Shown here in pieces: positions 1 through 64,000 of a stretch of DNA of 64,000 bases. The translations under genes were made by a program, and so were the position numbers. The DNA is from Lama guanicoe (lineage: Eukaryota), in contig MU056802.1 of assembly GCA_013239625.1 (NCBI GenBank), forward strand, positions 62,001 through 126,000, given 5' to 3'. The notes below the pieces were generated by a model, which had not been told where the DNA came from, did not search any database, and was given only the letters and a program-made list of their open reading frames with translations. Every line of letters starts with the position of its first letter. Positions within the stretch are counted from its first letter, which is position 1.

Positions 1-1478
1 TTGGGGGAGGGCACAGCTGGGCCACAGCCAGTCCTCACCACTGGGGACCTCCCTGACTTTCACACAGGTGTCCTCTTCTGGTGGCAGTGCCTGGCACACC
101 TCTGCACCTGTTGAGTGATGCTGTGACCTGAGACGCTGGGTTTTACCACACTCGCTCGCAAGCTGAGTCCAAAGGCCCAGGAGCCCGGGGGCTGGCACTG
201 CCACCCTGCTAGGCCAGTCCAGCAGGTCTGCAACCTACTTAGGATGACAAAAGTACACTCAGCCCGGTACAGGCAGGAAGCCCCGCTTCTTGTAACCAGG
301 GCACAGCCTGCCTCAGAAGAGATGGACAGGTGGACCCCAAGGGAGAGAGCCATCGGCCTGTCCTCAGATTAGGCTACGTGCCTAACCCCTGCCACTTCCT
401 CCTTCAACCCCACCCCCAGGCAGAATTCTCTGGAGTAAGAAGGAAAGGTCCTAGAAGCCAGACCGACACTAAGGGCCCCTGTGCAGAACAGGCCAAAGCG
501 GAGAGGTGTGGGTGAGCACGGAGGAGAGGACTGGGGGCAGCGGGCGTGGCTCAGGTCTGGCAGCGCACCGAGGGCAGGAACAGGACAGTGGAGACACTCG
601 TTCCAAGAGTTTTTGTCACCTGCAGGGACAGCACCACCAGGACAGAGCGGTTCCCGCCAGACAAGCAAAGGTCTTGGCCACGGAGGCTGTGGCACCCAGC
701 ACAGCTCTGAAGGCCTCAGGCCTCGCAGAGCCAACACCTTCCCCACCTCTTGGGACCTCAGGGCGAGGGCAGTGCCAGGCCCCCAGTGCCGGCCTGGCAG
801 GACCCTGCGCCCTGGACACAACAGGCCTGTGCAGCAGGACACCTTGTGCTGGGAACACTGAGGCCCCGGGCGTGCTTCCTGGCCCCACACTGAGAGGCGT
901 GGAAGGAACTGGCCTTTCTGAAAGCTCACTTCATTTTAAGCCCTGAGCACCGCCACTGCTTGACACTAGCGCGGGACAGGTGGACAAACGCCTGGTCCCT
1001 CTCACCACAAGGTGAGTCCCAGGCAGCCCCTGGTGCTGGACATGAGAAGTTCTCACCAGGGGGTGCCTCATACGTGGTGATGGAGCTGAGTCCCAGCAGC
1101 AGCCTTGGGGCTCTCAGCCCAGCAAGTGGGCACCAGACCCTTAGGCCAGGCATAGGTCTCCTTTCAAAGGTCAGAAGGGTGAGGCTGGAGCAGGAGGCCC
1201 CTCTGGAGGGCAGCTCAGGAAGGTCTCCCAGGCAGCCAACCCACAGCAAGCTCCTGCCTGAGCCACCAGCCCGGCATGCGCCTTGGCTGGCTGGAGTGGC
1301 CTGGGAAAGCCACGTGCATGACTCCCAGTGGGAAGCCCAACACAAGTGTGCGGCTCCCCTCATCTGCCCCTGGGAGGGGGGGCAGGCTCTGCCAGCTTGA
1401 CGTGGGAGAACCTCGGTCACGTGCCCACGAGGGGCCCACAAAGCCACCAGGACAGTGTAAGGATGAAGAACCACCTGC

Positions 1479-1484
1479 TTTACT
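1479..1484 (-). terminator. Candidate ANAPC2 polyadenylation signal (variant AGTAAA)
   Basis: tttact on plus, ~75 nt past the stop codon; no canonical AATAAA nearby. Confidence 0.4.
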
Positions 1485-1559
1485 CGGCACTCGGGGCTGT
1501 GCAGGATGTAGGGATGCCCCCGCCAGCGGGACCGGGCAGGGCAGGCCCCGCGGAGACGG

Positions 1560-4500
1560 TCAGCTGCAGTTCTTGGGCAGGCGGTAGACGCCGGCGGAGT
1601 AGACAAGCTGCTGGTCCCGCACCTTCTTCTGCAGGAAGGCCTGGAGCTCAGGCAGGTCGATCTCGGCCAGCGCGGGGCCGGTCACCACGAACATGCGCAG
1701 CATGCTGTACATGCGCTCCAGCGACAGGCTCTCCAGGTTGGTCAGCATGGCCTGGATATATGTCCAGAAGAGCTGTGGGGTACAGCGGCCAGGTTGGCTG
1801 CCACCTCAGCGCCCCGGCACCACTCCCTGACGCCCCACCCCCACGTCCCACCCGGCGCTCCGTCCCCCGCACCAGCAGCTCCTCCTCCTTCTGGTCGGCT
1901 TGGGAGGCCATGCCCGAGTCGCTCTCGTCGTCGCTGTCGATGAGCACCATGTTGTCCCGGTCCTGAGGCCGCTCTTCCTCCACCACCGAGAAGGTGCCGG
2001 CCGGCTCCTCGCGCAGCACGCCCTGCTGCAGCCACACTGACATGCGCCGCCGCAGCAGTGCCACGGGCATCTTCACCGCCTTGCTCAGCTCCTCCAGGGT
2101 CCAGCTGGCTGCGGGTAAGGGTGGGCACGCTGGGCGGGGCAGGGCCTCCCTCGGCCTCGCCAGCCCTGCTCAGCAGGACCCGCCCAGAAAGGGGCCTGGG
2201 AGGGGTGGCCCCAGGCCATCCGCCCTCTGCCAGACACTGAGCAGTGCCCTGGTGGGCTCACCTTGGTCCTGGAAGTACAGCAAGACCACTGCCTGCACAG
2301 GGGTGACAGCCACAGACAGGGTGCGGTCGGCCAGCTCCACATCCATGGTCACCAGGCCCAGGGTGTGCTTCCAGCTGAGCGTCCGCATGGCCTGCGGAGG
2401 GCCGGGGTTAGCACAGGCAGCTGGGCTGGGCTGGCTGAACTAGGCTTGGCTATGCAGCACCGGGTGAGCAAGGGGCTCCCTGACCTGCTTCCCCATCCCT
2501 GAGCAGGCAGGTGGACAGGCACATGGCGGGGCTCCAGTTCCCACATCCTTAACCAGCACAATCTACTGAGAGCCACTGTATCTCCGAAAGAGACGTCCAC
2601 GTCTTAATCCCCAGGGCCTCAGAATGGGACCTGACTTGGAAACAGGGTCTTTGCAGAGGCCATTAAGATGAGGTCACCCTGGAGTCACATTGGCTCTAAT
2701 CTAATCCAATCGGTGCCCTTGTAAGAGGGTAGACGGTGTGCAGACAGACACAGGGAGACGGCAGCAGGGACTGGAGGGCCACAGGCACCACCAGAAGCTG
2801 GAAGAGGTGGGAAGGACTCGCCCACAGCCTCCAGGAGCAGAGCCCTGACACCCTGACGGCAGACTCCGGCCTCCAGAGCTAAGCGCCGTCTCAGCCGCCT
2901 GGTTAGTGGTACTTTGCTACAGTAGCTGCAGGGAAGTGGCACAGAACTCAGCCCTGGGAGGGGGCACTGCTGTACAGATAATACTTTTTTAAAAACCTGG
3001 AAGGGGCTGTGGTGGTGGAGGATTGGAAGAGGCCGGGAAAGTTTTGGGCCACGTGTTTGCAAGCCCAGGGTGCCCTCCTATTGGTACAAACACATGGTAC
3101 AAATACATGTCATTCTCCTGAGGTCTGTTGAAACAAGAAACATATCACTGGAAACTGGAGTAAAGCTGGCCCTTACTAAGAGGTGGAAGAGACCTGTTCT
3201 GTTGGGTGGAAAGCAGAACTTTCGAGGGATGGACTTGGATATTTGGCTGAGATTTCCAAGTAGAAACTGGAAGGTGCAACCTGGTTTCTAACTGAAAGGG
3301 AAACCGAAGGAGCCGGTGAGCAAGAAGGAACCAGCACCTGGTGATGTGGACCTTTGCCCACACGCTCCGTGGACAGAGCCAAGAGCGTGGTCCCAGTGGG
3401 GAGCCGTGTCCAGGTGACGCCAACCAGCAGTGTGCGGGAAGCTGGGACAGAGAGGGTCCATGAACAGTGTGAAAGCCCCAGTCTAGCAGACTGGGCACCG
3501 TGACCCATACAGAGGCCAACGAGGTTTCTGAGGATTTCATGCCGCCCTGAACAGAAAGGGAGGGGTGGCGTGGCTCTAAGGGCAAAGCTGGGCCGCAAAG
3601 CTGAGTGGAAGTTCCTCCACTAGGTTTCAGGATTGCTTAGGCCTGGGGCCCTCTGTTCCCTTCCGGATTCTCCACGGGAGTGCCTGCCCCTCCACTGGAC
3701 TTTGGAAGCAGAGAGATACTTGCCTGGCTTCACAGCTGAAGAACTGCATGCCAGTGCTCACACTGCCCCGACCCGGACGCTACTTAGGCGCTGAGCTGTG
3801 GGGCTCTGCGCTGGGGCTGCGACAGCTGACTTTTGGGGATGCTGAACTTGGCTAAGTGTACTTTGCATGTGAGAAGGACATGAATTTTGGAGGCCAGAGG
3901 GTGGACTCTGATGGGTTGAACCGTGACCTCTGAAGAAGAAAGTCCTAGTCCCCAGGCCGCGAACACCAGTGACCGTACTTGGAAATCGGGTCAGTACAGA
4001 CGCAGTTAGTTAAGACGAAGTCTTACGCGGGCAGAGTGGGCCCCCCTTCAAGTTACTGCTGGTCTGTTGGTAGAAGAGGGAAACCTGCACACAAAGATGC
4101 TGGGAGAGACCACGCGCCGAGAGGCCGGGGCTGCAGGGATGCGCCTACAAGCCAAGCGCACTGGCGCCCCCCCAGCAGCTGGAGGAGGAGCACGGCCCTG
4201 CCAGCACTTTGATCCCAGCCTTCTGGCTGCCAACACTGAGACAATAAATTTCTGTGTTCTGAAGGCCTACCGGCATGGTGCTTAGCTGCGGCCATCCCCA
4301 GGACACAGACAAAGCCACTGGGCCGAGTGCCACTGAGTCCCTCCGCTAACCCTAACCCTAACCCTTAGGAGAAAGCAACAACTGACCCCGCTTTGCAGAA
4401 AGGGAAGGGAGGCCAGGCTGGAAGCCTGCCTGGGCCATGAACAGGCACTCGAGCTCCAAGGCCGCGCCCTCGACAACCGCCTCTCCAGGCTGCAGCAGGG

Positions 4501-7500
4501 CAGGTGCAAGGCCCAGTGGCGGACGACACAGCCCCCCACACGCGTTTGGCACAGTCCTCAGGCCAGGAGCCCAGTTGGTGGGAGGCAGAGGCACCCTGGC
4601 CACAGGCCCGACCTCTCGGGGCCTCCCTGGGGCCTGCCCTGGCCACTCCAGCGTCCGGCTGGCGTTGAGACGAGGTGTGCTGGAGTGGCCGGCATGTCGG
4701 GTCCATCAGGCTGGGAAGTATGCCGTGTCTGAGATAGCACCAGAACCAGGGTCACACTCAGGCGGAAGCCAGCAGGGCCGCTCCCAGCAGGGGTGCTGGA
4801 GAGCAGAGGGAAGCCGCGTGCCAACAGGACAGCCAGAGGGCTGGGGGAGGGCACCGAGCATGGGTGGACCAGCCGCGTACCTATTCTCAACCAGGAAGAG
4901 GTGGGGAGCAGTGCTGAGGCCCCACAGAGGAGCTGCTCCGGGGGCGGGAGCAGGGGCAGGAAGCCGGGGGTGGCTGGGAGCCACCAGACTCTCAGAGGCT
5001 GCAGGCCAGCTCCTGCGGTCCTGCCACTGCCCAGCCTCCCCACCCCGGGGCCCCCCGCCCTTGCCTGTCACTGGAAGTAAGGCCACTCGAGGGACTGGCC
5101 GTCCTGTGCTCAGCCCTCCACCCTCAGACACTAGGTTCCTCAGCCTTCATAGCAGCTGCATCTAGACCACCTCACAGCAAACCTCCAGAAGCTGTCACCC
5201 CTCCTGCAGCCAGGCCTGGCCTAGCCCCCACCTGCTGCCTTCCTGGGGCTCCATCCCGAGGGCTCCCTGAGCCTCAGCTTCTGGCTCCTCACCTCCAGGG
5301 GTGTCCCAGGTCCCTCCAGGGCTCAGGATATGCACCCTGCATACCTGTGGCTCCGTTCTCTGCTCGGGTGCCTTGCATCCCCTCAGGCCTGTGGCCTCTT
5401 GGGCCCTACACCCCACTCCTCAGACTAAATGCCCCAGAACCTGCTTTTCCACCCGTCCCCAGAAACCTAAGACAGGTGTGCTGACTCCCTTCTCTCTCCC
5501 AACACTTCTCCACCGAAGCATCACCTGGAAGGAAAGGTCCTCTGTGCCACTGACCCCTGCCCATGCCAGGCTCCATCCGCCCACACCTCTTGCCTGGACC
5601 CCCTGCCCCGGGACTGCTGGGTTCGGCCCCGCGGGAGGGACAAGCAATAAACTCAGCCAATGGACCACCCTGAGCCCATGGCCCTGACCACCCACACACC
5701 CTGTGGCACTGCCCCTTCTCTCCTCCTCACCAGAGCCTTGTGGCCCAGGGACCTGACAGCAGATGGCACAGTCCTGGTCCTTGAGTGTCCCGGGACCAGA
5801 AAGCTGCTTCCAGGGAAACAAGCCAGGGGAGGGGCAGGATGGGGATGGGCACAGAAGTCAAACACCTCAAGAGCAGCCTGGACGCACCCTGGACATGCCC
5901 TGGGCACATGCCAGATGGGCCCCCGCCCCTGACTCTCCCTCGGGAGAGCACAGCACCCCAGGCCCTGGTCCTGAGGTCAAGAGCGTGGACCGTGGAAGCA
6001 GCAGCCCGGGGGCAAGCCCACCCCAGTGCTTTTGGAGAGAAAGCGCAGGTGCACACACACTCCCAGGAGGGGAGGGGCGGCTGTGGGTGGCGTGCAGGAC
6101 GCAGACACAGGGGAGGGACACCCAGTCAGGACACGGGCCCGTCGGCCCCCTGGAGGCGCAGCAGTACCTTCAGCTTCTCGTATTTCTTGCAGTAGACGTC
6201 CAGGGCCTCCCTGATGTCCTCGGGGACCTCCAGCTTCTCATCCTTAAATGGCGGCCAGAACTCACTGGACAGGATGACGGCGTAGACCCCAAACGGCGGT
6301 TGCTCCTCCACAGGCCGCTTCTCGTCCTCCTCGCGAATGTTGGCATTGATGCGGCGCGAGTCCGCCATGTCCTGAGGGGGAGACCAGGCCTCCTGAAGGC
6401 TGGGCTGGTGGGGACGGAGACTGGGCAGTGGCAGGAGCCCAAAGAGCCCACCTTGAGCATGACCTCGCAGAAGTGCATCGGGGCCTCGCCGAAGCGCAGC
6501 TTCAGCAGCTCCACGTTGCGGATCTCCCTGGAAGGGTGCGTCTCTGAGGGCTGTGGCATGCCCTGTCCCCACCTGCACCTGCAGCAGTGCCTCACTGCCC
6601 TCCCCAGTGCAGGGATGCCCCTCGGCCAGGAGGAGAGCCAGGGAGCACCGCCCAGACCCAGCCTGCACATCCCTGGGCCCACTCCCTCCCCAGGAGGCCC
6701 GGATCGTCACCCACACCACTAGGGTGGCAGAGGGCAGCCCTCGGGACTGAAGGCCACACCTCGTCCAGACCCAGAGTGGCCTGTCGGGCCTCACCGCTCA
6801 GGGCTGAAGCTGAGCTGGTGCAGCAGGCGGTCAGCCAGCAGGGAGCGGTACTCATTGATGAAGAGGTCCTTGCTGCCGTAGATGCTGACCAGTAGGCTGA
6901 TGATGTCGGAGGAGCGCCGCTTAGAGCTGGACTTCCCTGCACAGCACAGGCACCACTGGCACCTCTCAGAGACAGAGGCAGCGCCATCTGTGCCCGGGGA
7001 GGGCCCGCCCAGCGCAGCCCATGAGGCCCAGGTCTGGATCCCAGGTTGGGGTGAGGGGGTGCACCGGCTGCCCTGAGATCTGCTCCTCCCCCAACCCCAC
7101 GAAAGCAGCAGAGGCGGGTGGGGCAGGCAGGGTGCCCTCCTACAGGTCTGGACGGGGACACAGTCCACCACCACAGCACATGCAGCAACAAGCTGGAGAC
7201 AACCCCCAACAGTCCAGAGCGCAGCAGGGCCGGCAGGCACTGACCTGGATCTGCATCCACAGGGTCAGGGACCCAGTCCTCTGGCTCACCAGAGTCATCC
7301 TCACTGTCCTGGCCGGTCTCCAGGCTGGCAGGGTCTGTCTTGGACAGCTCAACAGCCAAGTCCCCGGTCCCATCCGAGTCCCCGGTCAGCCCCGCCACAA
7401 TCTGCCGCACCGTGTCCTCCCGTGTCCTGCCAAGTGTGACTCCTCACTGCCTGTCCCACCTGACCACACGACCCCACCTGACCCATGCAGCCAGCTCCGG

Positions 7501-10500
7501 TCAGCCACATGCTAACAGCAAGCCCGGTAGACTTTCCCATGACCCCCAAAATCAAAGAGCCACCATTTTCGGACGACAGGAGCTGAGATGATCAGACAGA
7601 CTCATTTGTGAACAAGAGGCAGTAGGAGTGAGTCAGGGAAGCTCCAGATGTTACCCAGTCCAGGTCCCGAGCCTCTACTGCCCACCCTGGGGTCTCTGGG
7701 CGGCTGAGACATGGCACTCACTCAAACACGTTGTCCAACAGAGAGCCTAAGGGTTTCTGCTCCCTGTGGTAGGGAGGGTCAGGCACAAAGGCCCACTCCT
7801 CCATGACAGCCCTGGCCCCATGGGGGCAGCACCAGGCAGAGAGAGGTGGGGGTGTGCATGGGGACCCTGGGTTACGGGCACAGGAGCCGGCACTGGCAAA
7901 AGGGAGGAGCCCTGGTCCGGGAGATGGAGCGGCCCTGGTGCCCCCGGGCCGCGTCTGGCTCCACCACCAACGCGGGCAGCTCGGCTGAGTGGAGATGGGA
8001 GCCCAGTGCTCCCGAGTCTGAGCAGCTCCTGGGAGCCAGCCCAGCACTCACCTCAGGTAGCGGCGTATGGGCTCACAGGCCACCTCCAGGACGACCATGG
8101 AGGGGTCCAGCACGCGCAGCGCCTTGATAGCTGAGATGTAGAGGGTGATGATGTCACACGTGTTCACTCCTATGGCCGGGAGGGCACAGGGACAGGAGGC
8201 AGCCACGCTGGTAAGGTGACTGGCAAGCCGCCACTGTGACCTCACCCCTCAAGAGGCCAGCTGCCACTCTTCACCTCCCACCTGCTCACGTGCGCTTTCT
8301 CCCTGCGCTGAGTGGGGTCTGTCCTGAAGGGATCGGGCACTGCCCTTGCTCCCTACAGACTGCACAAACTGCTTCTTAACCTACTCCCTCCACAGGCCCC
8401 AAGGCTGGAAGGCTGGACCCTAGGGCTCCTGGATCTGGACCCGGAGGCTAAAAGGTACCTGGGTGAAGGAGCCGTGTCTCCAGGGCAGCTTTGAGGGACA
8501 CGAGCAGCTGCTGCCTCTGGTCGGTCCGCTCCAGGCAGTACTTGAGGTCTTCGACAGCTGGCCGCGAATCTGGGAAGTCTGAAGGAAGAGAGCAGGTCCT
8601 GGCACGTGCACACAGGGCACACAGCCGCTGTGCACGTGAGAAGACACTCATATGGGCTGGGGGGTGAGCAGCCACGCCCCCACCTGACCCCAGGGAGAGG
8701 CGCCTGCTGCAGGCCTAGTGTGGCTCTCGCACCTTCCCGTGCCCACACACTTGACCATGACTGCCCTGCAGGGCAGACAGACAGCAATTCCCAAGGGCCA
8801 GCCCAGAGCCAGGACGAGACACCACAGTCCCAGGTGTACCCGCCCCTACTCCCCGAGAGCTGACGGGCAGAGGCTCGGGGAGGCGGCTCCCCGGCAGGCA
8901 CGCCCACCTCGGATGATGCTGAAGAGCTCCTCAATGCGCAGGCCAGCATAGATGCGGTAGAAGAACCTCTGCATGTGGCAGCGCCACCGGCGCAGTGTGT
9001 TGCCAGCCTCTGGGGACGTGGGCCTGCTGGGGCCATCCTGCAGAAACACCTTGCCCAGCCAGCCGACCACCCTCTCAATCCACTGTCAGGAGAGCACAAG
9101 TGTGGGGATTTGGGGGCTGAGCCCAGAACAGGCGCTAGGAAAAGCCACGCAGCTACCCACCCTGCTGGCTGGCCCCAGGGCCACCTGCTCTGGAGTCCCA
9201 GAGTACACCGAAGTCAGCAGGATGAGGGGCTCAAAGGGGGCCTCCCAGGGCCTCCATCAACGCACACCCAGGCCCCTTCCACACACCCAGGGCCCATGCT
9301 CATCTCTGGTGACAGTGACTCTGAGGTAGGGCAGCAGGTCCGAATGCACAGGCGCACCCTGGGAGGCACACGCACAGCCACCCCTTCCACACACAGGCAG
9401 CGCAACCCTCAGTGGGGGCGCTTTCGAGCGCGCGCACATGAGCCTACAGGAGACGCTGCCACACAGACCCGGGGAGGGCACGTCCTCCACAGGCTGTCCG
9501 GCCGCTGACAAGGCTGTCCAATCTGCCGCCTGGGGACAGCACATCTGCCTCACAGGCCTCCGGGCTCACACCTGACCACTGCCACAGATACACCTGCTTT
9601 GAATAGCATACCCATCCCCACCACTGCAGCTTCGCTCCAGTCTCAAGAAACAGGGGCTAGGAAGTGGTGAAGGAGGACAGGTGGGAGGTGGGAGCAGGCT
9701 GACAGCCCCCATGCTTGGGCCCAGCTTCTGTGGAACCCAGAGCTGAGCCTCAGACTATGCCCCAACAGCGTGGACACCCTGAGGCCCCCCCAGGAAACCC
9801 CAGGCTGTGACACTGCTTCCAGCCATGTGATCCCGCACAGACCTCACCAAGCACACCATGGGCTCTTCCTTGCTGTCACCATGGTGGGCCCAGAATGACC
9901 AGCCTGCACTCAGCACCAAGACGGATGGCTTCACCCACCAGCGAGGGCCTGATTCACCCAGGTCTCCATGCCCTGGCAGCTTCTACAGCCAGGATGTCCG
10001 TTTTGCCAGAAACCTATTCTCTGGTCCATAAGGGACAGGGCCTGAAAGGGGTCCTCACCTTATGGAACTCACGCAGAAAGGAGCGCTCATACTCGCCCCG
10101 GCAGCGGTCCTCCATCCTCTCCCGGGTCACCTGGTGCAGGGTGGTGGTCACGGCCTCGGCACTGACCCGCTCCAGCAGACTGAGCCTGTGTCTAGAGGAG
10201 AGCCCTGCCCGTGGAGCACACAGAGCACACCAACAGGCACCCACCGCCACCCTCAGCACATACCTCCCCACGGACCTCCTGGCAGGGACACAGCTGCACC
10301 AAGAGCTCCAAGGAAAAGCTCCTGGGAGGACAGAGGGCTGGCAAGGGGCCACCTGCCCTCCCCAGCTGGCCCACCGCCCACGCTGGGGCACTGGCCTTCC
10401 CCATGGGACCAGCATATCTAGCCACAAGAACCAAAGCTGCAGGAACACTCCCAGAAACACTCCTAAAACAACAGCTAAGTGAGTTACCACTCTGGCCACA

Positions 10501-12257
10501 CATGCAGAGATGCAGCTGTTTGTGCTTTTCAGTGCGGACCACGGCCAGTAATTGCAGACTCATGAGAAAACAAAGAACATTTCCGTGTAACTGTCACCTG
10601 GGAGAAACCCAGCAAAAGCCCTCAGGGACTCCCTGGCCCCGTCCAGCAACAGGGCCACGCCCCGCGGCCAGCCGGAAGACTAGCAGCTGCGCTGCTGCCA
10701 CTTCACTCAATGGGACAAAACCATCACACGTGGTCAGGCAGCAGAGGGACCGCACAACACAACCCGACTCTAACAGCAAAATCCTTTCCTCCTCAAGAGG
10801 TCAGAAGGGCAACCTGTTCATCCAACATGTTGGTCTAACTTCTGACTTGCTCTAGACAAAAGAAATAGCAAGCCCCTTTTTACAATTACAGAACAGAATA
10901 AATATCATTTCTCCACCCAAAAGCTACAAAAAGCACAGCAGAATTCTACCAGACCCAAGAAACTTGGAATCATGTAATCTAAGTCTGAAGCCCTTAAATC
11001 TAAGTGCCAGCAAAATATGGAACTCTGAGCTAGTGTGACAGACAGAAACAACCTGTGTTCAGGACAAAAGGTACAAACTCACAGCACACAGATGCTGAGG
11101 ACTCTCCCTCTGTCATGCTCCTGGCTATCACGACAAGCAGCAGAGACCCCCAGCTCTGCCACCTGTCTCACCAGCTCTCCACAGAGGCCAGCTGGGCCCA
11201 GAAGAGCAAGGCGGAGTCAGGAGGAACAGGGGCCTAGCCACGCAGGTGTGAGTACTCACAGGATCTGGCTGAGCTGGTGGAACTGCTCCAGCGCCTGGCG
11301 GCACCAGCACTGCTGTTTGTCACTGCCACAGCCTGCACACAGGGGGCTCTGCAGAAGGCGGTAGTACCGGCGGCGGGCATACCTGCTGTCCAGTTCTCCC
11401 TCCAGTTCTGGATCTGTACCTCCTTCCCCTTTTCTCTTACTCTGCATATAAACTCTCAAGAAGCGCCCATAAAGACGCTGGATCATCTCCTGAAAAGTTC
11501 TGGGAGTGGAAAAAAACAAGACGCCCCGCAACGTGGTGTGGACCTTTTCCCGAAGCCCCTGAGCGCCGGTGCCCATCAGCAAGCCCAAGCGAGTCCATTT
11601 CTCCAGGAGCTCTAGACTCCGCAGGTAGGGATCCAGGCGGCTCTCCAGCAGACCGAAAGCATCAAGGAGCAGCAGAAGGCACTGGGGCTCATCTGCACAG
11701 TTCTCGCGCTGGCAGATGGCATTCCAAAACTCTAGGGAGATGTTGGCCTGCAGGTCATTCTGCAGCACCTCTACGAACCACTCCTCCAGGACCGAGTGCA
11801 GACCGTGGCCTCGGAGAACCTCCACCGCCGCCCGGAGCTCCTCCTCCTTTGGAGGGACCGCGCCGCTGGTCCGGGAGGATGCCTGGAGTACAGAAAACTG
11901 TGGGGAGAAGGGAATACAGCGCAGAGGTGGAGAGGGCGGTGATAGGTGGGGAGAGGCGAGGAAGAGACGGAGCGAAGGGGAGGCTGCGGAAACCCCGCTG
12001 CCCTTGCTCGCACGGATGCAGAGCCGACGCTAGGGAAGGGCTGTCGAACACGGAGGGACCGTAAAGAGAGGAGGCGAGACAAGCGGACGACGGAGGAAGC
12101 CGTATGAACCCGCCGCCCTCTTCCCGGGCCTCACCAGTCCCAGTGCGGCCGGTGGCACCAGCCCGGTGCTCACGGTATTCCAGGCCACCAGCAGTTCCTG
12201 TGCGGGCCCGGGGTCGTCGTGCGCCTCAGCAGACGCCTCCTCCACCGCCGCCGCCAT
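1560..12257 (-). CDS. ANAPC2: Anaphase-promoting complex subunit 2 (cullin-like), 13 coding exons, 824 aa
   Basis: Exons (minus): 12135-12257, 11260-11882, 10059-10191, 8908-9082, 8459-8578, 8052-8169, 7245-7426, 6795-6936, 6452-6527, 6168-6371, 2262-2391, 1873-2108, 1560-1772. All junctions GT-AG, phases consistent, total 2475 nt. Recognisable APC2 peptides: LLVAWNTVSTGLVPPAALGL, GSKDLFINEYRSLLADRLL, LSSEFWPP, C-terminal YSAGVYRLPKNCS. Confidence 0.97.
2576..4310 (+). mobile_element. MaLR (MLT1-type) LTR retrotransposon remnant, LTR-internal-LTR, in ANAPC2 intron 10
   Basis: Two diverged LTR-like blocks (~2576-2945 and ~3906-4310) with MLT1-like motifs (cttggaaacagggtctttgcaga, aagatgaggtca, ccagaagctggaagagg, gagacaataaatttctgt). 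They are separated by ~1 kb ending in the typical MLT-int 3' motif gagaaggacatgaattttggaggccagagg. Boundaries approximate. Confidence 0.75.
4346..4365. repeat. Short interstitial telomere-like repeat (CTAACC)3
   Basis: ctaaccctaaccctaaccct read directly. Confidence 0.7.
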
Positions 12258-12447
12258 CTGCACCCACCAGTTCCCAGAGCCTCCCGGCGTGGCGCGCGGT
12301 GATGACGCAGGCCTGGGCGCGCGCGCACAGCGATGACGCACGCGAGAGGCGCGCGACGGTGACGTCAGCCGTGGTCACCCCCGTGCGCGTGCGCGGGAAG
12401 CGATGCGGTAGCGGCGGTTGGAGGGAACGGGACCCCGGGCGACGACC
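12258..12447. promoter_or_regulatory. Bidirectional CpG-island promoter ANAPC2/SSNA1
   Basis: Divergent ATGs 190 bp apart. CRE/ATF motifs TGACGCA 12303 and 12334, TGACGTCA 12360; NRF1-like TGCGCGTGCGC 12384; CpG dense. Confidence 0.85.
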
Positions 12448-13669
12448 ATGACCCAGCAGGGCGCGGCGCTGCAGAACTACAACAACGAGCTGGTCAAGTG
12501 TGAGCAGCCGCGCGGCGGGGCCCACCGGGCAGACTGGGAGGAAGTGGGGCTCGCCGGCTTGCGGGCCTGAGCAGTAGGTGGCCCGCAGCGCGCGGTCTGG
12601 CGTGTTGTACGGTCCGTGCGTGGGTGTCCCGGTCGGGGCGGCGCGGACGCCGTCTGGCCCTGTCCAGCGCACAGCCACAGCGTGGCCCGCCCCGAGTGCT
12701 GGGTATCTGGAGAGTGAGCACGCACGGCGTCCCGGGCCCGCGCCCGCGGTCTCGTGCGGTGCCTTCTTTAACCCCGAGACCCCGGGACGCAGGACACTGG
12801 CCTGGCTCGGGCGGAAGGTGGCCCAGCTGGCACCGAGGCCCTCCACTATCCTCTTCCCCACAAAGCGGTGGGCTCCAGAGTGGGAGGGGTGGTGTTCTTC
12901 CAGCCCTGGGCCCACAGCGCGTGCCCTTCTCGGCCTACCTTAGGCATTGAGGAGCTGTGTCAGAAGCGGGAAGAATTGTGCCGGCAGATCCAGCAGGAGG
13001 AGGATGAGAAGCAGCGGCTGCAGAATGAAGTGAGACAGCTGACCGAGAAGCTGGCCCGAGTCAACGAGAACCTGGCTCGCAAGATCGCCTCTCGGAACGA
13101 GTTTGATCGGACCATTGCGGAGACAGAGGCAGCCTACCTCAAGGTGGGGCTGGGGGCCTGCATGCTGGGCAGAGTCCCTCAAGACTTTCTGGCCTGGGGC
13201 GCCCCCACATAGGCCATAGGCCCACTGTGGAGTGACAGATATAGCATGGCTGTCAGTGTGGCCCGGGTCCTGTTGTTTGCACCATGCTTGTTACTACATC
13301 ACTCCTTCCAGACACTGAGCAACAGAGTGGCAGCAGGAGCCAGAGCCAACCTGGGCCTGGCTTCCCAAAGTGTAAGGAAGGGACTTTGAGCTAGACTCAA
13401 AGGGAAAAGGGCCTTGCAGACCCTGTCCGCCCGTCCCTTCAGGCTGCCTTGTCCCACAGACCCTGTCCTGCTGTCCCCTGGCACAGCATAGGATGAGGGC
13501 TGGACTCCAGAGCTTTCCCACAGGAGGAACAGTGACAGCTGTCTCACGTCTCTGTTCTCAGATCCTGGAGAGCTCGCAGACCCTGCTCAGTGTCCTGAAG
13601 AGGGAAGCAGGAAACTTGACCAAGGCCACAGCCTCAGAGCAGAAGAGCAGTGGAGGCAAGGACAGCTGA
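12448..13669 (+). CDS. SSNA1: Sjogren syndrome nuclear autoantigen 1 (NA14, microtubule-binding coiled coil), 119 aa
   Basis: Exons 12448-12499, 12944-13143, 13562-13669 (360 nt); [29 protein letters not shown]...KSSGGKDS. Confidence 0.97.
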
Positions 13670-14069
13670 TGGGCCCTGGATGGAGGGCCCACCTCCACTG
13701 TAGTCAACCCCCAGAAAGTGTTTTCAAAGCTTCTGTCCCTCATGGCAGCAGTTTCCTTCCCTTGGTGTCTTCAGTGCTGCCAGAGGCAGCTGCCAACCTC
13801 CACTGGCTCTGGGTGACAAGAAAGCCCTTGGTGTGGCCCAGCAAGTGGGGGTCCTGGCCCCACACTCACACAGGTTCTGGGTCAGCCCTACTCAGGGCCT
13901 CTCTGAGGCCCCCACACTCCCTTGGGCTGCAAGGAAGAACCTGCTTCTAGTCTCAGCACCATAGGAGGCCCCTCATCTTGTTCCTCAGCCAGCAAGTGCC
14001 TAGGTCAATGGGGGACAGGCTGGGGCCCTCCTTCACCTGAGAGCTTGCCCTCGGGGCATGTGACTTATC

Positions 14070-14075
14070 AATAAA
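14070..14075 (+). terminator. SSNA1 polyadenylation signal
   Basis: AATAAA followed by GT-rich sequence. Confidence 0.75.
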
Positions 14076-15400
14076 AGTTGTGTTTGTAAAGACCTGTGCT
14101 GGTTTGCTGCCTGTGTCAGGAGTGTGCCAGACACCCCCAGACCCAGAACCCCTACCTAGCTACAGTGCAGCTCCTGGGAGGGGAGAGGGGCGCCTGGAGT
14201 GGCTTTCCCTGTGACTGGCCTTGCTGGCCTTGAGGACAGAACTAAGGGTGCCCCTAAGCATTTCCTGTGACCCTCATCACCCACTGTCTTTCCCTGCCAG
14301 GGCCACTGGTCCTGTTCCCTGCCATGCCCTGGTGTCCTGCAGGAAGCCTGGCTCAGGGAGAGGCTCTTCCTGGGTTCAAGTCCTCCAACAAGGGCTGCTC
14401 CCCAGCTCTGTGATTCCAGGCTCGACTCTGCGAGACAGCACAGCAGCCTCCCTGGTTGTGCCTGCCTCCCAGGCAGCCTGGGGCTCAGCCCCCCATCCTG
14501 AGTCACTTCTCGGTCCATCTGTCTTGACCTGTTGGCACCCACGGGGTTCCTACCACCATGGTCTGGGCGGTGCAGGAGCTGGGCCAGGCGGATTGGGAAG
14601 TATGTATTGGCTGAGAGGGTCTGGAGAAACCTGGGCCCATCCCTCCCAGGAAAATGTGCTCCCTCCCAAGCCTGGCCAGGTGGCATCTCCCATGGGCCTG
14701 ACTCTCCAAGAGGAAAAGACCTGTATCCAATGCTCAGATTGTAAGCAGCCTGGCTCTGCACAGGCAGCTGAGAACGTCTCCAGACGCAGCCAGCCCAGCC
14801 AGGCACCAGGTCCCTAGCAGGCAGCTCTGTCTTGTCACCTCTCCAAATTCATCAGATTTCCAGGCTAGTACAACCCCAGGGGAGTGGTCTGCCTGCTACA
14901 GCCTTCCCACAGGCTCCTGTGGGCAAGGGAACCTTCTGATCCCGGAGGCAAGATCCCAGAGGCTCTGCCCACCTTCTCGATCCACTCCCAGGCTCTTGGC
15001 CTGCACTCCCATCCCTGTTACCTAGAGCCTAGGCCCCTGTACATGCAGTTCCAGGCCCAACCACAGCTCCACCTGTAGGGGACAAGGGGAGCCCCAGAGC
15101 CTGGGGATGCTCACAGGGCAGGCACAATGAGGTCCCTATTCCGGCCAAGCGGGTGGCTGGGAAGGGAAGCAGGACATCTAGGGCCATGGGGGTGGGGAGA
15201 GCCTGGACTACTGGGGCTGCGAGCTGCCGGGGGCAGGCTCCCCCGGGCACAGAAGTGCAAGCTAGGCTTCCATCACACCGTGTGGGTGGCCTCCTCCCCA
15301 CTGCCAGTGCCTCCATGTTGCCCAGCAGACCCCACTCCTGCTCCCCCTTCTCAACCTGAAGAACATGCAGGGAAGGTGGAGGCAGCCTCATCCAGTGCTG

Positions 15401-15406
15401 TTTATT
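15401..15406 (-). terminator. TPRN polyadenylation signal
   Basis: tttatt on plus, ~450 nt past the TPRN stop. Confidence 0.7.
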
Positions 15407-15852
15407 GAGTCCATCAGCAGAGGCGGGAAGACTTCCCGTTCACCAGAAGCGGAGTGGCTCATGCTGGGGGTGTGGGCTGGGGCCTTGCAGTCCTACAGAG
15501 GACAGGCAGCCGGGTCAGCCCCCCACCCTGGACACACCTGACAGCCACTGGGCACGGTGTCTAGCAGGACCCCATCCCTCCTTCACAGGCAGTGTCCCCA
15601 AACGAGGGTCAGGGAACGAGACCCAGACAGCCCCATAGGAAGAAGCTGTGCCAGGTTCCTAAGGCTCAAGTCCTGACTACTAGCCTGGTTGAGACCTCAG
15701 GAAGAGAGAGTGGGAGCTGGGAAGGCAGGGCCTGGCAGGTCAGGGTGGTGGGGGAGGGCGGGTGCAGAATGAGTGTGGTGCTCTCAGGCACTGCCCAACT
15801 CCCAGGGCCCCACCCCTGGGGCTCAGCCTTGCCCATCCTGGTAGGGCCGGGG

Positions 15853-18800
15853 TCAGAAATAGAGGGCTGGCTCGCTTCGGAAGTCCGAGAGGTCGTTCTG
15901 GCTGGCAGGGGTGAGCTGAAAGAGAAAGGCACAGAGGCAGCCAAAGGGGCTCGTCCAGACTTTAAAGACCCCCCCCTCCACCCCCGCCCTGGGCATCTGC
16001 CTGCCCCGCCCTGCTCACCATGACCTCTTTGGACGGTGGCTCCATCTCACTCGGAGCCACTCCACCCCCGCCCTGGGCTTCTGCCTGCCCCGCCCTGCTC
16101 ACCATGACCTCTTTGGACGGTGGCTCCATCTCACTCGGAGCCTGCTCCAGCGTCTGCTCCTGCCACTTGCTGAAGGCCATGGAGTGTTTTGGAGTGTAGC
16201 TGGACAGGCCTGCAGGCCAAGTGGCACATGGGTGGATGTGTGGATGCGTGGAAATGTGGCCCAGGCTCCCACAGAGCCGCCCATCCCAACAGGTGGGCAC
16301 TCACCTGAGCTGCCGTTTGGTGGCCGAGGGCTCTCAGGCCCTGCGCTGTTCACAAACGAGGCTCGAGGCAGGAAGAGCACGAAGGGCTGCTCCTCAGCCC
16401 CATCTGAGCCGGACCCCTCCTCCTCGTCCTCCTCCTCCTCCTGCTCCTCCTCCTCGCTCTCCTTCTCAGCCTCTCCCTCCTCCTCCTGCAGGGAGCTCTC
16501 TGGGGGATACTCAAATGTGGTCTGTAGACTCTTGTCGTTGAAGGAGATCTTCATCTAGGGGCAGGAGGCACGTCAGCCAAGGCCCTGCTGCCCGGCCCCC
16601 AGGGCTCTTCCAGCCGGACAGAGCCGGGTGCGGTGACCCCGACCCACAAAGCGTGCAGTGGCGGGTGTCAGACCAGAGCAGGAGCAGAACCCACCATCAG
16701 CCCTTCAGAGGTTGTAAGAGGTGGGGGGCTGCCCCTCACCAGAGATGACAGCGTGTGCAGGCCCAGGGCCACCCCTCCCCGTCTCCAACCCCAGGATCAC
16801 ATCACCCTGAGTGGCCCACCCCTCCCAAGGAGCAGACCCCAGCCAACACCAGGAGCCCAAAGCCTTGGGGTTTCCAGAAAGGCCACTCCCAGGATTGGAG
16901 GTCTGCCTTCTCAGGGAAGCAGGGTCCAGGTGAGGCTGCACTTGGGAGCCCCTATCTTTGCGGGAGGCCTATATCTCCAGCGGAGCCCACAGCCTTAAGC
17001 TTCCAGAAGCTTCTCTTGTTGGCAGGGGCTTCTCTCCAGGGCCAAGTTCATATCCCAGCTAGCCGGGCACCTGGACGATCCTGCCCGCCACACGGACCGC
17101 TGCTGCTGGGCAAGGGCCCAGCAGAGTCAGAGCCAGGACCCCAAGGGCCCAGAGAAGTGCTGAAGCCAGGCGGTCACCATGTGCTGTCACCACATTTTAC
17201 AGCCTGAGTCAGAGGAAGCTCGGGGCTGCACCAGTGACCCTTTCCTCCCACCCGAGCTGCCCATGTGGCCCACGTCCACACTGCCCACCCTACAGGCTCC
17301 AGAATTTCATACCCGGGCAAATCCTCCCCTTCTCCGTGGCCTCGGAGCCCAGACTGGGCTGCTGGTTCTGAGGGGCAGTGGGAACAGGCACCGGCAGGGG
17401 GACCACAGGCTCTGAGGGTCAGGATCCTCGCCCTTGGCGCCCCGGGACTGGGCTCCCCACCAGAGCCACTCGCCCCTCGAGGTCTGCTCAGAAGGGCTCA
17501 GCCAGGCCCCGCGGGTCGGTAATGAACATGAGAGCTGCCCGCCTGTAGCAGATGGGAGCAGCCCCGGTGGAGCTCGAAATATTAAACTCCAGGGCACAGG
17601 ACACCGGCAGCCAGCTCAAGTTCCTCCTCTTCCCCTGGAAGGAGCCAGAGGCAGGAGCCAGGCCCTCAGGCAAAGAATCTGGGGGCCCAGGGACAGCAGG
17701 ACGGGCAGGGGCCTTGCAGGAGGGCTGGGCTCGCAGCCCTGGGCGGCAGAAGGGCCCTGGCCCCAGGGGACACACGGCGGGCCGGCCAGGAGCGGGATGC
17801 CCGGCTCCGTAGAGCCAGCATCCAGAAACAAGGGCACACGCTCCTGCCATGCCGCCACACTCTCCCCACAGCCACACGTGTGCACACAGCCCCACACTGC
17901 CGTGGGCACCTCCAGGGCCCACTGCGCTCCTGGACCACCCAGTCTCAGCACAGCTCCCACAAGGACACCAACCGCGCAAGCCGCTAGCACAGCCACAGCT
18001 CCCCTTGACCTGGCCATCTGCACAGATGGGCAGTCAGGGACCTGAGCAGACTGGCAGACCACCACCAAGGTGGGCAAAGCCAGGATTGAGACGTTCGCTC
18101 CTCTCTCTCAAAGGTGTGCTGCCCCTCACCTTGCCCTGCCCTAAAGCGGGCCCTACCCGAACCTCCAGCTGCCGCCACAGGAGGCCAAGCAGGGCAGAGG
18201 CCTGGCATGGGTGATCACCAGAGCTCGCAGCAGCCCACCTGCTGCCAGCCAGCCCAGGGATGGAGTCACCTGGCCCCTAGGACCCTGGACCTCTGGGACG
18301 CAGGGACAGAGACCCCAGGAGGAGCCAAGGCAGGATGGGGCCACTAGCACAGGGATGCCCCCGTGCCCCAAGTCCCCACAGGGAACGGTGCTCCTGGGCA
18401 TGCGGCATTGTCCCTGACGACCTGGAGTCCCCTAGGCCCATCCCCCGCCACTGAAGAGGAGGGTAGGGCCAGCTGCCAGGCCCTAGCTGGATTAACATGC
18501 CCTCATTAGTCCACGTGACCAGCGCCTAGCAGGGAGGCTGAGGGGGCTGGGTGAGGACAGGCACCGAGCCTGGCACAGCCTGGCCAGGCAGGGACAGGGC
18601 AGTGCTCACAGGCCAGTCTGCACCCAGCTGGGGCCCGGGGCCCAGGTCACGTCCCACCTCCCCTTCCATCTCCAGGCTCCTCGAATGAGTCTGCCCGGCC
18701 AGGCTCACAGGTCTCCCTCCTCTGAGTGCAAGTCTGTGGGTCACAGGACATCCCATGACTCATGCTGTGGGCGGGGGGGGGGCCCAGCCTCCAGACCCCA

Positions 18801-21800
18801 GGCAGACAGAATGGGAGGGGGCGTGGCCAGGAGCTGGCACCTGTACACACCTGGTCACTCAGCTCCTAGGGACTTTGCCCGCTGCAAGGTGCAGCCAGCA
18901 GGTGGGTCCTGGCTAGGCCTACTTCCTGCCTCTCACGGGAAGAGCACCCTTTGTTCCCTCACCCCACCCTGCCTATGCACGCCCAGCTTGGGTTACTGAA
19001 GGGCGTCCACCCTGGACTCTGGGCTGGGAGCTGGGCTCCACCAGCCCCAGGCTGGGCTGAACATCCGCCCCACCCTGCACTCCCCAGCCTGCTCCCATCC
19101 CCCACTCAGCCTGAGCTCAGGGGCCCGCGGGACCACCCCAAGCAGTCCCTGCAAAGCTCTCACAGCCACCAGGTGGGATGCCTGGGGTCGAGGGCAGCCC
19201 CCAGCCCAGGGCAGACCCCCGCTGGTGGGGAAGCTGAGTGGCAGAAGTCCCAGGCTGGCTCCGGTGGTCCTGGGGCTCTAGAAAGACCACTGTGGGGTGG
19301 CCTGCAGGAAGAGGCTGGGGAGCGGAGAGGGTGAAAAAGGAGAACAGAGAGGAGATGCAGCTGCACGCAGGAGGGGCCGCAGCATCCCGGGGAAGAGCAG
19401 GTGCGGAGCAGACCCTGAGGGCAGCAGCATGGGCTGAGGGGAGGTCTGAGGACCAGAGTGGTCTGCGTGGGGGTGGCTGTTACACCGCAGGCGAGGATAA
19501 TGGCTCAGTGTTGAGGCTCAAGCCTTGGGGACGTGGCCTGCTTGGGCTCGGCAGAGGACCAGCAGGGAAGAGGGTGAGGAGGGCAGACAGGAGGGGAAGG
19601 AGCTGCCAGACAGGCAGGAGCCCGGCCAGCCGGCACCTCACAGAGGGGAGACGCCCACAGCGCCAGCCCCACAGGAGGCAGGTGTGGAGGGCTGTGGGAC
19701 GGCCCCGCCCACTGGGACAGTGAGGGGCAGGGGCAAGAGGGGGCGCGGCGGCAGTGCCTTGCAGCAGCCAGCTCGGGCATCCAGGTAGGGAGATAGGGCT
19801 GTTGCGATTCTGCCAAGAGATAACTAAGTGGGGATGTGTGCCTGGCTGGCTGGGCGCCCCTACCACCCAGGGCAGGGCGGCAGCCCTCCAAGGCCAGGTG
19901 AGATCACTGCGCCCTCCACTGAGGTGCCATTCTAGGGGCAGGCCCCACCCCTAGAGAGCTGCACCCCACCTGCCCCTGGGAAAAGGCACCAGCGCCTCCC
20001 ACCACTGTCCTGGGTGGCCCCTGAGGTCCTGCTGGCCTCCAGGCCACCACGTCCCTGGAGTGTGGGCCTGGAGGAACAGGATGGCGATCCAAATCACAGG
20101 CTGGCAGGGGTGGTCTGGGTGAGGATGAAGACCCTCAGCCCGAGGCCTAGAGGAGCAGCAGGCGAGTGGGACAACAGGGAATGGGCAGAGCCCAAGGGCA
20201 GCCCAAGGTCACCCTGAATGGCTGGGCAGCCGCACGCCTCCATCGCACCCAACAGGTGTTCAGGCTCTTCCTGGGCAGGGCAGCTGGTGCGTGCCCAGGC
20301 AGAAAATCACCCCTAGCAGCTCACAATGCTCTGGCAGGGCCCTAGCCAGGCCGCCTGGCCATGCCAGGCCTCATCCATCTGGACCCCCGACCACACAGGC
20401 TGGCATGGAGACTGGAGCCCGGCCTGCTTCTTCCTATCATGTCTTCCTGCCCCAACCACCATCAGGACCCTGCCCTGCCCTTTTAACCCCAACTTAGCCA
20501 CAAGTGACCCCCATAGCTCTGACCCCAGCTGGGAAGAGAATGACCAGGCTTAAGGCTGCAGCCCTCCAGTCCCAGAAAGCAGCTGGGCTCACAGGATAAG
20601 GGCAGCCGGGTGAGGACAGGGCCTCGAACAGCTGCACTTGGTTCCTGCCCCCCAAGCTCCATGACCTCCTCCGGACCCCACAGCCTCATCTACAAAGCAG
20701 GGAGCACTATCACCTCCACTGCCCGAGGCCAACGTGGGAAAGGACGGCCTCCCAGAGCATCCACGGTCAAGGGTCAGGAAGCAGAAGGAGGAGCAGGCAA
20801 GGTGGAGAGGACAGTGGGTGGGGCTGGTGACCATGGCTGCTGGCTGACCACAGCACTGCCTAGAGGGTGAGGCAAGGTTAGGCACGCAGGACGGTGGGGG
20901 CGGGGCCACCGGAAGCACTGTGGGCGATGAGCGTGGATGCCCGATGGGGCAGATGGAGCTGGCAGGAGGGCCAAGGCCCTCACCCAAGAAGGGGCAGGTG
21001 ATACAGGGAGAGAGGGAAGGGCCAAGGCCAACTCTGAGGCAGAAAGTCAAAAGGAAGCAGAGGAAGGAGGTGGCACGTGTTAGTAGACAGCGACAGCAGA
21101 ACAGCAGGTAGGGGGCTCTGGTGACACAGGGCACATCACCCCCACTGCTCCAAGGAAACAGGCTGGGGACAAAGTTGGCCTAGGTGTGGGCAGCCACAGG
21201 AGAAGCCGGCCAGGCACCATCTTGGCTCCAGGGGAAGGTGCATCTGCCCAGTGCGCCTGCTGACTGGAGTCATGTGGGGATGGCCTTGGAATCTGCCCCA
21301 GGGCCAGACTGAGGAACTAGCTGCTAGAGTGACTAGGAAGAATCTGAGGAACGCTTCCTCATGCCCAGAGGGTTCCAGGCCACCAGGCAGCCCTGCTGGG
21401 AGAGTGAGGCTCCAAGAGGGCTCCTGGCCCTGCACCTGGGGCTCTCTCTGGCTTAAAGTCTCTCCCCTCAATGAGGCGAGTGTCTTCAGCGCAGCCCAGC
21501 ATCACACCCAGGCTCAGACAGGCCTGGCACACACCAGGAGTGGGATAAACACTTCCAAGAGGCCAGTCCTGCTAAGCTCTGGGCCACTATGCCTCTGGGA
21601 GCTGAGAGCCATTCTGAGCGGCTCCCAGTGCTGTGCCTCTAGGCTGAGAGGGAGGTAGGAATCTGACCCCACCCAAATCAAAGGTCTCCTGCCCCTTTCC
21701 CCTTCCATCCTGGCACCTGCTACTCGTATAGACCAAGACTCCTGAAGAACATGCCAGGCTACCCCCTCAAAGCCACATGAGGGCGGGGCCAACAGCTGGA

Positions 21801-23979
21801 CCAACGACGGGACAGGCCTGCCCAGCCAATTCCAGACAGCGCCTCAGGAACCAACAGGCAGACCTGGCACTGGCTTGACTGACTCTCTCCACCAGCCTCT
21901 CAAGGTACAGAGCAGGCAAGGTGTCCCCATGGGCCCAGGGTCATTAGGGTTCCACTGGAATCCAGACCAGAGATTCCCTGCCAACTCAGCCTCCCCTGGA
22001 GCCTGCATAGCCACCAGCCCCAGCTCCCCTCTGTCCACACAGAGGCTATACCACACCCAGGCTAGGTGTCCTGGAAACAAGGTACATGCTACACTCACAA
22101 CTCTGTGACCCATCACCTCGCCCCCTCCCTGCTGGTGACTCTGCCCCACACTGACCTTCTTTCTTGAGGAGCCAGCCTTGGTGAGGCAGGACTTCTGCAG
22201 GGCCAGGTAGCCGCCAATCACCTCGATCTCGTGCACGGTGGGGTAACGCTTCTTCAGTGCTGTCCCCAGGGCAGCAGGTGGCTCCGAAAGTCTGCCTGGC
22301 CCCTCCTCCTCAGCCTCCCTAGGCCTGGCCTCCCCACTGGCCTGCCGGGCCGCTGGCTTCCTCTTGGGCACCACCGTGAACGTGTTGCTCCCTCGGTGCT
22401 GGAGCAAAGTGGACTGCTCAGGCCTGGTGGGTTGTGGGTGGTACTGGGGAGGCCCACCAGCCCCGGAGCAGGGCAGTTTGGCTTCTTGGGGGAACTCGTC
22501 CTCCGAGTCTACCTCGTCAATGAAGGTGACCGGCAGCCCTGGCCTCCCAGGCTCCCCACCATTCTTGGCCAAGCCGGGAATCCTGAAGCCCTGGGTAGGC
22601 TCAGCTTCAGTGGCGGCCAGTGGGGACAGGGGTGGTGAGGATGGCCTCTGCCACCTAACAGCCGGGTCCACAAGGGCACTGGCTGGCCTGGGGCATCCCC
22701 CTTCCTCAGCCTCCAAGGGGCTCCTCTCACAGACAAATACACCATCCTCTCCAGGCACCTGCTGGGCCTCACGCTCCTGCTGGGAGGCCCAGCCAAGCTC
22801 TCCTTCTGGAGACCCCACAGACTGCCTCCCTTCCCCAGGGTGGGCTCCGGAAGCCTTGCACTTGGGGATGAACACGAAGGAGTTTCGGGAATTCATGCGA
22901 AGGCTGGCCAGGGCCCGGGCCTGGATGTCCCCAGTGGGGATCGTGTCCGCATCTGGCTTGGAGGCCGGCCGTATCTCGAAGGAGTCGTTGGCGCTGGTGG
23001 CGGAGGAGACCCACTGGCGCTGGCTGGGAGTGGCACTGGCAGGGCTGGGCGTGAGCAAGGCCGGGGGCGCGGCTGGAGTGGCACTGGGGGTCCCGGGACT
23101 GGGGGGTGGGTGGGCGGGGGCCTCCTCGGACTCCACCTTTGGCTTCCACTCGCCCGTCCCAGGCGCGGATCCCGCGAGAACGTTGGCAGCGCCGGCCCGG
23201 GACTCCAAGGATGCGGGCCCGTTGGGGAGCGGGCGAGTGCCCGCGCTGCGGTTCAGACCTCGAGGATGAACAGTGAAGGAGTTGCTGCTGGTCTTGTGCA
23301 GGAAGTCGCTGCGCCGGGGCCCGGGGCCAGGACCTGCGACGCGGACCTCGGGCTCCAAGCAGGCGGCGCGCTCGCCCACGCGCGGGACGGCGGGGCCAGG
23401 GGAGGGCGGAGGCGCGGGGCGCCCGGTCTCCGGGCTCCCGCGACGGCGCGGTACCACCGGCGGGTCGAACTTCTGGAGCAGGCGGCTCACGCGGCCGGGA
23501 GGCGGCGGTGCCTCGTACACAAGTACCTCGGCGGCGCGGATGCGGGCGGCCGGGCTGGGGCTCGGATCCGGGCCGGACGCGGGTGCCGGCGCCGGCGGGA
23601 AGCCGGGAGCCGACTCGATGATGAGGATGTTGTCCGCGCGGATGGTGCGCACGCCCGGCACGAGGCGATACAGCTCCAGCAGCTGCTCAGCCGGCCGCAC
23701 CCCCGGCCCCGCCGCGCCCGCGCTGCCGCCGCGCCGCGCCCCTCGCCGCCGCTCCGACTCGAGCCGCATGAACGGGTTCTCGCGCAGCGGGCCCAAGCTC
23801 TCCGCCAGCACCAGCTTCTCGGCGGCAGGCCCCGTGGGCTCCGCCTCGCCAGCTTCGGCGCCCAGCGCCGCGCCTCCACCCAAGGCGGCCAGCTTGGCCC
23901 GCTTCCGCTCCAGGATCTCCCGTTTCCAGGCAGGCATCGCGGTGCGGGACCCCGGGCCTGGCCGCCCCAAACCAGCCAT
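15853..23979 (-). CDS. TPRN: Taperin (phostensin family, PP1-docking KISF motif), 747 aa with proximal exon 3 donor
   Basis: Exons (minus): 22156-23979, 16305-16554, 16103-16209, 15853-15915. Peptides PAWKREILERKRAKL, KKRYPTVHEIEVIGGYLALQKSCL, MKISFN...TTFEYP, acidic tract, C-terminal DFRSEPALYF. Confidence 0.95.
15977..16142. repeat. 84-bp tandem duplication covering the TPRN exon 3 end and its splice donor
   Basis: Copies start at 15977 and 16061 and are near-identical; translation shows APSEMEPPSKEVMVSRAGQA twice. Confidence 0.95.
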
Positions 23980-23999
23980 GCTGCCGAGCGGCTGCCAGA

Positions 24000-24340
24000 G
24001 CCAGCGCGCACCGGGAACTGCGGCCACCGCCCGCCGCCGGCCTTCGCGCCCCGGCCACGCCCCTCTGGCCTCAGCCCATTGGAAGAGGCCCATTCAGACC
24101 CGCCCCGCACCCGGAGGCCCCACCTACGGCAGGGTAGGATGGCCGGCGGTGCTGATTGGAGAGTGCTCCCGACCCCATCTTCCCGCAGACCTCACTGGAC
24201 AGCGCCCGTCGCCGGAGCAGGCCCCCATTGGGGAGGCCCCATTGGACACGCCCCCTACGCCTCACAGCGCTCTTCGGAGGCCCCCACTTCCGCCTCTGCT
24301 CCTTCGGCCCGCCGCTGCCGCGGGGCGGTGCCCGGAGGAG
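24000..24340 (-). promoter_or_regulatory. TPRN CpG-island promoter with several CCAAT and GC boxes
   Basis: Repeated attgg (CCAAT on minus) near 24078, 24155, 24227 and 24241; ccgccc/ggggcgg boxes. Confidence 0.6.
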
Positions 24341-25639
24341 GCGGGCCCTGACCGGCCGGCGGACCTACAACCCTGGACACCTGCTGGCGGGTGCCGTTGA
24401 CCGGGCTCAGTCCTTCCTTTTCGTGCCAGCACTCAGCCCGCCTATTACCCCTCTCCAGAAAGCTAGGTGGAGGAAGGGCCATCCTAGGACCAGAAGGCTG
24501 TCCCGCTCCCGTAGGCAGTGCACCGGCTGCACACACAGGCCTGCCGCCTCCTGGTGTTGGTCCCTCTCGGTCGAGGGACTGCCCACCTGCGGTCCGCGGT
24601 CCTCAGTCCCCTAACGGACTTACGGAGATGCCAAATGCGGGAGCCGTACCCAGCGCTGAGAAATTTCTCAGGAGTCCCTAGCCTTTGCCCAACCCCCAGA
24701 ATCCACTCTTGCTCAGACAAGTGAGCTCTGCCCACACTTTGTCATCCAGGGCCCACCAAACACGGACCGCAGTGCAGAAGCTGTGAGTAGGTACAGAGGA
24801 AGGGCCACAAGCAGGGCCACAGCTCTCCAATGCAGACAGAGCCACAAAAGCCAGGGCGTGTATTGCACCCTGTTTTGCCTTTCCATGTTACTCCTTCTTC
24901 ATCTGTTGAATCGCCCCCATCCCAAGGCCGGCAGGAGTGCCACTGACCCTGAGGGCACAGCTGCTCTGCTCGCTTGCCATAAGGAAGCTTACTTCCCGTG
25001 GAGAGCTGCACAGTGCCCACCACATTCTTTCAGGTTTGTTGGACACAAGGAGAGAAGGGAAATTCTTCGAGCACAGTTGTTACCTGCCCTACAGTCAGCA
25101 ACTGTTCAGCAATGACACTACAGCCTCTCATGCCCCTCCCCTTTCAGGGACTAGGCTCCACGAGCCCATGGGGCTCTGCAGAGCCCAGGGGCTGGTCTCA
25201 ACCTGGCATGCGCTTCTCAGTTGGTGGCTCCCACAGCAGCCTACAGCTACCACTACTTTAACAGCCCTGTCTGTTAAGCTGGAGAAGAGAAACTGGGTTT
25301 CAACCTTTCAAGTGTTCCTTCAGGACTCTCCTCAAATCACCTTTCCAGAGGGAGCTAAGTCCTTCTAATGCTCCTCACGCTATGCCGACAGGATTACCTA
25401 ATTCTGAGCCACCACAATAAAATGAGGGAACGACGAAACACACAACCTAAAAATATTAGAAGGAAACCCACTCCCAATGGTCAGCTTGTATCTGGTTTTG
25501 ACACATTATGCCAATCCTGGGTAGGAGACATTCTCTTAGCAGGGGGACAAACCAGACTAGTCTCCAGCTCAGGCATCTCGGTGGTCTCCATGCCACGCGG
25601 CAACCATCCCAGGAAAAGGGTCACAAAGCTGCTTCGCTA

Positions 25640-26125
25640 GAATTAGGGTCCACAAGCTTGTTCTGTAAAGGGCCAGACAGCAAATATTTTAGCCCAGTGG
25701 TTCTTACCTGGGACGGTCTTCCTCCAGGAGACCTGGCAACATCTGGAGATTTTGGGCTGTCATAAGTGAGGGGTACTACTGGCATCTAGTGAGTGGAGGC
25801 CAGGGATGCCACTAAACCTTCCACAGTGCTCAGGACAGCACCCCTCCTCCCCCTCCCCCAACAAAGAACGATCCAACCTAAAAGGCAGGCAGCGCCGAGA
25901 CTAAGAGGCCCTGTGCACCAGGCCCCAGGTGGCTGTCAGATGACCTTGTGCACCAGGCCCCGAGTCACTGTTAAACAGCGCTGAGACTGAGGCCCTGTGC
26001 ACTGCAGCCCCTGGGTCGCTGTCAGATTCTTCTTTGCTTTTACAAACCTTGGAAAATGTAAACATCTTCGTTAGCTGATGGGCAGTACAAAAACAGGCAC
26101 TTGGCCACAGTTTGCTGACCCCTGC
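25640..26125 (+). mobile_element. hAT DNA-transposon fossils: MER20-like element (~25694-25915) nested in a MER58-like element
   Basis: MER58-like start ctgtaaagggccagacagcaaatattttag and end ggccacagtttgctgacccctg; MER20-like core ggcaacatctggaga...tactggcatctagtgagtggaggccagggatgcc. Confidence 0.7.
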
Positions 26126-26441
26126 TCTGCAGATCAGCAAGGCCCACAAAGACCACACTGCTAAGAACCAAGATTCCAATATCACACAAACTACTTGGCA
26201 GGTTCTCAACACAGGCCTCCCCCGTGTTGTCATCACCCTGGCTCCGCAGGCAGGAAGCCGGGATTCTCTGGGGGAACTGACCCCCATCTGCCCATGAAAC
26301 TCTAGCCAAGTTCCAGCCCTCCTTACAACCTCAGCTCTGTAACCAGCGCCACCACACAGCAGGGGGCATCTCAGCATTCATCGTGTTTCACCCTCAAGAG
26401 GTCAGGCAAACACTACGCATTTCAGCAAAACATTCTCTTAT

Positions 26442-26447
26442 TTTATT
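26442..26447 (-). terminator. Candidate TMEM203 polyadenylation signal
   Basis: tttatt on plus, ~860 nt past the stop. Confidence 0.55.
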
Positions 26448-27304
26448 TTTATCTCAGCAAATGTTCTCATTTGGCACCTGCCTGGCATCAGACCAAAGAC
26501 CTCAGGCTGACTAACGTGGGCTGAAGTCATTTGCAAACTTCTCATTTGTAGGTCTCAAGTCCTGTGAGCATCAGAGCACCTGTTCCTCTCTGGTCCCTTA
26601 AGGAGGCCTACATCTGTCTCAGGTGCACTAACAGCGCCGGCCACAAGGTGGTGGAAAGTCGCGATACTGCAAACTGCTGGGACAGGAAGCCGAGCAGCAC
26701 CATGAAAACAAGTTCTTTTCTCCAGCGACAGTTCTCCAGATAGGGTCCCAGTCATGCTTATTCAACATATTCCTGTCTGCCTGGGTTGGAATGAAGAAAG
26801 GGCCCTCCTCCCCAGTAGCACAGAGGAGAAGACACAAGCTGGTTTACAACTTTTTAGAGCTCAAGCATCTAAGGAAGTCTTGTCTGAAGGGATAGGGTTA
26901 GTTAGCTCTCAGGTCAGTGCTGCTGGCCAGAGGACCCCCCGGGGCCAGCTTTGCAGCCTTTGCATGGGGGTATTTTCCCAGGATCCATGAAAATACTCAA
27001 GAGTCCATCAGGACATTTTACTTGTATGCAGTTTCCAACTGTCAGATGAGTTCAGGACTGTCTGGCCTGGGGCCCTTCTTAGGATCTCAATTCAGGATTA
27101 GCTATTCAAAGCATGAAATAAGAGAGAATACATTTTAAAGATCAAGGCTGCTCTTTTTAGCCCTGCTGAGGAAACAATTTGAGATATGATTTGTATAGAG
27201 AAAACTGGGCACTCAGCAGGACACAAGCTGGCTTTCAGACCCAGACTTCTCTGATGCGGCAGAAGTGGGTCCTCAGGTTGGGGTCCAGCATGTCCTCTGC
27301 GAGG

Positions 27305-27715
27305 CTAGTTGACCCGGCAGGCGCGGATCATGAGCAGCTGTAGGAGAATGAAAACCGGAGAAGTGATCAGGCCGAACCAGAGCTCCCGAGTCTGCTCCAC
27401 CAGCTTCTGGCACAACAACATCTCGAAGACAAACTTGAGGCTAAGAACCGTGAGGACCCAGAAAAGGCGGAGCACGGCCAGACGCTTCTCTCCGTCCTGG
27501 AAGAGGCGCACGGAGACGATAGTAGTGAAGTAGGTACTGAGCCCGTCAGCAGCGAAGAAGGGCACGAACACGTTCCACCAGGAGAGGCCGGGAGCCAGGC
27601 CGTCCACACGCAGGGCCAGCAGCACGGAGAACACCAACAGGGCCAGCAGGTGCACAAAGATCTCGAAGGTAGCGAAGCCCAGCCACTGCACCAGCTCCCG
27701 GAGCGAGAAAAGCAT
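27305..27715 (-). CDS. TMEM203: Transmembrane protein 203, single exon, 136 aa
   Basis: MLFSLRELVQWLGFATFEIFVHLLALLVFSVLLALRVDG...LQLLMIRACRVN; four hydrophobic segments. Confidence 0.96.
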   Translation of the reverse strand: MLFSLRELVQWLGFATFEIFVHLLALLVFSVLLALRVDGLAPGLSWWNVFVPFFAADGLSTYFTTIVSVRLFQDGEKRLAVLRLFWVLTVLSLKFVFEMLLCQKLVEQTRELWFGLITSPVFILLQLLMIRACRVN

Positions 27716-27949
27716 CGCGCCGGTTGAGCGCGGGCCAGGGCCCGGCCGAGCGTCCCACCCGCCGGGCTGCGCCTCCACTCCCCACGGGCCTCACTGGCAC
27801 CTGCCGCCGTCGCCGCCGCGGCGTGCGAGAGGCAGCGAGCGACCTCGCTTGCCCCGGCCCTCGGCCCCGGCGCGCCCCCGATCCCCCGGCCCCGGCCCGG
27901 GACCCAGCACTGGCCGCCAGCGGATGCCCGCCTCGTTCGGACGCCATGC

Positions 27950-35916
<7,967 letters not shown>

Positions 35917-36234
35917 GGGGTCGTCCTGCTGGCCGTGGCTACTCCCGCCAGTGGTCTCAGGGGGGCCCCGTCTGATCCCAGCCGGAGGACTGTCAGCTCT
36001 TCTGCACAGCTGACTCAGCTCCCACCCTCACCCTGACCCTGCTACCTGTCCACCACCCAGCCTACCCCTACACCATGGCTCCAAGTCTGCCCCTCCCCTC
36101 CTTCCAGGGTTCCTGGGTCCTGGTCAGGTTGGCTCCCTGGGCTGCACCACCCCACCCAGAGCTTAGAACCTGAGCGGCCGGAGGAGGCCCCCGGCAGCAC
36201 ACCCTTCGTCGCCCTGTTCCAGGACAGACCCCAC

Positions 36235-36240
36235 AATAAA
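36235..36240 (+). terminator. NDOR1 proximal polyadenylation signal
   Basis: AATAAA ~320 nt after the stop. Confidence 0.65.
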
Positions 36241-36900
36241 CGATGGCCTCTGGGTGGCTGCTTCCCACCTGCTCCTCCTGGTGTTGTCAGGGTCCTTAGG
36301 TGGGAGGTGGGCCCACAGCTCACTGCATGGGAATAGCCCACCCAGGGTGGGCACAAGTATACTGCCGCTCAGCCAGGCACTTTGGTGCTTGATTCTGATG
36401 CGCTGGGGTCCAGCTGTTTGCCCACCTTATACAGGCTCCGCTCTGGCCCCTGCAGCCAAGCAGTGGGAGGCCTGAGGCACCAGGCCAGGGTGCTCCAATC
36501 CACTGGCCCCAAAACAGAGGCCCTGGGCCCTGGGCGGGGAGGGGCGTGGCCCAAGATGGGGTGCCAGTGGGAGTGGAGTCCCCGCCCCTGGGAGGGGAAT
36601 TTTTGTTGGAGAAGTTGGGCGGGCCTACGCACCCTGCCTCCACCTAGAATCGGCTGGCTGGCTGGCAGTCAGTCACTCCCTGACACGCAGATCCCCAAAC
36701 CTGGGGCGGGGCTGGGGCAGATCCTGTTGGGGACAGAACACAGGGCCTAGGAGCTGGCCCGGCAGCTGGGGACCAAGTGAAGTTCACGTTGAGTGAGGCT
36801 CGAAGCCAGGAGGAGGCGGCCATTGCTGTAAGGTCAGTGCCAGACCCTGCCCTAGAGGGCCACACTGAACTTCACAGCCTTAACCACCCCCATCGCAGCC

Positions 36901-37761
36901 CTGGAGTCCCCGCCCACCCATCCTGACTCCTGCCCTGGGGCTGCCACCCCTGAACTGTGCCCTAGGGCCCCCACTCATGGCCCCACTGACCTCAGCTCTG
37001 GGCTCACCAGTCCGCCTTCGGCTTCTCTGGGCCCTGAGCACCTGGATTCACTGTGCCAGGTGCTGGCAGACGACGGGTTGGACAGCAGGGCCCCTGCGAA
37101 CCTCCAGGGTGCCAGGATTCTGGACAGTGAACCCCTGCTGGGGGCAGCAGTCATAGACTGCCCCTGGGCCCCCACAGAGGACGGGGATGAAGACGAGGAG
37201 GAGCAGGCTGGGGAGCAGGGGGAGGAGGAGGAGTGTCCCGTCTGCACAGAGCCCTACCGGTCCGGTGAGCACCAGCTGGCCCTGCTGAACTGCGGTCACA
37301 GCCTGTGTGCAGGCTGCCTGCACCGGCTGCTGGGCGCGGCCCCCAGTGCCGACCTGGGCCGGGTGCGCTGCCCGCTGTGTCGCCAGAAAACACCCATGCT
37401 TGAGTGGGAGATCTGCCGGCTGCAGGAGGAGCTGCTGCAGGCCGACGGGCCCCAGCGCCCCGCGCCCGCTGCTCCCCTCGGGCCCCTCCACGAGAGCCCC
37501 GGGCCCTGGGCCCGCCTAGAGCACCGCTACCAGCTGCACTTCCTGACGAGGCCCCTAGGCGGCCGAGGCTGCCTGCCCTTCCTGCCCTGCCCGCCCTGCC
37601 TGGGTGCCTGGCTCTGGGCCCTGCGGGAACGAGGGCCCTGCGCCCGCCGCATGGCGCTGCTGGGCCTGCTGGCCCTCGAGCTGCTGGGGCTACTGCTCAT
37701 CTTCATGCCGCTCATACTGCTGGGGCTGCTCTTCGTGCTGCTGGACGGCTCCAGCCGCTGA
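36901..37761 (+). CDS. Uncharacterised C3HC4 RING-finger protein with C-terminal transmembrane segment (RNF152/182/183/186/223-like); start codon uncertain
   Basis: Frame open 36856-37761. Acidic tract, then CPVC-x15-CGH-x2-CAGC-x17-CPLC, then a ~31-aa hydrophobic tail. No in-frame ATG before the RING; start given is gccCTGg at 36901. AATAAA at 38554. Confidence 0.8.
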   Translation: MESPPTHPDSCPGAATPELCPRAPTHGPTDLSSGLTSPPSASLGPEHLDSLCQVLADDGLDSRAPANLQGARILDSEPLLGAAVIDCPWAPTEDGDEDEEEQAGEQGEEEECPVCTEPYRSGEHQLALLNCGHSLCAGCLHRLLGAAPSADLGRVRCPLCRQKTPMLEWEICRLQEELLQADGPQRPAPAAPLGPLHESPGPWARLEHRYQLHFLTRPLGGRGCLPFLPCPPCLGAWLWALRERGPCARRMALLGLLALELLGLLLIFMPLILLGLLFVLLDGSSR

Positions 37762-38553
37762 GAAGAGCCCGCCGGGTCTGCCACCAGCACGGCCTGGGCT
37801 TGAGGTAGCCATGGCCACCAACGGATGGGAGGCCCAGACTGGCCCAGGCCCTGGAGCCGTGGGGCCTGATGGCCAGGCTGAAGAACCCAAGGTCGATCAG
37901 GGCACTAACTTTCAACCCAGACCCAAGCCTCGGACCCAGGGCCACCCAGAAGCCTCTGACCCAGCCGGAGACTCCACACTGCCCTGCTGCCCAGACGCTA
38001 GCCAGTGGTGCCTAAGGACAGCACCAGAGGAGGCCTGTGACCAGGGCCCGAAGTGCCCCTCGAGGGACAGGCCCCATGCTGACACTGGGCTGTCCCCGCT
38101 CTCCAGCCTGGCCTGTCTGCAAGAGGGGCACAGACACCGCGGACACAAAAATGAACAGAGGCCTGGGTCAAGTGCTCGGAGTGGGTGGGGCCCTCAGCAG
38201 GCACCTGCCCACGTTCCAGCTGAGAGTCAAGTGTGTGTTCCCTGAAGATCAGGGTAGCCGAGGGGAGGGCCCCTGCTGCACAGGCCCGGCCCACAAAGGG
38301 CCTCCTCTGCCGCCGGGCTGGGGTCCAAGTGGTGGCCCTGAGCAGCCCCAGGGGTGGAGGGGAGTGGCAGCACATGCCCCTCAGCCACAAGGGACCAGGG
38401 CGGGCCCTGGGGCCGAAGGCACCCTCACTCCCCTGCAGCCCCCCATGGCTGAGCCTGGGGCCTTTATTTGAGGGACAGACGCAGTCACAGCACCCCCCTC
38501 GTGGGCTCATTGGTGGCACGCCGAGCCCTGTGCCCGGCACAAGAAATGCTGTC

Positions 38554-38559
38554 AATAAA
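38554..38559 (+). terminator. Polyadenylation signal for the RING-TM gene or a long NDOR1 3' UTR
   Basis: AATAAA. Confidence 0.6.
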
Positions 38560-39326
38560 CAGCTGCTCCTGACAGTGTCGTGACTGAGTCCTTATCGTCA
38601 TCACCCTGCCTCCACCAACTAGGTGACAGAGCCCCTTCTTCAAATCCAGGTCGTCTGAGTGCCAGACCCAGGGCCCTGAGGGCTTCACATCTGACGGTGA
38701 CTGCAGCCAGCCTGTGTCCCAGCCTCGGCTCAGACTGGCCCGTAGGCCCTTCTCACACCACCTCAGAGAGCCATGCGGGCACCAGGAGCCGGCTGGACGG
38801 AGCTGTCTGCCTATAGGCTGCACTCACGTTCAGCGGGCAGTGCAGAGGAGATGGCCTCCCTTTGCCTGGCTGGGCCTGCTTTGTGCACCTGCCCACACAG
38901 TCCTGCCTGGTGCATACAAGCAGCTGGCTCTGCGCAGATGCACAGGGCCTTCACGCACACACGCACACGGTCAGGCCCAGCCCTCCCAAGCAGCACGCCT
39001 GGCCCAGCCTGGCCCCCAGCGAGCAGAGCAGGCCTACCCCCAAGCAGCACCGGGCCTTCCTCTGGCTGCTCCAGCAGAGACCCTGTCTGGGCGGTAGCCC
39101 TGGGTACCCACCCTGGCCCAGGCCTGTGCACAGACCGAGGCTTCAGTCCAGGGAACAAGGTGCAAACTTTGGCAAAGAGTTTTAATGGCAAAGTTGGCTG
39201 CAGCGACAATGCCACGCGGGTGGGGGCCAGAAGCTGTGGTGGGCAAGGGGTCAGCGGGCAACAGGGCAGGGCCAGATCCCTGAAGAAGCAGCGAGCGAGG
39301 ACCGGTGGGCGGCGGGTGAGTGGGCA

Positions 39327-40124
39327 CTACATGATGGAACAGGCAGACAGCGGGTTCCGCACGTGGCAGGTGCACGCGGCCCCACAGTACTGCCGGAAGG
39401 TCTGGTAGCAACTGCCCTCAGGCTCGCCCCCCCACTGGCCACCGGATGGGGCGGTCAGCGCCTCAGGTGGCAGGCGGCTCAGGATGGACGTGTTGACAGC
39501 CAGCGCAGCCAGGCCGTAGTCAGTGAACAGCACAGTCTCACGGCGGCAGGTGGGACAGGAGATGAACTTGTATTTGGGGCAAGACTCGTAGAGAATCTGC
39601 AGGCACTGCTCACACACAGAGTGCAGGCAAGACAGCACGCGGGGCCGCCGCTGAGTGACGTTGTACGTGTGGCCGCAGGTGGGGCACTCGAGAGGCTCAC
39701 CTGCGGCTGATGCCGCTGCTGCTGGGGCCCCTGAGGCAGCAGGGCCAGGCCGAATCACATACTGATTCACGATGACCTCGTCCGCGGGTGCCACTCGGGG
39801 GAAGCCCAGCTCCGCACTGCCCTTGCGGGACCGACGTGGCAGGGGTGGGGTACGGGGTGCCCCTTCCAAGGCAGGCATGTCCCCCCCACATGCCTGGTTG
39901 ACGATGATCTCTGTGTCTGAGGGCCAGGCTCGCTTGGGTGCCAGAGCCGGGGTGGGCCGGGGTGCAGGTGGGAAGCAGGGGGCGGCCGCCTGCAGCTCGG
40001 GGAACTTCTCAGGGTGGACGATCTTCATGGCCTCCATCTTGAGGATGACATGGGGGCCCTTCAGGCAGGACATGAGGAACCCTGGCCAGCCACTGCCCGC
40101 CTCTGGCCCAGGGTCAGCCGGCAT
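39327..40124 (-). CDS. RNF208: RING finger protein 208, single coding exon, 265 aa
   Basis: MPADPGPEAGSGWPGFLMSCLKGPHVILK...CPTCGHTYNVTQRRPRVLSCLHSVCEQC...CPTC...PLSACSIM; ATTAAA on minus at 39181-39186. Confidence 0.95.
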   Translation of the reverse strand: MPADPGPEAGSGWPGFLMSCLKGPHVILKMEAMKIVHPEKFPELQAAAPCFPPAPRPTPALAPKRAWPSDTEIIVNQACGGDMPALEGAPRTPPLPRRSRKGSAELGFPRVAPADEVIVNQYVIRPGPAASGAPAAAASAAGEPLECPTCGHTYNVTQRRPRVLSCLHSVCEQCLQILYESCPKYKFISCPTCRRETVLFTDYGLAALAVNTSILSRLPPEALTAPSGGQWGGEPEGSCYQTFRQYCGAACTCHVRNPLSACSIM

Positions 40125-40746
40125 CCGGCTGTCTCCAGTCAGACTGGGTGTTCGGGTGGATGGGAGAGTTGGGTGTGGCTGGGGGGGAGGGGAGGGGGCA
40201 GCATCCTGGTCCCGCCAGGCCTGGTGGGGACCCTGGCCGCCCTGTGGACTCCTGGGGGTGGCTGGCAAGAACTTGGGGGGAAGGGCCCCACCCAGTGGCC
40301 ACAGTGGCTTCTCTGGTCCAGTCCTAGAAGGAATAGAAAGGGGCGGGGGAGGGGGAGAGGATCGGGCCCAGGGGCTCACCCAGGGTCTCCAGATGCAGAG
40401 GCTGGCGAGGGGGCGTTGGGGGGGGTCCCCCTGCAGCCGAGATCAGCAGTCCCGGGGCCGGGACATCCGGGCAGGCAGGGGCTAGGTGGGCCCCATGGCT
40501 CCAGGACAGGGCGCCCAGGGAAGGCAGCTAGCCTGAGCCCTGGTTGCGGAGGAACCCAGGCCCCAAGCACGGCGGCGGTGGGAGCAGAGGAGAGGCCTGG
40601 ACGAGGCCCGAGCTGCAGGTGAGAGACAGCGTGAGGGCAGCGCCCGGGCCCACCCTCATCCTGCACAAAAGACAGGGCGCCCGACCTCGGGCCCTGACCC
40701 TCGCTGGACTCGGAACCCAGCCCCCTCCCCAACCCCCGCCCCCCAA

Positions 40747-41122
40747 NNNNNNNNNNNNNNNNNNNNNNNNNNNNNNNNNNNNNNNNNNNNNNNNNNNNNN
40801 NNNNNNNNNNNNNNNNNNNNNNNNNNNNNNNNNNNNNNNNNNNNNNNNNNNNNNNNNNNNNNNNNNNNNNNNNNNNNNNNNNNNNNNNNNNNNNNNNNNN
40901 NNNNNNNNNNNNNNNNNNNNNNNNNNNNNNNNNNNNNNNNNNNNNNNNNNNNNNNNNNNNNNNNNNNNNNNNNNNNNNNNNNNNNNNNNNNNNNNNNNNN
41001 NNNNNNNNNNNNNNNNNNNNNNNNNNNNNNNNNNNNNNNNNNNNNNNNNNNNNNNNNNNNNNNNNNNNNNNNNNNNNNNNNNNNNNNNNNNNNNNNNNNN
41101 NNNNNNNNNNNNNNNNNNNNNN
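40747..41122. other. Assembly gap (N run) inside the CpG-rich RNF208 5' region
   Basis: 376 Ns. Confidence 0.99.
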
Positions 41123-42629
41123 CCCCTCGATCCACCGCGAGCCTGGCGCCGGCTCTCGGGGTCGCCCTCCCCTTCCCCACACCCCCGCTGGCAGCGTGCG
41201 AGTCAGGACCCCCGCGGCGTCCCCACCTCCAGTCTCCCTAACCCCGTCCCTGCCTGGCTGACCCTGGGTCCTGGTCAAGACCCCCACCCCAGTTCTGGAG
41301 GGGAAATCCTGCTTTGAGGTCTCACAGTGCCAGAGGAAGGAAGGGAAGGAGAGAGTCCAGGGGTGGACCCAGGAAAGCTGGTTCTCAGGACCCCACCCTG
41401 GGACTGCCTTGTGTCCCGCCAGAGAGTCAAGGTCTCTGCTTGTCTTTCCACTTGGCCACCAGTGGGAATGCTTCCGGGGCTTTCTGGCTCACAGGTGCAG
41501 CGGGGTGTTTCCAGTGCTGGCAGGCTCCAAGAGGGCAATGGTATGAGCATGAGCAGGGGTGGCATCGAGGGAGTAACAGTGGTTGGGAGCAAGCTCCCAG
41601 GGCAGGGCAGCTGGACAGATGGGTGGTGTGAGAGGTCTGCAGAAGGTCAGACAGTCGGTCAGGCCACCGTCGGCCAGCTCACAGAGGTCACGTACCTACA
41701 CAGGGTGGGGTGCCCCTTCTGGCATCTCGTCAGGGCAGCAAGCACTGGGTTGTCACACAATTGTGTGCTAACCTGACCCCACCCAGCAGAGAGGCCCCAT
41801 TCCTTTCTGCTTCCTCCTCAGGCCAGCCTCCCCAGCTCCCTTGGGATATACCCTCTGCCTGTGAGGAGCCCTCAAGTGAGAGGGAGAACATGCTGGCAAC
41901 TACAGGGCAGGGGGCCAGGGCTGCAGGGGCCTCTAGAGTGCCTTTTCCTGACCTGCCAGGGCCACCATGTGGCATGCTGGCACTCCTCTGCCTGGCACTG
42001 GGCCCTGCACCTGACCCTGAACAGCCCCAGCCTCTTCTGGCCACAGCTCCTCTCCTCTGTACAGTCCAAACTGCACCTGGCTAGAGACCTAGCTCCCAGT
42101 CCTGCAGAGCGACAGAGCCCAGAGACAGATCAGTGTTCCTGATGAAGGGGCCCACTTGGGCTGGAGAGGTAGCCCTCGCCCATAGCGTTTGAATTTGCGG
42201 CTCTTTGCAACCTCAGGCCTGTGCCTAAGTTTACTCTGCCATTCAGGGAGAGCAGGGGCCTGTGGGAGGGGCGGCGAGGGCCTTATGGGGCCCTGGCAGG
42301 AAGATAGGGCAACCGAGGCAGCCCCGGACAGGGGAGGGCCGGGGGTCCAGCCTCCGCCAAGGGCTTTGCTCATCTCATGCGCACTCTGGGAACGTATTCA
42401 AAGTGGCACCGGCCACCAGGCCCTACTCCCTAACAGCGGCCCTGCCCCTAGGGATGAGGTCCAGCCCCGTGCAAGCCTCCCGATCCGGGCGTTTCAGAGC
42501 TGGGCGGCCCAAGCCCATCCCGGACGGTCTGAGGCCGGCTGACCCCGAACCGGATCTTTGGGGAAACCGTCGAGCGCGGAGACTTCTGGGGAATAAAGTT
42601 CCCACCAGCCTCCCTCATCCCCAGCCCGA

Positions 42630-42830
42630 TCTGTTTTGCGCATGCGCCAGCCTCCGCCTCTCAACGAGGAGCAGAGTCTGTAGGGGTGGTGGGCGGGGTT
42701 TCCGGCGCCTGCGCAGTGGGCCTCTGTCGCCCGCCTTCTAAGTCCGGGTCTCTCGGCCCGTTTCGCCCCGTATCCGGTGCCCCATCGGTAGAACTTGTGT
42801 CCAGACCGGTCTGACCGGCCCCACACAGGC
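42630..42830. promoter_or_regulatory. CpG-rich promoter-like element (two NRF1 sites, GC box, ETS core)
   Basis: TGCGCATGCGC 42637-42647, GGGCGGGG 42691, TTCCGG 42700, GCGCCTGCGCA 42705-42715. Confidence 0.6.
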
Positions 42831-43964
42831 CACTCTGATCACCTGGCCTCTGGGCCCCGTCTGGTTTGATCCCGCCCTTCCTGGGGGTTCCCCCGCGAGC
42901 TCCACGGGTTAGGGATGTGGGTCCAGGCCGCACGCCACTGCCCCCGTCGCCCCAGAGGGAGCTTACCAGTGCCAGGCCCAAACTCACGTGATCGCATCCA
43001 CTGTCACCCCCGTCTACAGCGACCCTGTATGGCGCAAGCTATGTGCCACCTTACAGATGAAGGTGGGAGGGGGTGCAAGGGCCAAGGACGGGGATGCTGA
43101 GGAGGGACTTGGGGCCCACGAGCCGACCGCGAAGGGAAACCGTAGTTTCTTGTATGAGCTAGAAGCGTCACTTGTGTATGAAGCCCATGTCGCCAATCTT
43201 AAGTACGTTTTATTGGCAAAAGTAAGTAAATCAAACATTTTTTTATCAGTTAAAAAACAGCAAAGCTCCGCGCAGTCTGTTCACAAACACCTTGATCTCT
43301 GCCTGCGAGGTCGAAGCTGTGAGTGACAGTGGGCACCTCTTCCTTCTGCTTCAAAGCAGGGGCTTTGAGGTGTGTGAGTGATGCCCGGGGACCCCAGACG
43401 ACCTGCAGGCCTGGACTCTGTGGACCTGACCCCAGTGACCTGCAATCCAGCAGGGCCAGGACATGCCCCAGATGTGTTGAGTCTGAGTCACCCCGAATGG
43501 CAATGTCCCTCAGAGCCCAAGCCTTGGCCACCACCCATCTGAAAAAGGAAGGGTGGGTGGGCACTGTGCTGGAAGAGCTGGGCCTCCTGGGATCTTGGGA
43601 ACCCTGTCTGGGAGCCCCGCCCATGGCCCCGCCCCTCCCCAGTAGGGAAAAGGCAGCAGCCAGTCCCTCAGCTCACAGACACTGGGACCTGGCCCAGAGG
43701 ACAAGAGGACTCCTTGCTACCATCACCACTTCAGGTGAGTCCTGAGCTGAGGGGCTCCCCCACCCACCCAGGACCAGCTTAGCTGCATCTTCCAGCCTCC
43801 CCCACCCCAACCCAGCTCCATCGCAAGGCACTGCCTCTCAGGGAAGGCAGAGGACCCCTGGGGCACAGCTGGGAGACACTTGCCTCCTTGCACATGCACT
43901 GACACACAGACCTTGAACACTCTTGGCATTTCCACAGCCTCTGCCACCCCTGCCAGGCTGGGCC

Positions 43965-44354
43965 ATGGACCCCCACAACATGATGGTCAAGAACCCATAT
44001 GCCCACATCAGCATCCCGCGGGCTCACCTGAGGCCTGACCTGGGGCAGCAGCTGGAGGCGGCTCCATTCTCCTCAGAGTCGCAGCCTGTGCCTCTGGGGC
44101 CCTGCACCCTGGAACCCGCCAAGGAGGCCCCAGGGTCCAAGGGGGCCAATTCCATCCAGGGCCAGCAGGCCTGGCAGCCACCCGGCAACCCCTGCAGCAG
44201 TGGGCAGCGCCCGGCAGGACTGACATATGCGGGCCTGCCGCCAGTTGGGCACGGCGACGACATCGCTCACCACTGCTGCTGCTGTCCCTGCTGCTCCTGC
44301 TGCCACTGCCCCCGCTTCTGCCGCTGCCACAGCTGCTGCTGCGTCATCTCCTAG
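43965..44354 (+). CDS. CYSRT1: Cysteine-rich tail protein 1, 129 aa
   Basis: [31 protein letters not shown]...[28 protein letters not shown]. Non-coding exon donor at 43734/5, acceptor 43937, AATAAA 44632. Confidence 0.93.
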
Positions 44355-46767
44355 CCTGGCCCCCGCCAGGCCGTCGGGCCTGCTGCTGGACCGCTGGCAC
44401 AGCAGCCGGGCCGGCCTCTGCTCAGGCGACCACAGCGGTGCCCAGACTGTTGGGACAGCCACTGGACTGTTGTCATGGGCATTGGCCAGCCCCCACCCTG
44501 GCCAGGGGCACCTACTTGCCAAGAAGGCTAATATCTCAGCTCATGCCCCCCAAAACAGAGCCCTGAGTGCCGGCTGCAGTGGCAGCCCTGGGGACACTCT
44601 TGACCACCCCTTCAAGGCCCAGGGCCCAGGCAATAAAGCAGAGTGAGCTTTGTTTCGGCGACTCTTCTCCCTTGCTGCTGCCCCTTTTGGGAGGGGTCCC
44701 AGGCTAGACACCACAGGCTGCCAGCCTCTACGGGACATTTGGGGGTGGGGAAGCCATTGTCTCCTGACCACCTAACCTGCACTGCAGGTCTCAGGTCTGC
44801 CCTGAGAAAAGCTGGACAGGCCTGGGTTTGAGCTGCACTGCGTTCCCCGGGCCAAGGCTGAGCCTGGGAGACAGGTCAGTCAGTGGGTCAGACAGCAGGA
44901 GGATGCTGTGTGTGGTCCTGGGTGGGTAGAGCCCAGGAGAAGCCTCCAGGAAGAGGACCAGGGTGGCGGCCAAGTGGTGGGAGGGACCAGCACTGGCAGG
45001 TTTCTGGGAGGGGAGCCCAGGCGGCCAGCACCAAGCCCTGCCCACCTGTGAGTCACTGCCCTACCTCGGCTGGGCATTTTTCTGGTTTCCCTCAAAACAT
45101 CCAATTTCTGAGCAACCGCTGTGTGTGACTCCCTGCTGTCCTGCCTTTGGGGCCCGGGCTTCCTGGCGGGGTGGGTGAGTGGGCAAAGATGTGGGACCAG
45201 ACCCGCCTCCCACCTGTCCAAGCAGCGTAGCACAACTGTGTCAGGGGACATGGGAGGAGCTGAGCAGCTCGGCACCGGGGTGAGGCGAGGATGCTGGTGT
45301 GGAGTGTGAGCTGGGGGGGGGGGCGGCTCTGAGCACCCTTACATTTTTGGGGCTGGGCGGAGAAAGCTGGAGGAGGAAGCTGAGCTGGCCTTGCAGGAAG
45401 GACTGGTCCTGGTGCCGGCCCTCCTCATCCCTGGTGACTGGCCACATGGCAGGACCGGTCTCAGGTATGGGCAGACACATCAGTGGCCTGACTGCAAAGG
45501 GACTCAGGTATGCCAGGATCCAGCCCCTGCCCTATGGCTGGCCCCTACAAGAAGATTGCCCTACCCAGGCCAGCCACAAAAACCCATCTGACCAGTCCAG
45601 GAGGCTGGGGGCAGACTGCTGGGGTGCTAGAAATAAAAAGAGGGCCCCTCTGACCCCTGGCCTTCCCTAGCCGGGCAGAGAGGGTCCTGGAGGTCCTGAC
45701 CCCGTCCCAACCCCTCCCCACACACCCCATTATCCTGTGCACACAGTCCTTGTAAGTGGACTGGCCCAGGGGCTTTTGCCAGGTGGATGCTAGGGGCAGG
45801 CAGCCTCTGATAGGGGCGTCCAGGGCTTCCTACGGTGCCCTCCCCCTCAGGGAGTTTCTGGGTGGTCTGTGTGTTTGTGAGCGGGGATCTCCACACCAGT
45901 GCCTGAAGGCCTCCTTGGAGCCTTGTGGGGCTGGCCACTGCCCCATAATGGGAACACAACAGGCCCAGCCCAGGCAGGGACAAAGGCACTGGGACAAGTC
46001 CACAGGGACATGCACAAAGGCATTGAGCCACGGAGCAGCAGGACCCCTCAGGGCGCTGAACTGGTGGGAGTCCTGGCAGGCTTCCTGGAGAAAGTGATGC
46101 CTGAATTTAAGAGCTTGAACTGAAAGCCAAAAAGCTCTCCCATTGTTGGGGGTAGGGGTTAATGGGACACGAGTGAGCATGAGTGCGCGGGTTTTGGACG
46201 CAGGTCTGGGTGGACAAGGCGAGAAAATGGGCAGTGTTGAGGAGTGACACTGAGGCCTGGGTGAGGGGTTAGTGGAGCGGGGTCTGAGCGTGGACGGGCG
46301 GGGCGGTTGGAATGGGGGGCACCTTATCTCCTGCTGAGTTGGTGGTGCCGATGGATCTAGTTGCAAGCTCTTTGTGGCTGAAAGGGGAGCCCATGTCTGC
46401 CCGCAGCCACCACCTGCCTCCCTGCTGACTGGTCTGTGCTCAACCAGTAACGCGAGCCCCAAGGAGGGAGCCGCAGGGCACCCTGGGTCCCCCCCACCCC
46501 GGCCACCCCGGCCACCCTCTGGCTGGGCATAGGGCACCCAGCAGAGCGGATGCAGGTAAGAGAGGCCTGGGGCTCAGGCAGGCTGGGGTGGGTGGGTGGG
46601 GGCCAGAGATGGTGCGAACAGCAGGCCAGGATGCTGCCCAGCCAGCAGCCACAGGAACCCAGGCTGCACCCAGACCCTGGTGTCTGCTAGCCCCAGTGGC
46701 CACCACTCAGCCTCCAGGTCTGTGGAGGCCTGGGTTCGTGTCCTCTGGGGTGAGCTCCCGGTGCTGA

Positions 46768-47310
<543 letters not shown>

Positions 47311-48884
47311 GCTCCCGGCAGGGGAGCTGCTGCCTGCGCCAGGCCTGCCTCAGAACCTCTGACCACGGCACAGGCAGCCGGGAGCAGCCTGGGGGCAGAG
47401 TGTCCTGGGTGCCACCCCTCGGGGCACAGCCTAAGGCCTGGAGCTGTGCCCAGAGTACCAGGAGACTCTGCAGAGGCTGGAATCCCAGCCAGGATTCCCA
47501 GGCCCCTGTGTGCAACAGGGGGTGGGGCACTGCTGTCAGAGTCTCGCTTGGACCAAATGCAGGGCATGGCTCCTGAAAGGGTCTGATGGCCAGTCCCTGG
47601 GGTCTGGGCTGCAGGTCGGAGGGCCAGAGCCCAGAAAAGGCTAGTCTTGGTCGTGCTGGAGCAGTTTCCCTCCTCAACAAAGTGTCCCAGAGGTGTGAGC
47701 TGGCAGCGGAGGGAGGGCCACTTCCTTCACCTCTGGCCTGTGAGGCAGCCCTGTGAAGTTCATTCACTCAGCTGAGCTCACTGAGCTCCCACCGTGTGCT
47801 GGATGCTGGTTCAGGAGGGTCGTCTGCAGGCACAGTCACCTCTGTAAAAGGTGTCCAAGGAGCTCCAGGCCCAGTGAGGTGGGGACAGGCCCGAGGTGGC
47901 ACTGCTCAGAGCTGCCACCCACCCCCACACGGGGCTCTCGGCTTCCTTCTACCTCCCAGTGGCCACCATGCAGACTGTTCAAGGGGAGCAAAGCAGGTGC
48001 CGGAGATTACGGATGCAGACACCCACCAACCTGGCTGCAACAGCCCCACCCCCACACAGGAAGGAGCTGTCACTCAGGAGCCCTGGGAGGGCTGCTGGGC
48101 CGGGCCAGGGCAGTGGGTGGCAGGATGGGAGAGACGGACAAGAGAATGTGCTGAGAGGACACTCAGAAACCTCCTTCCAGGGGTCAAAGTCCTCTGGGCA
48201 CAGCGGTCGGTGGGCAGCCAGCAAGGTGTTTGGAAGACTAGGCCTGAGAGGGAGGTGCCCAGCACCAGCAGGGGCAGGAAGGGGACTGACCCCAATAAGG
48301 GGGAGCCCACAAGCAAGAGGGCCTGTCAGGGGTCAGCCGAGGAGAGAACAGATTGGGCCAAGCCTTCTGGTCCAGGTGGGGTCTGGCAGTGGGCTGGGCA
48401 GCAATGAGGCCTGGGGAGGGGCCTCGCCCTCCCACTGGCAACAGAGGCACGGCACCCATGAATGTGACCCTTGCTGGCCACCACTGGGGATGAGCCTGTT
48501 GGGAGCTCTGCCAGGCCCAGCCCTGCCCAAACCCAGACCTGAACTGGATGACCTCCGGGGCTGGTGCCCTCCCGGGTCACATGGAAAGGCCCGCCCTCCC
48601 CACCCAGTTGGTGCCATCTGACTGGGGCAGGAAGACCACGATAAGGTCTGCAAGGCTCAGGGCAGACTTCCTCGGGGTCCCCAGGCCAACCCACCAGAGC
48701 ACCAGCATCCTGCCCGGCCTTGGCAGGCAGCATGTAGTATCCAGTAGTATCACAGAGACGTCTGCTTGTGGACGTCCAGCAGGAAGGGCCAGTTGCTCAG
48801 CCCTGCAACCCCCTGGGTGACAGCGGGACCTGGCCGAGGCAGACACCTGGGGCTTCGAGGGTACCCCTCGGGGGCCTCAGCTCC

Positions 48885-48950
48885 TGGGTAAACATTAATG
48901 GGGCTCAGTACACAGCAGGTCATGTGTGCGCCCAGCGGATCTTTGACCTG
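48885..48950 (+). promoter_or_regulatory. Candidate SLC34A3 promoter (HNF1/FOX-like and HNF4 DR1-like motifs)
   Basis: GGTAAACATTAAT 48887-48899 and GGATCTTTGACCT 48937-48949, just upstream of a putative non-coding exon with donor cag|gtagga near 49005. Confidence 0.45.
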
Positions 48951-49682
48951 CAGCTGCTCCTACCCTGAGTCTCCTCCCCGAAGGTGCCCCTCACTACCCA
49001 CACAGGTAGGAGCTTCTAGAACCAGGGGGGCCCCTGGGGTCAGGGCTGGGTGACCTCCAGGCCCAGGGCTGCGGCTCCCCTCTGAGCCTCCAGATGCTGA
49101 GGGTGAGAGACCAGCTTCGGGGCAGCAGGAGGGAGGGGGGCCTGGGAGTCAAGGTAGGGGCTGGACGGGGGCTCCAGGTCCAGCAGGCTGAGGGGGAGCC
49201 CTGCGGAATGGCTGGGGGCTCCTGAGCCCCTTGTCCTGCGCCCATCAGCGGGCAAAGGGCCCCCACCAGGCAGAGACGTTGCCATCTGGTGTCAAACGCT
49301 AAAGCCTCTGCGGTGACCATTGGCAGTGGCCTCCGTGACCCTTGATAGGAGAGGCCCCCGGCTCCCAGCCACTTCCGGCCCACACCCCAGCACCCTGGGC
49401 TGCCCACCAGGCCTCCTTCCAGCCAGAACCAGCAGTAAAGCTAGGGCTCCCTCACCTCTGCCCCCCTAAGCTGGACCAGGCCTGCCTGACAGCCACTTGA
49501 GGCAATGTAGCCATCCCCCTGTGGATGGAGGAAGGGGAAGGTCACCGAGGCCAACAGCGAGTGGGACGGGAGGACAGCAGTGAGGTACCCTAGAGCCTGG
49601 TGGGGAGGGGGAAGAGCTGTCTCACCTGCACTTTCCCCAGCAGATCTGGACCTGGGCCTGGGTCTGTCCCTGCCTGAAATCC

Positions 49683-54186
<4,504 letters not shown>

Positions 54187-57100
54187 GGGATGGCCACCCT
54201 CCACCCAGCTGACCTCTGGGTGCCCTGGGTGATCCCAGTCACTGCGGACTTGTGAGTCGCCTGGATCACCCTCTTTGCAAATAAACAAGGCAGCACCCAG
54301 GTGTGGGTGGTCTTCCCTTCCGTAACCCAGGGCTAGTCAGGGCCACCAGCGCCCTCCCGCCTCTGCAGGGAGCTGGGGTGAGGCCGCACCCATGCTGACC
54401 CCTAGTGGACACGCGGTGCGGGCGTTGAGCCCAGAAGGGAGCTGGCCGCCCCTGGAGTTGCGGATACACAGCTGACCCTGAAGCCCCAAGCTGTAACTCT
54501 GATCTTCTCAGCAGCCACCAGGGACAGAAGGCCCTAAGCAGCGGACTTGCCACAGCAAGAAGCTGGGGGTCCAGGGAGTCTGGAGGTGGCCGGGGCTTTT
54601 CCTGTGGGTGTAGGAAGGAAGGGTGGCTGGCTTCCACCCACCGCCACCCCAAGGTCACGTGGGCAGCTTCTGTGTGGTCCCGCGCCACCTTCGGCGGCCT
54701 CCCTGGAGGAAGTCATGTGGCCGCAGCGGGGCCAGAGTCCTGCAGGTGCGTGGGGGATTGGGGAGGGGACGGGTAACAACCTGGTGGACCCAAGGCGCCC
54801 TACTTCTCCCCACCACCCTTCTACCTCTCTCTCTCTCCCCCTACAGGGCTGCAGAGCACAGGGCTGTGGGGGTGGGGGGGATGGGGGCAAGCCAGCAAGC
54901 AGTTTCCGGGGTCCGCCGGCCTGCAGGCCTGCAGCTGGCCAGCTGCCAGGGGCACCACCCCGCGGGCCTGGGCAAAGCAGGTGCTCAGTGTTCCCCACCC
55001 AGACCTAGCAGGAAGCAGGTCCTGCAGAGACTCCTGGCAGCCCTCGCCCTAGAGGCCCTTACCTGAGTAAAACACTTCCACTGGGAGGCAAGCGAAGGCC
55101 TCTGGGCCGAGTGCCCACCTGGCAGTGGCCTGCGTGGAGAGGGGGCCGCTCCCGGGCCCCATTCCCCCTCTCAGTGAGCTAGGTTTCCACACAGGAAGGC
55201 TTGTGTGACAGCCAGCCGGTAACCGGACACCTCTGTAGCCCGGGGCTGCCCACAACCCCAGCCCGACCCCACGCCACCCCGGGGACAGAAGCGCGTTCAA
55301 CCTGCACCTCGAACTTGTGCACTGAGAAGGGTGCACAGGCGCAGACCCGCGAGCACAGGGGCTGACCCCGCTCAGGGTCTGATTTGCCCCATGTCTTAGT
55401 TTGCTGGGGCCTCCAGGCACCTCCTTCCTGTCCAGGGATGCTGCCCTGACGGGGCACTTTCCTTCCCAGCCTCCCCCCCAGGTTTGCCTCACCAGACCCA
55501 GTGGGGGAATGGGTGTGAACAGCCAGGAAGATGAGACCAGGGGACCCCAGAACCAGTTACTGCCCACGATCATGTTCTTTCATTTCTCGGGTTCTCTCAG
55601 CGCCCCCATGTCCCCCCGCCCCTCTCAGTCTCCCCTACCCGAGCCTGCCAACAAGCTTCTAAGTCTCCTGAGCCTGAGGCACATCCTGGCCTCAGAAGGA
55701 GGTAGCCACCTGTTCTGAGAGCCACGAGGGGCCTCGTGGGAGGAAGACCCCTGGGGCAGGCTCATGTACCCCTTTTTGGCTTCCCCCCACTTTTGTGACC
55801 TCAGGACGCTCCTGTGGTTCTGACATAAGCCTCACTCCCATGAAAGTCCCCTGAGGAGGGGCTGGGCCTGGCTACTTCCATGGGGACATAATGGGAGCTC
55901 CCCCTCTCCTCAGTGGTAAGGCGGGGAGAGGGGAAGAAAGTGCCCCATGCACCTCTCCTTCCGGGAGCGAGTGAGGCCGCCCACAAAGGCTGACTCCTGG
56001 GTCCTTTGAGGCCGCAAACAACAGTGCCTGGCGGTAAGGCACCCTCCCGCTGGGACCATGGCCACCCGTAAACAGACCTGTCCTTATGGATGCCTCCAGC
56101 AGCTGCAGGCTGGGGCGGGAGGGCCAGGTGCCTAGCACTCCCACTGCCCCAGCCCAGGCTTCCCTGTGTGTCTGGCCCTCTCTGCCTGGCATCCCACCAG
56201 GCCACAGACCCCCCTGCCCCACGCAGGGCCACCTCTCTACACTGTGTCACCACATAATCTCTATTTTGTTACTTGTAAAGTGGGGATGCCACAGGGAACT
56301 CCCAGCCCACCCATCACAGGAAGCAGAGGTCTTTTCCAGTGGGGGTCTCAGGCAGGAGTGGGAGGGGAAGAAGAAAGGCTTTGATACACATTTCAAAGAC
56401 AACCTCAGCAGGCTCGTGCCAGCTCCCTTGGAGAAAAGTCTGAGCTGCTCCTTTGCTCAGTGATTTGTGGACTTGTGACAAGACCATGCTACCAGGCCCA
56501 AGAGCCTCCCTGCTGCAGTGCCTGGGCCTTGCAGACTGCTGCTTGGGCAGCTGAGCTACTTTGCAGGGCACTGTGAGGACCCAGGGTGCCAGGCAGTGGC
56601 CCTGCACATCCCACTTGCCATGGCCTGGGGCCTACCTTCCTGGAAGGGTGTAAGGGAGGGGGCTGGTACCCGAGGCCCTGCTGGGACCGACCAGCACTTC
56701 CAGGTGCTGACTCACCCTCTGGGTCAGTACTGCAATCCCCACAAGGCAGCTGCAGACCTTTCTCAGAGGACGGGAAGATTAATCTCTATGCCAGCATGCT
56801 GCTTGTCCCAAGGATTTCACTCACCCATTAGGTATACCGTACTACACTGTCCACCGCAGTCTGCCGCGGTGCTGTGGTGTTATAGATTATATGGTGAAGC
56901 AGGGAACACGTCCCCTCCAGAGGGAAATAAATTGCCAAGCATTGCCCCCACCCAACACCCTCAGGCTGTGTAGCAAAGGAGGGTAAGAAGCTCACTGAGA
57001 AAGCCAGAGTCTACAGAGGCCCCAGTGGCCATGGCAAGGGAGACTGTCCAGGGCAGACCCAAGAGTATAGTTCATTATTTTTAAGTTATTATGAAGATAT

Positions 57101-57869
57101 ACCAAAAATGTACTGTTTTTAAAATGATTGATTAAAGGTGTGATTACATGTAATTTAACTGTTTCTCCTTTACAAGTTCTCCCACTCCCCAAACTAAAAT
57201 CAAGGAGAAGTAAAAGCATTTGTCCACCCAGGTGTCCTGATCCGTGGCTGCCCAGAGGGCTGGGCGCCGTCCTCGTTTCCACGCAGCTCTGTGCGCCCCT
57301 GGGGCCAAGGCACCAAGGTGATGGGCGCGGCGCCAGCGTCGTCTCCACAACAAGCGGCTGCAGGGCAGGGCAGGGCCCTCGCCCCGCCCTGCCCTCCTCT
57401 CCCCACCCGCCCCCACCTCTCCCCTCCTCCACCCCTCCTCCCCCGCCCGGCGCATAGGCCCCGCACGCTCCCTCACCTGCCCGCGACGGGAGCGGGCGTG
57501 CGGACCAAGGAGAGGAGCAGGGGGCAGCGAGGCTTCCGCCACCCTGCGGAGAGGGCCTCAACTCCACCGACACGCCCGCCCCGGCGCCGCCGCCCCTTGG
57601 CCCCTGAGCCCTGTGCGTCCCTGCTGTGAACGGCCCCGCACCCCTCCACGGCTGGGACACCCCGCAAAGTGCGCCGCGCAGGCCTCGAGAAGGCGCACGG
57701 CGGGGACCGGGTCTGCGCGCTCGCCCACGGGGCACGGCGCCGCCTGCCTTTCCCGGCCCTCGGGCCGGCCCTCCCTCCTCCGCTGCCCGGCCCCCGCCCG
57801 CGCCCAGAGCCTACGGCCCCGCCCGCGCGGGTCCCCGAGGCACTGCGGCGGTTACCAGGACGCTGGCCC

Positions 57870-58160
57870 CGCGCAGCCAATAGCGCCAGCCTGTCGGCGT
57901 GCCCTCCGAAACCAGCCAATGAAAGGACAAATCAATCATTTGAAACACCCAATGGACAGAGCACCGCAAAGCGAGGGGGGGATTTTGATTGGGAGAGCAA
58001 AGGCCGCGGCTGCCCAATCAAGAGCGAAAGGCTTCGGAAGGGCGGGCGTTAGGCGGTTCGATTGACAGGGGTGGAGCCAGTCAAACGAGGCCGCTTACCA
58101 GCCTCACTCTGGCAGCCCAATACGAGGGTGGCGGGGGCGGGCCCGGTGGGTATATAAGCA
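57870..58160 (+). promoter_or_regulatory. TUBB4B promoter: CCAAT cluster, CHR-like TTTGAA, GC box, TATA
   Basis: CCAAT at 57877, 57916, 57949, 57988 (reverse), 58014, 58117; TTTGAA 57939; TATATAA 58151. Confidence 0.8.
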
Positions 58161-58181
58161 CCGGCGGTGCGTCGGTTGTAG

Positions 58182-60195
<2,014 letters not shown>

Positions 60196-60344
60196 AGCTG
60201 TCTGGTAGCCGGTAAAGCGTGGAAGCCGTGTGAACTCTTTATTCACTCACAACCTGTTCTCTGATAGCCTTGTCTCCTTGTGTGTGTATTTGTTCTTCCT
60301 GTCTTGACATCACATGCTGTACAGACACCACCATTAAAGCGTTT

Positions 60345-62363
<2,019 letters not shown>

Positions 62364-63621
62364 TCACCTGCAGAATGGGGGTCACAGTAGCACTTGCCTC
62401 CTGGGGCTCCTGAGGCTTGAACAGCAGCACATGCTGAGCATCAGGAATGGGCCTGGCCCCCAGGAGGGGAGCCCAGCTGTCATCACCACTACTGGGGCGC
62501 CATCTCCCCAGCACCCAGCCATCTTCCAACAACGAGGGGCTTAAAGATGAGAGGATGGGCTGTTCTGCCCGCTCAAAGCATTGTAGGGATGGTGATAGGG
62601 TCTGAGTCTGGGGCTGAGGCTCATGGGGCTGACTGTACACATGCTGGTCCCACCAGGGAGGCCTAGAGGGCATTTGGCCCAGAGGCAGAGGCTGGTGGGA
62701 GGGCTGCTGGTGGAAGTTGAGTATCATTAAGTATCAGGGCTAAGCCCGAGGGGTGGCCAGTGAGGGTGGGGGACTGTGTGACACCCATGGGGTGTGAATT
62801 GTTTTCTTTTTAAAAACGATTCAAGTGAATGCAGGTCTGTCAGTTTGTGAGACAAGCAAGGCTGAGATGTGAAAGTAAGAGGCTCTTCGGTGTCACCTCC
62901 CCCAGAAGTTGGGCCCAGTTTCTTCCTGGCCTTTTCCTTTCACATGGATCTGGGTGTGTGCCAGGGCGGGCACATGATGTGGGCCAGGCCCATGTTGGAT
63001 GTGAGGGACACCTAGTGACGCAGCCTGGCACCTGTGCCGTCAGTTTACTGGGCGCTCATCTTGTCTTTAAAATGCAGGGCCCTCCACGACGCCAGAGCCC
63101 ATCATTGACAGCCAGACTCCTGCTGTCGGGCTGTCCCCAGTTTCTGCTCTTGACGGACAGCCTGGCTCCCTGGTATGGGCAGGAGAGGAGGCCTGGGCCC
63201 TTCACTCCTGCTCCAGGCCCTGGCCTCGGCCTCACCCCAACTCACCGGCCTCCCAGGTCCACAGGCCGGTTCCTGCTCAAGGTCCCCACCTTCTGGTCTC
63301 AGCTCCCCGGAGACCAGCTCTGGGGCTCCCCTCACAGCCGGCCTTGAGCCTTCAGGCCCCAGCCCTGCTGCCCTATCCTTGGCGACCCAGCCTTGCTCCA
63401 GCGTTCTGGGGCTTACCCAGGGATATAGTGAGGTTCTGGCGAGAAGAGATTGTGTTTCTGCATGGCTGTCATCTTGCCTCAGCTCTGCCTTGGCTGGCTC
63501 CAGCCCCTCTCCTGCCCGGGCCTGTGCGGCTGGCTCCTCCCAGAGAGGAGTCCCCGTTGCCTGGCAACCATTGTGAAGAGGCCCCGCATTGTTGGGCAGC
63601 ACCTGAGCCAGGCCCCTTCCT

Positions 63622-63675
63622 AAACCCTGTGAGCACTCCCATTTCACGGCTGGGACACTGAGGCCCAGACAGGGC
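63622..63675 (-). mobile_element. MIR SINE core fragment
   Basis: aaccctgtgag...cccatttcacggctgggacactgaggcccagacagg matches the MIR core pattern. Confidence 0.5.
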
Positions 63676-64000
63676 ACAGGTTGGGGACATGGCACACTGA
63701 GGACCTACAGCTTGGAAAATTAGAACTGTAGTTGTGTCTGAGTCGGCCCTGCAAGGAAGCCAGGGGCAGGGCTGGGCCTGGAGCTCTGGACTCTTACTAC
63801 CCATGGAAGGGCAAGAGCCGACTGGAAAACAGCCCTCCTCCTACCCTAAGCCCCTCCTCAGATGAGAGAACCTGGAAGCTTGGAAGGCACTGTCACAAGT
63901 CTCAGCAGTGAGGTTCCTGAGCTGAAGAGCTGCCGGGACTCTGTCCTGGAGGTCTTTCCCCTGGAGCTGGGCTCTATTTTCCATTTTAAACAAACTCTCG

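What the first reader, a model, noticed from the sequence alone, without database searches (positions are those of the whole stretch)
36856..37761. RING-transmembrane E3 ligase gene with no AUG: candidate CUG-initiated gene directly behind NDOR1
Seen: a stop-free frame from 36856 to 37761 with all eight C3HC4 ligands and a long C-terminal hydrophobic segment, the architecture of RNF152/182/183/186/223-type membrane ligases. The first in-frame ATG lies after the RING, and the ORF-track start at 37060 is a GTG right after a cag acceptor. Three explanations are inferred. (a) Initiation at gccCTGg (36901), an ideal Kozak context, giving 286 aa. (b) The ctcATGg at 36977 is the true start but is out of frame by one base at a C4 run; one extra C gives MAPTDLSSGL... 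(c) An upstream exon, possibly from NDOR1, splices to the acceptor at 36898 or 37059. GC boxes and an NF-kB-like GGGGAATTTT at ~36530-36710 suggest its own promoter. I recall a barely characterised RING locus at the syntenic human position, but this is unverified.
Basis: partly seen in the sequence, partly recalled or inferred. Interest (0 to 1): 0.8.

Follow-up and report, generated by a model that had tools for sequence, protein, structure and literature searches.

The report
Conserved RING membrane ligase without AUG
Just behind NDOR1 in the alpaca lies a real gene for a membrane-anchored RING ubiquitin ligase, conserved from birds to mammals, that in placental mammals has no usable AUG start and most likely starts at a conserved CUG codon, which would explain why annotation pipelines truncate or misfile it.

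Summary
Window 36856-37761 (+) is one open frame of 301 codons, with a TAG just before it. It encodes a C3HC4 RING and a C-terminal tail-anchor helix. There is no ATG in any frame from 36559 to 36976, and the first in-frame ATG (37396) lies behind the RING.

The window is alpaca. The gene is NCBI's uncharacterised "ring finger protein-like", found in placentals, marsupials, birds and reptiles. It sits between NDOR1 and RNF208, and I found no paper on it.

- Marsupials and sauropsids start at an ATG; placentals have no conserved ATG.
- 114 of 121 placental sequences have no Met between a conserved Leu (alpaca CTG 36901) and the RING.
- Upstream of that Leu, species read the same DNA in different frames. 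Downstream the frame holds through 25 different lengths.
- The Leu is 94% conserved. Its neighbours always imply a purine at -3 and G at +4.

Reading (a), a CUG start at 36901, is the best supported (about 0.5). Reading (b), a missing C, is refuted by the orthologues' frame. Reading (c), a spliced upstream exon, stays open: a leader intron exists in mouse but keeps the CUG.

No orthologue DNA and no reads could be obtained, so the case rests on protein comparison.

The parts
36853..36855 (+). In-frame TAG that closes the main frame upstream. Relatives have Gln or Arg here.
   Evidence: Whales and carnivores read Q/R-R-A-T-L here.
36856..37761 (+). Open frame of 301 codons plus TGA (the finding)
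36901..36903 (+). Candidate CUG initiation codon, context gcagccCTGg (-3 G, +4 G). It is Leu16 of the frame.
   Evidence: Leu in 47 of 50 sequences; next residue starts with G in 98%; previous residue starts with a purine in at least 90%.
36901..37761 (+). Proposed coding sequence: 286 codons plus stop
   Evidence: Inference
37123..37140 (+). D-S-E-P-L-L, an acidic dileucine-like motif kept from birds to mammals. It lies inside the ATG-started CDS of marsupials and birds.
37234..37380 (+). C3HC4 RING domain.
   Evidence: Orthologue model and TRIM32/TRIM21 RING matches.
37396..37398 (+). First in-frame ATG, behind the RING
37651..37743 (+). C-terminal transmembrane helix (tail anchor), followed by five residues and the stop
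   Evidence: hydropathy 2.2-3.0. Orthologue model has helix 192-231 at pLDDT about 90.
36977..37156 (+). Out-of-frame ATG ORF of 59 codons overlapping the N-terminal coding part. It would catch ribosomes that scan past the CUG.
   Evidence: The ATG is absent in horse, ruminants, primates and rodents.
36559..36976 (+). ATG-free leader of 418 nt
   Evidence: first-order Markov expectation 3.4 ATGs; P(0) = 0.03
36828..36838 (+). 5' splice-site-like GTAAG|GTCAGT (exon end 36832), used by the NCBI alpaca model
   Evidence: P0001
36884..36898 (+). C-rich tract plus CAG, a possible 3' splice site three bases before the CTG. Joined to 36832, the main frame stays in phase and reads TAA-GCC-CTG.
   Evidence: own phase calculation. 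The mouse spliced form P0184 has a junction just upstream of the Leu, about two codons by my reading of the protein.
36964..36965 (+). AG acceptor used by the 5'-partial NCBI alpaca model. It lies in an Arg codon that is Gly in many species.
36532..36709 (+). Cluster of four GC boxes, a possible TATA-less promoter
38554..38559 (+). Next + strand AATAAA, the likely poly(A) signal of this gene

Best explanation
This is the alpaca orthologue of an uncharacterised gene conserved across amniotes. The gene encodes a tail-anchored E3 ubiquitin ligase. The protein has a disordered cytosolic N-terminal arm carrying a D-S-E-P-L-L sorting-type motif, a C3HC4 RING with a following helix, a conserved Cys-rich juxtamembrane segment, and one C-terminal membrane helix.

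Marsupials, birds and reptiles start the protein at an AUG. Placental mammals have no conserved AUG. In the alpaca, translation most likely starts at the CUG at 36901, which lies in a near-perfect Kozak context. The mRNA leader upstream of it carries no AUG. The product would be 286 residues.

Shown here: the ORF, its domains, its conservation, the absence of AUG, and the place where frame conservation begins. Inferred: use of the CUG, the transcript structure, membrane topology and ligase activity.
For: 1. **Real conserved gene.** The search gave 107 hits. The 100% match is Vicugna pacos 'ring finger protein-like, partial'. Orthologues occur in all four placental superorders, in 10 marsupials, and in birds, turtles, lizards and alligator. 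52 columns are invariant in 57 mammals.
2. **No AUG.**
   - Alpaca has no ATG in any frame from 36559 to 36976. The first in-frame ATG is behind the RING.
   - 114 of 121 placental sequences have no Met between the conserved Leu and the RING.
   - Many NCBI models are flagged 'partial', including alpaca, rat, Arvicanthis, Myotis and rhinoceros.
   - N-termini of the complete models are unrelated between orders.
3. **The protein must begin upstream of 37123.** The E-P-L-L motif lies inside the AUG-started CDS of marsupials and birds and is kept in placentals.
4. **The frame signal starts at Leu16.**
   - Columns 1-12 are bimodal: R-A-T-L-T-F-T against E-G-H-x-D-L-H, two frames of one DNA. The frames merge 3-4 codons before the Leu.
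   - From Leu16 on, columns are unimodal. The distance to the RING takes 25 different lengths (58-111 aa), all in frame.
5. **Leu16 stands out.** It is one of only three N-terminal columns at 90% or more. It is the only one whose neighbours imply both a -3 purine and a +4 G, although those neighbouring amino acids vary.
6. **The alpaca bounds the start.** A TAG lies 16 codons upstream. Even a 36832|36899 splice would give TAA-GCC-CTG.
7. **Mouse.** The spliced leader form in mouse contigs keeps the Leu codon. The mouse ORF has no Met before the middle of the RING. UniProt files a 141-aa fragment of it under Ndor1.
Against: - No DNA of any orthologue could be fetched, so CTG identity, the true -3 and +4 bases and dN/dS are untested outside the alpaca.
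- No reads were laid, so the transcription start, leader splicing and expression in alpaca are unknown.
- The sequences compared are ORF or gene predictions, which are open by construction (ascertainment).
- The marsupial start cannot be mapped reliably. By eye it fits the Leu16 block, but MAFFT puts it at the Leu58 block.
- Leu63 is equally conserved, also with +4 G, and is Met in the sheep model.
- The NCBI alpaca model splices the CTG out.
- No stable hairpin follows the CTG (z = -0.92).
Confidence: 0.5

Rival explanations
1. A spliced mRNA supplies an AUG. An upstream exon, either the gene's own first exon or an NDOR1 exon, joins an acceptor near 36898, 36965 or 37059 in frame. The protein would then start at a normal AUG outside the finding.
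For: - Mouse contigs hold a spliced leader form, P0184 (12 contigs), whose junction lies just 5' of the Leu.
- The NCBI alpaca model uses 36832|36966.
- Whale models share a first exon that begins with Met.
- Mouse and Apodemus entries are filed under NDOR1, and goat has a fused low-quality model.
- By my phase count, the NDOR1 penultimate-exon donor (35689, two bases of a codon) would be in frame with acceptor 36966.
Against: - No upstream coding exon is shared between orders; N-termini are unrelated.
- In alpaca no ATG exists from 36559 to 36976, and the 36832|36899 junction reads TAA just before the CTG.
- The NCBI alpaca model still has no ATG and is 'partial'.
- The AG at 36897-98 needs a G-starting codon at -1, but most species have Thr there. 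The AG at 36964-65 is a Gly codon in many species.
- The NDOR1 donor joined to 36899 or 37060 is out of frame (own count).
- The mouse spliced ORF shows no Met in its 16 upstream codons.
Confidence: 0.2
2. Initiation is non-AUG, but at another near-cognate codon: ATC 36892, CTG 37027, CTG 37042 (Leu63), or several at once.
For: - Leu63 is 93% conserved with +4 G in 100%. It is Val in goat and Met in the sheep RefSeq model.
- MAFFT aligns the marsupial N-terminus near Leu58.
- The length from start to E-P-L-L in marsupials (44 aa) is closer to Leu58 (37 aa) than to Leu16 (79 aa).
Against: - Leu58 and Leu63 have a pyrimidine at -3 in most species.
- In alpaca they lie downstream of the out-of-frame ATG 36977, which would intercept scanning ribosomes.
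- The frame is kept through many indels between Leu16 and Leu58, including an 8-9 codon block lost in several lineages. That is not expected of a 5' UTR.
Confidence: 0.15
3. The alpaca copy, or the N-terminal arm in general, is not translated. The alpaca copy would be a decaying relic, or only lineage-specific downstream AUGs (as in primates, canids and sheep) would make protein.
For: - No expression evidence for alpaca. No run is on record as RNA.
- Alpaca has a few unusual residues at nearly invariant positions: V129, H228, M266.
- There is no CpG island.
Against: - 301 codons are open in 67% GC DNA while both other phases are full of stops.
- All RING ligands and the anchor are intact. Identity to whales and rhinoceros is 73-77%.
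- GC by codon position is 0.75/0.55/0.72, as in coding DNA.
- Small runs of 60-88 million letters hold 93-97% of the words of this 1 kb, which random genome sequencing at that depth would not give.
- The mouse ORF was seen on 868 contigs.
Confidence: 0.08
4. Assembly error: one C is missing at 36981-84, and the ATG at 36977 is the true start.
For: The ATG has +4 G and is followed by a C4 run.
Against: - Orthologues from five orders read T-H-G-P-x-D-L-S-S-G-L in the alpaca's frame, so the assembled frame is the ancestral one.
- The ATG is absent in horse (T-Y-G), ruminants, primates and rodents.
- The conserved ORF continues 25 codons further upstream.
Confidence: 0.02

Closest known systems
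RNF183 family (RNF183, RNF186, RNF182, RNF152)
   Same: C3HC4 RING towards the N-terminus and a predicted membrane helix at the C-terminus (definition in PMC7313026). The protein-atlas nearest named clusters are RNF183(-like) at 0.94, RNF152-like at 0.92 and RNF182 at 0.88. Automatic source names include RNF183-like and RNF182.
   Different: It is a separate locus between NDOR1 and RNF208. There is no RNF152_C Pfam match. It has a long, fast-evolving N-terminal arm before the RING. No alignment to named family members was made here. Localisation and expression are unknown.
RNF225 / RNF223 / RNF224 (little-studied small RING proteins)
   Same: NCBI names the marsupial orthologues 'RING finger protein 225(-like)' and some others 'RNF224-like' or 'RNF208-like'. 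RNF224 and RNF208 are its neighbours in the window.
   Different: RNF208 (39327-40379, minus strand) and RNF224 (46789-47310) are distinct ORFs in the same window without this C-terminal anchor. The names come from similarity pipelines and are not tested orthology.
Genes translated only or mainly from non-AUG codons (EIF4G2 GUG, TEAD1 AUU, and others, from my own knowledge; the POLG overlapping ORF at CUG, PMC7059407)
   Same: A conserved ORF with no AUG, and a conserved near-cognate codon in a strong Kozak context at the point where coding conservation begins.
   Different: Here the evidence is protein-level comparison only. No ribosome profiling, no codon-level alignment and no mutagenesis were available.
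RNF228 (HGNC:55809)
   Same: A RING gene without publications, annotated only recently from PhyloCSF and Ribo-seq (PMC12807706). It shows that such RING genes were overlooked until lately.
   Different: RNF228 lies in human 2q36 (listed in a 2q36.1-q36.3 deletion, PMC12549294). It is not beside NDOR1, so it is not this gene.

Membership tests
C3HC4 RING-type E3 ligases | Eight zinc ligands Cys3-His-Cys4 with RING spacing | tested here: met
   Translation. Pfam zf-RING_5 at 7.7e-10 and zf-C3HC4 at 1.9e-5, above their cut-offs. All eight ligands are invariant in 57 sequences.
C3HC4 RING-type E3 ligases | RING cross-brace fold | tested here: met
   AlphaFold model of the koala orthologue: residues 60-118 at pLDDT 70-84. 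Foldseek best matches are TRIM32, TRIM21 and TRIM25 RINGs, E 4e-4 and weaker. This tests the orthologue, not the alpaca protein.
C3HC4 RING-type E3 ligases | E2 binding and ubiquitin transfer | not testable with these tools
   Needs an in vitro ubiquitination assay.
Tail-anchored membrane proteins | A single hydrophobic helix within about 30 residues of the C-terminus and no signal peptide | tested here: met
   About 31 hydrophobic residues followed by five residues and the stop. Model helix 192-231 at pLDDT about 90. No signal-peptide predictor was run; the N-terminus is Pro/Ser/Asp/Glu-rich and modelled as disordered in the orthologue.
RNF183 family (RNF183/186/182/152) | N-terminal C3HC4 RING plus one or two C-terminal membrane helices (PMC7313026) | tested here: met
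RNF183 family (RNF183/186/182/152) | High sequence homology to the four members | tested here: inconclusive
   Only language-model similarity (0.94, 0.92, 0.88). No member sequence was aligned. RNF152_C (PF19325) is not matched.
RNF183 family (RNF183/186/182/152) | Endo-lysosomal localisation and tissue-restricted expression | not testable with these tools
   The conserved D-S-E-P-L-L motif is only a hint.
Non-AUG-initiated protein-coding genes | A conserved coding frame upstream of the first in-frame AUG | tested here: met
   This is protein-level evidence, and the ORF calls carry an ascertainment caveat.
Non-AUG-initiated protein-coding genes | A conserved near-cognate codon in a good Kozak context at the 5' edge of coding conservation | tested here: inconclusive
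   Alpaca DNA reads gcagccCTGg. In other species only Leu, plus neighbours implying -3 R and +4 G, is known. The codon itself was not seen.
Non-AUG-initiated protein-coding genes | Initiating ribosomes or an N-terminal peptide at that codon, and no AUG-bearing spliced exon | not tested
RNF228 | The same locus (human 2q36) | tested here: not met
   The window shows NDOR1 - this gene - RNF208 - CYSRT1 - RNF224. RNF228 is listed within 2q36.1-q36.3.

The most novel reading that the evidence does not exclude
An amniote-wide tail-anchored RING ligase lost its AUG in the placental ancestor. Since then it has been made only from one conserved CUG in a perfect Kozak context. This would explain why it has stayed out of curated gene sets: 5'-partial NCBI models, a mouse product filed under Ndor1, and no paper. 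It would add a whole, unnamed E3 ligase to the short list of mammalian genes that depend entirely on non-AUG initiation.
Probability: 0.45. Interest if true: 0.7.

Novelty: new member of a known kind. Interest (0 to 1): 0.55.

Why it matters
Genes translated solely from a non-AUG codon are few, and standard annotation systematically misses or truncates them. This looks like a complete, strongly conserved E3 ubiquitin ligase that is still unnamed and unstudied. Its models are truncated, marked partial, or attached to NDOR1.

A confirmed start codon would give the correct protein for functional work on substrates, localisation and a possible endo-lysosomal role. It would also supply a clean natural case of AUG loss with retained translation, where CUG dependence may make protein output sensitive to initiation stringency (eIF1, eIF5, stress).

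Tried and rejected
1. **The look-up of encoding contigs** for four orthologues.
2. **Two metagenome scans**. They returned only unrelated RING hits (L001-L016) and no orthologue.
3. **Read laying on 35700-38700**.
4. **Hairpin downstream of the CUG.** None beyond chance (z = -0.92).
5. **CpG-island promoter.** Not present.
6. **Marsupial Met aligned to the placental Leu.**
   - I first read opossum M-A-M-G-S as Met at the Leu position.
   - Nine more marsupials show M-A-V-G-S, so the start is Met1. MAFFT aligns it elsewhere. I dropped this as evidence.
7. **NDOR1-RING fusion seen in cluster members.** The 597-601 aa members are plain NDOR1, linked only through one low-quality goat read-through model.
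8. **RNF228 as the human name.** Rejected, because it lies at 2q36.
9. **Papers.** No paper on this gene, no NDOR1 entry in the supplements of the non-AUG survey PMC9789052.
10. **Not done on purpose.**
    - The human-labelled entries P0066 and P0068 were left out of alignments and scripts, and no human contig was fetched.
    - The costly large protein search was not used.
Full report
**What is in the sequence**

Window 36856-37761 on the + strand is a single open frame of 301 sense codons. A TAG at 36853-55 precedes it and a TGA at 37759-61 ends it. Between 36250 and 37800 the other two phases of this strand hold 9 and 14 stops. The main phase holds five stops in the 110 bases just upstream and none inside.

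The translation carries a C3HC4 RING. Pfam gives zf-RING_5 at E 7.7e-10, and zf-RING_2, zf-RING_UBOX and zf-C3HC4 are all above their cut-offs. It ends in about 31 hydrophobic residues followed by five residues and the stop, which is a tail anchor.

- ATGs in this neighbourhood lie at 36556, 36977, 37187 and 37396.
- Only 36556 and 37396 are in phase.
- Five stops cut 36556 off from the ORF.
- 37396 lies three codons after the last RING cysteine.

**Where it lies**

The best hit of the protein search is Vicugna pacos 'ring finger protein-like, partial' at 100% identity, so the window is alpaca.

- NDOR1 ends at 35914-16 and its AATAAA is at 36235. Its C-terminus matches goat NDOR1, P0208.
- Downstream lie RNF208 (39327-40379, minus strand), CYSRT1 (43923-44354) and RNF224 (46789-47310).
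- The gene is therefore a separate locus between NDOR1 and RNF208.
- Four GC boxes sit at 36532-36704, about twelve times the window's density. There is no CpG island.
- The next + strand AATAAA is at 38554.

**Is it a real gene?**

Yes. Orthologues occur in all placental superorders, in ten marsupial species, and in many birds, turtles, lizards and alligator.

- From the RING to the C-terminus, conservation is very high: 52 invariant columns in 57 mammals.
- An AlphaFold model of the koala orthologue shows a disordered arm (residues 1-58). It then shows a RING (60-118), a helix directly after it, two short helices and a confident membrane helix (192-231).
- Foldseek matches the RING plus helix to TRIM32, TRIM21 and TRIM25 RINGs.
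- The protein atlas puts it nearest to RNF183-like, RNF152-like and RNF182 clusters. That agrees with the architecture that defines the RNF183 family (PMC7313026).
- I did not align it to named family members, and RNF152_C is not matched. I therefore file it as RNF183-family-like in architecture, not as a proven member.

**The start-codon problem is general in placentals**

- Marsupials are all 232 aa and start M-A-V/M-G-S-Q-E-P.
- Birds, turtles and lizards also start at a Met, about 150-200 residues before the RING.
- Of 121 placental sequences that reach the conserved Leu described below, 114 have no Met between it and the RING.
- NCBI marks many models 'partial', among them alpaca, rat, Arvicanthis, Myotis, rhinoceros, armadillo and water buffalo.
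- Where NCBI completes a model, the N-termini are unrelated between orders.
- In mouse the ORF has no Met before the middle of the RING. UniProt holds a 141-aa fragment of it under the name of Ndor1.
- In-frame Mets do arise, but at different places in different lineages: rabbit, blind mole rat, sheep, hedgehog, canids, primates and lemurs.

**Where coding begins**

Three lines of evidence bound the start.

- **The E-P-L-L motif.** The motif D-S-E-P-L-L (alpaca 37123-37140) lies inside the AUG-started CDS of marsupials and birds. It is kept in placentals. The placental protein must therefore begin upstream of it.
- **The frame signal.**
  - In the 57-sequence alignment, columns 1-12 of the alpaca frame are bimodal. 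About half the species read R-A-T-L-T-F-T-A-P and the others E-G-H-x-D-L-H-S-P. These are two frames of the same DNA.
  - Both groups converge 3-4 codons before an invariant-looking Leu.
  - From that Leu on, columns are unimodal. The distance to the RING takes 25 different values (58-111 residues) in 50 sequences, always in frame.
- **The alpaca TAG.** The alpaca carries a TAG only 16 codons before this Leu, where relatives have Gln or Arg. Yet the ORF behind it is intact.

Together these place the start between 36856 and 37123, most likely at the 5' edge of frame conservation.

**Why the CUG at 36901**

- The Leu (Leu16 of the frame) is encoded by CTG in the context gcagccCTGg.
- It is Leu in 47 of 50 sequences. 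It is one of only three N-terminal columns at 90% or more; the others are Leu63 and Leu95, and Leu95 belongs to the E-P-L-L motif.
- The residue after it varies (Gly, Glu, Ala), but in 98% it is one whose codons start with G.
- The residue before it varies (Thr, Ala, Ile, Arg, Val), but in at least 90% it is one whose codons start with a purine.
- That is the pattern expected if the Kozak positions -3 and +4 are under selection rather than the amino acids.
- No other in-frame near-cognate codon before the E-P-L-L motif combines good context with conservation. CTG 37063, TTG 37078 and CTG 37120 are not conserved. Leu58 and Leu63 have a pyrimidine at -3.
- The 418 bases before the first downstream ATG contain no ATG at all (expected 3.4, P about 0.03). 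That fits a leader that must let ribosomes reach a weak start.
- The first ATG after the CUG (36977) is out of frame and opens a 59-codon ORF. In the alpaca it would intercept ribosomes before they reached Leu58 or Leu63.

*Option (b), a missing C.* Whales, rhinoceros, carnivores, pangolins and bats read T-H-G-P-x-D-L-S-S-G-L in the alpaca's frame. The ATG at 36977 is simply the overlap of the Thr-His-Gly codons. Horse (T-Y-G), ruminants, primates and rodents lack it. This option is refuted, short of a look at raw reads.

*Option (c), a spliced upstream exon.* This remains open.

- Mouse contigs include a minor form (P0184, 12 contigs, against 868 for the unspliced ORF). In it an upstream block, '(V)-K-L-T-S-S', is joined just before the Leu, so a leader intron is real there. 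The Leu codon stays in the mRNA.
- In the alpaca, the same donor (exon end 36832) joined to the acceptor-like CAG at 36896-98 keeps the main phase. The codon before GCC-CTG would then be TAA, so no N-terminal extension is possible (own count).
- The NCBI alpaca model instead joins 36832 to 36966. That removes the CTG and still finds no ATG.
- Neither acceptor AG is conserved, as inferred from the amino acids.
- By my phase count, an NDOR1 penultimate-exon donor would be in frame only with 36966. I have no evidence that this junction is used.
- I built and searched no joined sequence.

**Limits**

- Both metagenome scans found no orthologue.
- Codon identity in other species, dN/dS, the transcription start, splicing and expression in alpaca are therefore untested.
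- The run search lists small runs (60-88 million letters) of the window's species that hold 93-97% of the words of this 1 kb. That hints at RNA or capture rather than random genome reads, but none is on record as RNA.
- The compared sequences are predictions that are open by construction.
- My first idea, that the opossum Met aligns with the Leu, did not survive. Other marsupials have Val there, and MAFFT places the marsupial N-terminus at the Leu58 block.

**Known or new?**

- I found no paper on this gene.
- A large survey of conserved non-AUG extensions has no NDOR1, RNF208 or RNF224 entry in its supplements.
- RNF228, a RING gene newly named from PhyloCSF and Ribo-seq, is a different locus at 2q36.
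- The protein is a new, uncharacterised member of a known kind (membrane-anchored RING ligases).
- The proposed mechanism is a known kind (non-AUG initiation) in a new gene.

**Verdict**

| Question | Verdict |
|---|---|
| Observation | Confirmed |
| Gene | Real and conserved |
| CUG start at 36901 | Best explanation, about 0.5 |
| Upstream AUG exon by splicing | About 0.2 |
| Another near-cognate start | About 0.15 |
| Untranslated relic | About 0.08 |
| Assembly slip | About 0.02 |

Noticed in passing
window 36977-37156 (+): An out-of-frame ATG (ctcATGg) opens a 59-codon ORF that overlaps the N-terminal coding part. It is present wherever the protein reads T-H-G or T-H-D and absent in horse, ruminants, primates and rodents. 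It may act as a sink for ribosomes that scan past the CUG.
   Followed up: partly
window 35689 (NDOR1 donor) and 36966: By phase count, the donor of the NDOR1 penultimate exon (two bases of a codon) would be in frame with the acceptor at 36964-65, giving an NDOR1-RING fusion. It would be out of frame with 36899 and 37060. No read evidence was available.
   Followed up: no
mouse entries P0177, P0182, P0184: UniProt A0A2I3BPW1, named as mouse Ndor1, is a 141-aa piece of this RING protein starting at a Met inside the RING. The full ORF (294 aa) was seen on 868 public contigs and a spliced-leader form on 12.
   Followed up: partly
window 37123-37140 (+): D-S-E-P-L-L fits the acidic dileucine pattern [DE]xxxL[LI] in mammals, and the E-P-L-L core is kept in birds and turtles. 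It could be an adaptor-binding sorting signal for an endo-lysosomal ligase.
   Followed up: no
window about 37560-37650 (+): A juxtamembrane segment, L-E-H-R-Y-Q...G-C-L-P-F-L-P-C-P-P-C-L, is conserved from birds to mammals, with three to four cysteines close to the membrane helix. These could be palmitoylation or metal sites. No Pfam family covers it.
   Followed up: no
window 36777-36787 (+): GTGAAgTTCAC, a 5-bp inverted repeat. It lies inside a leader block that many species keep (read as V/A-K-F-T in their ORF calls). It could be a promoter or 5' UTR element.
   Followed up: no
window 38463-38468 (-) and 38554-38559 (+): Convergent AATAAA signals lie on the two strands between this gene and RNF208. 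The 3' UTRs of the two genes may overlap tail to tail.
   Followed up: no
window about 40550-41100: A run of N (an assembly gap or masked stretch) lies just upstream of the RNF208 ORF on the minus strand.
   Followed up: no
goat entry P0200: A 1020-aa 'LOW QUALITY' NCBI model reads goat NDOR1 straight through into this RING ORF. In the 90% clustering it links plain NDOR1 proteins to the RING cluster, which can mislead name-based annotation.
   Followed up: yes
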